A DNA stretch of 64,000 bases, from contig CAVHOL010000004.1 of NCBI GenBank assembly GCA_963637655.1, positions 2,586 to 66,585 of the forward strand, read 5' to 3'. Positions 1 through 64,000 of the stretch are shown here, in pieces. The notes beneath the pieces were generated by a model that worked only from the letters and a program-made list of their open reading frames with translations, was not told the DNA's origin and did not search any database. This DNA is from a bacterium (GTDB lineage Bacteria > Bacteroidota > Bacteroidia > Bacteroidales > Bacteroidaceae). The position numbers and the translations under genes are program-made. Positions within the stretch are counted from its first letter, which is position 1; each line of letters opens with the position of its first letter.

Positions 1-1159
1 CCCGGCAACGTCCGACAACGGGAAGACAGTAGGCGGTCTCCTTCTCGCCGAAGTTGATGAATAGCAGGCGTGTGCCGTTGACTGCCTCCTTGGGATAGAG
101 GTCAAGACCGTTGAGCACGTCGTAGATGCGGTCGGCACCGAAGGAGATGCCTACGCCGCTCAGTCCGGGCATGCCGAAGATGCCCGTCAGATTGTCGTAG
201 CGTCCGCCGCCGGTGATGCTGCCGATGGCATAGTCGAGTGCCTTCACCTCGAAGATGGCGCCCGTGTAGTAGTTGAGTCCGCGGGCCAGCGTCAGGTCGA
301 GTTCGATGACATTGCGGAGTCCGCAGGACTTGAGCGCATTGAGGATGAAGCGTGTCTCCTCCACGCCTTTCAGTCCGGTTTCAGAAGAGGAAAGCACGCT
401 GCTGATGACATCGAGCTTCTCCTCGTTGGTACCGCTGAGCGCGATGATGGGCTGCAGTTTGGCGATAGCCTCGTCGGAGATGCCGTCGGCGCAAAGTTCA
501 TCGTTCACCTTGTCGATGCCGATCTTGTCGAGTTTGTCGATGGCTACGGTGATGTCGACAATCTTGTCGGCCTCGCCGATCACCTCTGCAATGCCGGTGA
601 GTATCTTGCGGTTGTTGATCTTGATGGCTACGCGCACGCCAAGACGGGAGAACACGGTGTCGACAATCTGCATGAGTTCGACCTCATTGAGCAGGGAGTC
701 GGAGCCGACAACATCGGCGTCGCACTGGTAGAATTCGCGGTAGCGGCCCTTCTGCGGACGGTCGGCCCGCCATACGGGCTGTATCTGGTAGCGCTTGAAG
801 GGCAGCTGCAGTTCCTCGCGGTGCATCACGACATAGCGTGCGAAGGGCACGGTGAGGTCGTAGCGCAGGCCCTTCTCCGAAATTTTCGTGGCGAGGCGCA
901 GGGAGTTGCGCTCGGCGAGTTCCTCGTCGCTGACCTTGCTGATATAGTCGCCCGAATTGAGCACCTTGAAGAGCAGTTTGTCGCCTTCCTCTCCGTACTT
1001 GCCCATAAGGGTCTGGAGCGTCTCCATCGCAGGGGTCTCGATCTGCTGGAAGCCGTAAAGGGCGTAGACATCCTTGATGGTATCGAATATATAGTTGCGC
1101 TTGGCCATCTCCACGGGGGAGAAGTCGCGCATGCCCTTGGGTATGCTTGGTTTGTTCAT
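1..1159 (-). CDS. hisS: histidine--tRNA ligase, C-terminal end cut by the window edge
   Basis: Absent from the ORF track because no stop lies in the window. Manual minus-strand translation from the ATG at 1157-1159 gives [48 protein letters not shown]...[15 protein letters not shown]...GGGRYDNL, which are class II HisRS hallmarks. Confidence 0.9.
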
Positions 1160-1278
1160 CTTAAAGGCGTGTACTGGGATTTCCACGCATGATTAAGGGG
1201 CGGCCCTATAGATTGCCGCCGTCAATTAGACTTGGGGTGGTTCCGTCATGGATAATTTACAGAACCACCCTTGAAAAT

Positions 1279-2553
1279 TTATTTTCTTACGATAGTCTGG
1301 TCGCGGTCGGGACCGATGGAGATAATCTTGATGGGAGTCTCGAGCTCCTTCTCAAGGAAGGCGATATAGTCGCTGAATGCCTTGGGGAACTGCTCCTCGC
1401 TGGTAAACTGCGTCATGTCGGTCTTCCAGCCGGGCATCTCCACGTAGACCGGTTCGATGCCCTCGTTGATATCGTAGGGGAAATAGTCTATCTGCTCGCC
1501 GTGCTGCTTGTAGGCCACACAGGCCTTGATGGTATCAAAGGTGTCGAGCACGTCGCTCTTCATCATGATCAGCTCGGTCACGCCGTTGACCATGATGGCG
1601 TAGCGCAGGGCGACAAGGTCTATCCATCCGCAGCGGCGTTCGCGTCCGGTGACGGCACCGAACTCATGTCCGAGGCGGCGTATCTCGGCTCCGGTCTCGT
1701 CGAACAGTTCGGTGGGGAACGGTCCGGAACCCACGCGCGTGCAGTATGCCTTCATGATACCGTACACATGACCGATCTTGTTAGGGCCGATACCCAGTCC
1801 GACACAAGCGCCGGCACAGATGGTATTGGAAGAAGTGACAAAGGGATAGCTGCCGAAATCGACGTCGAGCATCGTGCCCTGCGCACCTTCGCAGAGAATG
1901 CTCTTGCCGGAGCGCAGCAGGTTGTTGATCTCGTGTTCGCTGTCGACAATATGGAACTGGCGCATATACTCGATGCCCTCCATCCACAGTTTTTCGTCTT
2001 CGGTGATATCGTAGTCGGTGAAGCCGAGTGACTGAAGCATGGCCTCGTGGCGTGCCTTGTGGGCAGCGTACTTCTCTTCGAAATTCTCGAAGATGTCGCC
2101 CACGCGCAGACCGTTGCGCGACACCTTGTCGGTATAGGTCGGGCCGATGCCCTTGCCGGTGGTACCTACCTTGCTCTTGCCTTTGGCGGCTTCGAGGGCA
2201 CGGTCGAGCACGCGGTGGGTAGGCATGATGAGATGGGCTTTCTTGGAGATATGGAGACGCTCCTTGAGGTCGTGTCCGCTCTTCTCGAGGTCTTTGGCCT
2301 CGGCCATGAAGAGATCGGGTGCGAGCACGACACCGTTGCCGATGATGTTCACCTTGCCACCCTGGAAGATACCCGAAGGTATGCTGCGGAGAACATATTT
2401 CTGTCCTTCGAACTCCAAAGTGTGTCCGGCATTGGGGCCGCCTTGGAAACGGGCTATCACGTCGTACCCGGGTGTCAGTACATCGACCACCTTGCCTTTG
2501 CCTTCATCGCCCCACTGCAAGCCGAGCAGGACGTCTACTTTACCTGTGTTCAT
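1279..2553 (-). CDS. purA: adenylosuccinate synthase
   Basis: 424 aa ORF with the N-terminal P-loop LGLQWGDEGKGKVVD and full-length PurA-like sequence. Confidence 0.97.
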   Translation of the reverse strand: MNTGKVDVLLGLQWGDEGKGKVVDVLTPGYDVIARFQGGPNAGHTLEFEGQKYVLRSIPSGIFQGGKVNIIGNGVVLAPDLFMAEAKDLEKSGHDLKERLHISKKAHLIMPTHRVLDRALEAAKGKSKVGTTGKGIGPTYTDKVSRNGLRVGDIFENFEEKYAAHKARHEAMLQSLGFTDYDITEDEKLWMEGIEYMRQFHIVDSEHEINNLLRSGKSILCEGAQGTMLDVDFGSYPFVTSSNTICAGACVGLGIGPNKIGHVYGIMKAYCTRVGSGPFPTELFDETGAEIRRLGHEFGAVTGRERRCGWIDLVALRYAIMVNGVTELIMMKSDVLDTFDTIKACVAYKQHGEQIDYFPYDINEGIEPVYVEMPGWKTDMTQFTSEEQFPKAFSDYIAFLEKELETPIKIISIGPDRDQTIVRK

Positions 2554-2759
2554 GTTGTCGTAAAATTGTTCTTTTTCTCACCACCGCCCTGCCGCCTCAC
2601 AAGATACGGATGCGGCATGCCGGGCGGGCGAAGAGGTTGAGGGCGGCGTATGAATACCGCCGTAAATTGTTTGGACTTCGGGCTATCCGGTTTTGTCCTC
2701 TTGCGAGGCCATCTTGCAGAACCGCCCTTGATTCTTTTCCGCCGTATGCTGCGGACGCA

Positions 2760-2767
2760 CAAAGATA
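2760..2767 (-). promoter_or_regulatory. candidate Bacteroidetes -7 box (TATCTTTG) for purA
   Basis: The minus strand reads TATCTTTG, matching TAnnTTTG. It lies about 200 nt upstream of the purA ATG. Confidence 0.35.
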
Positions 2768-2799
2768 CTTCTTTTTATGCAGATAGTCGGTACAGACGG

Positions 2800-3423
2800 T
2801 CAAAAAATATCCAAATTTAGCATTTCCAGTTTCGTGCGCACCATTTGTTCCTGCGTTTCGCCCTGTCCGGCAAAATGCAGGAGGCAGTTGTAGGCAGCCC
2901 GGCGCAGGCCGTAGACTTCGCTTTGCAGAGCTTTGGGGGCATGATCGAGCAACGCGGCGGTCTCGGCATCCGTGGGCGTATGGCCGTGCAGGGAAAGCCG
3001 GCTCAGCAGATGGTAGGCACAGACGGAGAGCATGTCGTTGCCGGAGGAAAGCCAGGCGCAGGCGAGGCCGGGAGCGAAGGGAAGCGACTGGAAGAGGTTC
3101 ATGGCACACTGCTCGGCCAGTTCCAGCGAAGATATGCCGGGAGCCCAGGTCTCCACATCAGCCTGCGTCATCTCGTCTGCGGGCATGATGAGCGTAGCCA
3201 GGAGCTTGCATTCGCGCACGTTCTCCTGCCAGAGTGCCATGGCTAGGGCACGGTTCTTGCCATACTCGGCGGCCATCGTGCGTAGCCGGGTGACGGGGAC
3301 GCCCCAGTTGAGTTTGTACTCGATGCCTTTCTCGCGCATGGAGCGCGAGGTTTCGCCGTTCATATAGAGACGGAAAGAGCGTTTGATCTGCTTGAGCCGC
3401 TCTGATAGATTCTCATTGTTCAT
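2800..3423 (-). CDS. DNA alkylation repair protein family (HEAT-like repeat)
   Basis: 207 aa all-helical ORF. The N-terminal pattern (IKRSFRLYMNGETSRSMREKGIEYKLNWGVPVTRLR) is typical of the DNA_alkylation family. Confidence 0.65.
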   Translation of the reverse strand: MNNENLSERLKQIKRSFRLYMNGETSRSMREKGIEYKLNWGVPVTRLRTMAAEYGKNRALAMALWQENVRECKLLATLIMPADEMTQADVETWAPGISSLELAEQCAMNLFQSLPFAPGLACAWLSSGNDMLSVCAYHLLSRLSLHGHTPTDAETAALLDHAPKALQSEVYGLRRAAYNCLLHFAGQGETQEQMVRTKLEMLNLDIF

Positions 3424-3438
3424 ATCGATTGTCGTCTG

Positions 3439-5415
3439 TCAAAGAAAACCGTATTCGGAGGAGTAGCGCAACATCTGGTGCGTATAGCTCTCGCTATAGT
3501 CCACATGTATGTCGGTCACGGTACCGTCGGCACCGGTCACGGGGATGAGCACAGGATTGATGAAGCCCTTGTAGGGAGCGATGTGCAGACGGGCGTAGCG
3601 CTCCAGCACCTCGCCATGGAGCACAGGGTCGATCTGCACGGCATAGCGCTCGACAATGGCCTTGGCGGCAGCGAAGTCGCCCTCGCTCTTGATGCGCTGT
3701 ATCTCGGCCAGCAGCCGGGCAAAGGCGGTGCGCAGGGCGGCATAGTCGGATACCTGCACGTAGGTCTTGCCGTCACGCTTGACCAACTGCACGGCACCGT
3801 CGGCATGCTCCATCACCCAATGGGCGATGAGCGCGCGGTTGCGCATGTGGGCCTCCTCGATCACGTCGCCGGGCTTTATGCGCGTAAGCTGGGTCATCAG
3901 ACCGTTCATCATATAGGTATAGTACTGGGCATGGTGGGCTTCGGCTGAAGGCACGAGCCCCAGTTCCACCATCTTGTCGTCACCCAGATAGTAGAGGCCG
4001 AAGAGATCGGCGCGTGCCTCCTCGATGGTATTGCCGTAGGCCTTCAGCGCATCGGCGCTCACGCCGGGCAGGGTCTGTCCGCTGCCATGGCCGAGACACT
4101 CGTGGAGGTCGGTATGGAGGTCGTCGCAGAGATTGCCGTACTTCTCGACCAGGGCGCGGGTCTCCGCGTCGATGATAAACTCGTCGCGGAAACCGTTGCC
4201 CGAAGCGGCCTTGTCGTAGGCTTCGGTCAGATTGCCTATCGTGACGCTCTTCGACCCGTAGCGGGCGCGTATCCAATCGGCGTTGGGCAGATTGATGCCG
4301 ATGGCCGACGACGGATATTCGTCACCGCCGAGCATGGCGGCGCAGACCACATTGGCCGTCACGCCCTTGACCTTGGGCTTGCGGAAGCGCGGGTCGACGG
4401 GCGAATGGTCTTCAAACCACTGGGCATTGTCGCTGATGGTGCGGGTGCGGCGCGTGGCCTCAAGGTCTTTGTAGGAGACGAAACCTTCCCACGAACCTTT
4501 CAGTCCCAGCGGGTCGCCGTAGACTTCTATAAATCCGTTGATGAAGTCGACACGTCCGTCCTGCTCCTTGAGCCACTCGATGGAGAACTCATCGAAGATA
4601 CGGAGGTCGCCCGTGCGATAGTAGTCGCAAAGCATGGAGAGGATATGGCGCTGGCGGTCGTTCTCGGCCACTTCGGCGGCCTTGCCGAGCCAGAAGATGA
4701 TCTGCCGGATGGCCGGTCCGTAGACGGAATCTGCCGTCCACTGCTCCTCAGCGACGGTATCGCCATGACGCACGAGCCGGGTGTTGAGTCCCCACGACGG
4801 GGGCGTGTCGCCGTCATTGTCATGGAGCGCGGCATAGTAGTCCTCAGCCTCCTGCTGGCTGACACCTTCATAATAGTTGCATGCGGAGGTCAGCACAAGG
4901 TCGTCGCCCTCCCGCTTGTTGACCCGCTTGGGGGCGAAGGCGGAATCGAAAATGACTTTGTGGAGCAGGGCGGACAGCGCATCGAGGTCGGGACATTGGG
5001 AAGAAAGGGGCAGTTGTCCGGCAGGAAGCTTTTCCAACTGAGCGAAGAGAAAATCTTCGCTGAACGCCGGTGTGAACTTCTCGCAACCGTAGTGGTGATA
5101 GATGCCGTTGGAGAACCATACCCGCTTGAGGTATTCCTCCATGTGCAGATAGTCGGCGTCGGTCTTGTCGCCGTCGTAATGCTGATAGACGGCCTCGAGC
5201 GTCTTGCGCACGAGGAGATTGTAGCGTCCGAACTGGTCGGTGGTGATGTCGCGTCCGCACAGGGCAGACTGCGACAGACAGTAGACATATTTCTTCTGAT
5301 TGAGGGTCAGGGTGTCAAATCCGTTGAGACGGTAGCGCAACATCTGTATGTCGGCGAAACGCTCGCCGCCATACGCGAAGGTGTCGGCGGATGACACGGT
5401 ATTTTCTTTTTGCAT
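3439..5415 (-). CDS. dipeptidyl-peptidase III family metallopeptidase (M49)
   Basis: 658 aa with the zinc motif HECLGH followed by EEARADL, the HEXXGH / EEXR(A)E(D) signature of M49. Confidence 0.85.
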   Translation of the reverse strand: MQKENTVSSADTFAYGGERFADIQMLRYRLNGFDTLTLNQKKYVYCLSQSALCGRDITTDQFGRYNLLVRKTLEAVYQHYDGDKTDADYLHMEEYLKRVWFSNGIYHHYGCEKFTPAFSEDFLFAQLEKLPAGQLPLSSQCPDLDALSALLHKVIFDSAFAPKRVNKREGDDLVLTSACNYYEGVSQQEAEDYYAALHDNDGDTPPSWGLNTRLVRHGDTVAEEQWTADSVYGPAIRQIIFWLGKAAEVAENDRQRHILSMLCDYYRTGDLRIFDEFSIEWLKEQDGRVDFINGFIEVYGDPLGLKGSWEGFVSYKDLEATRRTRTISDNAQWFEDHSPVDPRFRKPKVKGVTANVVCAAMLGGDEYPSSAIGINLPNADWIRARYGSKSVTIGNLTEAYDKAASGNGFRDEFIIDAETRALVEKYGNLCDDLHTDLHECLGHGSGQTLPGVSADALKAYGNTIEEARADLFGLYYLGDDKMVELGLVPSAEAHHAQYYTYMMNGLMTQLTRIKPGDVIEEAHMRNRALIAHWVMEHADGAVQLVKRDGKTYVQVSDYAALRTAFARLLAEIQRIKSEGDFAAAKAIVERYAVQIDPVLHGEVLERYARLHIAPYKGFINPVLIPVTGADGTVTDIHVDYSESYTHQMLRYSSEYGFL

Positions 5416-5425
5416 GCTATGTTTT

Positions 5426-5459
5426 GCAGTTTCTTTTATTTAGCAGTTTCTTTTATTTA
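5426..5459. repeat. perfect 17-bp tandem duplication (gcagtttcttttattta x2) in the DPP-III 5' region
   Basis: Units at 5426-5442 and 5443-5459 are identical, 11 nt from the start codon at 5413-5415. Confidence 0.9.
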
Positions 5460-5612
5460 TTTGTAAACGCCAATGCAGTCTTTTTATTGTCCTTGTGCAG
5501 GAGCAGAGACCGCCGGGCGCACAAAAACATGGGGAACATAACCGCCACACGGTATGTCCCCCACGTTTCTATAAAATCGAATCAATGACAAATTTCTTCT
5601 TCATGCCGCTTC

Positions 5613-7310
5613 TCACGCCGCGCAACAGAACAGGACAATGATCTGTGCCGTGAAGATACGGAGGAACATGCTCAACGGGTAGACCGTGGAGTAGCCGACG
5701 GCAGGAGCCTCGCGCGAGCAGGTGGAGTTGGCGTAGGCCAGTGCTGGCGGGTCGGTATAGGTACCGGCAAACATACCCATGAGGGTGAAGTAGTTGATGT
5801 GGAACTTCATGCGCGCTATCGTGCCGACAACAAGTATCGGGATGATGGTGATGAGGAAACCGGTGTACACATATTTCAGTCCGTCGCCCTGCACTACGGT
5901 ATCCCAGAATCCCGTACCGGCCTTGATGCCGACACTGGCCAGGAAGAGCACAAGTCCTATCTCGCGCAACATCATGTTGGCCGACGTGGTGGTATAGGTC
6001 ACCAGTTTGATCTTGTAGCCGAAACGTCCGATAAGAATGGCGATGATCAGCGGTCCGCCGGCGATACCGAGCTTCAGAGGCACAGGCATTCCGGGGATGG
6101 CGATAGGCATGCTTCCGAAAATGATACCGATGATGATGCCGATGAAGATGGTGGCGATATTGGGCACATTGAGGTGGCGGGCGGTGTTGCCCATCATCTC
6201 GGCCACGCGGTTGACATTGTCCTCGGGGCCAACGACAAGCAGTTTGTCGCCCACCTGGAAGTGGTAGTTGCGGCTGGCGAACACGTCCATGCCCTGGCGC
6301 GACACACGCGTCACGGTCACGCCGTAGACGCTGGAGAAGTGCATCTTGCCGAGCGTCTTGCCGTTCATCGAAGGCTTGGTGATGACGATACGGCGGGAGA
6401 TCAGAGGCTTCTTCTCGTCCTGCTCTGCCCAAGGGGAGTCTATCTCCGGACCGATGAAGGCCTGGATGGCTTCGGCATCGGCCTCGGCGCAGACCACGAG
6501 CACATCGTCGCCCAGCTCAAGAACGGTCTTGCTGTTGGGGATGACGCTCTTGCCCTCGTGCTGCAGGCGCGAGCAGACGACATCGCGGTTGAGAAACTCT
6601 GCCACCTGGCCCATCGTACGGCCGGCCAGGAAGGAGTTGCTCACGCGCAAGTGCATCTGGTGGGGCTTGGCATGGGGATTTTCGGCCTCCTCCTCGGCGA
6701 GTTGTTCTTCCTCGTCGGCCAGCTTCACACGGGTGATGTAACGTATGGCGATAGTGGCGCCGATGATACCCAGTACACCGAGGGGGTAGGCGCAGGCATA
6801 GCCCGAGGCGATGGCCGGTATATTTCCATGGCGGACAGACTCAAGCGCCTCGTTGGCGGCACCGAGTCCAGGAGTGTTGGTGACCGCTCCGCACAGCGTG
6901 CCGACCATCATCGGAAGGTTGTCGGGGTTTGACGTATCGAAGAAAAGATAGTAGCAGGCAAACATCACGGCGATGTTGAGCAGGACGGCACTCACCGACA
7001 TGAGGTTGAGCGTGACACCACCCTTCTTGAAACTCTCGAAGAAGCCCGGTCCGACCTGAAGTCCGATACAGAACACAAACAGTATCAGACCGAAGTCCTG
7101 CAGAAATCCGAGAATGTTCACAGGGGCGGTGAAGCCGATATGGCCGGCCAGAATGCCGGCAAACAACACAAAGGACACACCGAGGGAGATACCGCCGAAC
7201 TTGATCTTGCCAAGCATCACGCCGACGGCGATGACGATGGCATAGAGCAGGGCGATATGGGCTACCGAGTCGGTGGTAGTAAACAGTTTAATAAACCAAT
7301 CCCATTCCAT
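5613..7310 (-). CDS. YidE/YbjL-type putative transporter (AAE family, two RCK_C/TrkA_C domains)
   Basis: The track ORF 5613..7637 was trimmed to Met110 ([44 protein letters not shown]), because the upstream 109 aa are Arg/Gly-rich junk. The protein has two membrane halves flanking soluble RCK_C-like segments. Confidence 0.85.
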
Positions 7311-7423
7311 TATTTTAGTATTTTGATTTGTTTTCTTAAGGCAGGGGTTCGAAAGAAATATTGGGAGCGGCACAGACTTGCGGGGCTCCCAATATCTGAT
7401 GTATCGATGTGAGATGCGAGAAG

Positions 7424-8905
7424 TTAGTAACTTCTTGCGATGATCACGCGCTTGGTGGCCGGCTTGCCCGATACCATGTCGACGCCGGGCGTCTGCTCGT
7501 AGCCGTAGGGCACACAGCGTATCGTGGCCTGGGTCTCCTCCTTGATCTTGGCCTCGGTCTCGGCAGTGCCGTCCCAGTGGCAGAGGAAGAAGCCGCCGTC
7601 CTTGACACGTTCCTTGAACTCCTCGTAGTTGTCGCACTCATAGACGCGGGAGTCACGGAACTGGCAGGCCTTCTTGAAGAGGTTGTCCTGTATCTCGTCG
7701 AGCAAGTGCTTGACGTGCTCGGCAATGCCTTCGAGGGGAAGGGTCTCCTTCTCGAGCGTGTCGCGGCGCATGAGCTCGACGGTACCGTTCTCGAGGTCGC
7801 GTCCGCCCATGACGAGACGCACGGGCACACCCTTGAGCTCGTAGTCGGCAAACTTGAAGCCGGGACGCTTGTTCTCTGCATCGTCATATTTGACGCTGAT
7901 GCCGAGGCTGCGCAGCTGCTCGATGACAGGTGTAAGTTTCTCGGTGATGGCCTTCAGACCGTCTGCGCCCTTGGTGATGGGGATGATGACCACCTGTATG
8001 GGAGCGAGCTTCGGGGGAAGCACCAGACCGTTGTCGTCGGAGTGGGTCATGATCAGGGCACCGATGAGACGGGTAGATACACCCCACGAGGTGGCCCATA
8101 CGTACTCTGGCTTGTTCTCCTTGTTGAGGAAGGTGACGTCAAACGACTTGGCAAAGTTCTGTCCGAGGAAGTGGCTGGTACCGCTCTGCAGGGCCTTTCC
8201 GTCCTGCATCATGGCCTCGATGGTATAGGTGTCGAGCGCACCGGCAAAACGCTCGGTCTCGCTCTTCACGCCGCGGATGACGGGTACGGCCATCCATTTC
8301 TCCACAAAATCGCCGTAGACGTGCAGCATCTTCTGTGCTTCGGCCTCGGCCTCCTCGCGTGTAGCGTGGGCGGTATGGCCCTCCTGCCACAGGAATTCGG
8401 AGGTACGGAGGAAGGGGCGGGTACGCATCTCCCAGCGCATCACGTTGCACCACTGGTTGCACATGAGTGGGAGATCGCGCCAGGAGTGTATCCAGTTCTT
8501 GTAGGTATTCCAGATGATGGTCTCCGAGGTAGGACGTATGATGAGCTCCTCTTCGAGCTTGGCGGCGGGGTCTACCTCCACTTCGGTGCCGTCCTCAGAC
8601 GAGCGCAGACGATAGTGGGTCACCACGGCGCACTCCTTGGCAAATCCTGCCACATGCTCAGCCTCGCGGCTGAAGAAAGATTTGGGGATAAGCAAGGGGA
8701 AATAGGCATTCTGCACGCCAGTCTCCTTGAACATGGCATCCAGCTGCTGCTGCATTTTCTCCCAGATGGCGTATCCGTAGGGCTTGATGACCATGCATCC
8801 GCGCACGGCCGACTGCTCTGCCAGATTAGCCTTGACGACCAAGTCGTTGTACCACTGGCTGTAATTGTCTGAACGTTTGGTCAGTTCCTTTAATTCTTTT
8901 GCCAT
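7424..8905 (-). CDS. proS: proline--tRNA ligase (archaeal/eukaryote-like type)
   Basis: 493 aa, [49 protein letters not shown]..., with full-length ProRS similarity. Confidence 0.97.
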
Positions 8906-8932
8906 TTTCTATATTGGGTCTTTTCTTTATGT

Positions 8933-8971
8933 TTGTACTTATATGGATATATGATTGTACTTATATGGATA
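8933..8971. repeat. 17-bp direct repeat (ttgtacttatatggata) x2 with 22-bp period
   Basis: Identical copies at 8933-8949 and 8955-8971 in the divergent proS/rpoD intergenic region. Confidence 0.9.
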
Positions 8972-9248
8972 AAAACAGTGTGCAAAAATACTTAAAAACG
9001 CCGAAACAAACGAATGAATTGCCCAAAAAGGTCATTCCATACACGCCGAAGCGCACAAATAGGACCATACGCTGCGTATTGCACAGGCTCCGCGGAAAGT
9101 CCCGACACCCCACCCTATCTGCGACGGCCGGCGGACAGGCCATCGGCCATACAATAAAAAAGCCGAATAAAACATACAATAAAACATAAAATGAGTTATA
9201 ATGATATAAACTTCGATACACACACAAAATAAAACAGCAAAAACTCCG

Positions 9249-9256
9249 TAACTTTG
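9249..9256 (+). promoter_or_regulatory. candidate -7 box TAACTTTG upstream of rpoD
   Basis: Matches TAnnTTTG, about 70 nt upstream of the ATG at 9327. Confidence 0.4.
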
Positions 9257-9326
9257 CAAGGATTTAGCGAGATATCCCAAATACAACAAAATTTCAGTAT
9301 CCGGAAAGATAACATAAGGTAACAAG

Positions 9327-10199
9327 ATGAGACAACTTAAGATTCAGAAAAGTATCACAAACCGTTCGAGCGAAGCCCTTGACAAATATCTTGTCGAAAT
9401 AGGACGCGCCCCCTTGATTAGCATTGACGAGGAAATAGAACTTGCGCAGAAGATCAAGAAAGGCGGCCCTGAAGGCGACCGAGCAAAGGACAAGCTTGTG
9501 ACTGCCAATCTGCGATTCGTCGTATCCGTGGCCAAACAGTACCAGCACCAGGGTCTCACCTTGACCGACCTCATAGACGAGGGCAACATCGGCCTGATAA
9601 AGGCCGCCCAGAAGTTTGACGAGACCCGCGGCTTCAAGTTCATCTCTTACGCCGTATGGTGGATCCGTCAGAGCATTCTTCAGGCCATCGCCGAGCAAAG
9701 CCGCATTGTACGTCTTCCGCTCAACCAGGTAGGTTCGCTCAACAAGATCAACCATGAGATCAACAAGTTTGAGCAGGAGAACCAGCGCCACCCGTCGGTA
9801 TCCGAGCTGGCAGAGAAGACCAACATCGACGAGGAGAAGATCGGACAGAGCCTGATGGCCGACGGCCACCACGTCAGCATCGACGCTCCTTTCCAGGACG
9901 GCGAAGACAACTGTATGCTCGACGTGATGTCAAGCGGCGACGACACCCGTACCGACCGCCATGTAGACCACGAGTCGATGGCCCAGGAGCTGAACTCCGT
10001 ACTCAGCAAAGTGCTCAAGGAGCGCGAGATCACCATCATACGTGAGTGCTTCGGCATAGGCTGTCACGAGAAGGGACTTGAGGAGATCGGCGACCAGCTG
10101 GGACTGACCCGCGAGCGTGTACGCCAAATCAGGGAGAAGAGCATCGCCAAGCTGCGCGACAGCGGCAATGCAAAGATCCTCATGAAATATCTGGGATAA
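9327..10199 (+). CDS. rpoD: RNA polymerase primary sigma factor (short Bacteroidetes sigma-70/SigA type)
   Basis: 290 aa. Regions 2-4 are recognisable (FISYAVWWIRQSILQAI; LTRERVRQIREKSIAKLR). Confidence 0.95.
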   Translation: MRQLKIQKSITNRSSEALDKYLVEIGRAPLISIDEEIELAQKIKKGGPEGDRAKDKLVTANLRFVVSVAKQYQHQGLTLTDLIDEGNIGLIKAAQKFDETRGFKFISYAVWWIRQSILQAIAEQSRIVRLPLNQVGSLNKINHEINKFEQENQRHPSVSELAEKTNIDEEKIGQSLMADGHHVSIDAPFQDGEDNCMLDVMSSGDDTRTDRHVDHESMAQELNSVLSKVLKEREITIIRECFGIGCHEKGLEEIGDQLGLTRERVRQIREKSIAKLRDSGNAKILMKYLG

Positions 10200-10235
10200 G
10201 CCTTCAGCCCATCACGATCCGTACATAAAGGGAAT

Positions 10236-10274
10236 CCGGGGAAAGCACAAGAACAGTGTTTTCCCCGGTTTTTT
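10236..10274 (+). terminator. rho-independent terminator after rpoD
   Basis: Stem ccggggaaa (10236-10244) pairs with tttccccgg (10260-10268), followed by a T run. Confidence 0.6.
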
Positions 10275-10369
10275 CTTGCCTTTTCTTGTCAGCGCACAAA
10301 AAAGTGGTGTGTAATTTCACAATCACGCACCACCGCAAACTTAAACAACCAATAAAAGAAATTATTATA

Positions 10370-10452
10370 GGCGTGTTCTAAAATTCCACGCATTATCAAA
10401 TTCTATTTTGACGGGTATACTCTTGGTATCAAGGTAATTTTTAGAACCCGCC
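10370..10452. repeat. MITE-like hairpin element, copy A (83 bp) with terminal inverted repeats GGCGTGTTCTAAAA / TTTTAGAACCCGCC
   Basis: The termini are reverse complements of each other. The internal 50 bp is near-identical (about 48/50) to the reverse complement of 17080-17129. Confidence 0.6.
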
Positions 10453-10524
10453 AATTGTCTTCCGCCCGACCGCTCCTTGTGGGGAGCGGAGGGCAGAAGC
10501 ATGGGGTCAGACATGGTCTGATGA

Positions 10525-12714
10525 TTATCTGATGAACAGCAGTTCACGATACTTGGGCAGCGTCCAAAGTTCGTCGGCCACTACCAACTCGAGCTTGTCG
10601 ATCTGATAGCGTATCTCCTCCATCTTCGGAGCCACGGTGTCGTGGTAGGCGATGGCCTTGAGGTGCTCGTCCTCAATCTTGTTGGCCACCTTGCGGGCAT
10701 TGACGAGCTCTTCGACACCCGACTCGATGAGCTGGGTACGCTCGGCAATCTCGGTGATGATCTTCTTGTTGCGCGATGTCAGCTTGTCGGCAGCCTCTGC
10801 GGGGAAGATATCGTACATGCTCTGCACGTTCTTGGCCAGCTGGCTCTGATAGTGGGTGCAGACAGGGATGATATGGTTCATCGAAAGGTCGCCGAACACA
10901 CGGGCCTCGATCTGTATCTTCTTGGTGTAGGTCTCCCACTTCACCTCGTTGCGGGCCTCAAGCTCCTTGCTGCTCATCACGCCCTGGCCTTCAAACATCT
11001 TCACGCTGTCCTCGTCGAGGTAGCGTTCGAAGATCTTCGGGCAGGAAGTCTCGCAGTCGAGCCCGCGCTTCTTGGCCTCTTCCACCCATTCGTCGGAATA
11101 GCCGTTGCCTTCGAAGTGTACGGGGCGGCAGAACTTGGCGTCCTCGCGTACCACGTCGAGGATGGCGCTGATCTTGTCTTCGCCGCTTTCGATGAGTGCG
11201 TCAACACGCTTCTTGAAGTCCTGCAAAGCCTCGGCTACAGCCGTATTGAGCACGATCATGGCACTGGCGCAGTTGGCCTCTGAACCTACGGCACGGAATT
11301 CGAAACGGTTGCCCGTGAAAGCGAAGGGAGAGGTACGGTTGCGGTCGGTATTGTCGATGAGCAGTTCGGGAATCTCGGGGATGTCCAGTTTCATACCCTG
11401 CTTGCCGGCCACATTGAACAGCTCGTTCTTGTCAGAGTTCTCGATATGCTCGAGTATCTCGGTGAGCTGGTGTCCGAGGAACGAGGAGATGATAGCTGGA
11501 GGTGCCTCGTTGGCGCCCAGACGATGGGCGTTGGTAGCGCTCATGATGCTGGCCTTGAGCAGACCGTTGTGCTTGTATACACCCATCAGTGTCTCGACGA
11601 TGAAGACAATGAAGCGCAGGTTGTCCTCAGGAGTCTTGCCGGGACCGTGGAGCAGCACGCCCGTGTCGGTAGAAAGGCTCCAGTTGTTGTGCTTGCCGGA
11701 ACCGTTGATGCCGGCGAAAGGCTTTTCGTGCAGAAGCACGCGGAAACCGTGACGGCGCGCGATCTTCTTCATCAGCGACATCAGAAGCATGTTGTGGTCT
11801 ACAGCGAGATTGGTCTCCTCGAAGATAGGAGCAAGCTCAAACTGGTTGGGGGCCACCTCGTTGTGACGGGTCTTGCAGGGGATGCCCAGCTCGAGAGCCT
11901 GTATTTCGAGATCCTTCATGAAAGCCTGCACACGCTCGGGAATGGTACCGAAGTAGTGGTCGTCCATCTGCTGGTTCTTGGCAGAGTCGTGTCCCATCAG
12001 CGTGCGTCCGGTCAGCATCAGGTCAGGACGGGCAGAGTAGAGCCCCTCGTCGACGAGGAAGTACTCCTGTTCCCAACCGAGGTTGGAAACCACCTTCTTG
12101 ACATCGGGATAGAAATAGTGGCAAACATCGGTTGCGGCAACGTTGACAGCGTGCAGTGCGCGGAGCAAAGGAGCCTTGTAGTCAAGGGCCTCACCAGTAT
12201 ACGAGATGAAGATGGTAGGGATACAGAGCGTATCGTCGATGATGAACACAGGCGATGTGGGATCCCAAGCCGAGTAGCCGCGGGCCTCGAAAGTGTTGCG
12301 GATACCGCCATTGGGGAACGAGCTGGCGTCCGGTTCCTGCTGCATGAGCAGTTTGCCGGAGAACTCCTCGATCATGCCGCCCTTACCGTCATGCTCGATG
12401 AAGGCATCGTGCTTCTCGGCAGTACCTTCGGTGAGGGGCTGGAACCAGTGCGTATAGTGGGTCACGCCATTTTCGTCGGCCCACTGCTTCATGCCTTTTG
12501 CCACAGCGTCGGCGATGGAGCGGTCGAGACGGGTACCGTTGTCGATCACGTCGATGAGCTTCTCATAGACGTCACGGGGCAGGTACTTGTACATCTTAGC
12601 ACGGTTGAATACATTTTTACCGAAGTACTCCGACGGTCTTTCGATCGGAGTGATCACTTCCAAAGGTTTTTTCTTGAAAGCGTCTGCTACAACTTCAAAC
12701 CTTAAATTTGCCAT
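10525..12714 (-). CDS. glnN: glutamine synthetase type III
   Basis: 729 aa, with the size and sequence of GS III (MANLRFEVVADAFKKKPLEV...). Confidence 0.95.
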   Translation of the reverse strand: MANLRFEVVADAFKKKPLEVITPIERPSEYFGKNVFNRAKMYKYLPRDVYEKLIDVIDNGTRLDRSIADAVAKGMKQWADENGVTHYTHWFQPLTEGTAEKHDAFIEHDGKGGMIEEFSGKLLMQQEPDASSFPNGGIRNTFEARGYSAWDPTSPVFIIDDTLCIPTIFISYTGEALDYKAPLLRALHAVNVAATDVCHYFYPDVKKVVSNLGWEQEYFLVDEGLYSARPDLMLTGRTLMGHDSAKNQQMDDHYFGTIPERVQAFMKDLEIQALELGIPCKTRHNEVAPNQFELAPIFEETNLAVDHNMLLMSLMKKIARRHGFRVLLHEKPFAGINGSGKHNNWSLSTDTGVLLHGPGKTPEDNLRFIVFIVETLMGVYKHNGLLKASIMSATNAHRLGANEAPPAIISSFLGHQLTEILEHIENSDKNELFNVAGKQGMKLDIPEIPELLIDNTDRNRTSPFAFTGNRFEFRAVGSEANCASAMIVLNTAVAEALQDFKKRVDALIESGEDKISAILDVVREDAKFCRPVHFEGNGYSDEWVEEAKKRGLDCETSCPKIFERYLDEDSVKMFEGQGVMSSKELEARNEVKWETYTKKIQIEARVFGDLSMNHIIPVCTHYQSQLAKNVQSMYDIFPAEAADKLTSRNKKIITEIAERTQLIESGVEELVNARKVANKIEDEHLKAIAYHDTVAPKMEEIRYQIDKLELVVADELWTLPKYRELLFIR

Positions 12715-12779
12715 TGTTATTTAGTATCTAATGTTGATTGTTATTATTCTTGTTGTCTGTTGTCCATGCGGGGAGAAGG

Positions 12780-14015
12780 TCATTTCTTCAGCCAGTCTGC
12801 TATACGGGCCATGGCTTCCTCGCAGTCTTCACGGTTGCCGAAGGCAGTGAGACGGATGTAGCCCTCGCCGCTGGGTCCGAAGCCGACTCCGGGGGTACAT
12901 ACGACACCCGCTCCGTAGAGCATCTGCTCGAAGAATTTCCAGCTCTCCACGCCACCGGGGGTCTTCACCCACAGATAGGGGGCGTTCTTTCCGCCGTATA
13001 CGCTGAGTCCGAGCTGGGTCAGGGCCTCGTACATGATCTCGGCATTGCCCATATAGTAGTCTATGGTCTGCTTGATCTGCTCTTTGCCTTCAGGCGTGTA
13101 GATGGCCTCGGCCGCACGCTGGGAGATATAGCTTGTACCGTTGAACTTGGTGCTTTGGCGACGGTCCCAAAGATGGTTGAGCTCCACACGCTGCTTGCCG
13201 TCGATGGTCACGGCCGTCAGCTCTTTCGGGATGATGGTATAACCGCAGCGGACGCCAGTGAAACCGGCCGTCTTGGAATAGCTGTGGAATTCGATGGCAC
13301 ACTTTCTTGCACCTTTGATTTCATAGATGGAGTGCGGCACATCGTCCTCGCGGATATAGGCTTCATAGGCAGCATCGTAGAGGATGAGGGTATCGTTCTT
13401 CAGCGCGTAGTTCACCCACTTGCGCAGTTCGTCTTTCGACAACACCGTACCCGTCGGGTTGTTGGGGTAGCACAGATAGATCATGTCTACGCGATGGTCG
13501 GGTATCTTGGGCGTGAAATTGTTTTCTGCCGTGCAGGGCATGTAGGTCACATTGCTCCATTTGCCGCCTTCGAGCGTTCCGGCGCGTCCGCACATCACGT
13601 TGGAGTCGATGTACACGGGGTAGATGGGATCGGTCACGCCGACACTGTTGTCCCATCTTACGATCTCGCCGATATTGCCCGTATCGCTCTTGGCACCGTC
13701 GTTGACAAACACTTCATTGGGATCGACATGCACTCCACGGGGAGCGAAGTCGTTTTTCACGATGGCCTCGCGCAGAAAGTCATAGCCGCGCTCGGGTCCG
13801 TAGCCGCGGAAGGTCGCCTTGACCGCCATCTCGTCGACAGCCTTGTGCATGGCCTCAATGACTGCGGGACAGAGCGGCTGCGTGACATCGCCAATGCCAA
13901 GACTGATCACGCGTACTCCGGGATGTGCCACCTTGAAGGCGTTCACCTTCTTGGCTATATCTGCAAACAGGTAATTGTTTGACAGCTTCAGATAGTGTTC
14001 GTTTACTAATGCCAT
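12780..14015 (-). CDS. dapL: LL-diaminopimelate aminotransferase
   Basis: 411 aa, MALVNEHYLKLSNNYLFADIAKKVNAFK..., the characteristic DapL N-terminus on an aminotransferase class I/II fold. Confidence 0.92.
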   Translation of the reverse strand: MALVNEHYLKLSNNYLFADIAKKVNAFKVAHPGVRVISLGIGDVTQPLCPAVIEAMHKAVDEMAVKATFRGYGPERGYDFLREAIVKNDFAPRGVHVDPNEVFVNDGAKSDTGNIGEIVRWDNSVGVTDPIYPVYIDSNVMCGRAGTLEGGKWSNVTYMPCTAENNFTPKIPDHRVDMIYLCYPNNPTGTVLSKDELRKWVNYALKNDTLILYDAAYEAYIREDDVPHSIYEIKGARKCAIEFHSYSKTAGFTGVRCGYTIIPKELTAVTIDGKQRVELNHLWDRRQSTKFNGTSYISQRAAEAIYTPEGKEQIKQTIDYYMGNAEIMYEALTQLGLSVYGGKNAPYLWVKTPGGVESWKFFEQMLYGAGVVCTPGVGFGPSGEGYIRLTAFGNREDCEEAMARIADWLKK

Positions 14016-14080
14016 TTTTCTTTGGGAAAATATTGTCTTTTATATGATTGTTGTCCTGATTATATAAATGGAGGAGACCC

Positions 14081-14923
14081 TTACAATGCTATCTCCCCAT
14101 CAAAGACGAATGCCGCCGGTCCCGTCATGTAGACGTGTCCGTCGGCATCCTTCCATTCTATGTCAAGTATTCCTCCATCCATTGCGATGCGGCTTTTTCG
14201 CGTGCTGCGTCGGGTATGGGCCGCTGCCACTGCGGTGGCACAGGCGCCCGTACCGCAGGCCATGGTGATGCCGCTGCCCCGTTCCCAGACACGGGTACGG
14301 ATTTCGCCGGTGGGCATGACCTGCGCAAACTCTATGTTGCACCGTTGGGGGAAGGCTGCGTCGCGCTCCAGTACACGGCCGAAGTGCGCAATGTCTATCG
14401 TATCGATATCGTCTACGAAGGTGACGAAATGCGGATTGCCCATGCAGACGTATGTACCTTCGAACGTGCGTCCGTGTGCCACGAGCACACCGCCGCAAGA
14501 CTCATCGTACTGTTCTGCATTGTGGAGCGACGGTTCGAGCATGTCTACGGTGACGCTTGACACCTGTCCGTCGGCCTCGACGTGCAAGCGGAGGACCTTG
14601 ACCCCGGAAAGGGTCTCGAGACGGATTTCCGTCTTGTCGGTCAGATGGCGTTCATAGAGATACTTGCCGATGCAGCGCGATGCATTGCCGCACATCATGG
14701 CTTCAGAACCGTCGGCATTGAAGATACGCATCGAGAAGTCAGCATCACATCCCTTCGAGGGCGCGCCGATCAGCACCAGCCCGTCACTGCCGACGCCCGT
14801 ATGGTAGGCGCTCCACTTGACGGCCGCTGACGATGGGTCGGGTATACTATATAATAATGTGTTGACGTAGATGTAATCATTGCCTGCGCCGTGCATCTTG
14901 GTAAACCCTATCATGCGTGCCAT
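14081..14923 (-). CDS. dapF: diaminopimelate epimerase
   Basis: 280 aa with the [14 protein letters not shown] motif and two catalytic Cys regions ([17 protein letters not shown]). Confidence 0.93.
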
Positions 14924-15179
14924 TTTGACTTTCTCTTATTCGTTCCTTAAAACAATTCGTTGTTATACGCTGCAAAAGTAACACTTTTTGCGAAATATTA
15001 CAATATATTCCTTGCAATAATCTTGTCTAAAATTTGTTAAGTTGCAATATGACAACAAAATCACGATCGTACTTTCAAATCGAAACGTTTTTCACAAGAC
15101 TAAATTACAAAACAAAAGGTGTGAAAATTTTATTAAAACAGAATGTATATTTCATGGTTATTTAATTTGCATTTTGTAT

Positions 15180-15187
15180 TACTTTTG
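15180..15187 (+). promoter_or_regulatory. candidate -7 box TACTTTTG for the PII-amt operon
   Basis: Matches TAnnTTTG, about 60 nt upstream of the ATG at 15249, inside a 325-bp AT-rich divergent control region. Confidence 0.4.
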
Positions 15188-15248
15188 CAGTGGATAACAA
15201 ACATATTGACACTAAAACATTGAAACAACAAATACAAAAGAGGTAAGT

Positions 15249-15605
15249 ATGAAGAAAATTGAAGCCATCATCCGAAAGTCACGTTTCGAGGATGTGAAGG
15301 CTGCCCTGCTGACAGCCGACATCGAATGGTTCTCCTACTACGACGTACGCGGCGTAGGAAAGTCGCGGCAGGGCCGCATCTACAGAGGTGTGGTCTACGA
15401 CACCAGTTCCATAGAGCGCATACTGATATCGCTCGTTGTCAGAGACAAAAACGTGGAGCGCGCCGTCAACGCCATCCTCAAGGCTGCACACACCGGCGAG
15501 ATCGGCGACGGACGCATCTTTGTCATCCCCATAGAGGATGCCATACGCATCAGAACCGGCGAACGCGGCGACATCGCCCTCTACAACGCCGAGCAGGAAA
15601 AGTAG
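15249..15605 (+). CDS. glnK: P-II family nitrogen regulator
   Basis: 118 aa, MKKIEAIIRKSRFEDVKAAL..., immediately upstream of an ammonium transporter gene. Confidence 0.9.
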   Translation: MKKIEAIIRKSRFEDVKAALLTADIEWFSYYDVRGVGKSRQGRIYRGVVYDTSSIERILISLVVRDKNVERAVNAILKAAHTGEIGDGRIFVIPIEDAIRIRTGERGDIALYNAEQEK

Positions 15606-15660
15606 CCCGCCCCAATCGCAACAGGTAAAACATGACAGGTAAAAAGAAACAATTCAGGAT

Positions 15661-16932
15661 ATGACAGCAACACTTCTTACAGCCACCGCCCTCAACACGG
15701 GCAACACGGCATGGATGATTACGGCCACCATTCTCGTACTCCTCATGAGCATACCGGGCATCGCCCTCTTCTACGGCGGACTGGTACGGCAGAAAAACGT
15801 ACTGAGCATCATCATGCAGACCATGCTCATCGTGGGCGTGGTAAGCATCCTTTGGGTAGCCGTCGGCTACTCGTGGGCCTTCGACACGAGCTTCAAGGAC
15901 AGCGGCAACCCGCTTTGGGCCGTCATGGGAGGCACCGGCAAGATGTTCCTCCACGGCATCGCTCCCGACACGCTCACCGACACCGGCATACCGGAACTGA
16001 CCTTCGTCATGTTCCAGTGTATGTTTGCCCTGATCACACCAGCCCTCATCCTCGGCGCATTCGCAGAGCGCATCAAGTTCAAGGGATATATGGTATTCAC
16101 CGTACTGTGGGTCATCATCGCCTACTTCCCGATGGCCCACTGGGTATGGGGCGGCGGATTTCTCCAGCAGATGGGCGCCATCGACTTTGCAGGCGGAACG
16201 GTGGTACACATCAACGCCGGCATCTCGGCGCTTGTCATGGCCGTGCTCATCGGCCAGCGCGAGACCTACCAGGCCGGACACCCGATACTGCCGCACAACA
16301 TCACGTTCGTCTTCATGGGCACCTCGTTTCTCTGGCTGGGATGGTTCGGCTTCAATGCCGGTAGCGGACTGGCCGCTGACGGACTGGCTGCCAACGCCTT
16401 TCTCGTGACCCATATCGCCACCGCCACCGCCGCCGTGACCTGGATGGTCATCGACTGGATATACAACGACAAGCCGACCACCGTCGGCGCATGCACAGGC
16501 GCCGTCGCCGGCCTTGTAGCCATCACGCCCGCAGCCGGCTCCACCGACCTGCTCGGCGCATTCGTCATCGGCATTGTCACACCGATCGTCTGCTTCTTCA
16601 TGGTAGCCACCGTCAAGCGGAAATTCCACTACGACGACGCACTCGACGCCTTCGGCGTACACGGCATGGGCGGCATCATCGGATCGGTACTCACCGGCGT
16701 CTTCGCCACGCGTTTCGTCACCGGAGCAGACGGTGCACAGGGTGCGCTCTACGGCGACTGGCACCAACTGTGGATACAGGTCTTCGCCACACTGCTGACC
16801 ATCGTCTTCAGCGCCGTCGTGACGTTCATCCTCTACAAACTGGTCGACAAGACCATCGGCATCCGCGTAGACAAGCGCGTTGAGGAAGAAGGACTCGACG
16901 TATACGAGCACGGCGAGTCGGCCTACAACTAA
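15661..16932 (+). CDS. amtB: ammonium transporter
   Basis: 423 aa polytopic protein with Amt motifs (DFAGGTVVHINAG, AFGVHGMGGIIG). Confidence 0.95.
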   Translation: MTATLLTATALNTGNTAWMITATILVLLMSIPGIALFYGGLVRQKNVLSIIMQTMLIVGVVSILWVAVGYSWAFDTSFKDSGNPLWAVMGGTGKMFLHGIAPDTLTDTGIPELTFVMFQCMFALITPALILGAFAERIKFKGYMVFTVLWVIIAYFPMAHWVWGGGFLQQMGAIDFAGGTVVHINAGISALVMAVLIGQRETYQAGHPILPHNITFVFMGTSFLWLGWFGFNAGSGLAADGLAANAFLVTHIATATAAVTWMVIDWIYNDKPTTVGACTGAVAGLVAITPAAGSTDLLGAFVIGIVTPIVCFFMVATVKRKFHYDDALDAFGVHGMGGIIGSVLTGVFATRFVTGADGAQGALYGDWHQLWIQVFATLLTIVFSAVVTFILYKLVDKTIGIRVDKRVEEEGLDVYEHGESAYN

Positions 16933-16937
16933 CGGAA

Positions 16938-17129
16938 GGCGGGGTCTAAAAATTACCTTTGATGGATTTTTGAAATTTTTCCGAGCGGATTTTTCTGTCT
17001 TTCTGAAGGAGCATAGCGCGCTATGCGACTGAAGAAGGACGAAAAAGACACCGGATAAAATCAAAAAGACACAAAGAGCATACCCGTCAAAATAGAATTT
17101 AATAATGCGTGGAATTTTTAGAACACGCC
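16938..17129. repeat. MITE-like hairpin element, copy B (192 bp), inverted relative to copy A
   Basis: It has the same terminal inverted repeats (GGCGGGGTCTAAAAATT ... AATTTTTAGAACACGCC) and the same 50-bp core as copy A, plus a roughly 110-bp internal insertion. Confidence 0.6.
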
Positions 17130-17232
17130 GGAATACTTCACCTATACGTTCTATACGTAGTTTCATACAATCAACCTTTTCGACACCATGATGGGGGCGC
17201 GGACTCGCGAGGAGTTCACGCCCTTTATTTAT

Positions 17233-17260
17233 GGCGTGTCCTAATTTTTTAAAACCCGCC
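17233..17260. repeat. 28-bp minimal palindrome resembling the paired termini of the MITE-like element
   Basis: The sequence is ggcgtgtcctaattttttaaaacccgcc, the two terminal motifs with almost no interior. Confidence 0.4.
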
Positions 17261-17284
17261 TTATGCCTGATACTATACAGCCAT

Positions 17285-17392
17285 CGTACAAAAGGATTAT
17301 ACGAGCCGTACAAAGGCTTTGTAGCGTCACTACAAGGCCTTTGTAGCGACCGTACAAGGCCCTTGTAGCAACCGTACAAGGCCTTTGTACTA
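17285..17392. repeat. array of five tandem 21-22 bp units, each an internal palindrome (consensus accGTACAAGGCCTTTGTAgcg)
   Basis: Units lie at 17285-17305, 17306-17326, 17327-17348, 17349-17370 and 17371-17392. There are no spacers. Confidence 0.75.
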
Positions 17393-17531
17393 AAACGCTT
17401 CGGCATCAAGCACAATTTTCGGCCATAAAAAGAGAAAAAACAAACCAAAAGATATTCCAAACCACACAAATTCACGATCCGGCTCCGTCCAATATTTTCG
17501 ACAAACATTTGGTACTATCCTACAAAAGATA

Positions 17532-17539
17532 TACCTTTG
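17532..17539 (+). promoter_or_regulatory. candidate -7 box TACCTTTG for the thiamine operon
   Basis: Matches TAnnTTTG, about 20 nt upstream of the riboswitch core. Confidence 0.5.
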
Positions 17540-17554
17540 CATCCGATTTGCAGA

Positions 17555-17640
17555 GTGCAAGTCAGGGGTGGCGGAGATTGTCCGTCTGAGATTATACCCT
17601 CTGAGCTGATCCGGATAATGCCGGCGTAGCGAAAAAGGCA
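17555..17640 (+). promoter_or_regulatory. TPP (THI-box) riboswitch
   Basis: The sequence CAGGGGTG...CTGAGA..ACCC...CTGATCCGGATAATGCCGGCGTAGCGAA matches the conserved TPP aptamer core, and thiamine uptake and salvage genes lie downstream. Confidence 0.85.
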
Positions 17641-17691
17641 GAACAGGATGCGTACCCCCTATTTGTATACTTATAAAATAGGTAAAAAGAA

Positions 17692-19989
17692 ATGAACAGA
17701 CTTTTTGGGACAGTGTTGGCTGCAGCCTGTGGACTGACAGGCCAGTTGACTTATGCCCAGGAGAAACTCGACACCGCCAAGGTGCAGCACATCAGCGAAG
17801 TAGTGGTCAAGGCCGTCAGAGCCACAAAGACCTCACCCTTTGCGGTAGCGAACATCAAAAGATCAGAACTCAAGGACTTCGGCACGACCGGCAAGGAACT
17901 GCCTTTCCTCTTTGCCCGCACTCCGGGCGTACTCGCATGGAGCGAGAACGGCCTCGGAAGCGGCACCGCCTATATGCGCATGCGCGGTGCTGCAGGCAGC
18001 CGCATCAACGTGACGCTCGACGGCGTGGCACTCAACTCGCCTGAAGACCAGACCGTATTCTGGGCCAACATGAACAGTTACGCATCCCTTCTCGGCAGCG
18101 TACAGATACAGCGCGGCGTAGGTACGTCCACCAATGGCGACGGCGCCTTCGGCGGAAGCATCTCACTGGCCACCGCCGCCCCCTCCACAAAACCCTTCCT
18201 TGAACTGACCGGTTCGTACGGCAGCTACAACACCTACAACACGGGAGCCAGCTTCTCCACCGGACTGCTCTTCGACCACCTCATCTTCGACGGTGCCTAC
18301 CACGAAACCGCTACCGACGGCTTTGTCGACGGCACACGCGGACGTTCCGGTTCGTACTACGGCGGACTGACCTGGCTGGGCCGCAACTTCCAGATACGCT
18401 ACAAGAACGTGGGCAACTTCGAGAAGACCGGACAGGCATGGAACTATATCAGCGGACCCACCGGCACCGAGACCTACCGCCAGATATGGGACATGGGCCT
18501 GGGACGCAGCAACACGCTGATCGGCAGCTACGACCTGCAGAACGGCAAGTACGTGCTCACCCCCTACACCTACCGCAACGGCAACAAGTGGGACCGTACC
18601 ACCGACAACTTCTACCAGAACCACAATATCCTCTCCTTCGCATGGCAGCCCTCCGAGCACTGGAGCCACAACCTGGCCCTGCACTACACCTACGGATACG
18701 GCTACTACAAGGACTTCCGCCACAACAAGAGCCTCGCCAGCAAGTTCGGCATCAACGAGTACAACGAGAAGGGCAAGGAGATCAAGACCGACGAGGTACG
18801 CCGCAAAGGTCTGACGCAGAATGCCTACGGCCTGGTGTACAACGTCAACTACAAGGATGAGCACTGGGACATCATCGGCGGTGTCAACCTCCAGCAGTTC
18901 CGCGGCAACCACTGGGGCTACCTCGACTACATCGGCGACGAGACGCTCGAGAAGAAATACCTCGCCAACGGCGCCTACAAGTACTACGACTCCGACGCCC
19001 ACAAGGACGACTACAGCGGATTTGTCAAGACCACCTATACCTTCCTCACCCACTGGAACGTCTTCGCCGACCTGCAGTACCGCTACGTGAAGTACAAGAC
19101 CGACGGATACAACGACCGTTTCGTCTACACGAAGGAGAAAGGCTATATATCTCAGCCGCTCAACATCAACGACGATTTCGGCTTCTTCAACCCCAAAGCC
19201 GGCATCAGCTACACCAACGGCGGCCACAAGGCCTACGCATCGGCAGCCCTGAGCCACCGCGAGCCCGAGCGCAACAACTACACCGACAACTACAACTACC
19301 CGTACCCGAAGGCTGAAAGCGTGGTCGACGTGGAGGCCGGCTACCAATTCCAGGGCAGCAACTGGCACGCCGGAGCCAACTTCTACTACATGGACTACGA
19401 CAACCAGATCGCCCAGACCGGACAGCTCAGCGACATCGGCGAAGCCCTGACCACCAACATCAAGAAGTCGTACCGTATGGGTGTCGAACTGACTGCCGGA
19501 TGGTCGCCCCTCTCATGGCTGAACATCGAAGGCAACGCCGCCCTCAGCAAGAACAAGATCAAGGACTTCGACGAGTACGTCTCCGGCGACGACGCCATGG
19601 TCGTCAACCACTACAGCGAGTCGACCCTCGCCTACTCGCCCAGCGCCATCCTCAACGGATTTGTAGACTTCCACTACGCCGGCTTCAGCGCCACATGGCA
19701 CACCAACTATGTTAGTCGCCAGTACATAGACAACTCCCAAAGCAAAGAGCGCTCCCTGACCTGCTACTCGCAGAGCGACCTCAGCCTCAAGTACGAGAGC
19801 GACGTCACCCGTGCCGCAGGCATCAAGCACATCACGCTGGGATTTGACTTCAACAACATCTTCTCGCGCCACTATGCCGCCTGCGCCTACGACTACGGAT
19901 ACTACTCCAAGGGCAAGCGCTACTCCTATCTGGCCTACGTTCCGATGGCCGGCTTCAACGTGATGGGACACCTCACGCTGCGGTTCTAA
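17692..19989 (+). CDS. TonB-dependent outer membrane receptor (thiamine-associated, riboswitch controlled)
   Basis: 765 aa with a signal peptide, a plug domain (VVVKAVRATKTSPFAVANI..., NVTLDGVALNSPEDQ) and a C-terminal beta-barrel ending in F. Confidence 0.9.
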   Translation: MNRLFGTVLAAACGLTGQLTYAQEKLDTAKVQHISEVVVKAVRATKTSPFAVANIKRSELKDFGTTGKELPFLFARTPGVLAWSENGLGSGTAYMRMRGAAGSRINVTLDGVALNSPEDQTVFWANMNSYASLLGSVQIQRGVGTSTNGDGAFGGSISLATAAPSTKPFLELTGSYGSYNTYNTGASFSTGLLFDHLIFDGAYHETATDGFVDGTRGRSGSYYGGLTWLGRNFQIRYKNVGNFEKTGQAWNYISGPTGTETYRQIWDMGLGRSNTLIGSYDLQNGKYVLTPYTYRNGNKWDRTTDNFYQNHNILSFAWQPSEHWSHNLALHYTYGYGYYKDFRHNKSLASKFGINEYNEKGKEIKTDEVRRKGLTQNAYGLVYNVNYKDEHWDIIGGVNLQQFRGNHWGYLDYIGDETLEKKYLANGAYKYYDSDAHKDDYSGFVKTTYTFLTHWNVFADLQYRYVKYKTDGYNDRFVYTKEKGYISQPLNINDDFGFFNPKAGISYTNGGHKAYASAALSHREPERNNYTDNYNYPYPKAESVVDVEAGYQFQGSNWHAGANFYYMDYDNQIAQTGQLSDIGEALTTNIKKSYRMGVELTAGWSPLSWLNIEGNAALSKNKIKDFDEYVSGDDAMVVNHYSESTLAYSPSAILNGFVDFHYAGFSATWHTNYVSRQYIDNSQSKERSLTCYSQSDLSLKYESDVTRAAGIKHITLGFDFNNIFSRHYAACAYDYGYYSKGKRYSYLAYVPMAGFNVMGHLTLRF

Positions 19990-20061
19990 GTGACGGTTAA
20001 TAAATAAATTGGTACGATTTGTACATCGTCAAAATCGTACCAATTTATTTTTTACCGTCAC
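19990..20061 (+). terminator. 72-nt near-perfect palindrome (about 30-bp stem) between the receptor gene and pnuT
   Basis: gtgacggttaataaataaattggtacgattt / aaatcgtaccaatttattttttaccgtcac with an 11-nt loop and a T-rich 3' arm. Confidence 0.55.
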
Positions 20062-20229
20062 TAAACCTACAGCATCAAGACCTGACGGACAATAACGGGC
20101 CGCGCCTGCGGTCCTATACCGACATACAGACAGGAGGGAGTGGAAGCGACTGACCAAGACCGTCAGGCGCATCCGCTCCTTCTCTGCATACAGGCGGGGG
20201 CAAAAACTCCGCTGCAAACGACAAAGAAA

Positions 20230-20835
20230 ATGACAACATTCATCACCGCCCACTGGCTCGACATACTGACCACCGTACTGGGCCTCATCTACATACTGCT
20301 CGAATACCGGGCCAGCATCGCCCTGTGGATAGTCGGCATCATCATGCCGGCCCTCGACATCTATCTCTACTGGAGCCACGGCCTGTATGGCGACGCCGGC
20401 ATGGCGGTCTACTACACGCTCGCTGCCGTCTACGGCTACGCGGTGTGGAAGTTCGGGCACAAGCGCGGCCAGACGCAAGACAAGGAGATGCCCATCACCC
20501 GCATGCGCCGTTCCCTGTACCTGCCCGCCACTCTGTTCTTCCTCGCAGCGTGGGGAGCCACCTACTACGTGCTCGCCGTCTACACCAACAGTACCGTCCC
20601 GCTCCTCGACGCCTTCACCAACGCCCTCAGTTTCGTAGGTCTGTGGGCACTTGCCCGGAAGTACATCGAACAATGGTTTTTCTGGATCGTCGTCGACGTC
20701 ATCAGCGCCTATCTATACGCCATCAAGGGCATCCCCTTCAAGGCCGGACTGTACGCGCTCTACGTCGTCATCGCCGTCATGGGCTACTGCAAATGGAAAC
20801 GCATGATGGCCCCGAAGCAGGAACAGACGGAATGA
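20230..20835 (+). CDS. pnuT: PnuC-family transporter, thiamine-type (PnuT) by context
   Basis: The track ORF was trimmed to MTTFITAHWLDILTTVLGLIYILLEYRASI. It has a polytopic PnuC-like topology and lies between a TPP-riboswitch receptor and a thiamine pyrophosphokinase gene. Confidence 0.8.
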   Translation: MTTFITAHWLDILTTVLGLIYILLEYRASIALWIVGIIMPALDIYLYWSHGLYGDAGMAVYYTLAAVYGYAVWKFGHKRGQTQDKEMPITRMRRSLYLPATLFFLAAWGATYYVLAVYTNSTVPLLDAFTNALSFVGLWALARKYIEQWFFWIVVDVISAYLYAIKGIPFKAGLYALYVVIAVMGYCKWKRMMAPKQEQTE

Positions 20836-20878
20836 CCGCTTTCCCCAAAGGAATCTAACTCAAAATCAATAATTCAAT

Positions 20879-21541
20879 ATGATCTTTTCTCGTGTAACCA
20901 AAAAGTCGGTCTTCGATGCCGTCATCCTCGGCGACGGAGATTTTCCCAAGCACCCCTATGCCCTGTCGGCCCTCATCAAGGCACCCTACGTCTGCTGCTG
21001 CGACGGGGCCGGAGCCCGGCTCATCGAGTACGGACTGATGCCCGACGCCATCGTCGGCGACGGAGACTCGCTGTCGGCTGACTTCAAGAAGCGCTACCAG
21101 CCCATCGTCCACATCGTAAAAGAGCAGGAGGACAACGACCAGACCAAGGCCACCCGCCACTGCACAGGGATCGGTTTCCGCCACATTGCCTACCTGGGCA
21201 TGACGGGCAAGCGCGAAGACCACACCCTGGGCAACATCTCGCTGCTCTGCCGGTACATGCACGAGTTCGATATCCGTCCCGTGATGATCACCGACCACGG
21301 CTACTTCATACCGGCCTGCGGCGACAACACGTTTGAGAGTTTCCGCGGACAGCAGATCAGCATCTTCAACACCGGCTCACGGGTACTCACCGGCGAAGGG
21401 TTCCGCTGGGCGCCCTACACCTACGGCGCCATCTGGCAAGGCACGCTCAACGAGGCACTGGGCGACAAGGTCAGCATACACGCCGACGGCGACTATCTGC
21501 TCTTCATGACCCACGAGGGCAAGCTGCCACCCACGAAATGA
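20879..21541 (+). CDS. thiamine diphosphokinase (TPK)
   Basis: 220 aa with VILGDGDFP ... DAIVGDGDSL ... EQEDNDQTKA motifs typical of TPK. Confidence 0.85.
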   Translation: MIFSRVTKKSVFDAVILGDGDFPKHPYALSALIKAPYVCCCDGAGARLIEYGLMPDAIVGDGDSLSADFKKRYQPIVHIVKEQEDNDQTKATRHCTGIGFRHIAYLGMTGKREDHTLGNISLLCRYMHEFDIRPVMITDHGYFIPACGDNTFESFRGQQISIFNTGSRVLTGEGFRWAPYTYGAIWQGTLNEALGDKVSIHADGDYLLFMTHEGKLPPTK

Positions 21542-21598
21542 GACTGCGGCACACCATGGTGCCGCTCCTTATATCAAAACAACAATACCAACAACCAC

Positions 21599-23671
21599 AT
21601 GTACAGACAACCACTCGGAAGGCCTGCGCCGCTGCGCTTCAAGCACTTCACGCGCAAAGGCTACGCCCTGTTCAGTTGTCTCGGCAAGGAGGTTCTCATC
21701 TGCACACTGAGCATCCCGACCCTGACCTACGCCAAGGCCGACGGCATCAGCACGCACACCGAGAAAGCCGACACCGCACATACGGCCATCGAAAAGACCG
21801 TATTGCTCGACGACATCGAGGTCACCGCCTCGAAAGCCCCCACCCTGCCTGGACAGACTGCGAGAATTGTTCACGTACTGGGCCGCGACGCCATTGCCGC
21901 CGCGCCGGTACAAAGTATCAACGACCTGCTCAAGTACGCCGCCGGCGTAGACGTGCGGCAACGCGGCCCCATCGGCGTACAGACCGATGTCAGCGTGCGC
22001 GGAGGCAACAGCGAGCAAGTGGCCATACTGCTCAACGGCATCAGCATCGGCGATCCGCAGACGGCCTACAACGCCTTCGACTTTCCCTGCGACATCGCCG
22101 ACATCGACCATATCGAGGTGCTCGAAGGACCGGCCGCACGCGTGTACGGCACGTCCTCTCTCGTAGGAGCGGTCAATATCGTCACCGCAACGCCCGCGCG
22201 CAGCAACGTCTCCGCCCGCCTGGATGCAGGCAGCTACGGATACGCAAGCGCCGGTGCGCGCGTCGCCCTGGCCGGCCACACCTGGAAGAACGCCGTCTCG
22301 GGCAGCTACACCCGCAGCGACGGCTACAGCCGATGCAAGGCCGGAATGCTCAACGCCGACTACCACGGCGGCAAGGCTTTCTACCAAGGCGGCTACGAGG
22401 ACAATACGATAACGGCAAGATGGCATGCCGGCATCAGTGCCAAGGATTTCGGCGCCAACACGTTTTATGGCGCAAAGTGGGACGACCAGTACGAGCATAC
22501 CATGAAAACCTACACTGCACTTTCGGTGGAGAACAAAAACGGACGGTTCCACCTCCACCCTTCCATCTACTGGAACCGCAACATGGACCGCTACGAGCTC
22601 TTCCGCAATGCAGAAGACAAGTATCCCTTCAACTACCACCGCACCGACATCTACGGACTGAACCTCAACTCCTATTTCGACTGGACGCTCGGGCGTACCG
22701 CCATCGGAGCGGAGATACGCAACGAGGATCTCGTGAGTACGGTCCTCGGCGAACGCCTTGAGCAGCCGTCGCACGTGCACGGCACCTCACGCGACTACGA
22801 GTACGGGCTCAACCGCACCAATATCAGTTTCATACTCGAGCACAACGTCTCGATAGGACGCTTCACGGCATCGGCCGGACTGATAGCCGCCAAGAACTCA
22901 TGGAACCACATGAACATGCGCGTCTACCCGGGAGCCGACCTCAGTTATGCCCTCACCGGCGGACTGCGGCTCTACGCCTCGTACAATACCTCGCTGCGCA
23001 TGCCGTCGGCCACCGAACTGTACTACTCGGTCGGCGGCCACAAGGCCGACAAGTACCTCAAGCCTGAGGAGATGTCGTCGGTAGAGGGTGGTGTGAAGTA
23101 TGTGGCCAACGGCATCCGCGCAAAGGCCAGCGTCTACTACAACCACTGCACCAACCTGATAGACTGGGTGCGCGACACCGGCGGCGACGAGAATGCCGTT
23201 TGGAAATCGGTCAACTTCACCAAGGTCAACGGTACCGGCGTAGAACTGTCTGCCTCCATAGACTGGCACGCGCTCTTCCCCGCACAACGGTGGTGCAAAT
23301 CGCTCAACGTGGCCTACAGCTACATCAACCAAAACAAAGTGGAAACCGAAGGTCTGCAAAGCCGCTATACCCTGGAGTACCTGCGGCACAAACTGGTGGC
23401 CGACCTTCAGACCACCATTGTCCCCGGACTTGATTTCGGCATCTACTACCGCTGGCAGGAACGCACCGGATACTACACCGATGCGGGCGGCACCGACCAC
23501 ACCTACCGCCCCTACAGCATTGTCGACGCTCGGCTCACCTGGACAAAGCCACGGTACCGCTGCTACGTAGAAGCCAACAACCTGCTGGACAAGACCTATG
23601 TAGACTACGGCAACGTGCCGCAGCCCGGCATCTGGGTCATGTGCGGCGCCTCGGTTAACATATATCTCTAA
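21599..23671 (+). CDS. TonB-dependent receptor (second copy)
   Basis: 690 aa with a plug (IEVTASKAP...VDVRQRGPIGVQTDVSVRGG...ILLNGISIGDPQT) and a C-terminal barrel. Confidence 0.9.
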   Translation: MYRQPLGRPAPLRFKHFTRKGYALFSCLGKEVLICTLSIPTLTYAKADGISTHTEKADTAHTAIEKTVLLDDIEVTASKAPTLPGQTARIVHVLGRDAIAAAPVQSINDLLKYAAGVDVRQRGPIGVQTDVSVRGGNSEQVAILLNGISIGDPQTAYNAFDFPCDIADIDHIEVLEGPAARVYGTSSLVGAVNIVTATPARSNVSARLDAGSYGYASAGARVALAGHTWKNAVSGSYTRSDGYSRCKAGMLNADYHGGKAFYQGGYEDNTITARWHAGISAKDFGANTFYGAKWDDQYEHTMKTYTALSVENKNGRFHLHPSIYWNRNMDRYELFRNAEDKYPFNYHRTDIYGLNLNSYFDWTLGRTAIGAEIRNEDLVSTVLGERLEQPSHVHGTSRDYEYGLNRTNISFILEHNVSIGRFTASAGLIAAKNSWNHMNMRVYPGADLSYALTGGLRLYASYNTSLRMPSATELYYSVGGHKADKYLKPEEMSSVEGGVKYVANGIRAKASVYYNHCTNLIDWVRDTGGDENAVWKSVNFTKVNGTGVELSASIDWHALFPAQRWCKSLNVAYSYINQNKVETEGLQSRYTLEYLRHKLVADLQTTIVPGLDFGIYYRWQERTGYYTDAGGTDHTYRPYSIVDARLTWTKPRYRCYVEANNLLDKTYVDYGNVPQPGIWVMCGASVNIYL

Positions 23672-24287
23672 ACTGCCCGAGAATACACACCTTACCACTG
23701 CGCGAGAGTTGGCCGGGATTGCTGCCCGGCCATCCTTCGGGCACTTCCATGCCATGACGGGCATAGTACTCTCTCCAATAGGGAGTCACTGTGCCCGTCT
23801 TGTCGTGAAAGGACATCGGGATGGGATCGAACACCAACCGGCCCGCCGCATCGCGGTAGCACTTCTGTACCAGTTCGCTACAATACATCGCACTGTCATC
23901 GGGCATGAAAAAGAAGTCGTAGGGCCGCCCGAGAAAAGCAAGCGCACGCTGTACCGACGCGGCGACACCGACAGTATCCTTCAGCCGCCCCACCAGCACC
24001 AGCGAATCGCGCTGCAAGAGAAAGGAGTCGATCGGCGTGAGCACGACGCCGCGGTGTACGGCCTCGAGCGCATACGCCGCGCCCTTCTCCCGATGCACGA
24101 TGGCTACATGGTCGATACGCCTTCCGTCAACGCCCGCCGTGACATCTGTGATGGCATTGCCGTCGGAAGAAACGCAGAACAGCAGGTCGCCCTCGCAAAG
24201 GAAATCCTGCGCGGGGGACGGGACTGCCCATGAAAGCACGGTATACAACAGAAGAAGACGGAAGTACAGATTCATTGGAAGACACAT
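23655..24287 (-). CDS. YiiX/YaeF-type permuted papain-like (NlpC/P60 superfamily) hydrolase, secreted
   Basis: 210 aa with a signal peptide and the motifs GDLLF, IDHVAIV, GRPYDFFF and MYCSELV. Confidence 0.75.
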   Translation of the reverse strand: MCLPMNLYFRLLLLYTVLSWAVPSPAQDFLCEGDLLFCVSSDGNAITDVTAGVDGRRIDHVAIVHREKGAAYALEAVHRGVVLTPIDSFLLQRDSLVLVGRLKDTVGVAASVQRALAFLGRPYDFFFMPDDSAMYCSELVQKCYRDAAGRLVFDPIPMSFHDKTGTVTPYWREYYARHGMEVPEGWPGSNPGQLSRSGKVCILGQFRDIC

Positions 24288-24301
24288 CTTTACTCGTCGG
24301 T

Positions 24302-25567
24302 TTACTCGTCAGCAGCCCAGCTGTCGTCCACCGTATAGAGAAAGTCGTTGTACGGATATTTCTGCACATGCATCTCGCGTACCTTACGGTACAGCGTGTC
24401 ACGCATTTCCTCTATATTGGTCTTTTCGCGCGCAGAGATGAAGAGGCAGTTGTCGCCCATCTTGCCCATCCAGGTGTGGCGGAGCTCATCGAGCGTGACG
24501 TTCTCTTTCGTGCGGGGCGTGAGGTCATCCTCCTCCTTTTCCACCCACTTGTAGTTGTCGATCTTGTTGAAGACAATCATGCTCGGCTTGTCGGCGCAGC
24601 CCAGTTCGGAGAGCGTTTTCTCGACGACACGTATCTGCTCCTCAAAGTCGGGATGGGAGATGTCTACCACATGCACGAGCAGATCGGCCTCGCGCACCTC
24701 GTCGAGCGTAGACTTGAAGGAGTCGACCAGGTCGGTAGGCAGCTTGCGGATGAAGCCGACCGTATCGGCAAGCAGGAAGGGCAGGTTTTCGATGACCACC
24801 TTGCGCACCGTCGTGTCGAGGGTGGCAAACAGTTTGTTCTCGGCAAACACGTCACTCTTGGAGAGCAGGTTCATGAGCGTACTCTTGCCCACATTGGTGT
24901 AGCCTACAAGGGCCACACGGATGAGGCGGCCGCGGTTCTTGCGCTGCGTGGTCTTCTGCTTGTCGATCTCTACGAGGCGCTGCTTGAGCAGGGTGATGCG
25001 CTGGAGGATGATACGGCGGTCCATCTCCAACTGGGTCTCGCCCGGTCCGCGCAGTCCCACACTACCCTTGCCGCCGCCGGATCCCGATCCGCCGCCCTGT
25101 CGCTCAAGGTGGGTCCACAGACGCTGCAGACGCGGGAGCATGTAGCGATACTGGGCCAGTTCCACCTGTGTCTTGGCAGCGGCAGTCTGCGCGCGCATGG
25201 CGAAGATGTCGAGAATCAGTGATGTGCGGTCGAGGATCTTCACGCCCAGTTCCTTTTCGATGTTACGCATCTGCTTGGCCGACAACTCGTCGTCGAAGAT
25301 GACCATACCGACTTCACGTTCGGCATCTTCCTCTGCCTTGATGAAGTCGCGTATCTCTTCCAGTTTACCCGTTCCGATGTAGGTCACCGAACTGGGTCCG
25401 GCCATACGCTGCGTGAAACGGCGTATGGTGACGGCTCCGGCAGTATCGGCAAGGAATTCCAGTTCGTCAAGATATTCCTTTGTCTTGGCCTCGTCCTGCT
25501 CTTTCGTGATGAGGCCTACGAGAATGGCGGTTTCCGCCTTGGCCTCTGATATGACGAATTCTTTCAT
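24302..25567 (-). CDS. hflX: GTPase HflX
   Basis: The track ORF was trimmed to MKEFVISEAKAETAILVGL. It has G1 GYTNVGKST and G3 DTVGF. A TACTTTTG -7 box at 25667-25674 lies inside the longer ORF, supporting the shorter start. Confidence 0.92.
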   Translation of the reverse strand: MKEFVISEAKAETAILVGLITKEQDEAKTKEYLDELEFLADTAGAVTIRRFTQRMAGPSSVTYIGTGKLEEIRDFIKAEEDAEREVGMVIFDDELSAKQMRNIEKELGVKILDRTSLILDIFAMRAQTAAAKTQVELAQYRYMLPRLQRLWTHLERQGGGSGSGGGKGSVGLRGPGETQLEMDRRIILQRITLLKQRLVEIDKQKTTQRKNRGRLIRVALVGYTNVGKSTLMNLLSKSDVFAENKLFATLDTTVRKVVIENLPFLLADTVGFIRKLPTDLVDSFKSTLDEVREADLLVHVVDISHPDFEEQIRVVEKTLSELGCADKPSMIVFNKIDNYKWVEKEEDDLTPRTKENVTLDELRHTWMGKMGDNCLFISAREKTNIEEMRDTLYRKVREMHVQKYPYNDFLYTVDDSWAADE

Positions 25568-25666
25568 TTGGTCTTTCTGATGTATTATTACATATGTGTA
25601 TATATGTGGCGCACTGCTGCATCCGCTATACGCCGGAGTCATGTTGGAGAAGGTTTTTGCTATCCG

Positions 25667-25674
25667 CAAAAGTA
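25667..25674 (-). promoter_or_regulatory. candidate -7 box TACTTTTG for hflX
   Basis: The minus-strand sequence matches TAnnTTTG, about 95 nt upstream of the ATG at 25565-25567. Confidence 0.4.
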
Positions 25675-25790
25675 CGAATAAAAAACTGGAATCCGCCTAA
25701 AGCACGGCCTAAATCCAAAGCCGGAAAAAGAAAATGCAAGTTTTTTTGAAAAAAGTTTGCCGAAAATTTGGAGGCTACAAAAAAAGTGCT

Positions 25791-25798
25791 TACCTTTG
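25791..25798 (+). promoter_or_regulatory. candidate -7 box TACCTTTG (with TTTG at 25767-25770 as a -33 element) for tRNA-Lys
   Basis: The spacing of about 20 nt between TTTG and TAnnTTTG fits the Bacteroides promoter consensus, about 35 nt upstream of the tRNA. Confidence 0.5.
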
Positions 25799-25833
25799 CA
25801 CTCGCAATTGAGAAACAAGCTTCTCACAAGCAA

Positions 25834-25906
25834 GCGTCCTTAGCTCAGTTGGTAGAGCAACTGACTCTTAATCAGTGGGTCTAGGGTTCGAGCCCCTAAG
25901 GACGCA
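25834..25906 (+). tRNA. tRNA-Lys (anticodon CTT)
   Basis: Manual cloverleaf: acceptor GCGTCCT/AGGACGC, D arm GCTC-AGTTGGTA-GAGC, anticodon arm ACTGA-CTCTTAA-TCAGT, T arm TAGGG-TTCGAGC-CCCTA, discriminator A; 73 nt in total. Confidence 0.95.
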
Positions 25907-25911
25907 CGAAA

Positions 25912-25942
25912 GACATCGACAATTTAGTCGGTGTCTTTTTTT
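25912..25942 (+). terminator. rho-independent terminator after tRNA-Lys
   Basis: Stem gacatcgac / gtcggtgtc (one G-U pair) with loop aattta, followed by T7. Confidence 0.7.
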
Positions 25943-26002
25943 GTTGTATATTATCGTATTCCGCCGCAAAAACGGGACAACAATACAGCAAAGCAAGAAT
26001 CA

Positions 26003-26615
26003 TGTTTTGCACACCCAGCCCCGTAGGGTAGGGTGTTCAAAATAAACATTTTTTACGAAATCTTTTTTTGTCTACCTTAAATATTCTAGTTCGTTGATAT
26101 ATAAGGCTTTTCATTAGACTTCTACAGTCATTCCATGTCGCATTTTTGTCTTGGCCTAAATTGTGTTTTGCACACCCAGCCCCGTAGGGGCGACATAGTA
26201 TAGCGTAGGGTTTCTTGCTGACGCAAGCGACAAAGTCGAGCGGCCCCTACGTTTTAGGGTTGTGTTTTGACCGTTGCCCCTGTAGGGGGCGCATAATTAA
26301 ATTGAATATGGATGAATTATACGCCCCCTACAGGGGCAACGTTTGAGAAACCCGTTTGAGATAGGGCCCGCTCGACTTTGTCGCTTGCCTTGGCAAGAAG
26401 GCCCTATCCTATATTATGTCGCCCCTACAGGGCTGGGAGTACTATAATCCCCAAACAGAGCATTTAGGATAAGACAATTTATGAACCGTCCTGGGATGTT
26501 CCAACTCGTTTACTACGAGACTCTTCAAAGGATTCTTATGGGCATTTAATACTGCATTTTCTGTCTCGTAAAAAATGTTCATTTTGAACACCCTACGGGG
26601 CTGGGATATGCAACA
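26003..26615. repeat. roughly 0.6-kb nested imperfect palindrome built from CCCC..GGGG hairpin modules
   Basis: The symmetry centre is near 26306. Inner arms 26175-26298 and 26315-26437 are largely complementary. Outer motif gttttgcacaCCCAGCCCCGTAGGG occurs at 26004 and 26165, with inverted copies at about 26420-26437 and 26591-26605. No convincing CDS is present. Confidence 0.75.
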
Positions 26616-26828
26616 CCTCTCTGTGTAGTTCTTGTAGGGCTGTAAATACAACGTCCCCTTGTGTGGTTTTTATCAATCTGACCATGACGCAAAGGAACAC
26701 AGAACACAAATGGAGCTTCTTCGGTTTACCGTACACCAATAACTACAAAAACAGTCCAAAACGCCCTGTGCATTTCTGCCCGCGACGTTTTGGGCTGCTT
26801 CTATATTGCAGTCAGCAAACCGGGAGGA

Positions 26829-27227
26829 CTACCCTACCCCGAGCAGCTCCACTTCGAAGATGAGGGTAGAGCCGCCGGGGATGCCCGGCTGCGAAAATTT
26901 GCCGTAGCCCATCTCCGAGGGAATGTACAGTTCCCATTGGTCGCCGACATGCATCTGCTGCATGGCGACAATCCAACCGTCTATCAGATCGGAGAGCCGC
27001 ATGGCAAAGGGCGTTCCGCCACGACTGGAGTCAAACTTCTTGCCGTTGATGGTCCAGCCGGTATAATGGGCGGTGACGATACTGCGCCGGGTAGGTGATG
27101 GCCCGGTGGGGTCGCCGGACTTCAAGACCTTATAGTAGATACCCTGCGGAAGGGACAGTACACCCTCCTCCTTTGCCTTTTCCGCCAGCCAGCGGCGGTT
27201 GGCTTCTATATATTCTTTCTTTGCCAT
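26829..27227 (-). CDS. FKBP-type peptidyl-prolyl cis-trans isomerase
   Basis: 132 aa with VTAHYTGWTINGKKFDSS ... LIDGW ... MHVGDQWELYIPSEMGYG ... IPGGSTLIFEVELL. Confidence 0.9.
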   Translation of the reverse strand: MAKKEYIEANRRWLAEKAKEEGVLSLPQGIYYKVLKSGDPTGPSPTRRSIVTAHYTGWTINGKKFDSSRGGTPFAMRLSDLIDGWIVAMQQMHVGDQWELYIPSEMGYGKFSQPGIPGGSTLIFEVELLGVG

Positions 27228-27243
27228 GATGATAATATACCAA

Positions 27244-29430
27244 TTACTTCACGACGATTTTCTTCGCCGTTCCGTTGTCGTAGCGTATGATATTGATACC
27301 GCGGGTGCAGGCCGTACGCGTCTTTCCGTCGACACCGTAGATGCCCACCACCTTGCAGGTACTCTCATCCGTTACACCCTTTATGGCCGTCGGCTTCTCC
27401 ACCTGTGCAGTCATGGCGAATATGGTAGGACGTCCGCCCGTCTTGGAGAAGGTCACGCTGCTGAGCGTCTTTTCCTTGTCCAGCGGTACGGCAATCTCAT
27501 AGAGGCAGCACACTTCTTTGGAATCGATCTCGTCGGCCCGGCCATAATAAGAGCTTGCGGTAAGGATACGTCCCAGACTGTTGACCGCATCGTCTGCATC
27601 TTCAGTCTGTCCGTACCAGTCGGCCACGGTTGCCGAGGTGGAAGTACCGGATGTACCGTCGGTGTACTTTGGCGTGACGGTCAGCACCGACTTGCCGTCG
27701 GCACTGATAGCCAGACAATAGAGCGTCTTTCCCTGTATGCGGTCGCTGACTTTAAGTTCATAGTCAGAGGTTGAAGTCATGGTCAGCGCATTGTCGGCGG
27801 TATAGTCGGCAAGCACATAGGTCACGCCCTCAGCGGAGGTCACGGTATGGTCATCGCCGGCGAGCGCACCGCTCTCCTGCACAGCTGTAGTATAGAGGGT
27901 ATAACCGGCCGCGTCGACAGTACCTGTGACATGAGAGGCAGACGGCGTAGCCTCGGCGATAACGTCGGCATTAAAACCATTCGACACGGTGAGCGCCGTG
28001 AAATCGCCCGAAAGCGGAGTCTTGATCTTCCAGGCCTTGTCCATGAAGGCAAGACGGCTGGTGACAAACGACTTCAGCGCACTGACCTTGCTGCTGAACG
28101 AACCGAAATGGCTGTTCCAGGCCTCATTGTCGCGGTCGAGCGCACCGCTCTCCTGGAGCACGGTGGCCATAGAGTCTATTTTCGCCGTAATGAACGCCTC
28201 GGAATAGTTGCCCTCGCGACGCTCGGTCCACCGCTGGCGCAACTCCTGCACATAGGCGGGGTCGTTCATCAGTTTATACCAGAAGAAGGGCACAAGCTGC
28301 TGGTCGGCCGAAGCCATAAGGTCATTGCTCTTGTAGCGCCATGTCGAGGAGTTGTTGGCATCATAGTAGTTGGCTATGCCGTAGGCGATATTGAAATCCC
28401 AAAGGGCCGTTTTCCATTTGGCGTCAGTACCGAGCTTGGCAGCGTGCGTCTCACTGTACTTGTAGAGCGGCGTGCTCAGACGGTAGGCATCGACATTGTT
28501 GGAGAATTCCTGGGCAATCTGATAATCGATGAACGACTGCACGTCGATATACTTCCGGTAGCCGTTCTCGCCGGTATAGTCGGAAGTGGTGAACGAGCTT
28601 TCCATATCTTCGATGGCATTGCCGATGGCTTCCTCCACACCCGAAGGCAGGTCGGCAAAGTCATCATACTCCGGCTCCTTGTACTGGTAGGCCACCGTGC
28701 GGTCGGTGTACTCCACACCCGTGCTGCTCACCGGATGGTGCTTGGAGACATAGTAATGGTCCTCGTCCTTGCGGTCGATCTCTACATGGAAGTCACCCGT
28801 AAGGTCATCTGCGGTAGGATCGTCGAGATTGAGACGGTTTTTGCCTTTCGTGGCACGTTCAGACATGATATAGATGCCGTAGTAATAGCCGTCGAGCACC
28901 ACTTCACAGAATTTCATGTGGGGCGCAAACGAGCTGCCGCCGCGTGCCAGTTCCATGGTCAGCACGTCGCGCATGTAGCTCATATCCTCCCACGGAGCGA
29001 GCATGGCCCAGTCATTGTCCTTGCCCATTCCCATGATCGACACCTTGGCCTTCTTGGCCGTAAGGTCGGCGGCAGACAGCGGACGGATAGAGAGCGGCTT
29101 CTTGTCTGATCCGGTAAACGAGGTGTTGCCGCGGTACTTGATGGCCACCGGACCTTCCCAGTCTACCGTCTGGCCGGCATGGGCGACAGTGTCGAGATAG
29201 TTGTGCCCGTCCTTGTTGTCAATGATTTTCACCGTTGCGAGCACACGGTTTTCACGCTCGATGGTCTGGCCGTTCACGTTGATGAAGACCAGCGGAAGCG
29301 TCGTTTCCGTGAAAGTGACATTGCGCGACGGTCTGAAATTGTTGGGGTCGGTGTCTTTTCCGGAGGCCGGCAACACGGCGGATGCCATCAATGTCCCCAG
29401 GAAGAAGGAAGAAAGTATACTTTTTTTCAT
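27244..29430 (-). CDS. CotH kinase-like family protein with probable T9SS C-terminal sorting domain
   Basis: 728 aa with a signal peptide and a CotH-like core (LPLVFINVNG..., KKPLSIR, DMSYMRDVLTMELAR, YYGIYIMSE). The C-terminus ...VVGIYGVDGKTRTACTRGINIIRYDNGTAKKIVVK resembles T9SS CTD motifs. Confidence 0.8.
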   Translation of the reverse strand: MKKSILSSFFLGTLMASAVLPASGKDTDPNNFRPSRNVTFTETTLPLVFINVNGQTIERENRVLATVKIIDNKDGHNYLDTVAHAGQTVDWEGPVAIKYRGNTSFTGSDKKPLSIRPLSAADLTAKKAKVSIMGMGKDNDWAMLAPWEDMSYMRDVLTMELARGGSSFAPHMKFCEVVLDGYYYGIYIMSERATKGKNRLNLDDPTADDLTGDFHVEIDRKDEDHYYVSKHHPVSSTGVEYTDRTVAYQYKEPEYDDFADLPSGVEEAIGNAIEDMESSFTTSDYTGENGYRKYIDVQSFIDYQIAQEFSNNVDAYRLSTPLYKYSETHAAKLGTDAKWKTALWDFNIAYGIANYYDANNSSTWRYKSNDLMASADQQLVPFFWYKLMNDPAYVQELRQRWTERREGNYSEAFITAKIDSMATVLQESGALDRDNEAWNSHFGSFSSKVSALKSFVTSRLAFMDKAWKIKTPLSGDFTALTVSNGFNADVIAEATPSASHVTGTVDAAGYTLYTTAVQESGALAGDDHTVTSAEGVTYVLADYTADNALTMTSTSDYELKVSDRIQGKTLYCLAISADGKSVLTVTPKYTDGTSGTSTSATVADWYGQTEDADDAVNSLGRILTASSYYGRADEIDSKEVCCLYEIAVPLDKEKTLSSVTFSKTGGRPTIFAMTAQVEKPTAIKGVTDESTCKVVGIYGVDGKTRTACTRGINIIRYDNGTAKKIVVK

Positions 29431-29676
29431 TCGAAAAACTTTGATTGATTAAGATGATGTCAAACAGGCAATGTGCAGGACTACCATCCTGCATGCATGC
29501 AAAATTAGCAATTCGTTTTGGAAACAGTACTTTATTTTGTCTGTTTTTGCAAAAAATACGCACCGCAGCGACAGAAAATTTTTCATTTCACCACTGGGGC
29601 ACGCACACTGCGGAAGGTTTCGGCATACGGCGTCTGATTTTTCGGCGGGATAGACGTACGGCTCAATATTTTTTCG

Positions 29677-29684
29677 TAAATTTG
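29677..29684 (+). promoter_or_regulatory. candidate -7 box TAAATTTG for sdaA
   Basis: Matches TAnnTTTG, about 85 nt upstream of the ATG at 29771. Confidence 0.4.
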
Positions 29685-29770
29685 CAATAGGTTGGACGAC
29701 AGTCGGACAAAGGTAGGCGGCCAACCTTTCAGGGAGGCAATCTTCCCCCCCTATTTTACAAGCCAACGTT

Positions 29771-30976
29771 ATGAAATCACTCAAGGAACTGTACAGAATA
29801 GGCAAAGGCCCGTCCAGCAGCCACACGATGGGTCCACAGAAAGCCGCACAGATGTTTGCCGGCCATCACCCGGAAACACGCCGCTTCAAGGTGACGCTCT
29901 ACGGCAGCCTTGCCGCTACCGGACGCGGCCACCTGACCGATGTGGCCGTACGCGAAGTGCTCGAGCCGAGAGGCAAGGTGGAAATAGACTGGCAGCCCGC
30001 CGTCTACCTGCCATTCCACCCCAACGGCATGCGCTTCACCTCCTATGGCGCCGACGGACAGGAGACCGACTCTTGGACGGTATACAGTGTCGGCGGCGGC
30101 GCACTGTCTGAGGGCGAACATACACGCTGGATACCCAATGAGGGCGAGCCCTACACGCTCAACACGCTCAAGGAGATCATGAACTGGTGTGTCAGCCAGG
30201 GCCGCGGCTATTGGGAATACGTGGAAGAGTGCGAGGGCAGCGGTCTGTGGGACTATCTCCGCGAAGTATGGCACGCCATGCGGCAGGCCGTAGAGCGCGG
30301 ACTCGACCACGAAGGGGCCTTGCCCGGCCCGCTCCATCTGCCGCGAAAGGCCATCACCTACTACGTCAAGGCCCGCGGCTACCGGCAGACACTGCAGACC
30401 CGCGGACTGGTGTTCGCCTATGCACTGGCCGTCATAGAGGAGAATGCTTCCGGCGGCACCATCGTCACCGCCCCTACCTGCGGATCGTGCGGCGTACTGC
30501 CCGCTGTACTCTACCATCTGTGGAAGGGACACGAATTCAGCGAGACCCGCATACTCCACGCCCTGGCCACCGCCGGACTGTTCGGAAACATCGTCAAGCA
30601 GAACGCCTCCATCTCGGGTGCCGACGTAGGCTGCCAGGGCGAGGTGGGCGTAGCCTGCGCCATGGCCGCCGCCGCTGCCAACCAACTGTTCGGCGGCAGT
30701 CCCTCACAGATAGAATATGCAGCGGAGATGGGACTCGAGCATCATCTTGGCATGACCTGTGACCCGGTGTGCGGACTGGTACAGATACCCTGCATCGAGC
30801 GCAACGCCTTCGCCGCAGCCCGCGCGCTCGACGCCAATCTCTACGCCTCGTTCTCCGACGGTACCCACAGCGTATCGTTCGACCGCGTAGTGCGCGTCAT
30901 GAAGCAGACCGGACACGACCTGCCCTCGCTCTACAAGGAGACCAGCACAGGCGGCCTGGCCACCAACTTCGACTGA
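29771..30976 (+). CDS. sdaA: L-serine ammonia-lyase, iron-sulfur dependent, single-chain form
   Basis: 401 aa with the N-terminal GKGPSSSHTMGP motif and Cys ligand regions. Confidence 0.92.
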   Translation: MKSLKELYRIGKGPSSSHTMGPQKAAQMFAGHHPETRRFKVTLYGSLAATGRGHLTDVAVREVLEPRGKVEIDWQPAVYLPFHPNGMRFTSYGADGQETDSWTVYSVGGGALSEGEHTRWIPNEGEPYTLNTLKEIMNWCVSQGRGYWEYVEECEGSGLWDYLREVWHAMRQAVERGLDHEGALPGPLHLPRKAITYYVKARGYRQTLQTRGLVFAYALAVIEENASGGTIVTAPTCGSCGVLPAVLYHLWKGHEFSETRILHALATAGLFGNIVKQNASISGADVGCQGEVGVACAMAAAAANQLFGGSPSQIEYAAEMGLEHHLGMTCDPVCGLVQIPCIERNAFAAARALDANLYASFSDGTHSVSFDRVVRVMKQTGHDLPSLYKETSTGGLATNFD

Positions 30977-31054
30977 CGACCGTCATTCCGGACAATCAAG
31001 GCGGACACATAAACCGCCTTCACAAAACATCAGCAAACAAAACACAACGCATAC

Positions 31055-32011
31055 ATGGGATTATTTGGACTGTTCAACAAAAACAAGAAAGAAGTACTCG
31101 ACAACGGCCTTGAAAAGACCAAGCAGAGCGTATTCGGCAAGATAGCACGCGCCATCGCCGGCAAGTCTACCGTAGACGACGACGTGCTCGACAATCTCGA
31201 GGAAGTGCTCATCACGTCGGACATCGGCGTAGAGACTACCCTCAAGATTATCAAGCGCATCGAGGAAAGGGTGGCACGCGACAAGTACGTTTCCACCTCC
31301 GAGCTGCAGGGCATACTGCGCGACGAGATAGCGTCGCTGCTCACGGAGAACAACTCTGCCGACAACGACGACTGGGATCTGCCTACAGACCACCGTCCCT
31401 ACGTCATCCTCGTCGTAGGTGTCAACGGTGTGGGCAAGACCACCACCATCGGCAAGCTGGCCTACCAGTTCAAGAAAGCCGGCAAGAAGGTGTACCTCGG
31501 CGCCGCCGACACCTTCCGCGCCGCCGCCGTCGAGCAGATCTGCATCTGGGGCGAACGCGTAGGCGTACCGGTCATCAAGCAACAGATGGGATCAGACCCT
31601 GCCTCCGTCGCCTTCGACACCCTCTCCTCGGCCAAGGCCAACGGAGCCGATGTGGTGATCATCGATACCGCCGGCCGTCTGCACAACAAGGTAGGTCTCA
31701 TGAACGAGCTGAAAAAGATCAAGGACGTCATGAAGAAGGTGATGCCCACGGCTCCCGACGAGGTTCTGCTCGTGCTCGACGGCAGCACCGGACAGAACGC
31801 TTTCGAACAGGCCCGCCAGTTTGCCGCCGTCACCCAGATCACCTCCCTGGCCATCACCAAGCTCGACGGTACCGCCAAGGGCGGTGTCGTCATCGGCATC
31901 AGTGACCAGCTGAAGGTGCCAGTGAAGTATATCGGACTGGGAGAGTCGATGGAGTCGCTGCAGCTCTTCAACCGCCGGCAGTTTGTCGACTCCCTGTTCG
32001 ACAAGCAATAA
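31055..32011 (+). CDS. ftsY: signal recognition particle receptor FtsY
   Basis: 318 aa with an SRP54-type GTPase (VGVNGVGKTTTIGKLA, DTAGRLH, TKLDGTAKGG). Confidence 0.95.
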   Translation: MGLFGLFNKNKKEVLDNGLEKTKQSVFGKIARAIAGKSTVDDDVLDNLEEVLITSDIGVETTLKIIKRIEERVARDKYVSTSELQGILRDEIASLLTENNSADNDDWDLPTDHRPYVILVVGVNGVGKTTTIGKLAYQFKKAGKKVYLGAADTFRAAAVEQICIWGERVGVPVIKQQMGSDPASVAFDTLSSAKANGADVVIIDTAGRLHNKVGLMNELKKIKDVMKKVMPTAPDEVLLVLDGSTGQNAFEQARQFAAVTQITSLAITKLDGTAKGGVVIGISDQLKVPVKYIGLGESMESLQLFNRRQFVDSLFDKQ

Positions 32012-32089
32012 TCCCGTTTCCCCGACGCCCCACATACGACCGCGCCGCACCAAATGATGCGGACAAGCAAAGACACACCATACGAAAAT

Positions 32090-33385
32090 ATGAAGAAAGG
32101 ACAGATAGACATCGTGACCATGGGCTGCTCGAAGAACCTTGTCGACAGCGAACTGCTCATGCGGCAGTTTGAAGCCAACGGCTACCACTGCACACACGAT
32201 GCCAAACGCATAGAAGGCGAGATCGCAGTCATCAATACCTGCGGGTTTATCGAGGACGCCAAGCAGGAAAGCATCGACACCATCCTCGAATTCGCCAAGG
32301 CCAAAGAGGAAGGACGCATCAAGCAGCTCTACGTCATGGGCTGCCTCTCGCAACGCTACAAAGACGAGCTGGAAGCCGAGATACCGCAGGTAGACAAGTT
32401 CTACGGGAAATTCAACTACAAGCAGTTGCTCACCGACCTGGGCAAGGCCGATGTGACCACCTGCGACGGGCAGCGCCACCTCACCACGCCCCACCACTAT
32501 GCCTATCTGAAGATCAGCGAGGGATGCGACCGCCGCTGCGCCTACTGCGCCATACCCATCATCACCGGAAAGCACGTCAGCCGCCCCGAGGAGGACATCC
32601 TGCGCGAGGTACGCCAGCTGGTAGAGAGCGGCGTGCGCGAGTTTCAGATCATCGCACAGGAGCTCACCTACTACGGTGTCGACATCGACGGCAAACGCCA
32701 CATCGCCGACCTTGTACGCCATATCGCCGACATCAAGGGCGTGAAATGGATACGGCTGCACTACGCCTACCCCAACCAGTTTCCGCTCGACCTACTCGAC
32801 GTGATGCGCGAGAAGCCCAATGTATGCAAGTATCTCGACATCGCCCTGCAACATATCAGCGACCACATGCTCGACCGCATGCACCGCCATGTAGGCAAGG
32901 CCGAGACCGTAGACCTCATCCACAAGATACGCGAGGCCGTGCCCGGCATCCATCTGCGCACGACACTGATGGTAGGATTTCCCGGCGAGACCGAAGAAGA
33001 CTTCCGCGAGCTCATGGACTTTGTCCGCGAGGAACGTTTCGAGCGCATGGGCGCCTTCGCCTACTCCGAAGAGGACGGCACATACAGCGCACAACACTAC
33101 AAGGACGACGTGCCCGCAGAGGTCAAGCAGCGGCGGCTCGATGAGCTGATGGCCCAGCAGCAGGAGATCAGCGCCGAAGTGGAGGCCGCCAAGGTAGGTT
33201 CGGTGCTGCGGACAGTCATCGACCGCAAAGAGGGCGAATACTATATCGGGCGTACCGAGTACTGCTCGCCCGAGGTCGATCCTGAGGTGCTCGTGAAGGC
33301 GACCCGACGCCTGCGCGTCGGCTCATTCTACGACGTGCGCATCACCGGCAGCGACGAGTTCGACCTCTACGGCGAAGTCGTATAG
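32090..33385 (+). CDS. rimO: ribosomal protein S12 methylthiotransferase RimO
   Basis: It has MTTase N-terminal Cys residues (TMGCSKNLVDSE), the radical SAM motif CDRRCAYCAIP and a TRAM C-terminus. The track ORF starts at 32054, and I prefer Met13 (MKKGQIDIV), which aligns with typical RimO starts. Confidence 0.9.
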   Translation: MKKGQIDIVTMGCSKNLVDSELLMRQFEANGYHCTHDAKRIEGEIAVINTCGFIEDAKQESIDTILEFAKAKEEGRIKQLYVMGCLSQRYKDELEAEIPQVDKFYGKFNYKQLLTDLGKADVTTCDGQRHLTTPHHYAYLKISEGCDRRCAYCAIPIITGKHVSRPEEDILREVRQLVESGVREFQIIAQELTYYGVDIDGKRHIADLVRHIADIKGVKWIRLHYAYPNQFPLDLLDVMREKPNVCKYLDIALQHISDHMLDRMHRHVGKAETVDLIHKIREAVPGIHLRTTLMVGFPGETEEDFRELMDFVREERFERMGAFAYSEEDGTYSAQHYKDDVPAEVKQRRLDELMAQQQEISAEVEAAKVGSVLRTVIDRKEGEYYIGRTEYCSPEVDPEVLVKATRRLRVGSFYDVRITGSDEFDLYGEVV

Positions 33386-33435
33386 ACCATAGACAACACA
33401 CCGAAACACACTGACCAAAAGCAAAGCCTTATCCT

Positions 33436-33726
33436 ATGAACAACAAGGAGTTTATCGCCGAACTGTCACAGCGCAGCGGCTACTCGCAGGAGAACACACA
33501 ACGTCTCGTCCGGACGGTCATCGAGGCCATGGCCTCGCAGTTTGACGAGGGCGAGAATGTCACTGTGCCCTCCTTCGGTACCTTCGAACTGAAAAAGCGC
33601 ATGGAGCGCATCGTCGTCAATCCTGCATCGGGACAACGCATGATGGTGCCTCCGAAGATTGTCCTGGCCTTCAAGCCGGCATCCGCAGTCAAAGAATATC
33701 TCAAAAAAGGGGAGGGCCGCGCATGA
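33436..33726 (+). CDS. hup: HU family DNA-binding protein
   Basis: 96 aa, MNNKEFIAELSQRSGYSQENTQRLVRTVIEAMAS...FGTFELKKRMERIVVNPASGQRMMVPPK. Confidence 0.9.
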   Translation: MNNKEFIAELSQRSGYSQENTQRLVRTVIEAMASQFDEGENVTVPSFGTFELKKRMERIVVNPASGQRMMVPPKIVLAFKPASAVKEYLKKGEGRA

Positions 33727-35039
33727 TCAAGATCACAGATATTGCCAATACGGTAGCCGACCGGCACGAACTGTCACAGGCCGATGCCAATACTTTTGTG
33801 ACGGATCTCTTCAGCGTCATCGAGGACGGTCTGCGCACAGGCGACCGCCAAGTGAAGGTAAAGGGACTGGGCACATTCAAGGTGACCAGTGTCAGTCCGA
33901 GAGAGAGCGTGGACGTCAACACCGGCGAGCGCATCGTCATCGAAGGACGCGAGAAAATCGTGTTCACCCCCGATGCCGTTCTGCGCGACCGTGTCAACAG
34001 GCCGTTCTCGCAATTTGAGACAGTCACACTGCGCGACGACGTCAATTTCTCCGAGATAGACAAGGCTTTCGAACAAACCGCTCCTGTTGTCGCAGAGGCA
34101 TCCCAAAAGCCGGAAGAAGCGGCAAAGGCCGATATGCCAGCGCCTGCTACAGAAGAAAACATTACGGAACCTGCCGTCAATGCGGAAGAGCCGATTGAAG
34201 AGGTGAAAGTAGAAGAACCGGTTGAAGAAGTGAAAGTGGAAGAGCCCGCCGAAGAAGTGAAAGAGCCGGCCGTAGAAACGACAGAAACTGATACGGTACC
34301 GACGGAAGAAACATCCACAAAGGACAAAGAGACCGAAACGCCGCAACGCCACCAAAACCGTTTGGAAAAGATGCAGTCGGAGGAACAGATATTCTCCGAA
34401 AGTCAGCACACATCTCAGCATAAGGATTCCAGCCGCACCGACGGAAACGACGACGAGTACGACGATGAGCACCCACGCAATACGCTGGCCATCTGGCTGA
34501 CCGCAGCCATCATCATCCTTCTTGTCATCAGCGGAGCAGGCGGCGGATACTTGTGGCACGAACTGTCGGTACGCAACGACAGTATCGCCATACTGCAGAC
34601 CCGCCTCATCGACATAGAAGAGCGTATCCATCACGCCAATACGACCGCCCGTACAGAAAAAGCGCCTGACGGACAAGACACCCCGGCCGAGGCTGCCACG
34701 GAAGGCACTCCGATGAAAGAGAAGGCGGAAACAACGCCGACAACTACCGCAGCACCGGCCTCTCCGACAACCGCAAAAGCCAAGGAAGAGGAAAAGACCG
34801 TATCGGTAGCCGCCTACGACAAGGATGTACGTATCCGCACCGGAGCCTACAAAATCGTCGGCATCGACAAGACCGTCACCGTCAAGGCCGGGCAGACCTT
34901 GGCTTCCATCGCCCGGTCACACCTCGGCCCCGGCATGGAGTGCTACGTTGAGGCCGTCAACGAAAAACGTGAATACAAAGCCGGCGACCAGGTGAAACTG
35001 CCCAAGCTGGAGCTCAAGAAGGCCGCCAAAAAGAAATAG
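33723..35039 (+). CDS. HU-domain fusion protein: N-terminal HU/IHF-like domain, acidic repeat linker, one TM helix, LysM-like C-terminus
   Basis: 438 aa. The N-terminus has GLGTFKVTSVSPRESVDVNTGERIVIEGREKIVFTP, the TM is LAIWLTAAIIILLVISGAGGGYLW, and the C-terminus has VTVKAGQTLASIARSHLG...YKAGDQVKLP. The start overlaps the HU stop by 4 nt (ATGA). Confidence 0.75.
   Translation: MIKITDIANTVADRHELSQADANTFVTDLFSVIEDGLRTGDRQVKVKGLGTFKVTSVSPRESVDVNTGERIVIEGREKIVFTPDAVLRDRVNRPFSQFETVTLRDDVNFSEIDKAFEQTAPVVAEASQKPEEAAKADMPAPATEENITEPAVNAEEPIEEVKVEEPVEEVKVEEPAEEVKEPAVETTETDTVPTEETSTKDKETETPQRHQNRLEKMQSEEQIFSESQHTSQHKDSSRTDGNDDEYDDEHPRNTLAIWLTAAIIILLVISGAGGGYLWHELSVRNDSIAILQTRLIDIEERIHHANTTARTEKAPDGQDTPAEAATEGTPMKEKAETTPTTTAAPASPTTAKAKEEEKTVSVAAYDKDVRIRTGAYKIVGIDKTVTVKAGQTLASIARSHLGPGMECYVEAVNEKREYKAGDQVKLPKLELKKAAKKK
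34184..34264 (+). repeat. three tandem 27-bp units encoding EEP(I/V/A)EEVKV
   Basis: The units are gaagagccgattgaagaggtgaaagta, gaagaaccggttgaagaagtgaaagtg and gaagagcccgccgaagaagtgaaa. Confidence 0.7.
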
Positions 35040-35040
35040 A

Positions 35041-35892
35041 TCATTTCACCCGCACCACCCGGATACCGATCTGTGAGCGGTTGCGCATCATATAGTCGTG
35101 GAGAGTACGCCGTTCCTCCACGACTTTTTTGTGTACAAGCGATGCGTTGAGCAGATGCAGGCCGTCCTCGTGCCACACGGCGATACCGATATGCGAAGTG
35201 TCGAGACCGCTCTTGCGGGTGACGATGGCAATGATGTCGCCGTCGTGTATCGTGCGCCGGAACAGTGCGGTGTTGGCAATGGTCTCCTTGGGAATGAAGC
35301 GGTAGGTATGTCCGCTGATAGACTGCTCCATCTTCGCTATCTCCTTGGTCTGTTCGGGATCGCGCACAAGCATGGGATAACTGTCGGCATGGGTCGTCAT
35401 GTAGTTGATGCGCAAGGTCTGCACGGCCGTGAACGGCGGACTCGGGCGGCGGATCTCCTCTACAAATTTCATCTTGGTATTCTCCTCTATCCACAGCGAG
35501 AAGTAGTGCAGGCGGTGGGCATACGACACGTCACCGTCCATATAACGTATCTCCTGCAGGCAACGGCAGAAATCAGCGAAGGTCGGCATCCCACGTTTTG
35601 CGCAGAGCACAATGGCCAGCACATTCTCCACATAAGTGGTGCAGTCGAGCTGGCGCAGATTGACGACAAGCCGCTCTTGGTCATTGTTTTCCAGGGTCTT
35701 GGCGACATAGGGCAAATCGAGGAACTGGCGGGCAACGTATACCATCAGATTGGTACCCTCGGGCTGCTTTGCCGCCTGTGCGATAAGGTTGACGACCTTG
35801 GCGCTGTCAGCCTTGGTATATTGCGGAGTGACTGTCCCGGCCCGCAATGCGAGGGCGGAGAGCAGAAGAAGGGTGGTGAGAAAGGTTTTCAT
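35041..35892 (-). CDS. DUF1460-type (amidase-like) secreted protein
   Basis: 283 aa with a signal peptide and the motifs LDCTTYVENVLA and SHIGIAVW, typical of the DUF1460 / N-acetylmuramoyl-L-alanine amidase-like family. Confidence 0.7.
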   Translation of the reverse strand: MKTFLTTLLLLSALALRAGTVTPQYTKADSAKVVNLIAQAAKQPEGTNLMVYVARQFLDLPYVAKTLENNDQERLVVNLRQLDCTTYVENVLAIVLCAKRGMPTFADFCRCLQEIRYMDGDVSYAHRLHYFSLWIEENTKMKFVEEIRRPSPPFTAVQTLRINYMTTHADSYPMLVRDPEQTKEIAKMEQSISGHTYRFIPKETIANTALFRRTIHDGDIIAIVTRKSGLDTSHIGIAVWHEDGLHLLNASLVHKKVVEERRTLHDYMMRNRSQIGIRVVRVK

Positions 35893-35900
35893 AGTGTCGT

Positions 35901-37067
35901 TTACCGTTTAGAGAAATTGAAACCGATATAGATGTTCAGACTGCCAAACACATTGAGTGCGGAGAACTGCTGTTTCTTGTAGGTATAGGAATGGATGATA
36001 GTGCTCGCCCCGAAGAACCACCGGTTGTTGTTGCGCACGATGCCGAAGCGCCCCACCCCGTCAAAATTGATGTTATTGATGGAAAAGTCGCGAAGCGAAA
36101 ATCCCGTATGGCTGGTCTCGCTGGTGGTATGTTTGTAGCCAAGCGCGGCCGACAGTGAGGCGGCGAACACCCAGTTGTGGGCGAACACCCAGTTGTAGCC
36201 GTAGCCTCCGGAGAGCGAGACGTCGGTATACTGTATCTTTCCCGAATTGAGGTCGTCGGTGATATAGGTCTGCGCGGCCGTCTCCCCCATACGGTCAGCG
36301 ACGACGGAGCGGAGCTTGTTCCAGTCCATATTGAGCGTATGCTTGGTATAGCCCAGGCCGACCAGTGCCGAACCGCAGCTACGGCGCTGCACGTTGCTCT
36401 GGTTGAAGGCCGCCGGATAGGAAAACCGTCTGTGGTTGAAGATATAGTAGATATTGAAGCCCTTGATGCTCGCCTGCAATCCGTCGAACTTCACACCGGT
36501 CATGGCATGCGTGTCGACCTCGCCGCCGTTGAGTTTCAGGCGTTTGATCTTGTAGTCGTCTCCGGTCTTTCGGTAGAACATGTCGATACCGAGCTGCGCA
36601 CTGTACAGGCTGAGGTCAAACTCCTTCTTGTTGTTGCCGCTGAAGTGGCGCAGGTCGAAGGTATAGCCGAGGAATATCCAACGCCATCCAAAGTACGGAC
36701 CGAGTTTCACCGAAGGTTCCGGCGCAAGGTTGATGTCAAGGTTGTCATTGGCATGTATGTCATAGATCTCGTAGGTATTGGTGTTCTGCATCATGAATGT
36801 GAAGTTGTACTTGGGCGGCTCCACATACAGGGTGTCCACCCGGCTGAAGTCCTTCACAAATTCATACAACCCGTGCAGCAGACGCTTGCCGAAACTTTTT
36901 CTCACGTTTTTTTTCGCCTCAGGGACTGCCGGTGCGGTTCCCGTTTCCGACTCCGTACCTACAGTCCGTACCACACTGTCCTCTACCGCCAGAGGCACGA
37001 CCTCCTGCGCCTGCAGCATCGCCGAGGCGGACAGAAGGAAGAGGAGCGACAATATGGTTTTCTTCAT
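35901..37067 (-). CDS. outer-membrane beta-barrel protein, DUF4421-like
   Basis: 388 aa with a signal peptide, alternating beta-strand pattern and C-terminal ...IYIGFNFSKR. The family assignment is from memory only. Confidence 0.55.
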   Translation of the reverse strand: MKKTILSLLFLLSASAMLQAQEVVPLAVEDSVVRTVGTESETGTAPAVPEAKKNVRKSFGKRLLHGLYEFVKDFSRVDTLYVEPPKYNFTFMMQNTNTYEIYDIHANDNLDINLAPEPSVKLGPYFGWRWIFLGYTFDLRHFSGNNKKEFDLSLYSAQLGIDMFYRKTGDDYKIKRLKLNGGEVDTHAMTGVKFDGLQASIKGFNIYYIFNHRRFSYPAAFNQSNVQRRSCGSALVGLGYTKHTLNMDWNKLRSVVADRMGETAAQTYITDDLNSGKIQYTDVSLSGGYGYNWVFAHNWVFAASLSAALGYKHTTSETSHTGFSLRDFSINNINFDGVGRFGIVRNNNRWFFGASTIIHSYTYKKQQFSALNVFGSLNIYIGFNFSKR

Positions 37068-37100
37068 TGCGTTTTTTGTGTCGGGGCAGGCAATTGCGGG

Positions 37101-38081
37101 TCAGAGCTTGCCCAATATACGGTCCATCACCCAGTTGACGGGGGTGGCACTCACACTGGTGCAGTCGCAGATGCCGATGCCCTGGATGTCTTCGATGACC
37201 GACTTGATGATGGGCAGTTGCACATAGGGCGGATTGGGAATGACGATGCTGGTCTTGCCCTCACTGGTGACGAGCCGTATGGGGTCGTAGTTGTACACTG
37301 AGAACGAGAGCGTACCTTTCTCGCCGATGACCTCCACACAGTCTTCCTTGGCACTCTGGTGTCCCACGAAGCACCACGATCCGCTGCCGGGAACGCCGTT
37401 TTCGAAGAAGAAGCATGCGCTGATAGTATCCTCGGCATCATACAGATGGGCACGGTTGGCACAATAGCCATGGGCCCGCGTGATGACGCCGAAGATGTCC
37501 TGCAACAGGTCGAGCTGGTGAGGGGCAAGATCGTAGAAATAGCCGCCACCGGCAATGTCGGGCTGCAACCGCCAGGGCAGGCGGTCACTCTGGTAGTCGA
37601 GGTCGCGGGGAGGCACGGAGAAACGTATCTGCACATTGGCCACATTGCCGATGACACCGCTGAGAATGATGTCCTTCACCTTGCGGAAGTAGGGCAGATA
37701 ACGGCGGTAGTAGGCCACAAAGCACGGCACACCGGTCTGTTCGCTGATACGGTTGATGCGGGCACAGTCTTCATAACTGGCCGCAAGCGGTTTTTCTATA
37801 TATACGGGTTTTCCGGCCTTCATGGCCATGATGGCAAAAGTGGCATGACTTGAAGGCGGGGTGGCAATATACACGGCGTTCACCTCTGCATCGTCGATGA
37901 GTTCCTGCGGATCGGTGTACCATTTCGGTATGCCGTGCCGCTCGGCATAGGAACGGGCCTTGTCGGCATTGCGGCTCATCACCGCCACGACACGGGACCC
38001 TTCCACCTCGTTGAAGGCAGGTCCGGACTTCTTTTCGGTCACTTCACCGCATCCGATAAATCCCCAGTTCACCTGTTTCAT
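37101..38081 (-). CDS. Gfo/Idh/MocA family oxidoreductase
   Basis: 326 aa with an N-terminal Rossmann motif (VNWGFIGCGEVTEKK) and the motif VYIEKPLA. Confidence 0.88.
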   Translation of the reverse strand: MKQVNWGFIGCGEVTEKKSGPAFNEVEGSRVVAVMSRNADKARSYAERHGIPKWYTDPQELIDDAEVNAVYIATPPSSHATFAIMAMKAGKPVYIEKPLAASYEDCARINRISEQTGVPCFVAYYRRYLPYFRKVKDIILSGVIGNVANVQIRFSVPPRDLDYQSDRLPWRLQPDIAGGGYFYDLAPHQLDLLQDIFGVITRAHGYCANRAHLYDAEDTISACFFFENGVPGSGSWCFVGHQSAKEDCVEVIGEKGTLSFSVYNYDPIRLVTSEGKTSIVIPNPPYVQLPIIKSVIEDIQGIGICDCTSVSATPVNWVMDRILGKL

Positions 38082-38917
38082 ACCTTTTCTCCTTTCTTGT
38101 TTTCGGGCGCGTCAAACTGCTTCAGCCAATGGTCGATCAGCCTGCGGGCAAGGCTGAGTTTCTCCGGAATGGTAGGCAGGTTGTCGTGACGGAACCATCC
38201 GCCGCGGCCCAATTCGGAATACTGCAGATGGAGCTCGCCCTCGACATAGTCGGCGAAGAAGCCCACCATCAGTCCGCAGGGATAGGGCCACGGCTGTGAT
38301 GCGAAGTAGCGCAGATTGGTGATGGTGAGGTTGGTCTCCTCACGCACTTCCCGCACGACGGCCTCTTCAAGGGTTTCTCCGGTTTCCACGAACCCGGCCA
38401 CAAGACCATAAAAGTCGGTTTTGAAATTGTTGGCGTGTACAAGCAACACCTCATCTCCCCTGCTTATCAGCACGATGATGGCCGTGGCAAGTTGCGGCCA
38501 GACCGTACGTCCGCATACCGTACACTTTCTTGAGATGTCGGTGTGTATCTTCATCGGGGCGCCACACGTGCCGCAATAGCGGTTGTTGGAGTCCCAGTAG
38601 AGCAGTTCTTCGCACTTTCCGGCTTTCAGGTAAAGTGCTTCGCTGAGTTTGTAGTAGGATTGCCGCAGCCCGCACATCTCATAACGGCCGTCGCCCGTCA
38701 CCGGCTGGCTGACGGCATAGGTGCTGACCGCCGTACCGTCTGTCATGGCGGTGACGGGCAGAATACGGGTGTCGCCGTCGGTCGTTGTGGGCGGTTCCTC
38801 CTGACAAGGTATAGTGTAGGTGTCTTCGCCGCACTTCTGCAGCATGATGTCTCCCTTGTGGAATACAAACCAGTATCTTTTCATACTTTTCTCGTTGTCT
38901 GCCAAATACCTCCGCAC
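38078..38917 (-). CDS. nudC: NAD(+) diphosphatase (NudC)
   Basis: 279 aa with a zinc ribbon (CGTCGAPM...CTVCGRTVWP) and a Nudix box (GFVETGETLEEAVVREVREETN). It overlaps the downstream oxidoreductase start by 4 nt. Confidence 0.88.
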   Translation of the reverse strand: MRRYLADNEKSMKRYWFVFHKGDIMLQKCGEDTYTIPCQEEPPTTTDGDTRILPVTAMTDGTAVSTYAVSQPVTGDGRYEMCGLRQSYYKLSEALYLKAGKCEELLYWDSNNRYCGTCGAPMKIHTDISRKCTVCGRTVWPQLATAIIVLISRGDEVLLVHANNFKTDFYGLVAGFVETGETLEEAVVREVREETNLTITNLRYFASQPWPYPCGLMVGFFADYVEGELHLQYSELGRGGWFRHDNLPTIPEKLSLARRLIDHWLKQFDAPENKKGEKV

Positions 38918-39095
38918 ACCGTCCCTTCTGCCTCGGCAAGGCGGAAGCGGCGGTGTGCAGGGCCACTAATAACGACAAAATTACAAAAATCATCTTGTTT
39001 GGCAAAAGAAAGTCTGCCAAATTGCGGTTTTCCAAGGCTCTGCGAGAGGCTTGGAATGGAAAAAGGGAAAGGCGAAGCATACGCCCCTCGCCCCA

Positions 39096-39503
39096 TCACG
39101 ACTGCGCGTGTTCCACGGTCTCCTTCTTGCCTTTCAAAAAGCGGTATTCGGCCGTGGAAATGTCATAGATGCCGAATGCGGTCAGCACAAAGAAGCCCAG
39201 ATACATCAGTGCGACCGCACCCGGATGGACCGCAATACTGAGCAGATATGCAGCAAGGCCGGAAAGCAGACGCCCGACATCGGCTTTCATGATATCTGCA
39301 CCGCCGAGCGCCACAAACAGTACAATGGCCACGCAAGAGCACAGGAGCGTCCACCGCCTCGACAATATGACGGTCCGCGACAGACGGTGTCGGGGTATAT
39401 GCCGCATGACACGCTCCGAAAAGCCGTTGTCGGGGAGCGGATCCAGGCGATGGTTGTCAAAAAAGGACTGTATCAACAGGTTGTCTTTGTCATTCATATC
39501 CAT
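39096..39503 (-). CDS. small membrane protein, possible anti-sigma partner of the upstream ECF sigma
   Basis: 135 aa with two or three TM helices. It overlaps the sigma gene stop by 14 nt. No recognisable domain was seen. Confidence 0.5.
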   Translation of the reverse strand: MDMNDKDNLLIQSFFDNHRLDPLPDNGFSERVMRHIPRHRLSRTVILSRRWTLLCSCVAIVLFVALGGADIMKADVGRLLSGLAAYLLSIAVHPGAVALMYLGFFVLTAFGIYDISTAEYRFLKGKKETVEHAQS

Positions 39504-40023
39504 TTTGTCTGAGATATTTGGTGAGTTTTTCCTTGCCGCGGAAGAGATGGGATTTCACTGTACCCGTGGCCTTGCCGGTGATCTTGGAGATGTCTTCGAT
39601 AGAATATCCGTCGATCAGCTGCAGTGTGATGCAGGTTCGCTCGTTGTCTCCGAGCCGGCGAAGGGCATCGTACACATCCATGCTGAGTGTGTCGGTGCTG
39701 CGGGTAGCCGTACCGCTGTCTACCTTGGCCGTAATGTCTGCAGTGGGATGCTTGCGCCGGTTGTAGTCGTAGAGTACGTTGTAGGCGATACGGTAGAGCC
39801 AGGTAGAGAAGGCCGAAAGGCCACGGAACTGTGTGATATTGGTATATGCCTTGATGAAAGTGTCCTGCGCAAGGTCGTCGCTGAGCTGCTCGTCGCCCAG
39901 GGTCTGGTTGAGAAAGAAACGCCGTATGGGTGACTGGTATTTCACAACCAGACGGTCGAATGCCCGCCGGTTGTGAAATACAGCCACCTGAGTGACGAGA
40001 GAAATATCTTTGAGGTCTTTCAC
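39490..40023 (-). CDS. ECF-type RNA polymerase sigma-70 family factor
   Basis: 177 aa with region 2 (DDLAQDTFIKAY ... STWLYRIAYNVLYDYNRR) and region 4 (ITLQLIDGYSIEDISKITGKATGTVKSHLFRGKEKL). Confidence 0.9.
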   Translation of the reverse strand: MKDLKDISLVTQVAVFHNRRAFDRLVVKYQSPIRRFFLNQTLGDEQLSDDLAQDTFIKAYTNITQFRGLSAFSTWLYRIAYNVLYDYNRRKHPTADITAKVDSGTATRSTDTLSMDVYDALRRLGDNERTCITLQLIDGYSIEDISKITGKATGTVKSHLFRGKEKLTKYLRQNGYE

Positions 40024-40044
40024 GCCGTATTCCTTCCCGGTATA

Positions 40045-40815
40045 TTACTGTTGTGCAGACGTGTCGTTGTCGGCATCATGGTCTTTCTTTCCGCTGCCTT
40101 TCTTGTGCGACGTCATGCCGATGAGTACATATCCGGCACCCAGACAGGCAATGAACATGCCGCAGCCTGCCAGTCCGCGGCTTTGCCAAAATATGGCAGC
40201 CATGGTCAGACCCACTCCGACGGTAATGAACCTGACGCCCTTGCGCCACGTCTCCTCATCGGTGATATTCTTCTGCTGCATGTGCCATGTCGGCTTGGGT
40301 TGGGGCGACACGCGCTCTTCTGCGCCCGCGCTGCCTTGCTCCTGTGCTGCATCCGCACTTTGCGAGGCGGCACCTGCGCGGAAATAGGCTTCGCGCTCCA
40401 TGGTCACCTTGTCGTTGTGCCGTCTGATGAGGTAGCGCAGGATGAGAACGAGCAGGATGACGGGCAGAAGAAGGATGATCAGGATAATGGCCATGATGAA
40501 GAGGGCTAGCATGATGCCGCCTACGCCGAGTCCCCACAGCGTACCGAAATAGGAAATAGGATTGGGGTACTGCGCCGGGTCAAACTGTTGGCCGTTGATC
40601 GTGATTTGCGGTACATTGTCGCTGTCGTTGTCCTCCCAGCCGTCATCGCTACCGAGATCGGCGGCCGTGGTATCAGATACGGCTTCGACACTACCATTGA
40701 CACCGGTAGAATCTACCTTTACTGAGATATTGGCCTTGTGGCGTTGATGCGGTGCCGCATTGCCGGAGACGCCCAATGCGAGAGCAAGCAAGAGAATGTA
40801 GAGTGTACGTTTCAT
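40045..40815 (-). CDS. hypothetical membrane protein (first gene of the ECF sigma cluster)
   Basis: The track ORF was trimmed to MKRTLYILLLALALGVSG (signal-like). It has a central TM and C-terminal TM pair and no domain I recognise. Confidence 0.55.
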   Translation of the reverse strand: MKRTLYILLLALALGVSGNAAPHQRHKANISVKVDSTGVNGSVEAVSDTTAADLGSDDGWEDNDSDNVPQITINGQQFDPAQYPNPISYFGTLWGLGVGGIMLALFIMAIILIILLLPVILLVLILRYLIRRHNDKVTMEREAYFRAGAASQSADAAQEQGSAGAEERVSPQPKPTWHMQQKNITDEETWRKGVRFITVGVGLTMAAIFWQSRGLAGCGMFIACLGAGYVLIGMTSHKKGSGKKDHDADNDTSAQQ

Positions 40816-41001
40816 ATCTTTGTTTTGTTTTTCTGTACTTTTGACGCACGTTGCCGTGTCACGGTTGCAAAGTAACGCATTTTTTCGGAAATTTCTCCTG
40901 CACGGACAATCTATACGACGCATTCTACAGCCACGCCCGCAGACATTGTCGGCAAAACAAAGTTTTTATAAAGGTGGATATGGAAAACAAAAAAAAATGA
41001 G

Positions 41002-41009
41002 TAAGTTTG
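41002..41009 (+). promoter_or_regulatory. candidate -7 box TAAGTTTG for murF-alr
   Basis: Matches TAnnTTTG, about 60 nt upstream of the ATG at 41069. Confidence 0.4.
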
Positions 41010-41068
41010 CATCATAAAAATGTAACCAGCGCGGAGATTTCTTCACGCACCCATAGAAATATAGTAAG

Positions 41069-43543
41069 ATGACTTATACGATCGAGAAGATAACAACACT
41101 GATTGGTGCTCATCGTTTTGGCAACACAGATGCCAACATCGGATTTTTGCTGACCGACAGCCGTTCGCTGTGCTTTCCTGAAGAAACCCTGTTCTTCGCC
41201 CTCCGATCGGGGCGCAACGACGGCCACCACTATATACACGACCTGTATCGCCGCGGTGTACACAACTTTGTGGTAGACACCCTGCCGGAAGACTATGCCA
41301 CGGCTTACCCTGAAGCCAACTTCCTGCGGGTGAAGAGCCCGCTGGTAGCCCTGCAGCGCCTGGCCGAACGCCACCGCGACGAGTTCGACATTCCCATCGT
41401 GGGCATCACGGGCAGCAACGGCAAGACGATGGTCAAGGAGTGGCTCTACCAACTGCTCTCTCCGCAAATGGTCGTCACGCGCTCGCCCCGCAGTTACAAC
41501 TCGCAGATAGGCGTACCCTTGTCCGTATGGCTCATGTCCGAGCATACGGAGGTAGGCGTGTTCGAAGCCGGCATCAGCCAGCCCGGCGAGATGCTGGCCC
41601 TGCGCGACATCATACAGCCGACCATCGCCGTCCTCACCAATCTCGGTACGGCCCATCAGGAGAATTTCGCAACGATGGAAGACAAATGCCGCGAGAAACT
41701 CATACTCTTCCACGACGCCAAGACCATCGTATTCTGTGCCGACGACGAACCGGTAGCCTCCATCGTCGGCGAAAGCGGCTATCAGGGCGAGATATTGTCG
41801 TGGTCATGCCGCGACACATCGGCCGCTTTCTATGTGAAGTCCATAGAGAAAGCGGAAAACGCCTCCACCATACATTATATATATAAAGGAGAAACGGGAG
41901 AATACACCCTTCCGTTCATCGACGACGCCTCGGTACGCAACTCCATCACCTGTGCCGCGGTCGCCCTACGGATCGGCGTGTCCATGGCCGACCTGTCGGC
42001 CCGCATGGCGCATCTCGAACCTGTCGCCATGCGGCTTGAGGTAAAGGAAGGACAGCATGGATGCACCCTCATCAATGACTCCTACAATTCCGACATCAAC
42101 TCGCTCGACATCGCCCTCGACTTCATGAGCCGCCGCCCCGACCACAAGGGACGCAAGCGCACGCTCATCCTGAGCGACATCTGCCAGAGCGGCGAAAGCG
42201 CAGACCGTCTCTACGCTGAAGTGTCTTCCCTAGCCGTAAAGCGCGGCGTAGAGAAATTTATCGGTATCGGCCCGCAACTCGTTGCCGAATCCGAGAAAAT
42301 AGAGATCGTCGAGAAACATTTCTTCGCCGACTGCGCCTCGTTCGTCCACAGCGACGTATTCAACAGTCTGCGCGACGAGGTGATTCTCATCAAGGGGGCA
42401 CGCAGTTTCGGCTTTGACAACCTGACCGAACTGCTGGTCAAGAAGGTACACGAGACCACACTGGAGGTCAACCTCGGTGCTCTGGTAGAAAACCTCAACC
42501 ACTACCGCTCGTTCATGCACCCCGAAACCAAGCTCGTATGCATGATCAAGGCCGATGCCTATGGCGCTGGAGCCGTCGAGGTAGCCAAGACACTGCAAGA
42601 CCACCGCGTAGACTATCTCGCCGTGGCCGTAGCCGACGAGGGTGTGACCCTGCGCAAGAACGGCATCACGGCCAACATCATGGTGATGAACCCCGAGATG
42701 ACGGCCTTCAAGACTCTGTTCGACTACGACCTTGAGCCTGAGGTGTACAGTTTCCGTCTGCTCGACGCCCTCATACGCGAAGCAGAGAAGCAGGGCATCA
42801 CCAATTTCCCGGTACATATCAAGCTCGATACGGGCATGCACCGGCTGGGATTCAATCCCAAGACCGACCTCGACGAACTGATCCGGCGTCTGCACAACCA
42901 AAGTTCGGTGATTCCACGATCGGTGTTCTCCCACTTTGTAGGCAGCGACTCCGACAGTTTCGACGGCTTCTCCAGCCAGCAGTTCGCCCTCTTCGACGAG
43001 AGCAGCAAACGGTTGCAGGCCGCCTTCCCCCACAAGATTCTGCGCCATATCGACAACTCCGCAGGCATAGAGCACTTCCCCATGCGACAACTCGACATGT
43101 GCCGCCTCGGTCTGGGACTGTACGGCATCAACCCACGCAACAACGCCATCCTCAGCAACGTGTGTACACTGCGCACCACCATCTTGCAGAAACGCAACGT
43201 GCCGGCGGGCGAGACCGTAGGCTACAGCCGCAAGGGAGCCATCGACCACGACAGTGTCATCGCCGCCATACCTATTGGCTATGCCGATGGTCTCAACCGG
43301 CATCTGGGCAACCGCCGCTGCCACTGTCTCGTCAATGGCCAGCCCGCTGACTATGTGGGCAACATCTGCATGGACGTAGCCATGATCGACGTCACCGGCA
43401 TAGACTGTCAGGAAGGCGACAGCGTGGAAATTTTCGGCGACCATCTGCCCGTCACCGTCCTCTCCGATGCGCTCGACACGATCCCCTACGAGGTGCTTAC
43501 CGGCATCAGCGGACGCGTGCGCCGCGTCTATTTCCAAGATTAG
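41069..43543 (+). CDS. bifunctional UDP-N-acetylmuramoyl-tripeptide--D-alanyl-D-alanine ligase / alanine racemase
   Basis: 824 aa. The N-terminal half is MurF-like (VGITGSNGKT) and the C-terminal half is Alr-like (MIKADAYGAGA with the PLP lysine, ...YSRKG...). The two halves form one continuous ORF. Confidence 0.92.
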   Translation: MTYTIEKITTLIGAHRFGNTDANIGFLLTDSRSLCFPEETLFFALRSGRNDGHHYIHDLYRRGVHNFVVDTLPEDYATAYPEANFLRVKSPLVALQRLAERHRDEFDIPIVGITGSNGKTMVKEWLYQLLSPQMVVTRSPRSYNSQIGVPLSVWLMSEHTEVGVFEAGISQPGEMLALRDIIQPTIAVLTNLGTAHQENFATMEDKCREKLILFHDAKTIVFCADDEPVASIVGESGYQGEILSWSCRDTSAAFYVKSIEKAENASTIHYIYKGETGEYTLPFIDDASVRNSITCAAVALRIGVSMADLSARMAHLEPVAMRLEVKEGQHGCTLINDSYNSDINSLDIALDFMSRRPDHKGRKRTLILSDICQSGESADRLYAEVSSLAVKRGVEKFIGIGPQLVAESEKIEIVEKHFFADCASFVHSDVFNSLRDEVILIKGARSFGFDNLTELLVKKVHETTLEVNLGALVENLNHYRSFMHPETKLVCMIKADAYGAGAVEVAKTLQDHRVDYLAVAVADEGVTLRKNGITANIMVMNPEMTAFKTLFDYDLEPEVYSFRLLDALIREAEKQGITNFPVHIKLDTGMHRLGFNPKTDLDELIRRLHNQSSVIPRSVFSHFVGSDSDSFDGFSSQQFALFDESSKRLQAAFPHKILRHIDNSAGIEHFPMRQLDMCRLGLGLYGINPRNNAILSNVCTLRTTILQKRNVPAGETVGYSRKGAIDHDSVIAAIPIGYADGLNRHLGNRRCHCLVNGQPADYVGNICMDVAMIDVTGIDCQEGDSVEIFGDHLPVTVLSDALDTIPYEVLTGISGRVRRVYFQD

Positions 43544-43713
43544 GATGATGGAGATTCTATAAGAGAACACTACAAAGAATAGGTATATTTCACATTTATC
43601 ATTGCGGTATTCCGAATTTTTTCAATAATTTTGCAGCCGGTTATACTGTATATAAGGCCGTTGTATCCACCTTCGGCCTTATCATTTTTTATTTACACAC
43701 AACGGATTCAAGA

Positions 43714-45018
43714 ATGAGAAAAGCCATAGCAACCGTCCTGATGGCCATCGTATCGGCGGTTTCCTTCGCGCAAAGCGGCACCAACTCCCCCTACAGCCAA
43801 TACGGACTGGGCGTACTCAGCGACCAGACAAGCGCTCCCTACAAAGGCATGAACGGGTTGGCCCTGGGATTCCACGACCACAACCAGATCAACTATCTCA
43901 ACCCCGCATCGTACGCCTCGCTGGACTCGCTGACATTCATCTTTGACATCGGCGCTTCCGGACAGTTCACCAACTATCAGGAAGGCAGCAAGAAGATAAA
44001 TGCGAAAAACGCCAATTTCGAATATGCCATAGCAGGATTCAGACTGGTCAAGAACCTCGGACTGAGCTTCGGCGTCATACCCTACACCAACACCGGCTAT
44101 TCCTACTCCACCACTGAGCGCATCGGCGACAGTCCCAACGGCCTGTCATCGACTTCATACACCAACACCTACTCCGGTTCGGGCGGCCTTCACCAGGCCT
44201 ATATCGGACTGGGATGGAGTCCGTTCAAGGGACTGGCCATCGGTGTAAACGCATCCTACCTGTGGGGCAGCTACCAGCGGTCGATCGTCAATGCCTACAC
44301 CGACAACTACGTCAGCACCGTATCCAAATACTACTACGCCGATGCCAGCAGCTACAAGCTGGACTTCGGTGTGCAGTACAGCGCCAAACTGTCAAAGAAA
44401 GACGAGGTGACCATCGGTGTCACCTACGGACTCGGCCACAAGCTCGGGGCGGATCCGAGATGCGTCGTTGCCGCCGTCAACAAGCAGACCGGCGTACGCG
44501 ACTCCACCGAGTTTATTGCCCGCAACGCACTTGAGATACCCAACACATATGGCGTGGGTTTCGCATGGAACCACGACAACAAGTGGCGCTTCGGTGCAGA
44601 CTACTCGCTGCAGACTTGGTCGTCGGTGAAATATCCCGTCTACACCACTTCCGGCAACAACGCCGAGTACAAGGCCGTGAGCAACATGTTTGCCGACCGC
44701 CACAAAGTCACCGTGGGCGGAGAGTACTGCAACAACGAGAGATCACGCCGCTTTCTGAAGCGCATCCGCTACCGTATCGGAGCGTCCTACGCGACTCCCT
44801 ACCTGAAGATCAACGGACAAGACGGCCCCAAGGAGTACAGTGTCAGCGCCGGTTTCGGTTTTCCCATCATCAACTCCTACAACAACCGCTCCATACTCAA
44901 CATCTCCGCACAGTGGGTACGGCAGGACTCAAAGATGTTTATCACCGAAAACTCGTTCCGCATCAACATCGGCCTGACCTTCAACGAGCGGTGGTTTGCC
45001 AAATGGAAACTGGAATAA
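43714..45018 (+). CDS. putative outer-membrane beta-barrel protein (porin/FadL-like)
   Basis: 434 aa with a signal peptide, N-terminal SPYSQYGLGVL, aromatic-rich alternating strands and C-terminal ...WFAKWKLE. Confidence 0.65.
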   Translation: MRKAIATVLMAIVSAVSFAQSGTNSPYSQYGLGVLSDQTSAPYKGMNGLALGFHDHNQINYLNPASYASLDSLTFIFDIGASGQFTNYQEGSKKINAKNANFEYAIAGFRLVKNLGLSFGVIPYTNTGYSYSTTERIGDSPNGLSSTSYTNTYSGSGGLHQAYIGLGWSPFKGLAIGVNASYLWGSYQRSIVNAYTDNYVSTVSKYYYADASSYKLDFGVQYSAKLSKKDEVTIGVTYGLGHKLGADPRCVVAAVNKQTGVRDSTEFIARNALEIPNTYGVGFAWNHDNKWRFGADYSLQTWSSVKYPVYTTSGNNAEYKAVSNMFADRHKVTVGGEYCNNERSRRFLKRIRYRIGASYATPYLKINGQDGPKEYSVSAGFGFPIINSYNNRSILNISAQWVRQDSKMFITENSFRINIGLTFNERWFAKWKLE

Positions 45019-45087
45019 GCCCGTTCCAATCCGAGGCAGTGCCACCGGCACTGCCGCAGCAAAAAGGCAGACCCTAAAATCAAAAGC

Positions 45088-45744
45088 GTGAAGTACAGCA
45101 TCCACATACTGGCACTCCTCCTGCTCACCGCACTCATGACCGGCAGCTGTCAGGAGCAGAAAGAACACACCGCACCGGCCATCAGAGAGCGCGACTCCGT
45201 CTCTACGATGACCAGCTACGGTGTCAACACGCTCATTTCCGACTCGGGCGTCATCAAGTACCGCATCGTCACCGAGCGGTGGGAGGTCAACCAAGTACGC
45301 AACCCCTCACGCTGGATATTCGAGAAAGGACTGTTTCTGGAACAGTTCGACGAGAAATTCCATGTCTACTCCTACATCCAGTGCGACACTGCCTTCTACT
45401 ATGACCAGCAGAAGTTGTGGGAACTGCGCGGCAGGGTCAGCATCCTCACAAAAGACGACCTGCGGTTTACCAGCGAGCTGCTGTACTGGGACCAAAACAA
45501 GCACGAGCTCTACTCGTACGTCCACTCCCGTCTCGTCACCCCGGAGCAGACGCTGGAAGGCAACTATTTCAGAAGCGACGAGAACATGACAAGATACACC
45601 GTCTCCTACGCGACCGGATCTTTCGAGAAACAGAACTTCATGGGAGGCGAGAGCGAACCTGCGACAACCGCTCCGGCCGACACCACTCCGCCGGCCATCC
45701 GCCAGCAACCGTTGCCCCGCCGCAAGTCGCCCGCACAACCCTAA
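45088..45744 (+). CDS. lptC: LPS export protein LptC-like lipoprotein
   Basis: 218 aa with a lipobox (LMTGSC) and an LptC-like beta-jellyroll pattern (GVIKYRIVTERWEV...LWELRGRVSILTKDDLRFTSELLYWDQNKHELYS). Confidence 0.75.
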   Translation: MKYSIHILALLLLTALMTGSCQEQKEHTAPAIRERDSVSTMTSYGVNTLISDSGVIKYRIVTERWEVNQVRNPSRWIFEKGLFLEQFDEKFHVYSYIQCDTAFYYDQQKLWELRGRVSILTKDDLRFTSELLYWDQNKHELYSYVHSRLVTPEQTLEGNYFRSDENMTRYTVSYATGSFEKQNFMGGESEPATTAPADTTPPAIRQQPLPRRKSPAQP

Positions 45745-45763
45745 AGAAACACACACATCTATT

Positions 45764-47032
45764 TTGGAAACAGACATACCCCTCTTAGTCGGCATCGCCG
45801 TCACAATGGTACTCTCCGCATTCTTTTCAGGCATGGAGATCGCCTTCGTCGCAAGCAACCGGATGCTTGCAGAAATGGACAAGGAGAAAAGCGGACTTAC
45901 CCAGAAAATCCTTTCTACCTTCTACCGCCACCCCAACGGATTTGTCAGCACCATGCTTGTGGGCAACAATATCGTGCTCGTCATCTACGGCATACTCATC
46001 GCCAGCCTCTTCGACCAGACCATATTCCGCAACATGGACATCGGATGGCGCGTGACCGCCGACACCATCCTCTCTACGCTCATCATTCTTTTCACGGGCG
46101 AGTTTATTCCCAAGACGCTCTTCAAGAACAATGCGAACAGACTGCTCAACATCTTCGCATTGCCCTCCTACCTGTTCTACGTACTGCTTTGGCCCATCAG
46201 CCGCTTCTCCACCTTTCTCTCCAAGGTGCTCCTCCGCACGGTAGGCATCAAGATGTCGGCAGAAAGCGACGATGACGGGTTCTCCAAGGTAGACCTCGAC
46301 TATCTCGTGCAGTCAAGCATCGACAGTGCACAAAACGGCGAAGAGATCAATGAGGAAGTGAAAATTTTCCAAAACGCCCTCGACTTCTCCGACACAAAGG
46401 TGCGCGACTGCATGGTGCCGAGAACCGAAATCAATGCCGTTGACATCAACACCTGCACACTGCAGGCCCTGATGCAGAAATTCATGGAAAGCGGCAACTC
46501 GAAAATCATCGTCTACAAAGACGACATCGACCACATCGTGGGATACATACACAGTTCGGAGATGTTCCGCAACCCGCAGAAATGGCAGGACGGCATCCGC
46601 AAGATGCCGTTCGTCCCCGAAACGATGGCTGCCCAAAAACTCATGCACACCCTGCTTCAGCAGAAAAAGAGCCTCGGCGTGGTCGTCGACGAGTTCGGCG
46701 GCACCAGCGGCATCGTCTCGCTGGAAGACATCGTCGAGGAAATCTTCGGCGACATCGAAGATGAGCACGACAACACCAACTACACCGCCAAGAAGCTCGA
46801 CGACGGACAGTATCTCCTGTCGGCCCGGCTCGAGATAGACAAGGTCAACGACCTCTTCAACCTCGATCTACCCGAAAGCGACGAGTACAAGACCATCGGC
46901 GGATTTATCCTACACGAATACCAGAGTTTCCCGAAACTCAACGAGACGGTCACCATCGGACACTTCGAATTCCAGATTATCAAGAGCAGCATGACCAAAA
47001 TCGAACTCGTCAGACTAAAAGTAACCCCGTGA
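45764..47032 (+). CDS. CNNM/DUF21 - CBS pair - CorC_HlyC transporter-associated protein (hemolysin/GldE-like)
   Basis: 422 aa with an N-terminal four-TM DUF21, CBS region and C-terminal CorC_HlyC-like tail. Confidence 0.85.
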   Translation: METDIPLLVGIAVTMVLSAFFSGMEIAFVASNRMLAEMDKEKSGLTQKILSTFYRHPNGFVSTMLVGNNIVLVIYGILIASLFDQTIFRNMDIGWRVTADTILSTLIILFTGEFIPKTLFKNNANRLLNIFALPSYLFYVLLWPISRFSTFLSKVLLRTVGIKMSAESDDDGFSKVDLDYLVQSSIDSAQNGEEINEEVKIFQNALDFSDTKVRDCMVPRTEINAVDINTCTLQALMQKFMESGNSKIIVYKDDIDHIVGYIHSSEMFRNPQKWQDGIRKMPFVPETMAAQKLMHTLLQQKKSLGVVVDEFGGTSGIVSLEDIVEEIFGDIEDEHDNTNYTAKKLDDGQYLLSARLEIDKVNDLFNLDLPESDEYKTIGGFILHEYQSFPKLNETVTIGHFEFQIIKSSMTKIELVRLKVTP

Positions 47033-47077
47033 ACGCAAATTTGCAGATAAACATACGCATATTTGCCGATAAATTAG

Positions 47078-47085
47078 TATTTTTG
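47078..47085 (+). promoter_or_regulatory. candidate -7 box TATTTTTG for the ppiD-like gene
   Basis: Matches TAnnTTTG, about 55 nt upstream of the ATG at 47142. Confidence 0.4.
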
Positions 47086-47141
47086 TACGCATTTTGCAAA
47101 AGCTCTACTTGGAAACAAAAATAATAATACAATAAACAATA

Positions 47142-49286
47142 ATGGCAGCATTAGGAAAAATCAGAAGCAAAGGCGTCACGCTGATATGCATTATCGGTCT
47201 GGGTCTTTTTGCATTCATCGCTGAGGAAGGCTTCCGCTCGTGCGAGTCCGCACAGAACAGCAAAAGCCAACAAGTCGGCGAGGTGTTGGGCAACAAAATC
47301 GACATCCAGGAATTCCAGAAACTCGTAGACGAGTACACGGAAGTCATCAAGATGCAGCAAGGCCAGGAAAACCTCAACGACGAGCAGCTCACACAAGTAA
47401 AGGACATGGTGTGGAACACCTACGTACAGTCCAAAATCATCGAAGACGAAACCAAGAAGCTCGGTCTCACCGTCACTGACCAGGAGCTGCAGAACATTCT
47501 GCAGCAGGGCACCAACCCCATGCTGATGCAGACCCCGTTCGTCAACCAGCAGACAGGCCGTTTCGATGTGAATATCCTCAAAAAATTCCTCGCCGAGTAC
47601 AAGACCCAGCAGACCGCCAATCCCCAGGCTGCCAAGCAGTACGAGACCATCTACAGATATTGGAACTTCCTTGAGAAGAGCCTCCGCCAGCAGTTGCTCG
47701 TACAGAAATACCAGAGCCTGTTCGCACACTGTCTGATCTCCAACAAGGTGGAAGCCAAGATGGCCTACAAGAACGCCAACGAGGAGAGCCAGATCGAACT
47801 GGCCGCCCTGCCCTACTCGTCGATCGCCGACAACAAGGTGGAGATCAGCGAGTCTGACATGAAGGCCAAGTACAACGAGCTCAAGCCCCGCTTCAAGCAG
47901 TACGTCGAGACACGCGACATCAAGTACGTAGACGTAGAGGTGACTCCTTCGGCAGCCGACCACGAGGCACTGATGACGGAATTTGGCGGCTACGCCAAGG
48001 ATCTCGCAGCAGCAAGCGACCCGTCTGACGTCGTACGCAAGAGCACTTCGCTCGTTTCCTACCTCGGTGTTCCCGTATCCAAGGATGCCTTCCCGCAAGA
48101 CATCGCACAGCGTCTTGACTCCATGGCCGTAGGTTCGACCAGCGGCATCATCGAGAGCAAGTTCGACAACACGCTCAATCTCATCCGCCTCATCTCCAAG
48201 CAGCAGCTGCCCGACTCTATCGAGTACCGCATGATACAGGTAGGCGGCACCGATGCAGCCGACGCCCACAAGCGCGCCGACTCCATCTACACTGCTCTCA
48301 AGGGCGGCGCAGACTTCGAGGCCATCGCCAAGCAGTACGGACAGACCGGCACCAAGACATGGATGACCACCCGCCAGTACCAGAGCGCTCCCTCCATGGA
48401 CAAAGATACCAAGAACTATATCACCACGCTCAATACCTCGGCCGTCAACGAGCTGACCAACCTCACGCTTGCACAGGGCAACATCATCCTTCAGGTGACC
48501 GACCGCAAGGCCATGACCGACAAGTATGTTGCAGCCGTCATCAAGAAGTCTGTCACCTTCTCGCGCGACACCTACTCGGCTGCCTACAACAAGTTCAGCG
48601 CATTTGTCAGCGCCAACCAGACTCCCGAGTCCATCATCAAGAATGCACAGAAGAACGGATATACCGTACAGGAGCGCAAGGACATCACTACCTCCGAGCA
48701 CTACCTCGCCGGCATCCGCAGCACACGCGACGCTCTGAAATGGACCTTCGATGCAAAGAAGAACACCATCTCTCCGCTCTACGAGTGCGGCGAGAACAGC
48801 AACCACCTGCTCGTAGTCGTACTTGAGGACATCCACCCCATCGGCTATCGTTCGCTCGACGATGCCCAGGTGAAGGAATATGTCAAGGCTGAGGTACTGA
48901 AAGACAAGAAGGCCGAGCAGCTCATCGCCAAGCTCAACGGTGTCAAGAGCATCTCCGCCGCCAAGGGCAAGGGTGCCAAGGTGACCACCGTCAACCAGAT
49001 CACCTTCGACTCTCCTGTATTCGTAGCCACAACCGGTGCCAGCGAGCCTGCACTTAGCGGTGCTGTAGCAGCAGTAGCCAAGGGCAAGTTCTCTCCTGCT
49101 CCCGTGAAGGGCAACGCCGCAGTATACATATTCCAGGTGACCAACAAGAGCATGCGTCCCGGCAAGTACGACGAGAGCGCCATGATGCAGCAGCTCCGTC
49201 AGAAGCAACTGCAGATGGCAAGCAACTTCACCCAGGAGCTCTACATCAAGGCCAAGGTCGTAGACCACCGCTACCTCTTCTTCTAA
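47142..49286 (+). CDS. PpiD/SurA-like periplasmic chaperone / peptidyl-prolyl isomerase
   Basis: 714 aa with an N-terminal membrane anchor (VTLICIIGLGLFAFIA) and a long SurA_N-like helical region, matching the Bacteroidetes PpiD architecture. Confidence 0.82.
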   Translation: MAALGKIRSKGVTLICIIGLGLFAFIAEEGFRSCESAQNSKSQQVGEVLGNKIDIQEFQKLVDEYTEVIKMQQGQENLNDEQLTQVKDMVWNTYVQSKIIEDETKKLGLTVTDQELQNILQQGTNPMLMQTPFVNQQTGRFDVNILKKFLAEYKTQQTANPQAAKQYETIYRYWNFLEKSLRQQLLVQKYQSLFAHCLISNKVEAKMAYKNANEESQIELAALPYSSIADNKVEISESDMKAKYNELKPRFKQYVETRDIKYVDVEVTPSAADHEALMTEFGGYAKDLAAASDPSDVVRKSTSLVSYLGVPVSKDAFPQDIAQRLDSMAVGSTSGIIESKFDNTLNLIRLISKQQLPDSIEYRMIQVGGTDAADAHKRADSIYTALKGGADFEAIAKQYGQTGTKTWMTTRQYQSAPSMDKDTKNYITTLNTSAVNELTNLTLAQGNIILQVTDRKAMTDKYVAAVIKKSVTFSRDTYSAAYNKFSAFVSANQTPESIIKNAQKNGYTVQERKDITTSEHYLAGIRSTRDALKWTFDAKKNTISPLYECGENSNHLLVVVLEDIHPIGYRSLDDAQVKEYVKAEVLKDKKAEQLIAKLNGVKSISAAKGKGAKVTTVNQITFDSPVFVATTGASEPALSGAVAAVAKGKFSPAPVKGNAAVYIFQVTNKSMRPGKYDESAMMQQLRQKQLQMASNFTQELYIKAKVVDHRYLFF

Positions 49287-49320
49287 GAAGCGCACAGAAC
49301 ACCATCCATCATCATAATGT

Positions 49321-49353
49321 ATCCCCGGAGCGCAACCGCTTCGGGGATTTTTC
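49321..49353 (+). terminator. rho-independent terminator after the ppiD-like gene
   Basis: Stem atccccg / cggggat followed by TTTTT. Confidence 0.6.
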
Positions 49354-49413
49354 TTTCCGCACGGTGAATCTACATATACACGAGCACTGACAAAATTCCA
49401 CAAACCGACCCTT

Positions 49414-50199
49414 ATGAAAAACCATCTCCTAATGGCAGCCGCCCTGCTCACAGTCTGCCTGCATACGCCAGCAAGCAAAACGCCGTTGCAAAAAAGCAGA
49501 GCCGCAAACAGCGGTATGTCTTCCGCGGGCAACAACGCCACTGATGCAACCGATGTACTCAAGACATGGCAGGCCGGCGCCACCGTCACCGCCGACGACG
49601 TGGGTTGCTTCGGCATAGCCCGCTGTTTCACCTCCACAGAGATAGACGACAAGACATACCGTCGCATACAGGGGAAATCGTACAAGACCGGTTGTCCCAT
49701 TCCCCTCAAGGACCTTCGCTACGTCAGGGTGCTGCACTACACGCAGGAAGGTGACATACGCTTAGGCGAAATGATATGCCACAAAGACATCAGCGCAGAT
49801 CTCACCGACATTTTCCGCCATCTCTACGATGCCCGCTACCCCATCGCCAGCATGCTGCTTGTCGACGAATACGGAGCCGACGACGAACGGTCGATGGCGG
49901 CCAACAACACGACTTGCTTCAACTACCGCACCGTGGCCAACTCACGCACCCTCTCCAACCACAGCAAGGGACGCGCCGTAGACATCAATCCGCTCTACAA
50001 CCCGCATGTGAAAAGACTGCGCGACGGTACACTCCGTGTGAGTCCGGCAGCCGCACGCAAGTATGCCGACCGCACAAAGACGTTTGCCTACAAGATCGAC
50101 ACGACCGACCTCTGCTACAAAGAGTTTGTCAAGCACGGGTTCAGATGGGGCGGACAATGGCATCACTCCAAAGACTACCAGCACTTCGAAAAACCCTGA
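49414..50199 (+). CDS. M15 family (LAS) metallopeptidase, D-Ala-D-Ala dipeptidase/carboxypeptidase-like
   Basis: 261 aa with a signal peptide, the HSKGRAVDINP motif and C-terminal WHHSKDYQHFE. Confidence 0.78.
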   Translation: MKNHLLMAAALLTVCLHTPASKTPLQKSRAANSGMSSAGNNATDATDVLKTWQAGATVTADDVGCFGIARCFTSTEIDDKTYRRIQGKSYKTGCPIPLKDLRYVRVLHYTQEGDIRLGEMICHKDISADLTDIFRHLYDARYPIASMLLVDEYGADDERSMAANNTTCFNYRTVANSRTLSNHSKGRAVDINPLYNPHVKRLRDGTLRVSPAAARKYADRTKTFAYKIDTTDLCYKEFVKHGFRWGGQWHHSKDYQHFEKP

Positions 50200-50239
50200 G
50201 CCCAAGACGATCCAAAAGAAGCGCTCTGCAAAAGCACAC

Positions 50240-50292
50240 AAAAAAAAACTCCGCCGCAATGTGACAGTCTCACGATGCGGCAGAGCCTTTTT
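50240..50292. terminator. bidirectional terminator between the M15 peptidase gene and htpG
   Basis: Stem ctccgccgca (50249-50258) pairs with tgcggcagag (50276-50285), flanked by an A run upstream and a T run downstream. Confidence 0.5.
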
Positions 50293-50316
50293 GTTTGGTT
50301 TTATGTCCAGTCCGGT

Positions 50317-52371
50317 TTACTTGATCAAGTCGACAGAACGCTTGAGGAAGGCGTCAAGTGCTGCGCCGCGGAGCATGCCGTTCTGCAGCAAGGCCAAGTC
50401 GATAAGCTGGTGTACCACCTTGTTGTCCTTGGCATAGTCAGCGATGAGCTGGTGCTTCTTGTCGCGCTGTTCGGCAACAGCCTTCTGCGTGTTGGCCATG
50501 TCGTCCTTCTCCTCCTGGGTCAGTTCGTCGGCCTTCTTCTTCGACTGTTCCTGACGGAGAACGGCAAGACGGGCCTCGAGACCCTTGATCTCACTCTCTA
50601 CAGGATGAAGTGCATCCTGACACTTGGCATTCTCGTCGTCGAGCACCTCCTTGATCAGACGGTGGTCACTGTTGAGTACGATATTGTAGGCATCAGGCAT
50701 CTGTGCATAGAAGGCCATGCCGGCCTGATAATGGCTCACTTCCTTCATACGGCGCATATACTCGCTCTGGGTGATGAGCACGGGCAGAGCATCCTCGCCC
50801 AAGGCCTGTACCTCAACACCGAACTCGGCCTTCTCGATCTTCGGCATCTGCGAGCGGAATGTCTGTGACAGATTGTCACGGCTGGCCTCATCGAGCTCCG
50901 ACTTCTTGGCATCTTCCTTGACGATCAGGCGGTCGATGATATCGCTGTCGACACGCACGAAACGGCTCTTCTCAAACTTCTGCTCCAGCATCGACACCAT
51001 CGGCACGTCGAGCTGTCCATCGAGCAGCAATACACTATATCCCTTGGCCTTGGCAGACTCGATATAACTGTACTGGCCTTCCTTGTCATTGGCGTAGAGA
51101 TAGATGAGGTTGCCGTCCTTGTCGGTCTGATTGTCCTTGATGAGCGTCTTGTACTCTTCGAAGGTAAAATACTTGCCGTCGACGTCCTTGAACAGGGCGA
51201 AATCCTTGGCACGGTCGTAGAAGTCCTCCTGCGAAAGCATGCCGTAGTTGATGAAGATCTTCAGATCATCCCACTTCTCCTCATAGTCCTTGCGGTTTTC
51301 CTTGAAGATACCGCTGAGACGGTCGGCCACCTTCTTGGTGATATAGGTGGAAATCTTCTTCACATTGGCGTCACTCTGCAGATACGAACGGCTCACGTTG
51401 AGAGGAATGTCCGGAGAGTCGATCACGCCGTGAAGCAAGGTAAGGAATTCGGGCACGATACCCTCTACCTGATCGGTGACGAACACCTGGTTGCAATAGA
51501 GCTGTATCTTGTTGCGCTGCAGTTCGATGTTCGACTTGATGCGCGGGAAGTACAGTATACCGGTGAGGTTGAAGGGATAGTCCACATTGAGGTGTATCCA
51601 GAAGAGCGGCTCATCCTGCATGGGATAGAGCGTACGGTAGAACGACTTGTAGTCCTCGTCCTTGAGCGTGCTCGGTGTCTTGGTCCAGAGAGGTTCCACG
51701 CTGTTGACGACATTGTCCTCTTCGGTGTCGACCTGCTTGCCGTCCTTCCACTCGGTTTTCTTTCCGAAGGCTACGGGCACTGGCATGAATTTGCAGTACT
51801 TGTCGAGCAGCGACTGTATCTTGTTCTTCTCCAAAAACTCCTTGCAGTCATCGTCGATATAGAGAATGATGTCTGAACCGCGGTCGGCCTTCTCCACATT
51901 CTCTATCTCAAACTCAGGACTTCCGTCACAGCTCCACTTCACGGCCTGTGCACCGTCGCGGTAGCTGCGGGTGACAATCTCCACCTTCTTGCTGACCATG
52001 AACGAGGAGTAGAAGCCCAGACCGAAATGGCCGATGATGGCATTGGCATTGTCCTTGTACTTGTCGAGGAAATCATTGACGCCCGAGAAAGCGATCTGAT
52101 TGATATATTTGTCAATTTCCTCCTCGGTCATGCCGATACCACGGTCGCTGATGGTCAGCGTACCCTTTTCGGTATCGAGAGACACACGGACGCTCAGGTC
52201 GCCCAGCTCGCCCTTGTAGTCGCCGCGCTCGGCCAGCGTCTTCATCTTCTGCGTAGCATCGACAGCGTTTGACACCATCTCACGCAGGAAGATCTCATGA
52301 TCGGAGTAAAGAAATTTCTTGATGACGGGGAATATGTTTTCAGTTGTAACCCCAATATTTCCTTTTTGCAT
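50317..52371 (-). CDS. htpG: molecular chaperone HtpG (Hsp90)
   Basis: The track ORF was trimmed to MQKGNIGVTTENIFPVIKKFLYSDHEIFLREMVSNAVDA, the Hsp90 N-terminal ATPase signature; 684 aa. Confidence 0.95.
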   Translation of the reverse strand: MQKGNIGVTTENIFPVIKKFLYSDHEIFLREMVSNAVDATQKMKTLAERGDYKGELGDLSVRVSLDTEKGTLTISDRGIGMTEEEIDKYINQIAFSGVNDFLDKYKDNANAIIGHFGLGFYSSFMVSKKVEIVTRSYRDGAQAVKWSCDGSPEFEIENVEKADRGSDIILYIDDDCKEFLEKNKIQSLLDKYCKFMPVPVAFGKKTEWKDGKQVDTEEDNVVNSVEPLWTKTPSTLKDEDYKSFYRTLYPMQDEPLFWIHLNVDYPFNLTGILYFPRIKSNIELQRNKIQLYCNQVFVTDQVEGIVPEFLTLLHGVIDSPDIPLNVSRSYLQSDANVKKISTYITKKVADRLSGIFKENRKDYEEKWDDLKIFINYGMLSQEDFYDRAKDFALFKDVDGKYFTFEEYKTLIKDNQTDKDGNLIYLYANDKEGQYSYIESAKAKGYSVLLLDGQLDVPMVSMLEQKFEKSRFVRVDSDIIDRLIVKEDAKKSELDEASRDNLSQTFRSQMPKIEKAEFGVEVQALGEDALPVLITQSEYMRRMKEVSHYQAGMAFYAQMPDAYNIVLNSDHRLIKEVLDDENAKCQDALHPVESEIKGLEARLAVLRQEQSKKKADELTQEEKDDMANTQKAVAEQRDKKHQLIADYAKDNKVVHQLIDLALLQNGMLRGAALDAFLKRSVDLIK

Positions 52372-52619
52372 ATTGTATATGTTTATATATATTCTTGGTT
52401 GCTGATGGACTTGCAAAATGCGTGCCAAACATCAGCGGTACAAGCCGCAATATCGGTGCAGCTATCATCGGACTGGAATACTGACACGGCACGGGAGAAA
52501 CGACATCGGGAGAAAATCTGCAGCACCCGTCGGTATCTCAAATATATTTGCTACCTTTGCGTACTCACCGCTGCAGACGAGGACAGTAGAATCCTGGTCT
52601 GACACAAGAGAACATACCA

Positions 52620-53201
52620 ATGAGCAACAAGATACTACTATTGGCCGCCGGCATGCTGGCCTTCAGCGCCATTTCGTGCAAGGAAACCAAGAAAGACACC
52701 AATATCATCACACACAAGAAGGTGGTCACCGCCCCCAAGAAGACACAGAAGGTAGGCGACTACTCGCAGAGCCGCGACGTGGAATGGCTGGGCAGCGAGT
52801 ATGCCGTATCCGTCGACCGCAAGGCCGACTCTTCACTGCCGCTCGTCGACGACGGTGCAGGCAACAAATACTATGACAACCGCATCAGCGTCAAGGTCAC
52901 CCGCAAAGACGGTACTACATTCTTCAGCCGCACGTTCACCAAAAGCGATTTTGCACAGTATGTAGACGAGCCTTACCGCAACGGCGCGCTTCTTGGCATT
53001 GTACTCGACAAGGCTGAAGGCGACTGCCTGTACTTCGCCGCCAGCGTCGGGTCGCCCGACACTATGAGCGACGAATACGTACCGCTCGTGATGCGCATCG
53101 ACCGTACCGGACAAGTGAGCATCTCCAAGGACACGCAGCTTGACACCGGCAGCGACGCAGCCTCCTCCGAACTGGAAAAGGCGGAAGAAGAAGGGGTATA
53201 A
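52620..53201 (+). CDS. lipoprotein of unknown function (DUF4738-like)
   Basis: 193 aa with a lipobox (LAFSAISC). The family name is from memory only. Confidence 0.6.
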   Translation: MSNKILLLAAGMLAFSAISCKETKKDTNIITHKKVVTAPKKTQKVGDYSQSRDVEWLGSEYAVSVDRKADSSLPLVDDGAGNKYYDNRISVKVTRKDGTTFFSRTFTKSDFAQYVDEPYRNGALLGIVLDKAEGDCLYFAASVGSPDTMSDEYVPLVMRIDRTGQVSISKDTQLDTGSDAASSELEKAEEEGV

Positions 53202-53250
53202 GCCGCGGACAATGAAGTCAACACGTATTGACAGATACCGGACAACAGAA

Positions 53251-53300
53251 AAAGCCCGCATCAAGTTGGAATAAGATTCTCTCTACTTGATGCGGGCTTT
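53251..53300. terminator. strong bidirectional hairpin at the left edge of the AT-rich accessory region
   Basis: A 16-bp perfect stem, aaagcccgcatcaagt (53251-53266) / acttgatgcgggcttt (53285-53300), sits between convergent genes. Confidence 0.6.
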
Positions 53301-53333
53301 AGGATTTACAATCAGATATCGGTATCAGTCGTC

Positions 53334-54911
53334 TTATACTATTTTCCAGTCAATAAGTCCTTTACCCAAATTGTCCAATTCGATGGCAAGGGCAATGACT
53401 TTTCGCTTGTCTGCCATGAATGGCGCAGTATATTGATTTGTCATTATTTGATTTTCAGCGGCTGCGACTCCACCATTATTGGATAGCTTTAGTTCTATCA
53501 CATAGATGTATTTGAAGGTGAACACGACGATGTCTATCCTTCCGGTGGCAAGCATTCTTTCAACTTCCACTTTGAAGCCAATAGCTTTCATGATGGTGCT
53601 AATGATGAGACGGTAGCGCTCTTCCATGTCCATACTTGCCAATTTCTTGTTGCTGTACGGAACATCAGAAATCAAAGTCCTGAGGGTTGTCATGGCTTCC
53701 GCCACCTTGCCGTCTTGCATCATCTTCATCAGCAAACTTTGCGCACTGACAACATCCGATGTGGACATCCTTGTCAAGGCGGGAATCACAATCTTGTACA
53801 GCGCCTTGCGAACCTCATAGTTCGGGAAGCCCAAAGTATAGACCCCTTCCTCATAATCCTTGATGGTCAGATAGCCTGATTGATACAAGAAGAGTTCTGC
53901 TCCACCGTCGCATACATCAGAAGTTTCCAAGGAATCTCTGTCAATATAGCAATGGTCGAAATAGTCCAAACGCACTTCCATATCTTCCACAAACTTAGAC
54001 AAAAGAGACGTCGCTCCGGACGCAGCCCAATAGTTCTTCAGGTCCATGTCACTCAGAGCATTGACAAGACTGAAAGGATTGAAGACTTCCGCCATGTTTC
54101 TCCTGCTAAAGTGATAACCGTCATAATAATCCTTTAGCCGTGATAGGGTTTCCTCAGTATTCCATCCGTTTTCTATACCCAGCTGCTCAATTTCCGGCAT
54201 GAAATTGTCCGTAACCTCTTGCTTAGTAATGCCGCAGATGGCTGCAAATTGAGGTTCAAAACTGATGTTGCTGAGATTGTTGAGTACAGAGAACAAAGAG
54301 ATTTGGGTGAACTTCGTGATGCCCGTGATGAAGACGAAACGTTCATATACGTCATCAGCCTTGAGGATGGCAAAGACGCTGCGGTAGACTTCTGTGCAAC
54401 CTGCATGTTCAGATGTTCTCCAAGAATGTTGCAGAGGAGAGTCGTACTCGTCGATGAGAATGACCACTTGTTGTCCGGTCTGCTCGTAAGCAGCGGTAAT
54501 GATGGCGTCGAAGCGGGTATTAAGTGGAGCGCCTTCCTTTGTCGTAATGCCGTACTTTTCCTCGTATTTAGAAAAGGCGCTGTCCAAATAGGCACAAAGT
54601 TCGACGACAGAAGCTCCTCCACGGCTCATGTCAAAGCGTATGACAGGATAGCGAGTCCATTCCGTTTCCAAGTCCATTATCTTAAGTCCTTCAAACAGGC
54701 GTTTTTCCCCTTCAAAATAGGCTTGGAGCGTGTCGACCAACACCGACTTGCCGAAACGGCGCGGACGGCTCAGGTAATGGTACTTTTTCTTTCCCTTATG
54801 GGTAAGTTCCCATATCAAGTCGGTCTTGTCTACATAAAGGAAATTCTTTTCCCTTATCTCATAGAAAGACTGTATGCCTACGGGTAACGCTCTGTTGCTT
54901 AAATCTCTCAT
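53334..54911 (-). CDS. AAA-ATPase-like N-terminal domain fused to PD-(D/E)XK nuclease-like C-terminal domain
   Basis: 525 aa. The N-terminus has LPVGIQSFYEIREKNFLYVDKTDLI...YLSRPRRFGKS (Walker A) and VVILIDEYD (Walker B). The C-terminus has GRIDIVVFTFKYIYVIELKL (a D..E.K nuclease core). Confidence 0.82.
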   Translation of the reverse strand: MRDLSNRALPVGIQSFYEIREKNFLYVDKTDLIWELTHKGKKKYHYLSRPRRFGKSVLVDTLQAYFEGEKRLFEGLKIMDLETEWTRYPVIRFDMSRGGASVVELCAYLDSAFSKYEEKYGITTKEGAPLNTRFDAIITAAYEQTGQQVVILIDEYDSPLQHSWRTSEHAGCTEVYRSVFAILKADDVYERFVFITGITKFTQISLFSVLNNLSNISFEPQFAAICGITKQEVTDNFMPEIEQLGIENGWNTEETLSRLKDYYDGYHFSRRNMAEVFNPFSLVNALSDMDLKNYWAASGATSLLSKFVEDMEVRLDYFDHCYIDRDSLETSDVCDGGAELFLYQSGYLTIKDYEEGVYTLGFPNYEVRKALYKIVIPALTRMSTSDVVSAQSLLMKMMQDGKVAEAMTTLRTLISDVPYSNKKLASMDMEERYRLIISTIMKAIGFKVEVERMLATGRIDIVVFTFKYIYVIELKLSNNGGVAAAENQIMTNQYTAPFMADKRKVIALAIELDNLGKGLIDWKIV

Positions 54912-55331
54912 AATCTCCGCTGTTTCGTTTTCTCTCTACATTTTCGGCCGGCAGGAATCCCGATACGGCTACGGTCCAAATCCTTCATTGCAAAACGGCC
55001 AAGGAGGAGCGAGAAAAACTTGCACTTATTACAATTGCAAAAATACAAAAAATATTGAAAAGCGAAGGGATATTCATTCTGATTTGGAAATTGGACAAAT
55101 AGCATCAGGGTCTGACAGAACAAAATCCACTCTTTCACTTTGGCCGATTCTTTAGTAATGTTCTAAATCAATGAACAGTGCAAACAAGTATTCGGCGACA
55201 ACGAGTCAGGTCGCATAAGTTACGCCGAAAAAGGCCAACCACCTGATACCGGCCAACCATTTTTTCATGGAAAACACAAGGCAAGGTGATATTTTCGGGC
55301 AAAACCGACCCATAGTTAATGGTATTTTCAC

Positions 55332-55339
55332 TATTTTTG
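55332..55339 (+). promoter_or_regulatory. candidate -7 box TATTTTTG directly upstream of the caspase gene
   Basis: Matches TAnnTTTG and ends 9 nt before the ATG at 55349, implying a very short or absent leader. Confidence 0.35.
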
Positions 55340-55348
55340 CGCTGACAT

Positions 55349-56281
55349 ATGAAGAATGGTACCTACTTCCCATATAAGGCAGTGTTTTTTCTGCTGGCCA
55401 TTGCCGTTTCTGTGGCCCACGTTTCCACAGAGGCCCAAACGAGACGGGCGCTGATTGTCGGGATTTCGCAGTATCCACAGACCGGCAGTGACGCTTGGGG
55501 AACCATTCATGGCGCCAACGATGCAGAACTGATTGTGCCTGTCATGAAAAGGCAAGGGTTCAGCATCGTCACGATATGCAATAGGGCTGCCACCGCAAAG
55601 AGGATAAGGCGAGGAATGGACACCCTCGTCTCTTCATGCAAGCCGGGCGACACCGTTTACCTCCACTTCTCTTGTCACGGCCAGCCCTATGAGGACATAG
55701 ACGGGGATGAGGATGACGGATGGGACGAATCGATTGTCCCCTACGATGCGCCAATGGTGTACCAAAAGGGGAAGTACGAGGGGGAGAATCATATCATAGA
55801 CGACGAGCTTCATACTTATTTCCAAAAGTTGAGAAGCAAGGTAGGCCGAAAAGGCCTGGTATGTGTTGTCATCGATGCCTGTCATGCAGGCAGCGCGTCA
55901 CGGGGTGAGGACGACATGGACGACGACGATGACGAGGTGTATGTCCGCGGTACAAAGAGAGGATTCAGTCCACGGGGAAAAGACTTTCGTCCACGAATCA
56001 ACGCCAAGGGACATTTCAAGATTCCGCAAGAAGCAGGACTTTCAGACATTCTCATACTGGAAGCCTGCCGCTCATACCAATCCAACTACGAAATCAAGCA
56101 ATCCGGAAAATATTACGGTCCTCTGTCATACTATACCAGTCAGGTCCTTTCCCGGCAACCGCTCGCCAAAAGTACAGACTGGGTGCGGGAAGTCAAACGA
56201 CTGATGAATGCAGACAGAAGACTGACAAGACAGAACATGGTATACGAGACGAGTTTGAAAATTCCAGAAAAACAATTGTAA
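55349..56281 (+). CDS. caspase family (peptidase C14) protein with N-terminal signal-like segment
   Basis: 310 aa with hydrophobic N-terminus AVFFLLAIAVSVAHV, RALIVGISQY, catalytic His in HFSCHG (His110, 55676-55678) and catalytic Cys in VIDACHAGS (Cys178, 55880-55882). Confidence 0.85.
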   Translation: MKNGTYFPYKAVFFLLAIAVSVAHVSTEAQTRRALIVGISQYPQTGSDAWGTIHGANDAELIVPVMKRQGFSIVTICNRAATAKRIRRGMDTLVSSCKPGDTVYLHFSCHGQPYEDIDGDEDDGWDESIVPYDAPMVYQKGKYEGENHIIDDELHTYFQKLRSKVGRKGLVCVVIDACHAGSASRGEDDMDDDDDEVYVRGTKRGFSPRGKDFRPRINAKGHFKIPQEAGLSDILILEACRSYQSNYEIKQSGKYYGPLSYYTSQVLSRQPLAKSTDWVREVKRLMNADRRLTRQNMVYETSLKIPEKQL

Positions 56282-56302
56282 AAGAAACCTAAAACAACCG
56301 GC

Positions 56303-56884
56303 ATGGCTATTTATCCGACAACACATACCCAGGAAGAAATGGAGGAGTTTGCTTCCGCACAATGGGACAAGACCCTTGCTTACCTGCAAGGGACATATTC
56401 ATTGTCTCGTCCCGACTGCGAAGACATCTTCCAGGAGGCATTCTTCATATTGTACACAAAGCTCATAGACGGCAACCTTACGCTGTCATCATCATTGTCA
56501 ACTTTCTTCTTGGGAATATGCAAGAACAAAGCGCATGAAAAGCTGCGTGCCAACGGCAGGAAGGAGCTGAACATCATAGACGAGTTTCCCCAAACCTCCA
56601 AGGACGAGTTTGAGGACGAGCGCATAGACCGTATCCTTGCCTTGGAGAACGACACTGAGCAGACCGCGGCAAGAAAAGACGCGGTTGTCCGTCAGATCGT
56701 CTCCGATCTTCCGTCACCATGCGACCATATTCTGTGGGGGTACTACCGTGACGGCTTCTCCATGAAGACGCTTGCCCTGATGCACAATTACAAGAGCGAA
56801 GGTTCTGTCAAGGTGACCAAGCACAGGTGTACAGAAAAATTCAAGGTTCGCTTTTTGGAAATGTCAAAACGCATCTTTGACTAA
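56303..56884 (+). CDS. ECF-like sigma-70 family RNA polymerase sigma factor
   Basis: 193 aa with region 2-like CEDIFQEAFFILYTKL ... FFLGICKNKAHEKLR and region 4-like DHILWGYYRDGFSMKTLALMHNYKSEGSVKVTKHRCTEKFK. It starts 21 nt after the caspase stop. Confidence 0.82.
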   Translation: MAIYPTTHTQEEMEEFASAQWDKTLAYLQGTYSLSRPDCEDIFQEAFFILYTKLIDGNLTLSSSLSTFFLGICKNKAHEKLRANGRKELNIIDEFPQTSKDEFEDERIDRILALENDTEQTAARKDAVVRQIVSDLPSPCDHILWGYYRDGFSMKTLALMHNYKSEGSVKVTKHRCTEKFKVRFLEMSKRIFD

Positions 56885-56996
56885 AAGCCGGCAATTAAAC
56901 AATTTGGTACGAATTGCACAACGAGAAAACATCTACCGGAGTTGTTGTCCGGTTTGTCTTCCCGGTTGTTTATCGTCTCACTAAAGCCCCATACTT

Positions 56997-57851
56997 ATGA
57001 TAAAGGACATCAACAACATAGACCAAACACTTTACAGAGAATACGACCGCATCGTCGCCTACCTCAAAGGGAAAATGTCCCAAGAAGAGGAAGAAAATTT
57101 TCTGAAGGATTTGGAAGGCAATGCCAAACTGAAAGAGAAGGCCGTCATTATAGCCCGGCTTGTGAAAGGTCTGAAAGAGGTCGGACGGGAGAAAGACCGC
57201 AATATCATAGATGTATTCCTTGCTTCGAATGTGGAAGACGTAGAGAACGCCTCGAGGGTGGCTGTCGGATACTGTCCAATGGAATACGCAAACTATGACA
57301 TGTTCCCATCCAAAGCGGAGGAAGAGGCATCTATGGGTACAATACCGGCCCAAGCATGGCATACCGCAGCATCAAGAGTTTCAGCTTCAAGAGTGATACC
57401 CAAGAGGAAAAAGCCCGTCAAAAAATGGCTGGCCGTCGCAGCATCTCTTGTGCTCATCGTATGGCTTGGAGTGGAATACGATATATACAGGACTACAACC
57501 GGACTTGGTGAACAGTACGGCGACGCATTCATGTCGGGCGTGGTAGTCCGTGGCGCAGAAAACCAGTCGGAAACGTCAAAGAAGCTGGCAAAACTGTTTG
57601 CCGACGTCAAAGAAGACAAGAACATCGGTGACGCCATCCATGACCTGTCCATCTGTTGGGAATTGTCCACCTTGGAAACCTTCAACGACTACACCGACTA
57701 CTCCGCAGAAATCGGTTGGAACCTCGCCATCGCCTACCTAAAAGACAATGACAGAAAGGGAGCCAGAAAGGTGCTCGAAAAACTGGCGAAGACTACAGAG
57801 AACGGGTCGGCAGTCAACAAGAAGGCAAAAGAACTGCTTTCAAAAATGTAG
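56997..57851 (+). CDS. single-pass membrane protein, anti-sigma-factor-like (cytoplasmic N-domain, TM, periplasmic helical/TPR-like C-domain)
   Basis: 284 aa. The N-terminus YREYDRIVAYLKGKMSQEEEENFLKDLEGN resembles Bacteroidetes anti-sigma N-termini, the TM is KKWLAVAASLVLIVWLGV, and the position is immediately after a sigma gene. The function is inferred from architecture only. Confidence 0.55.
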   Translation: MIKDINNIDQTLYREYDRIVAYLKGKMSQEEEENFLKDLEGNAKLKEKAVIIARLVKGLKEVGREKDRNIIDVFLASNVEDVENASRVAVGYCPMEYANYDMFPSKAEEEASMGTIPAQAWHTAASRVSASRVIPKRKKPVKKWLAVAASLVLIVWLGVEYDIYRTTTGLGEQYGDAFMSGVVVRGAENQSETSKKLAKLFADVKEDKNIGDAIHDLSICWELSTLETFNDYTDYSAEIGWNLAIAYLKDNDRKGARKVLEKLAKTTENGSAVNKKAKELLSKM

Positions 57852-57900
57852 CGTACACCAAGCACTGATTGTACAAACGGCAAGATGTATTTAAAGGCAC

Positions 57901-59556
57901 ATGAAAATTCGACACAGAGCATTACTTTCCTTTATCATGTTACTTTTCTCGTTCTATGCAAATGGGCAGATGCAAAACGAAAAACTTACAGCCGAGCTAT
58001 ATGAAAAGGAATTTCCGGTCCTTCGCTCATTCAAGAACAAACGGCTTGCTGAAATAGAAGCGCTGAGAGACCGGATGTTGCTTGTTCCGCCAAAAACGGA
58101 AAAAGGAGCAAAACTATGGAGAGCGTTCCTTGACTTTAACCGGAATAGCCTCATTTCCTTCCCGCTTGACACATACGACAAGGATGACGAGGAGTATTGG
58201 AACCGGATTTCGGCTACACTTATTCCTTTGTTCTACGTCTGCTGCGACCAGCTTGAAGGCCGTGAAAAAGAAGCCTACAACAATGCCTTGACACTGAAGA
58301 ATTTCCTGTATTATGGCTACAGACACAAAGAGATAAGGCAAACCACATGGAAAGACGTCCAAGCCATGCTCGACGAGGACGATGTAGCCATCGAACTGCG
58401 TGTGATGCCGGATGAGGCCCTCATTTTGAGAAAAGGGACTGACAGTCCTGTCAGCTTCCCGATAGATTCTGTCCTTGTGGAGAAATTGGGAATGTTCAAA
58501 GGCGTTGACGCAGTGGAAATAAGCGAGATGTATTCACCTGAGGGAGTACTGTCCAAATTGTGGACGGCCCTTTCTCCTTCTATTGCAGGGGCAAAACACA
58601 TATACCTTTCTGCATCCCACTTTCTCTGCAATTTCAACTATGGCGCCATACCGACAATCAACGGATCAACCGTCGATGATGATTATGACTTTCATTATCT
58701 CGCATCCACAGAAGACATCCGCTCCGTAAAGGATAGAAAAGAGACATCCGAATATAAGTCTGCCATACTCTTCGGCGACATAACTTATGACATGAACGAG
58801 GAGAAAATGAAGGCATCTGCGTCGAGACAAGACTGCGGGCAAAAACCAGTATGGGACTTGACAAGAGGAATGGATGAGGCGACACGCGGCAAATTGCTTC
58901 CATTGCAACATTCCAAAGAAGAAATCCTGGCAATCAACAACTTGCTCCGTGAAAAAGGTATTGAAGTCATGACATTTTCAGCGGATAGTGCAACCGAAGC
59001 GACGTTCAAGACTGCCATCAGACACCACCCTGCAATCATTCACCTGTCCACACACGGTTTCATGCTGGCACCGGTGTACTGCGATTCTGACGAAGCTCCA
59101 ATTTATCCGGAGTCACAAGCTGCGTCGAAATATGCCACCTGCATGCTCAAATCCGGACTTTTGCTTTCTGGCGCTAGCCGGGCATGGAATGGCAAAACGC
59201 CAATAGAAGGTGTAGAGGACGGAATACTTACCACAAAAGAACTGCTTGAAATGGATCTTCGCGGCACAAAGTTGGCTGTACTCTCCGCTTGCAAGACCGG
59301 ATTGGGCAATGACACCAATCTCACAGGACTCTCCTTCGGACCGCAACATGCCCTGAAGACAAAAGGAGTTGAGCAGATTGTGATGAGCCTATGGATGGTT
59401 GACGATGCTGCTACAACGTTACTGATGAAACGTTTTTATGAAGCGCTTCTCACAGGTATTGGAGTTAAACCTGCACTAAAACAAGCCCAACGGAGATTGA
59501 AAGAAGAAGGTTACAACGACCCTTATTTTTGGGCCTCTTTCATCGTATTTGAGTAG
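57901..59556 (+). CDS. CHAT domain protease-like protein with N-terminal signal-like segment
   Basis: 551 aa with N-terminus MKIRHRALLSFIMLLFSFYANGQ. The C-terminal CHAT hallmarks are IIHLSTHGF (His385, 59053-59055), LAVLSACKTG (Cys464, 59290-59292), SLWMVDDAATTLLMKRFY and DPYFWASFIVFE. Confidence 0.87.
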   Translation: MKIRHRALLSFIMLLFSFYANGQMQNEKLTAELYEKEFPVLRSFKNKRLAEIEALRDRMLLVPPKTEKGAKLWRAFLDFNRNSLISFPLDTYDKDDEEYWNRISATLIPLFYVCCDQLEGREKEAYNNALTLKNFLYYGYRHKEIRQTTWKDVQAMLDEDDVAIELRVMPDEALILRKGTDSPVSFPIDSVLVEKLGMFKGVDAVEISEMYSPEGVLSKLWTALSPSIAGAKHIYLSASHFLCNFNYGAIPTINGSTVDDDYDFHYLASTEDIRSVKDRKETSEYKSAILFGDITYDMNEEKMKASASRQDCGQKPVWDLTRGMDEATRGKLLPLQHSKEEILAINNLLREKGIEVMTFSADSATEATFKTAIRHHPAIIHLSTHGFMLAPVYCDSDEAPIYPESQAASKYATCMLKSGLLLSGASRAWNGKTPIEGVEDGILTTKELLEMDLRGTKLAVLSACKTGLGNDTNLTGLSFGPQHALKTKGVEQIVMSLWMVDDAATTLLMKRFYEALLTGIGVKPALKQAQRRLKEEGYNDPYFWASFIVFE

Positions 59557-59636
59557 GCTTGTACAATTTTGAGACAGGGAAAGTGGGCGAATTCCCCACT
59601 TTGCAAAATCCAAACTTGAACAGCCGCAACAACGAT

Positions 59637-60682
59637 TTATGGGAACAACCTCCTTTCTACGCGAAACATGACATTATCGGCCTTTTCTGCCATCCACGTG
59701 TTCAGAGGATTACATACAAAAGCCCGTATCTTGTCGAGCAAGATGCAAACGAAATAAAAGCCAAGTGTAAAAGCCACCATACATACACATGCGAGAAAAG
59801 GGTCAAGAGTGTTGGCCATCCATTTCAGTGGGGTGAAGAAAACGTAACTACCGAAAGGTCCTGCATGAATTATATATACGGCCAATACAGATGAGGAAAT
59901 CCAATTGACGACCTTAGATTGCAAGGTCCACTTCTTTGCCCAACAAAAGAAAAGCACGCAGGCAACTATTACAGCAGGACTGTTGTATCGCAAGGAAAAT
60001 ATTATGGCAAAGGGAGGAAATACCGTCTTTATCGTATGCATTACAAGCATAAGCGCTGAGAATGCAAACCATTTACCCCCCCGAAAAATTTAGTTTCTTT
60101 AACAGAAGATATAAACATGCCAAGATAGTAGATTACAAAGAAATGTATTGCACTATAGCCATCAATTGACACTTGGGTAGCTTGATGCATATAACCAATA
60201 TATGTATCCATCACTGTCAATGCGGCCAACGAAAGAACCCTCTGCCGTTGATTCTGATTTTCAAAAGCCGTATTAAGCAAAGGGGCAAAAAGGTAAAGTG
60301 CAAAGTAAGCCACCATAAACCAATAACCTGACCCTGAAAGAGCGAAAACCGTTTTCTGCGGAATATCCATCACCGGTCCGTCAAGAAACACAAACGCCAG
60401 AATTGTCAAGACAAGCATCCAAAATGCACATTGAGTATAGAGGTTGAAGAAACCTCGCCACGACTGTTTTATACGAAAGTAACCGCTGATCATCACAAAA
60501 CAGTTTACTGCCGTTATACTCATGCACATCAAGAGTATTCGGATATCGTTAGCCCAGCCAAAATCAGCGGAGTGAAGTTTGGGATAACAGGTCTGCAACA
60601 CGTGATTGGTTACTACGCCCAGCATACAAAATATGCGGAGCAATTCAAAATTCGACTGTCTTACTTTTGCATTCATGCACAT
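59637..60682 (-). pseudogene. acyltransferase family 3 (OafA/YrhL-like) gene interrupted by a frameshift at a G7 tract
   Basis: Two overlapping ORFs, 60041..60682 (MCMNAKVRQSNFELLRIFCMLGVVTNHV..., polytopic) and 59637..60050, lie in adjacent frames. The second frame is open back through the C7 (plus-strand) run at 60076-60082. G8 or G5 would give one 348-aa polytopic protein. Confidence 0.75.
60076..60082. repeat. C7/G7 homopolymer at the acyltransferase frameshift point
   Basis: Read directly: atttaCCCCCCCgaaaa. Confidence 0.9.
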
Positions 60683-60936
60683 TCAATCTATATATCATAT
60701 CTCGGGTAGTTTCCGTTTTTATCTTGCAGTTTCCTTTCGGCCCAAGCTAATTTATAGAACCTCCCTATATTCATTTGTGCCAACGTACCAAAAGAGCAAG
60801 TTGCACGAAAGCTATTGCAAAGATAAACATAAATGAAACATCTAAAGATTTTTCGCGAAAAATAATCAAGAACAAGCGTTTCCGTTGTTAACCTTTCTTC
60901 CATCATAGCCATAAAGGGTAAACGAACAACAAAAAT

Positions 60937-61119
60937 ATGAAAGATACAATGGAAAATGTGACGGGATGCCTGATGTGGCTCTACGGAATTGTCAGCCAAA
61001 TTATGACGCTGGTGTTCTTCATTCAATACTGCAAGACAGATTCTATACTGCAGATCATCTTCCTTGACTCCTGGCTTTCGGAGTTGAAGGGTCTGCTGTG
61101 GATATTCTTTATTTGGTGA
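60937..61119 (+). CDS. possible small two-TM membrane protein (60 aa)
   Basis: The ORF MKDTMENVTGCLMWLYGIVSQIMTLVFFIQYCKTDSILQIIFLDSWLSELKGLLWIFFIW lies in an otherwise empty 530-bp gap. No homology was recognised. Confidence 0.25.
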   Translation: MKDTMENVTGCLMWLYGIVSQIMTLVFFIQYCKTDSILQIIFLDSWLSELKGLLWIFFIW

Positions 61120-61215
61120 AAAAAAGCGGGATTACTGTTAACCTCTATCGTCTTTCCTGCATATAAGAGAAAAAGACCAATATTCATAAAACCAATATTC
61201 TATTAATACAATGTT

Positions 61216-62280
61216 ATGAGAAAAGTGTTTGGATACCTGTTTGCCCTGTTTGCCGTAGTTTCCTTTCCGAGTATTGTGGACGTCTATCCCAGTACAGCGG
61301 CAATTATCGGGAGCGCCATGGCATGGGCGGTCATGTCTGTCATCCCGGCTTATTTTCTGCTTCGCAACTCCGGGAAGAAGAAAGACGGCCAGGCCGTCGA
61401 GGGAACGGAACGAAAGAAGTCGCCCGTGAAAAAAGTCCTCAAGATCCTGCTTTCTGCAATTGGCGTCTTTTTGCTCTGCGGAATGATATTCAGCCAGATT
61501 GTGAAGGCGGTATATACGCCTTACAAACACGACAAGCAAAGAACCGAATTTGCACAGTCGGTGGAACGCGCAGACAGAGAATGCCCCATTCAAGTCGCAT
61601 TGGGCAAAGGCGCAATTACCGGCATCAAGTTGGAAGACGGCTATGTCACTTACTACGGCACCTACGACTCGGATTTCACCCATATCCTGAACAAAATAGA
61701 CGATGAGCAGAAAAAAGAATGTATTCTGATGAGTATGCTTTGTATCAATGCCCAGAACGGAAATCAAGGTGATGTCTTGATGAATTCGCTTGAAAAATAC
61801 GGATACGGTATAAGATTCGTCATTACGCAGTCCGGTGCAGGAAAGTTTGACTTTAGGGCTTCAACCGAAGAAATAAAGGCATTAAGGGAGAAATTCCGGC
61901 TCAATCCTCATGAAGCATTGCTCAATGGCTTGTCTATCAGCATTGAAGCAGTACGTGCCTCTCTGCCTCTGAAAATCGATGAAGGGATGCAGGTCACAGA
62001 TTATAGTCTGGAGGATGAGAACATCGTCATTGGCGTAGAGTGCGATGAAGACATCTACTCCATAGACGAAATATCCTCAAAAAGTGAATGGTTCAAAGAC
62101 TCCATGTTTGAAGATGGATTGAGCGATCCGTCGAGCAAAGCGCTACTTGACCTGTGCAAGGTCAGCCATACCGGCATCAAATACATTTTTACGGGCAAAC
62201 GCTCCCGCAAATCCACCGACATCTTGCTATCGAGCGACGAAATACGGCAAAAAGTACAGACGCCATCCCCAATTCAATAA
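61216..62280 (+). CDS. hypothetical membrane protein with three N-terminal TM helices and an internally duplicated soluble domain
   Basis: 354 aa. Two roughly 100-aa units share the pattern P.(Q/K)(V/I)..G..(I/V)T...ED..V ... GI(R/K)(F/Y)(V/I)(I/F)T ... S.(E/D)EI(K/R). No family was recognised. Confidence 0.6.
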   Translation: MRKVFGYLFALFAVVSFPSIVDVYPSTAAIIGSAMAWAVMSVIPAYFLLRNSGKKKDGQAVEGTERKKSPVKKVLKILLSAIGVFLLCGMIFSQIVKAVYTPYKHDKQRTEFAQSVERADRECPIQVALGKGAITGIKLEDGYVTYYGTYDSDFTHILNKIDDEQKKECILMSMLCINAQNGNQGDVLMNSLEKYGYGIRFVITQSGAGKFDFRASTEEIKALREKFRLNPHEALLNGLSISIEAVRASLPLKIDEGMQVTDYSLEDENIVIGVECDEDIYSIDEISSKSEWFKDSMFEDGLSDPSSKALLDLCKVSHTGIKYIFTGKRSRKSTDILLSSDEIRQKVQTPSPIQ

Positions 62281-62289
62281 GAAAGAAAT

Positions 62290-64000
62290 ATGAAACAGTT
62301 TATCTTGATTCTCCTGACATTCGCCGGACTCACCTGCATGGCCCAAAACCGCCCCGAGAGCTACAACTTCAAGCGCGGCGTCGAGGCCGTACAAAACGAG
62401 AAGAACGAGGAAGCTCTGGAATACTTCAACAAAGACATCGACGAGAATCCGAAAAGCGGCTACTCCTACTCATGGATAGCATGGCTGCGCCTTAACAGCG
62501 AAGAATACGGCAGGGCACTGACAGCAGCCGACCTGGCCATCAGGCATCTGCCCAAGAAGGATACAGAGTACATGAGGTTCACCTACAACACAAGGGCAAG
62601 CGTGTACTGTCATCTTGCCGACACCATCAAAGCCATCAATGACTACACCGCCGCCATCAAGGCAGATCCCCAGGAGACAAGCGCCTACAAGTATCGCGCA
62701 CAGATCTACTACGAGCAGGGAAAGTACGACCTGGCCGATGCCGATTACGACAAGATAATCGAACTGGATCCCGGTAGCGTTTTCGGCTACATGGGCAAGG
62801 GCCGCAATGCAAATGCCCAAAAGCGCTGGGACGACGCCATCAAACTCTTTGACTATGTAGAAAAGCTGGCGAGTGACTATACGTATGTCTACACTTTCCG
62901 GGCCACGGCCTATATCGGGAAAGAGAAATGGGACGAGGCAACTGATGACCTTGTGACGGTGCTTACTTTAAAATGGGACAGACAAGCCATGGACATGATC
63001 ACCCAACTGAAAGAGCCTGCATTCACCATGATGGTCTCCAAACTGAAAGTGCAGTCGGCCAAGATGCCCAACGACTCGAAATGGCCTTACCTGACAGGCG
63101 CAATGTATGAAGCGAACGGCAACTACGCGAAAGCCATCGGATACTATACGGAGGCCAATGGCAGAGAGACGTCACCGACCATGTACTACAGGATTGCGAT
63201 GTGCCAGCTTGGGATGGGCGAATACGATGCAGGACTTCGCTATATCGACCAGGCGTTGAGCATGGACAGCACCTCGTACGCCTACCTCTCATACCTGTCC
63301 TGCAAGGCCGACCTGTATAGCGAAAAGGGAGATTTGCAACAAGCCATTGCCGTATGGGACAAGGCACTTGCGCAAAAACCGGATGATGGACCCAGCTACG
63401 CTCAGCGCGGCAGCCTCAAGGATTATGCCGGAGACATAGATGGGGCTGTCGAAGATCTGACTATGGCTGTCACGCTCGACCCTACAGACTCCTATTCATA
63501 TAGTTTCCGTGGCAGCATCTATCAGAGGCGTGGACAGAAAGACCTTGCGGAATCAGATTTCAGAAAAGTCATCGAGATAGAAGATACACACGAAAAATAC
63601 CAGTGCATATACTACGCCTACCACTGGCTCGGACAAGACAACAAGGCCATTGCCGCCATGGACAGCATCATAGCACGCGATGCCACAAGTGCCGGCACCT
63701 ACTACGATGCAGCCTGTCTCTACTCACTGATGGAAAACAAGGCGAAAGCGCTGGAGTATCTGGAGACGTCCCTTCAGAAAGGATATGTGGGCTTCACGCA
63801 CATGGGGTATGACCATGACATGGACTTCCTCCGTGCCACCGAAGAATATAAAGCCTTGGTGGCCAAATACAAGAACGCAAAGGAGAAGAATTCTGCAAAC
63901 CGCACATCGTCCGATGTAGCCGATGAGCAGCAAGATGATCTGGTGACGACCGAAATACCTTTTGTCAAGGAGGACGGGGTCTGCAAGGTGAAGTGCAAAA
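62290..64000 (+). CDS. secreted TPR-repeat protein, 3' end beyond the window; the last residues resemble the start of a retropepsin-like aspartyl protease domain
   Basis: Absent from the ORF track because no stop lies in the window. I translated 62290-64000 codon by codon and found no stop. It starts MKQFILILLTFAGLTCMAQN (signal), has many 34-aa TPR-like units (e.g. AYKYRAQIYYEQGKYDLADADYDKIIELDP) and ends ...TEIPFVKEDGVCKVKCK. Confidence 0.85.
   Translation, partial: MKQFILILLTFAGLTCMAQNRPESYNFKRGVEAVQNEKNEEALEYFNKDIDENPKSGYSYSWIAWLRLNSEEYGRALTAADLAIRHLPKKDTEYMRFTYNTRASVYCHLADTIKAINDYTAAIKADPQETSAYKYRAQIYYEQGKYDLADADYDKIIELDPGSVFGYMGKGRNANAQKRWDDAIKLFDYVEKLASDYTYVYTFRATAYIGKEKWDEATDDLVTVLTLKWDRQAMDMITQLKEPAFTMMVSKLKVQSAKMPNDSKWPYLTGAMYEANGNYAKAIGYYTEANGRETSPTMYYRIAMCQLGMGEYDAGLRYIDQALSMDSTSYAYLSYLSCKADLYSEKGDLQQAIAVWDKALAQKPDDGPSYAQRGSLKDYAGDIDGAVEDLTMAVTLDPTDSYSYSFRGSIYQRRGQKDLAESDFRKVIEIEDTHEKYQCIYYAYHWLGQDNKAIAAMDSIIARDATSAGTYYDAACLYSLMENKAKALEYLETSLQKGYVGFTHMGYDHDMDFLRATEEYKALVAKYKNAKEKNSANRTSSDVADEQQDDLVTTEIPFVKEDGVCKVKCK

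Follow-up and report, generated by a model that had tools for sequence, protein, structure and literature searches.

A palindrome downstream of tRNA-Lys in a Prevotella-like genome as a composite copy of a REP-like repeat family probably spread by an IS200-like Y1 transposase

A nested palindrome of about 0.6 kb lies downstream of a tRNA-Lys gene in the window, the 64,000-nt stretch of contig CAVHOL010000004.1 that was analysed here. What kind of element is it, and does its place beside a tRNA matter? The original prediction offered four readings: a REP/BIME-like cluster, a structured RNA locus, a recombinase or replication-related site, and the scar of an element integrated next to the tRNA. 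The host genome is a 2.85-Mb draft in 149 contigs with 55% GC, and the best relatives of its HflX, about 90% identical, bear the names Prevotella or Prevotellaceae. The gene order at the locus is hflX (-), tRNA-Lys (+), the repeat, FKBP (-), and a CotH gene (-). The tRNA-Lys (CTT) gene (25834–25907, +) was detected by ARAGORN and by the Rfam tRNA model (71.5 bits). It is followed at 25908–25945 (+) by a terminator-like hairpin and T-run (in the terminator scan, a 13-pair stem and then TTTGTTGTAT), situated about 60 nt upstream of the repeat start. On the far side of the element, a gene for an FKBP-type prolyl isomerase (26829–27227, -; Pfam FKBP_C, E 4.5e-25) converges on the tRNA; it is adjoined by a gene for a 728-aa protein with a CotH kinase domain (27244–29430, -). 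The region was described as the largest non-coding stretch of the window and indeed is so when gaps are ranked with a crude ORF call (100-aa minimum): 25643–26828 is the biggest gap (1186 nt vs 533 nt for the next). Short ORFs within the region were rejected as coding, and a 69-aa ORF found there starts outside the element.

Repeat finding bore out the proposed symmetry about position 26306. The inner arms around the 16-nt centre were resolved into three tiers of complementary segments: 26172–26210/26402–26440 (39 nt, 87%), 26212–26249/26362–26399 (38 nt, 89%), and 26272–26298/26315–26341 (27 nt, 96%). Motif A was recovered as a direct repeat (25998–26028 and 26159–26189, 94%) with inverted copies ending at 26437 and 26605. 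The hairpins local to each arm were likewise present as claimed: the left arm has CGTAGGG/CCCTACG and the right arm GATAGGGCC/GGCCCTATC. The outer modules X and X' had been taken for diverged inverted copies of each other; this holds for their outer 31 nt (26028–26058/26566–26596, 97%; inverted repeat I3) and about 16 inner nt, which are complementary, but not for the middle 80–100 nt, which are unrelated. As single-stranded DNA, the inner 276 nt were predicted to fold at -101.9 kcal/mol, compared with -37.2 ± 3.7 kcal/mol for shuffles (z -17.5), and folding of the whole 616 nt gave a z of -20.6 vs shuffles.

BLAST of the 613 nt of the palindrome against its own genome yielded about 150 merged loci that span 29 kb. 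A module census done by blastn-short counted about 447 REP units in 140 clusters, or about 1% of the 2.85-Mb genome. The reading as a REP/BIME-like cluster is the one that stood: the family is genome-wide, and a Y1 transposase gene sits within one of its elements. The family is built from a GC-rich hairpin, about 25 nt long and with a tail that is AT-rich and conserved (GCCCC[T]GTAGGGG[G]CG.CATAAT), and four REP units together with two H2 hairpins form one stereotyped palindrome. Each half of this element consists, in order, of REP-a (AGCCCCGTAGGGGCG.CATA.TATAG), the 8-bp hairpin H2, a spacer of 21–23 nt, and REP-b (TGCCCCTGTAGGGGGCGCATAATT); a loop of 12–16 nt and the mirror image follow. The standard element measures about 205 bp (about 193–212 bp), and the length rises to about 223–233 bp with one long H2 and to about 247–261 bp when both are long. 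The exact order H1> H3> H3< H1<, with REP-a as H1 and REP-b as H3, was found in 64 of the 140 clusters, alongside 21 halves and 16 three-quarter elements.

Conservation across the family was concentrated in the REP modules. Within the window, the best-conserved segments are 26178–26210, 26272–26341, and 26399–26437. Most positions of REP-a are identical in 108–111 of 111 element ends, and four positions are two-state. Mean pairwise identity was 0.96 for REP-a, 0.98 for REP-b, and 0.60 for the spacers (0.52 for shuffled spacers). As 37 of 109 spacers have a twin at ≥95% identity, the spacers form classes, as they do in BIMEs. Larger arrays include a tandem triplication of a whole tetrad with its flanks (G000:C3:1438-2373, 3 x 324 bp, 100% identity) and a three-unit array of a four-unit module with a 246-bp period (G000:C136:2826-3518). 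Repeats of this kind break assembly (26 of the 140 clusters touch contig ends), and they may be misannotated as RNA genes, CRISPR-like arrays, or att sites. A third short hairpin motif, similar to GGTGCGGTGTCCCACCGCAC, is found repeatedly next to REP tetrads, in the flanks of G000:C2:66978-67187 and on G000:C80 near 8100.

The copy in the window adds the AT-rich arms X and X' and terminal half-REPs to a tetrad. The tetrad itself (26165–26440, 276 nt) is a member of the genome-wide family in the rare long/long form, carrying a 34-nt H2 insert on both arms, as do 3 of the 55 tetrads typed. Its left half comprises REP-a (H1; 26178–26203, +; AGCCCCGTAGGGGCGACATAGTATAG), whose 16-mers occur 74–104 times in the genome; the long form of H2 (26204–26251, +), with the stem CGTAGGG/CCCTACG around an insert holding two mini-hairpins; and REP-b (H3L; 26275–26298, +), which includes the 16-mer that tops the genome-wide count (197 occurrences). 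The central 16-nt loop (26299–26314) corresponds to the site of the Y1 transposase gene in the copy on contig C107. Beyond it lie the inverted REP-b (H3R; 26315–26338, -; inverted repeat I4, 96%), the long-form mirror of H2 (H4; 26360–26408, -), whose stem GATAGGG/CCCTATC is unlike that of the left arm, and the inverted REP-a (H5; 26409–26437, -), with one G>A change in the hairpin (CCCCTACAGGGCT). The tetrad is flanked by arm X (26033–26160) and arm X' (26442–26593). At the outer left, the terminal module A (26004–26029; direct repeat D2) is the leader GTTTTGCACACCCAG plus a truncated REP-a (CCCCGTAGGG), and 16 nt of this module are 100% complementary to 26590–26605 (inverted repeat I6); at the outer right, module A' (26590–26615; inverted repeats I6 and I7) consists of ACCCTACGGGGCTGGG and the leader. 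The complete X-tetrad-X' form was seen elsewhere on contig C100 only, and single-armed forms were seen on contigs C24, C80, C88, C13, C89, and C149. Further copies of X were located on C100, C24, C89, and C149 (partial), and of X' on C80, C100, C88, and C13. X joined to X' without an intervening tetrad was never found in the genome.

The original prediction held that the local hairpins of the arms are what is preserved. This was supported across the whole family: 185 of 189 H2 hairpins keep their basal pairs through three base-pair variants, compared with about 68 expected from marginal frequencies. The basal two pairs are GA/TC in 86 cases, CG/CG in 59, and GG/CC in 35; the long form with the 34-nt insert accounts for 36 of the 189. 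Left and right variants were alike in 21 of 55 tetrads vs 20.4 expected by chance. The variants thus combine at random, and long-range pairing at those positions is not maintained. The covariation likely stems from descent from a few internally compensated subfamilies, and stem subfamilies with compensatory changes have already been described for REPs (PMC3733652).

The distribution of the family bears on the question about the tRNA. Coding sequence makes up about 86% of the genome, yet nearly all clusters (138 of 140) fall outside ORFs, and 43 of 112 (38%) lie between convergent genes, compared with 17% of all intergenic regions. A cluster occurs within 500 nt of 3 of the 34 tRNAs, about the rate of any intergenic region. 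A duplicate of the tRNA-Lys 3' end was not found elsewhere in the window, which speaks against the scar of an element integrated at the tRNA. In a related metagenomic organism, the tRNA end is identical up to 25942 and the FKBP gene is about 84% identical, with tRNA-Lys joined to FKBP via 120–131 nt vs 877–886 nt here. A polymorphism within the same strain was not seen in the metagenome contigs. In 40 related genomes the hflX match stops before the tRNA, and the hflX–tRNA-Lys adjacency is therefore not conserved in those species representatives. Taken together, the position beside tRNA-Lys looks incidental. The supposed positional tie of the motif to this gene was absent and the repeat is a generic genome-wide one, an outcome that the original prediction itself had listed as counting against it. 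Nothing pointed to a recombinase or replication site, and a stereotyped element at about 140 loci speaks against a single-locus site.

The age and spread of the family were assessed from its copies and its relatives. No comparable family was detected in the 40 related genomes, 24 of them from the same genus; two congeners yielded a few partial matches of 31–34 nt. The closest full-length element pairs are only 92% identical, and hence there is no sign of a very recent burst. No target-site duplication was found in 49 elements at 15 offsets (0–14) and six lengths (k = 3–9).

Pfam Y1_Tnp matches occur at two places in the genome. The possibility that a RAYT-type gene resides elsewhere in the genome had been raised beforehand, and a Y1 HUH gene was found on contig C107 within an element of the family. 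This gene (G000:C107:1180-1635, -; 151 aa; PF01797, E 3e-23) occupies exactly the space that separates H3L from H3R, its stop codon overlapping the H3L tail and the H3R unit beginning 52 nt upstream of the ATG. Including the complete outer arms, the gene-bearing element measures about 737 bp. The commonest 16-mer of the genome, GCCCCTGTAGGGGGCG, is present in both flanks of the gene. The protein passes the NCBIfam IS200 model NF033573 (58.2 bits vs a cut-off of 55) and fails the curated RAYT model NF047646 (22.7 bits vs a cut-off of 80). Its sequence matches in the PDB are weak and solely to IS200/IS605 TnpAs. Foldseek searches with its AlphaFold model (pLDDT 83) matched the ISDra2 and IS608 TnpAs with E 1e-8 and the E. 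coli RAYT (4er8) with 2.4e-5. It carries the motifs NHIH, WQ, and YIKNQEEHH, and H55, H57, W96, Q97, Y116, Q120, H123, and H124 are invariant in 23 homologues. Subclass 1.2 of TnpA-Y1 is defined by HuH, WQ, Y---Q--HH, a length of about 148 aa, and a specific C-terminal tail, and was described as low-copy, present in Bacteroidetes and Cyanobacteria, and "REP: no" (Quentin et al. 2018, PMC6006769). Judged by its motifs and approximate length, the predicted C107 enzyme falls in this subclass.

One full copy of the C107-type gene was assembled in this draft genome. The end of a second copy, comprising the last 95 nt at 98% identity, is located at a contig end (G000:C149:2366-2460) with a degenerate H3L at the same junction, and the gene copy number is therefore not clearly one. 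Synteny of the C107 gene with its orthologues in congeners was not found within 1.5-kb flanks in this draft assembly. Given this and the possible second copy, the gene could belong to an ordinary insertion sequence with deletion derivatives and not be a domesticated RAYT. The within-genome paralogues in this genus are 28–46% identical to the C107 protein and are not recent duplicates.

Related enzymes were found with repeat families of their own. The second Y1 gene of the genome (G000:C119:3122-3574; L012:1483-1941) encodes a protein with the motif YINNQPEHH, 36% identical to the C107 protein. The palindromes flanking this gene belong to a distinct family, measure about 280 nt, and share the layout of the first family but not its stems (CCAGCCCTGCAGGGGCG...); an exact 16-mer of this second family occurs 42 times in 31 clusters (e.g., G000:C2:22646-22966 and C9:19356-19680). 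In the congener G045, the orthologue of the C107 protein is 69% identical and is accompanied by units of the same layout with other stems (AGCGCCGAAGGTGCGACATAA and GGATAGGGTGCAAACCCTATC); this family is barely dispersed in the G045 genome. When the repeat family of the window was searched for in the genomes with the closest enzyme orthologues, G065 yielded nothing and G045 only three weak matches, because the stems have diverged. Y1 genes of other congeners are bracketed by inverted repeats of 40–120 nt with two GC hairpins. Among 71 homologous loci drawn from Bacteroidota, Acidobacteriota, Planctomycetota, and others, 31 were bracketed by inverted repeats that exceeded in strength those of every one of 71 mismatched controls. 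At least 38 copies of the repeat that flanks the Y1 gene are scattered through the genome of Flavipsychrobacter stenotrophus; in Bacteroides xylanisolvens XB1A, the flanking repeat occurs as a local array with about four dispersed copies. The XB1A array (L056, NC_021017.1, about 3774668-3775065), a 49-nt unit repeated six times with a period of about 64 nt upstream of the homologous Y1 gene, could pass for a CRISPR array. On balance, we lean towards the view that subclass 1.2 Y1 enzymes are a separate RAYT-like lineage in Bacteroidota and other phyla, each enzyme maintaining its own multi-hairpin repeat population, with an unusually large expansion and a co-resident second system in the genome studied here.

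The palindrome is most probably a composite, non-autonomous copy of a REP/REPIN-type mobile repeat family spread by the C107 Y1 enzyme, its spot by tRNA-Lys being incidental. Functionally, the system can be classed as REP/REPtron-like, its enzyme falling outside the RAYT clade. Mobility of the repeats and activity of the enzyme are inferred by analogy, with the solved complexes of IS608, ISDra2, and the E. coli RAYT as models for the mechanism. The hairpins would extrude on single-stranded DNA, for example at replication forks. The cognate HUH/Y1 transposase, encoded in the central loop of the full element on C107, would recognise and cut the REP hairpins. It would then rejoin the cuts, and gene-less elements could be moved or copied in trans into intergenic DNA without target duplication. 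The copy in the window would be present where it is because a spacer between convergent genes tolerates insertions, and not through the tRNA.

The same mechanism would operate, with a different evolutionary status, if the family were an ordinary IS200-like insertion sequence of about 740 bp, made up of a Y1 gene and palindromic ends, together with internally deleted MITE/PATE-like derivatives, and thus selfish and not domesticated. PATEs are gene-less derivatives of IS200/IS605 insertion sequences. We consider this possible though doubtful. It fits the score just over the IS200 cut-off, the closeness of fold and sequence to the IS608 and ISDra2 TnpAs, the near-identical second gene end on C149, the gene without synteny to orthologues in congeners, and the length of about 737 bp for the gene plus arms. 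In IS200/IS605 elements, however, the left end is not symmetric with the right one, the subterminal hairpins lie on one strand, and several near-identical full copies occur. The ends here are inverted repeats, the roughly 140 gene-less clusters are matched by two gene copies at the most, and the same-genus paralogues have diverged too far to be recent duplicates. Moreover, Y---Q--HH is the signature of subclass 1.2, which lacks IS properties according to Quentin et al. (PMC6006769).

Mobility would have ceased altogether if the elements were retained mainly because they serve the host, for instance by terminating transcription or insulating convergent genes from each other, by protecting mRNA 3' ends, or by binding nucleoid or gyrase-type proteins. 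The enrichment between convergent genes, the very stable predicted hairpins, and the far better conservation of modules than of spacers agree with this, and host-level selection for a structural role could also produce REP modules 95–98% identical beside spacers about 60% identical. Such a function is improbable as the explanation, because the lack of a comparable family in the 24 same-genus genomes searched argues against any general need for it, the two genes are joined without the element in a relative, tRNA-Lys has its own terminator upstream of the repeat, and the perfect 324-bp tandem triplication and the many half-elements resemble the dynamics of mobile DNA. A family of structured non-coding RNA genes or cis-regulatory RNAs, the second reading in the original prediction, is very unlikely. 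The compensatory changes in the local hairpins would suit it, as would a sub-threshold Rfam match to Acido-Lenti-1 (28.1 bits vs 37). Yet a strand-symmetric palindrome has no defined sense strand, promoter-like sites were no commoner than in shuffled sequence, the family is tied to the gene of a single-strand DNA transposase, and covarying subfamilies are the REP pattern (PMC3733652). Rfam membership was rejected, as only the tRNA passed its threshold and the best other match fell below it. The REP-a hairpins matched Acido-Lenti-1 (RF01687) at 26178–26223 (-; 28.1 bits) and 26409–26434 (+; 22.2 bits), probably through a resemblance between hairpins. Least likely of all is a classical MITE of a DDE transposase or an attachment scar of an element integrated at tRNA-Lys, in spite of the terminal inverted repeats and the position just downstream of a tRNA gene. 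The DDE-type MITE was rejected for want of a fixed-length target-site duplication at any of the 15 offsets and six lengths in the 49 elements. The tRNA-targeted scar was rejected with repeat clusters near tRNAs at the background rate (3 of 34 tRNAs) and the tRNA 3' end not repeated in the window.

The REP-like system was compared with those already described. REP/BIME and REPIN sequences with RAYT (TnpA_REP) genes make up the "REPtrons" of Proteobacteria (Nunvar 2010, PMC2817692; Bertels & Rainey 2011, PMC3116915; Ton-Hoang 2012; Messing 2012, PMC3479197). Like these, the system studied here consists of short, GC-rich palindromic units present outside genes in hundreds of copies (447 units in 140 clusters) and arranged in inverted doublets and mosaic clusters (here 64 tetrads, halves, and arrays). 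It likewise has a Y1 HUH gene between inverted copies, with a flanking 16-mer more frequent than any other in the genome, a separate cognate repeat family for each paralogue, and stem subfamilies with compensatory changes. Unlike the REPtrons, it has an enzyme outside the RAYT clade (YIKNQEEHH in place of the class 2 Y---NP) and a gene that may have a second copy. Its unit is a four-REP, five-hairpin palindrome of about 205 bp, compared with a doublet of about 70–110 bp, and its GTAG lies inside the hairpin and not in an unpaired 5' tag, and is not kept in the sister systems. With subclass 1.2 it shares a length of about 148–151 aa, the motifs HuH, WQ, and YIKNQ.EHH, low copy number, and occurrence in Bacteroidetes; in contrast to the published "REP: no", clear cognate hairpin repeats (about 447 units) are present here. 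For a RAYT-like "IS200 Group 3", Bertels et al. 2017 (PMC5581495) noted flanking 16-mers in abundance and no gene duplicates. Abundant flanking 16-mers are likewise seen here, and this group may correspond to subclass 1.2.

Di Nocera et al. 2013 (PMC3733652) surveyed the GTAG-tagged REP superfamily and TIRYTs; repeats with GTAG turned up in Proteobacteria, Cyanobacteria, Chloroflexi, and the PVC group, and those of Bacteroidetes were of the CGTC type only. Shared with that superfamily and the TIRYTs are stem subfamilies with complementary changes, clusters and tandem reiteration including flanking DNA, a preference for gene 3' sides, and Y1 genes flanked by long inverted repeats. In contrast to the superfamily, GTAG is paired or in the loop here (CCCC-GTA-GGGG), with no free tag, and the sister systems have GAAG, TGCA, or GAAA. 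IS200/IS605 elements such as IS608 and ISDra2 offer the closest fold and sequence, with the Y1 HUH fold, the catalytic motifs, and the absence of target duplication in common; the gene-bearing element here is about 740 bp long, and a mechanism acting on single-strand DNA through hairpin recognition would be expected. Unlike in IS200/IS605, each end is an inverted copy of the other, the assembly contains a single full gene copy, and the ratio of gene-less to gene-bearing elements is about 70 to 1 or higher.

Among bacterial mobile DNAs that are long-lived and inherited largely vertically, REP sequences and RAYTs are the principal known case. To our knowledge, work on them has dealt almost entirely with Proteobacteria and class 2 enzymes. 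If a large, regularly built population of repeats in a Prevotella-like genome of gut or rumen origin is indeed driven by an IS200-like branch hitherto listed without repeats, the phenomenon would be broader than recorded and that listing would need correction. The two co-resident enzyme-repeat pairs would serve specificity experiments and, if subclass 1.2 enzymes do each maintain their own repeats, this genome would lend itself to tests of how such an enzyme recognises the hairpin that belongs to it.

Follow-up and report, generated by a model that had tools for sequence, protein, structure and literature searches.

A conserved gene set of Prevotella-type bacteria that joins exported caspase-fold proteases to a sigma factor and a candidate anti-sigma factor

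What role do two exported caspase-fold proteases have in a row of genes that also encodes a sigma factor and a membrane protein? The four genes that raise this question lie in a 64-kb stretch of Bacteroidota DNA, the whole of which was analysed and is referred to here as the window. The ORF listing gives four plus-strand ORFs of 310, 193, 284 and 551 aa with gaps of 21, 112 and 49 nt, matching the four co-directional genes described in an earlier note on this DNA. The single TAnnTTTG box that the note had placed ahead of the first gene is TATTTTTG, the sole intergenic plus-strand box of this type inside the module. The module is made up of the following features.

55332-55339, + strand: TATTTTTG, a TAnnTTTG box (Bacteroidota housekeeping-type promoter), 9 nt before the C14 ATG
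55349-56281, + strand: exported metacaspase-like C14 peptidase, 310 aa (Pfam Peptidase_C14, 5.9e-19)
56303-56884, + strand: ECF-type sigma-70 family factor, 193 aa (TIGR02937, 48.3 bits)
56997-57851, + strand: single-pass membrane protein, candidate anti-sigma factor, 284 aa (AlphaFold2, hydrophobicity, weak profile matches)
57901-59556, + strand: exported CHAT protease, 551 aa, short form (Pfam CHAT, 9.2e-44)

The first and last genes encode proteases whose catalytic dyads are intact, as had been claimed: His110 (HFSCHG) and Cys178 (DACHAG) of the C14 peptidase are kept in 11 of 11 homologs, and His385 and Cys464 of the CHAT protease in 12 of 12 alignable homologs. The solved structures nearest to the C14 peptidase are metacaspases, with Yca1 (4f6o) at the top (1.3e-13) and Arabidopsis MC4 and Trypanosoma MCA2 among the other best relatives. 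Its acidic DGDEDDGxDE segment aligns with yeast Yca1, and in the conservation profile an acidic stretch and then an invariant Arg-Gly (YVRGTK) lie C-terminal to the catalytic Cys. No TPR array was detectable in the 551-aa CHAT protein; a CHAT subfamily of ~550 aa exists, and the CHAT paralogs at other loci have 741-1203 aa and carry TPR arrays. Export of both proteases, also proposed earlier, is predicted from their N-terminal signal-type sequences, which have 2-3 Lys/Arg, a hydrophobic core of 12-13 residues and a cleavage site of small residues with Gln after it. The second gene had been read as an ECF-type sigma factor, and residues 32-182 of its 193-aa product indeed match TIGR02937 (sigma70-ECF) at 48.3 bits, above the cut-off of 42.9 bits; the Sigma70_r2 Pfam match is weak.

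The quartet, for which the earlier note had named neighbourhood conservation as a check, recurs in dozens of divergent loci. In counts drawn from 94 related loci, the 284-aa family gene has the sigma gene as its immediate upstream neighbour in 68/68, the C14 gene is found ahead of the sigma gene in 47/53, and a CHAT protease is encoded in 39/43, often as two or three TPR-CHAT paralogs; a search started from C14 homologs finds the same module again. The C14, sigma and anti-sigma genes form a constant core and CHAT varies in copy number and TPR length, two points that the earlier account of the module's content had missed. Prevotellaceae and other Bacteroidales account for nearly all loci, and several metagenome contigs among them are near-duplicates of one another. 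Shared ancestry thus adds to the conservation counts, and these genes might stay side by side by common descent within one bacterial family, adjacent with no shared function. The locus-conservation results make this reading very unlikely and leave it only the slightest chance: the core stays while the flanking genes are entirely different between loci, the gene order is unchanged among proteins that have diverged to 31-45% identity (for the 284-aa protein, as low as 31%), the gene spacing is operon-like, and in a Saprospiraceae locus, too, CHAT and a sigma factor accompany a homolog of this protein. On comparative sequence grounds, the gene order is not due to chance, and the four genes are a genuine set, conserved among gut and rumen bacteria of the Prevotella type.

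The best explanation of the arrangement is that the C14, sigma, anti-sigma and CHAT genes form one operon under a housekeeping-type promoter. In most related loci TAnnTTTG-type boxes lie 15-40 nt ahead of the C14 start, and this sensor operon is usually devoid of the bipartite motif described below. ECF systems are typically autoregulated; given the housekeeping-type promoter and the usual absence of the motif at the sensor operon, such autoregulation is not seen here. Genes across the module are spaced as in operons, and the protease genes often overlap or nearly touch those of the sensor operon.

The anti-sigma layout ascribed earlier to the third gene was recovered in the single-pass topology and TPR-like C-domain of its product. 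In the AlphaFold2 model, residues 10-90 form an N-domain of four helices (pLDDT 79), predicted to be cytoplasmic, followed by a variable disordered linker (91-141). Past the one hydrophobic span (~144-163) come a conserved juxtamembrane segment and a TPR-like helical C-domain (192-283), predicted to be periplasmic, which matches small TPR domains in Foldseek. Four Lys/Arg precede the span and one follows it, a charge distribution that points to an N-terminus inside the cell. The family comprises 666 clusters at 50% identity and has no Pfam domain. Among 48 of its members, the commonest weak Pfam match was zf-HC2 (9/48, with E-values of 0.004 or worse), and NCBIfam anti-sigma models were matched by 4 + 4. 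The N-domain superposed best on RsiW (5wuq; target-normalised TM-score 0.63, rmsd 1.3 Å) and RslA (3hug), with Foldseek E-values against anti-sigma structures that exceed 1 and are statistically weak, and zinc ligands are absent from it. The earlier reading as an anti-sigma-like protein is favoured by the topology and the repeated anti-sigma matches and tempered by the statistical weakness of all of these matches. We treat the protein as a candidate membrane-bound anti-sigma factor, which would bind the adjoining sigma factor.

To what genes would such a sigma factor be directed? A bipartite motif adjoins the downstream side of almost every module, and in the window it is found together with the following features.

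60885-60922, + strand: bipartite motif TTGTTAACCTTT-N13-CATAAAGGGTAAA, candidate sigma promoter, the one strict match in the window
60937-61119, + strand: 60-aa hydrophobic ORF, first predicted target, start 50 nt past GTTAACC
61135-61172, + strand: second motif copy (GTTAACC, 16 nt, degenerate box CATATAAGAG)
61216-62280, + strand: membrane protein, 354 aa, three hydrophobic spans, one uncharacterised domain (~260 aa)

The strict motif occurs once in the 64-kb window, against 0.00 expected, and nowhere else in it; in the related loci 86 sites were found, against about 1 expected. Its left box has AAC and its right box often GTC, as in ECF promoters. The spacing is 16 nt in 75/86 sites, with a spacer that is not conserved in sequence, an ATG follows 42-88 nt past GTTAACC at nearly all sites, and of 65 sites located downstream of the core, 63 point the same way as the module. 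Judging from these patterns, the motif is most likely the promoter of the module's own sigma factor, which would define a local regulon. It could instead serve as an operator to which a dimeric transcription factor binds, or be a hairpin element, in RNA or DNA, that accompanies the cassettes by chance, with the real targets of the sigma factor elsewhere in the genome. The boxes do form an imperfect inverted repeat (TTAACCTTT / AAAGGGTAA, pairing at 8/9 positions), which a dimeric regulator would fit, and the second box, at ~13 conserved bases, is long for a -10 element. We nevertheless consider an operator or hairpin distinctly unlikely: it would not account well for the fixed spacing around an unconserved spacer, for the constant short distance to start codons, or for sites that occur only close to the module and favour one strand by 63 to 2. 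Moreover, the target genes in the window have no plus-strand TAnnTTTG box ahead of them, and, the sigma factor apart, the loci share no conserved gene for a transcription factor.

With the motif read as the sigma promoter, the 60-aa ORF would be the first target; it contains a hydrophobic span, is annotated as a gene in the public record and has a homolog behind the same motif in another locus (L061). The second, degenerate copy corresponds to a full motif at orthologous positions ahead of the gene for the 354-aa protein in three loci (L003, L007 and L055). A Pfam search of the 354-aa protein gave no match. The protein recurs downstream of CHAT genes in at least 16 loci. Its family is predicted as a target more often than any other, with the motif ahead of its genes at 19 sites in 14 loci. 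Target families differ between loci, and among the predicted targets are many exported proteins of low complexity, built of repeats in which Arg recurs at regular intervals. The predicted output operon in the window also encodes an exported TPR-retropepsin-like fusion protease, and the output transcript probably reads through into this TPR-aspartic-protease gene. The earlier note had bounded the module at 55349-59556, and the probable outputs, at 60885-62280, fell outside it.

A possible point of contact between the proteases and the candidate anti-sigma factor lies in the periplasmic linker of the latter.

57549-57554, + strand: codons of Arg185-Gly186, candidate site-1 cleavage site (invariant pair, variable linker)

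Arg185 is present in 85 and Gly186 in 83 of 86 family members, with variable neighbouring positions, and the pair is kept in the distant Saprospiraceae homolog, at 26% identity. It lies ~24 residues past the membrane, within a segment (residues 180-188) of pLDDT <50 in the AlphaFold2 model. Metacaspases and orthocaspases cleave after Arg or Lys. The pair is also retained in loci without C14 and thus does not tell which protease acts, and its invariance could reflect a structural role and not a cleavage site.

The module probably switches on neighbouring genes for small membrane proteins. We give even odds to the reading that it is an envelope signalling island of two parts, typical of Prevotellaceae, with a sensor/regulator operon and motif-driven adjacent output genes. 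In such an island the anti-sigma factor would, at rest, keep the sigma factor at the membrane. A caspase-fold protease would be activated by a periplasmic cue, probably sensed through the variable TPR arrays of the CHAT proteins, and would cut the juxtamembrane linker where it is exposed, with the bond after the invariant Arg185 as the most plausible site. The rest of the anti-sigma factor would then be cleared by a site-2 protease within the membrane and by proteases of the cytoplasm, and the released sigma factor would turn on the genes next to the module. These encode small membrane proteins and exported proteins and are represented in the window by the 60-aa ORF and the gene for the 354-aa protein. 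We infer both the periplasmic cut of the anti-sigma factor by a caspase-fold protease, which is the mechanism we favour, and which protease would cut which substrate.

C14 and CHAT might, on the other hand, be made constitutively and work in the periplasm as effectors or processing enzymes, at a stage after the sigma switch, where they would mature or degrade sigma-induced exports such as the Arg-punctuated repeat proteins, with another cue inactivating the anti-sigma factor. The regularly spaced Arg of these targets would suit an Arg-specific metacaspase-like enzyme, and the TPR-retropepsin-like protein adds a further exported protease to the output operon of the window. In addition, a few loci (L001, L081 and L094) have sigma factor, anti-sigma candidate and motif but neither C14 nor CHAT nearby. 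As the CHAT gene is moreover decayed in L003, the closest relative, the proteases can be dispensed with in cis. This downstream role is unlikely in our view, however, since the proteases are tied to the sensor operon and to no particular target family, and both the invariant Arg-Gly in an exposed linker and the precedent of the DdvA fusion, described below, point to the anti-sigma factor as the substrate.

The favoured periplasmic cut resembles known anti-sigma proteolysis, as in RseA-DegS-RseP, RsiW-PrsW, RsiP/RsiV-signal peptidase and RsgI autoproteolysis, in that a single-pass anti-sigma factor would be cut outside and then within the membrane to free an ECF sigma factor. In the module, site-1 cleavage would fall to caspase-fold cysteine proteases from the same operon; in the classical cases it is done by a serine protease, a metalloprotease, signal peptidase or the anti-sigma factor itself. 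Among described systems, DdvA-DdvS of Myxococcus comes closest, and in view of it the remark in the earlier note that it knew of no described system with this gene combination is too strong (PMC11506125). Myxococcus xanthus DdvA is a transmembrane anti-sigma factor with a fused periplasmic TPR-CHAT, whose activation by CHAT autoproteolysis (site-1) and then RseP cleavage is proposed and unproven; according to its authors, DdvA-like proteins are found only in Myxococcota and one Comamonas (PMC11506125). Both systems have an ECF sigma factor held by a single-pass anti-sigma factor with a small helical cytoplasmic domain (here predicted), a caspase-fold CHAT with a His-Cys dyad on the periplasmic side, and a proposed cleavage site in a flexible periplasmic linker beside the membrane helix. 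In the module, however, CHAT is a separate secreted protein of variable length in 1-3 copies, and no CHAT fusion was found among the best 150 representatives of the 284-aa family. The anti-sigma candidate has just a ~100-aa TPR-like domain as its periplasmic part and no zinc ligands in its anti-sigma domain, and a second protease, the metacaspase-like C14, is its most constant partner. The host belongs to Bacteroidota, and in place of CBASS or CRISPR-Cas the module is predicted to have small membrane proteins and exported proteins as its outputs.

Type III-E Craspase, with which the earlier note had compared the locus, consists of Cas7-11, the TPR-CHAT protease Csx29, Csx30, Csx31 and an RpoE-like sigma factor (PMC10028731). 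The comparison holds as an analogy only: in both, a TPR-CHAT protease is linked to an ECF-like sigma factor and its restraining protein, with proteolysis as the switch, but Craspase is cytoplasmic and RNA-guided, whereas the CHAT proteins of the module have signal peptides. No cas genes or CRISPR array were found at the module, and its sigma factor scored 22.6 bits with the type III-E sigma model (cut-off 100 bits). Coupling of peptidase activation to a transcriptional response has been proposed for other caspases (PMC8195603, 2021), which have an EACC2 adaptor and variable C-terminal sensor domains, whereas the C14 of the module is a bare exported catalytic domain; the EACC1-type caspase model scored 21.6 bits against the module (cut-off 140 bits), and no DUF1822 was detected there. 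With the metacaspases and orthocaspases (C14B), the C14 of the module shares the HxSxHG and DxCHxG motif types. It differs from them as a small (~280 aa mature), signal-peptide-bearing, periplasmic form with a conserved insert of its own, an acidic run followed by the invariant Arg-Gly, and in being tied to a sigma/anti-sigma pair.

The four genes of the module lie on the plus strand, separated by gaps of 21, 112 and 49 nt, with one TAnnTTTG box in front of the first gene, as had been read from the sequence in the earlier note. Its assignments of the C14, sigma and CHAT domains proved correct in searches with Pfam and NCBIfam profiles:

55332-55339, plus strand: TAnnTTTG box TATTTTTG, the sole intergenic plus-strand box of this kind inside the module
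55349-56281, plus strand: C14 peptidase ORF, 310 aa (Pfam Peptidase_C14, 5.9e-19)
56303-56884, plus strand: sigma factor ORF, 193 aa (NCBIfam TIGR02937)
56997-57851, plus strand: candidate anti-sigma ORF, 284 aa (no significant family)
57901-59556, plus strand: CHAT protease ORF, 551 aa (Pfam CHAT, 9.2e-44)

These genes very probably form one functional unit built around the sigma/anti-sigma pair. The module lies in a lower-G+C stretch of the window (0.42-0.49 vs. about 0.55), and the TAnnTTTG promoter probably drives constitutive expression of its sensor operon. An ECF-type autoregulatory promoter before the C14 gene was considered and rejected, as a TAnnTTTG housekeeping box is found there in most loci. 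In the related loci L006, L031, L033, L040 and L086, two or three AAGTTCGGAGAAA direct repeats, ~21 nt apart, are located 30-110 nt upstream of the C14 start, immediately before the TAnnTTTG box of that operon; a regulator may bind these repeats, to which the window has no clear counterpart.

Related loci were sampled via the 284-aa protein, 14 from species-representative genomes and 80 from metagenomes, the latter scanned with alignment A4, since alignment A3 was too divergent. They were scored by HMMs built from the module proteins, using as denominators the loci with enough flank. The quartet recurs across these genomes, with counts that overstate the number of independent events because some contigs are near-duplicates and Prevotellaceae or other Bacteroidales contribute nearly all loci:

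284-aa gene directly preceded by the sigma gene: 68/68 loci with enough flank
Sigma gene directly preceded by the C14 gene: 47/53 loci with enough flank
CHAT protease in the locus: 39/43 loci with enough flank

The gene order is kept down to 31% identity of the 284-aa protein (locus L012) and the flanking genes are wholly different between loci; this protein divergence, together with the changing contexts, excludes mere synteny. A search begun from C14 homologs recovered the same four-gene module. In a distant Saprospiraceae locus (L014) a TPR-CHAT gene lies alongside a sigma factor gene and a homolog of the 284-aa protein, and locus L009 belongs to a cultured carrier available for experiments, Prevotella lacticifex JCM 34664. 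The core of C14 peptidase, sigma factor and 284-aa protein is constant, and the CHAT component is variable. Identity to the window protein among loci is 45-84% for C14 and 26-65% for CHAT, and the 43 loci with enough downstream flank include 26 with one CHAT copy, 10 with two and 3 with three. CHAT proteins span 551 to 1203 aa, mostly by TPR-array length, and are sometimes encoded upstream of the core; a TPR-only protein often precedes the CHAT gene. In L003, the closest relative, HtpG is 98% identical, the 284-aa protein only 71%, and the CHAT gene has decayed to a C-terminal remnant (L003 5964-6247), which indicates that the module changes far more rapidly than the genes around it and that CHAT can be lost from it. 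Several bins labelled Akkermansia muciniphila, Lachnospiraceae or 'bacterium' (L001, L002, L003, L008, L013) hold Prevotella-like contigs, with, for example, an HtpG 98% identical to that of the window, and these contigs were probably mis-binned in public metagenome-assembled genomes.

The 193-aa protein matched the sigma70-ECF model TIGR02937 over residues 32-182 (48.3 bits vs. a 42.9-bit cut-off), with a weak Sigma70_r2 match (18.8 bits vs. 24) and no specific ECF subgroup model of NCBIfam above its cut-off. It has the ECF (group IV) layout, with sigma-2 and sigma-4 regions only and a length in the usual range of about 170-220 aa, and the 284-aa family gene, which follows it in all 68 loci with enough flank, takes the place of the adjoining cognate regulator.

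The anti-sigma layout proposed earlier for the 284-aa protein stood in part: the single membrane helix and the TPR-like C-domain were recovered, and for an anti-sigma N-domain only weak matches were found. The protein has one hydrophobic span at about 144-163, with four Lys/Arg before it and one after it, which places the N-terminus in the cytoplasm. AlphaFold2 predicted helices at 10-23, 29-41, 43-75 and 79-90 (pLDDT 79 for the N-domain modelled alone). Beyond them it predicted a disordered variable linker, the membrane helix, a stretch of low confidence at 180-188 and, at 192-283, a TPR-like domain of five helices modelled with confidence. With the full-length model Foldseek yielded only weak matches to small TPR domains, the TPR-like domain superposing weakly on those of Fis1 and YbgF, and the protein by itself gave weak TPR_19 and FimV C-terminal matches at residues 236-283 in Pfam and NCBIfam. 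Among 48 diverse family members Pfam zf-HC2 was the commonest weak match (9/48, best E 0.004), and two NCBIfam anti-sigma models (4 members each) ranked next after a compositional Nif11 match. The best superpositions among the 18 Foldseek hits of the N-domain were the anti-sigma structures RsiW (5wuq) and RslA (3hug), at E-values >1; for RsiW the target-normalised TM-score was 0.63, with an rmsd of 1.3 A over 48 columns. PDB sequence searches with the 284-aa and N-domain profiles found nothing meaningful. The zinc-binding H-x3-C-x2-C motif (ZAS) is absent, the aligned positions in alignments A1 and A2 being Phe35 and no Cys, so that the N-domain, if it is an anti-sigma domain, is a non-zinc one. 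Model and sequence matches are consistent with an anti-sigma domain, though weak.

The 284-aa family has 570 matches in one database and, in a second one, 666 clusters at 50% identity; no Pfam domain is assigned to any of them, which makes it a widespread candidate anti-sigma family lacking annotation. Its best 150 representatives are 75-430 aa long and none is fused to CHAT; no relative was found in IMG/VR viral contigs. Some family proteins (P0208, P0275, P0290, P0297-P0300 and P0309) carry the N-terminal helical domain in tandem, two or three copies before the membrane helix, which is unusual for an anti-sigma domain.

The 310-aa protease matched PF00656 with 69.1 bits (cut-off 21.4), and the 551-aa protease matched CHAT (PF12770) with 150.5 bits (cut-off 24) over residues 218-549. 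The catalytic dyads read earlier were correct: His110 and Cys178 of C14 are invariant in the collected homologs, as are His385 and Cys464 of CHAT in alignment A5 and the locus homologs. By sequence, C14 is metacaspase-like, its best PDB relatives being the metacaspases Yca1 of yeast (1.3e-13), MC4 of Arabidopsis and MCA2 of Trypanosoma. The alignment with Yca1 takes in the acidic segment EDIDGDEDDGWDE, and in all C14 homologs an acidic run and, after it, an invariant Arg-Gly (YVRGTK) lie downstream of the catalytic Cys, a position occupied in caspases by the intersubunit linker. From the metacaspase-type motifs and the Yca1-aligned acidic segment we infer that C14 cleaves after Arg or Lys. The signal-like N-termini noted earlier on both proteases were borne out by rule-based export and topology calls (hydrophobicity, charge): two or three Lys/Arg precede a 12-13-residue hydrophobic core and a small-residue site followed by Gln (predicted sites TEA/Q and ANG/Q), a pattern repeated in the C14 homologs. 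In Bacteroidota, signal-peptidase I sites are typically followed directly by Gln. The CHAT protein of the window is a member of a genuine short subfamily; a search with the CHAT family profile matched only TPR proteins, as TPR columns dominate it. PDB sequence searches with the sigma factor and the CHAT protein found nothing meaningful, and PADLOC assigned no defence-system membership beyond its generic caspase model.

A candidate cleavage site is suggested by Arg185-Gly186 of the 284-aa protein. Arg185 is present in 85 of 86 non-identical family members and Gly186 in 83, and the six residues before and five after the pair vary freely. It lies about 24 residues outside the membrane, in a segment unstructured in the AlphaFold model, and resembles the conserved hydrophobic-x-Arg-Gly motif of C14 itself. 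An exposed Arg fits the P1 preference of metacaspase-type enzymes. The pair is kept in the Saprospiraceae homolog (ITRGND) and lost only in locus L037, where the neighbouring caspase gene is of a different type. As it is also kept in loci without C14, the acting enzyme could equally be CHAT, and an assignment of the site to C14 from the presence or absence of C14 was rejected. A separase-type consensus, (S/D/E)xExxR, at Arg185 was likewise rejected, since P4 is not acidic.

The recurring gene of a 354-aa membrane protein (in the window at 61216-62280) shares an upstream sequence that we resolved into a bipartite motif with the consensus TTGTTAACCTTT-N13-CATAAAGGGTAAA (66 unique sites) and a T-rich stretch upstream of it. 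Two copies lie in the window, both a short way downstream of the module:

60885-60922 (pattern at 60887), plus strand: strict copy, the only strict match in the 64-kb window (0.00 expected)
61135-61172 (pattern at 61137), plus strand: copy whose second box is degenerate

The loci, about 0.95 Mb in all, contain 86 sites of the motif (in short GTTAACC-N16-CATAAAG) vs. roughly one expected; GTTAACC and CAT are 16 nt apart in 75 of these sites and 15 nt apart in 9. With the right box alone as anchor, a perfect left box was present in 48/169 occurrences. The motif adjoins almost every module, with genes of small membrane or exported proteins behind it, and at nearly all sites a start codon follows 42-88 nt after GTTAACC. 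Downstream of the core there are 65 sites, 63 of them on the module strand; ten sites lie upstream of the core, most pointing away, and five inside it, four of these before the anti-sigma gene.

ECF sigma factors recognise bipartite cognate promoters with fixed spacing and a -35 element that contains AAC. In the simplest reading, the motif is a promoter for the sigma factor of the module, considering the AAC in its left box, the GTC often found in its right box, the fixed spacing with a non-conserved spacer and the lack of a housekeeping box. Its two boxes also form an imperfect inverted repeat, so that an operator for another regulator is a rival reading. The genes preceded by this predicted promoter fall into the following families, none with a meaningful Pfam match:

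354-aa membrane protein: 19 sites in 14 loci
Exported repeat proteins rich in Thr, Gly and Tyr, with Arg at regular intervals: 14 sites in 12 loci
Hydrophobic peptides of 49-64 aa: several families, including the 60-aa ORF of the window (60937-61119)
Protein of about 430 aa

The Thr/Gly/Tyr-rich repeat proteins (e.g., GTSTTSRTDMFGNTTTTHRDAYGR) have the motif at, among others, L002 13006-13034 (minus strand), L040 10311, L035 11328 and L085 17359; a periplasmic protease specific for Arg could use them as substrates. That the proteases of the module work on the induced exported proteins and leave the anti-sigma alone is the main rival to the protease-gated release discussed below, though we think it unlikely. 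The uncharacterised ~430-aa protein (N-terminus MGIK..F..LFGHSD) recurs as a neighbour of the module, on both sides and in both orientations (L001 9588-10883, L002, L003 7528-8814, L013, L081, L085, L091, L092, L094), in several cases with the motif before it, and the public record has a copy of its gene just beyond the window end. A gene that starts 10 nt past the 354-aa gene (62290-64000, plus strand, running off the window end) encodes an exported 683-aa protein with TPR repeats and a retropepsin-like aspartic protease domain (Asp_protease_2, gag-asp_proteas); the same order is found in L007 and L031. The island would thereby include a protease of a third type, whose gene is probably co-transcribed with the predicted sigma target.

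The protease-gated release of the sigma factor that the earlier note proposed is reasonable, being supported by the conservation of gene order, by the invariant Arg-Gly and by the precedent of DdvA, and we give it about an even chance. At rest the sigma factor would be kept at the membrane by the anti-sigma. A signal in the periplasm, likely sensed by the diversifying TPR arrays of CHAT or by the TPR-only protein, would activate a caspase-fold protease, with CHAT acting directly or via C14 as a cascade. The anti-sigma would be cut in its juxtamembrane linker and then within the membrane by a site-2 protease, and the freed sigma factor would act on the neighbouring promoters. A more far-reaching version, which taken as a whole appears rather improbable, is a periplasmic caspase-style proteolytic cascade of gut and rumen Bacteroidota. 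Here the diversifying TPR-CHAT proteins would be interchangeable sensors or initiators activating a constant Arg-specific metacaspase-like executioner, which would make the site-1 cut at the invariant Arg-Gly of a new non-zinc anti-sigma family; once released, the sigma factor would act on a promoter of its own, behind which lies an exchangeable set of genes for small membrane peptides and exported repeat proteins, and the output could be envelope-level defence or altruistic death.

The closest described system is DdvA-DdvS of Myxococcus xanthus. DdvA, an anti-sigma that crosses the membrane once, is fused to a periplasmic TPR-CHAT, whose active site faces the linker of the partner protomer; the proposed, still unproven route is CHAT autoproteolysis followed by RseP cleavage (PMC11506125). 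According to its authors it is the only characterised anti-sigma with TPR-CHAT, with relatives found only in Myxococcota and one Comamonas (PMC11506125). The module resembles a split DdvA but is not a member of the DdvA family: its CHAT is encoded apart, often in several copies, and is predicted to be secreted, the 284-aa protein has no more than a TPR-like domain of ~100 aa at its C-terminal end, the candidate anti-sigma domain is without zinc ligands, a metacaspase-like C14 is added, and host phylum and outputs differ. Type III-E Craspase, characterised by Cas7-11, a CRISPR array, Csx29 and Csx30/Csx31, shares only the logic of a TPR-CHAT, a sigma factor and a restrainer, and the module differs from it in every membership feature tested: there were no PADLOC CRISPR matches among the six proteins tested and no tandem repeats in 40-64 kb of the window, Csx29 is cytoplasmic whereas CHAT here has a signal-type N-terminus, and the III-E sigma model scored 22.6 bits on the 193-aa sigma vs. 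a 100-bit cut-off. Neighbourhoods of caspase, ECF sigma and TPR genes of the EACC2 type have been reported (Kaur et al., 2021; PMC8195603); unlike those caspases, C14 here is a bare exported catalytic domain without the EACC2 adaptor. The main text of an ECF classification mentions neither CHAT nor caspase (Casas-Pastor, 2021).

The earlier note knew of no described system with this gene set. In the literature on orthocaspases or metacaspases with anti-sigmas, TPR-CHAT with sigma factors, and Prevotella ECF promoters we found no paper describing the module, but the involvement of CHAT is foreshadowed by DdvA, and regulated proteolysis of an ECF anti-sigma is a known kind of control. New are the split architecture, the metacaspase partner, the large unannotated family of candidate anti-sigmas in an important gut and rumen lineage, and the predicted promoter and regulon.

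Prevotellaceae dominate many human gut and rumen communities. To our knowledge, their signalling systems are almost unstudied, and we know of few substrates of bacterial metacaspase-like and CHAT proteases. Besides the anti-sigma family, the analysis defines its obligate sigma partner, two exported caspase-fold protease classes, and a predicted promoter with a local regulon. If true, the proposed mechanism would provide a defined substrate for both kinds of protease and the first caspase-family enzymes acting as dedicated site-1 proteases encoded by separate genes, and would carry the DdvA model, itself still unproven, far outside Myxococcota. The sigma-promoter pair could serve as an orthogonal expression switch for Bacteroidota.

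Two further genes adjoin the module in the window. Directly upstream (53334-54911, minus strand) lies an AAA-ATPase_like and PDDEXK_9 gene, a paralog of which (35% identity) abuts the C14 gene of L002 in the opposite orientation and which is absent from L003; it is probably a gene of an abundant Bacteroidales family and not a module part. Between the CHAT gene and the first motif lies an Acyl_transf_3 gene (59637-60682, minus strand), which occupies the lowest-G+C stretch (0.42) and is absent from L003. It is split into two frames in the window and encodes one 346-aa protein in the public record of this sequence (metagenome-assembled genome GCA_963655685.1, contig CAVKGH010000001.1), which has one extra C in a poly-C run at about 60076-60083; this difference could be a sequencing error or a phase-variable tract.
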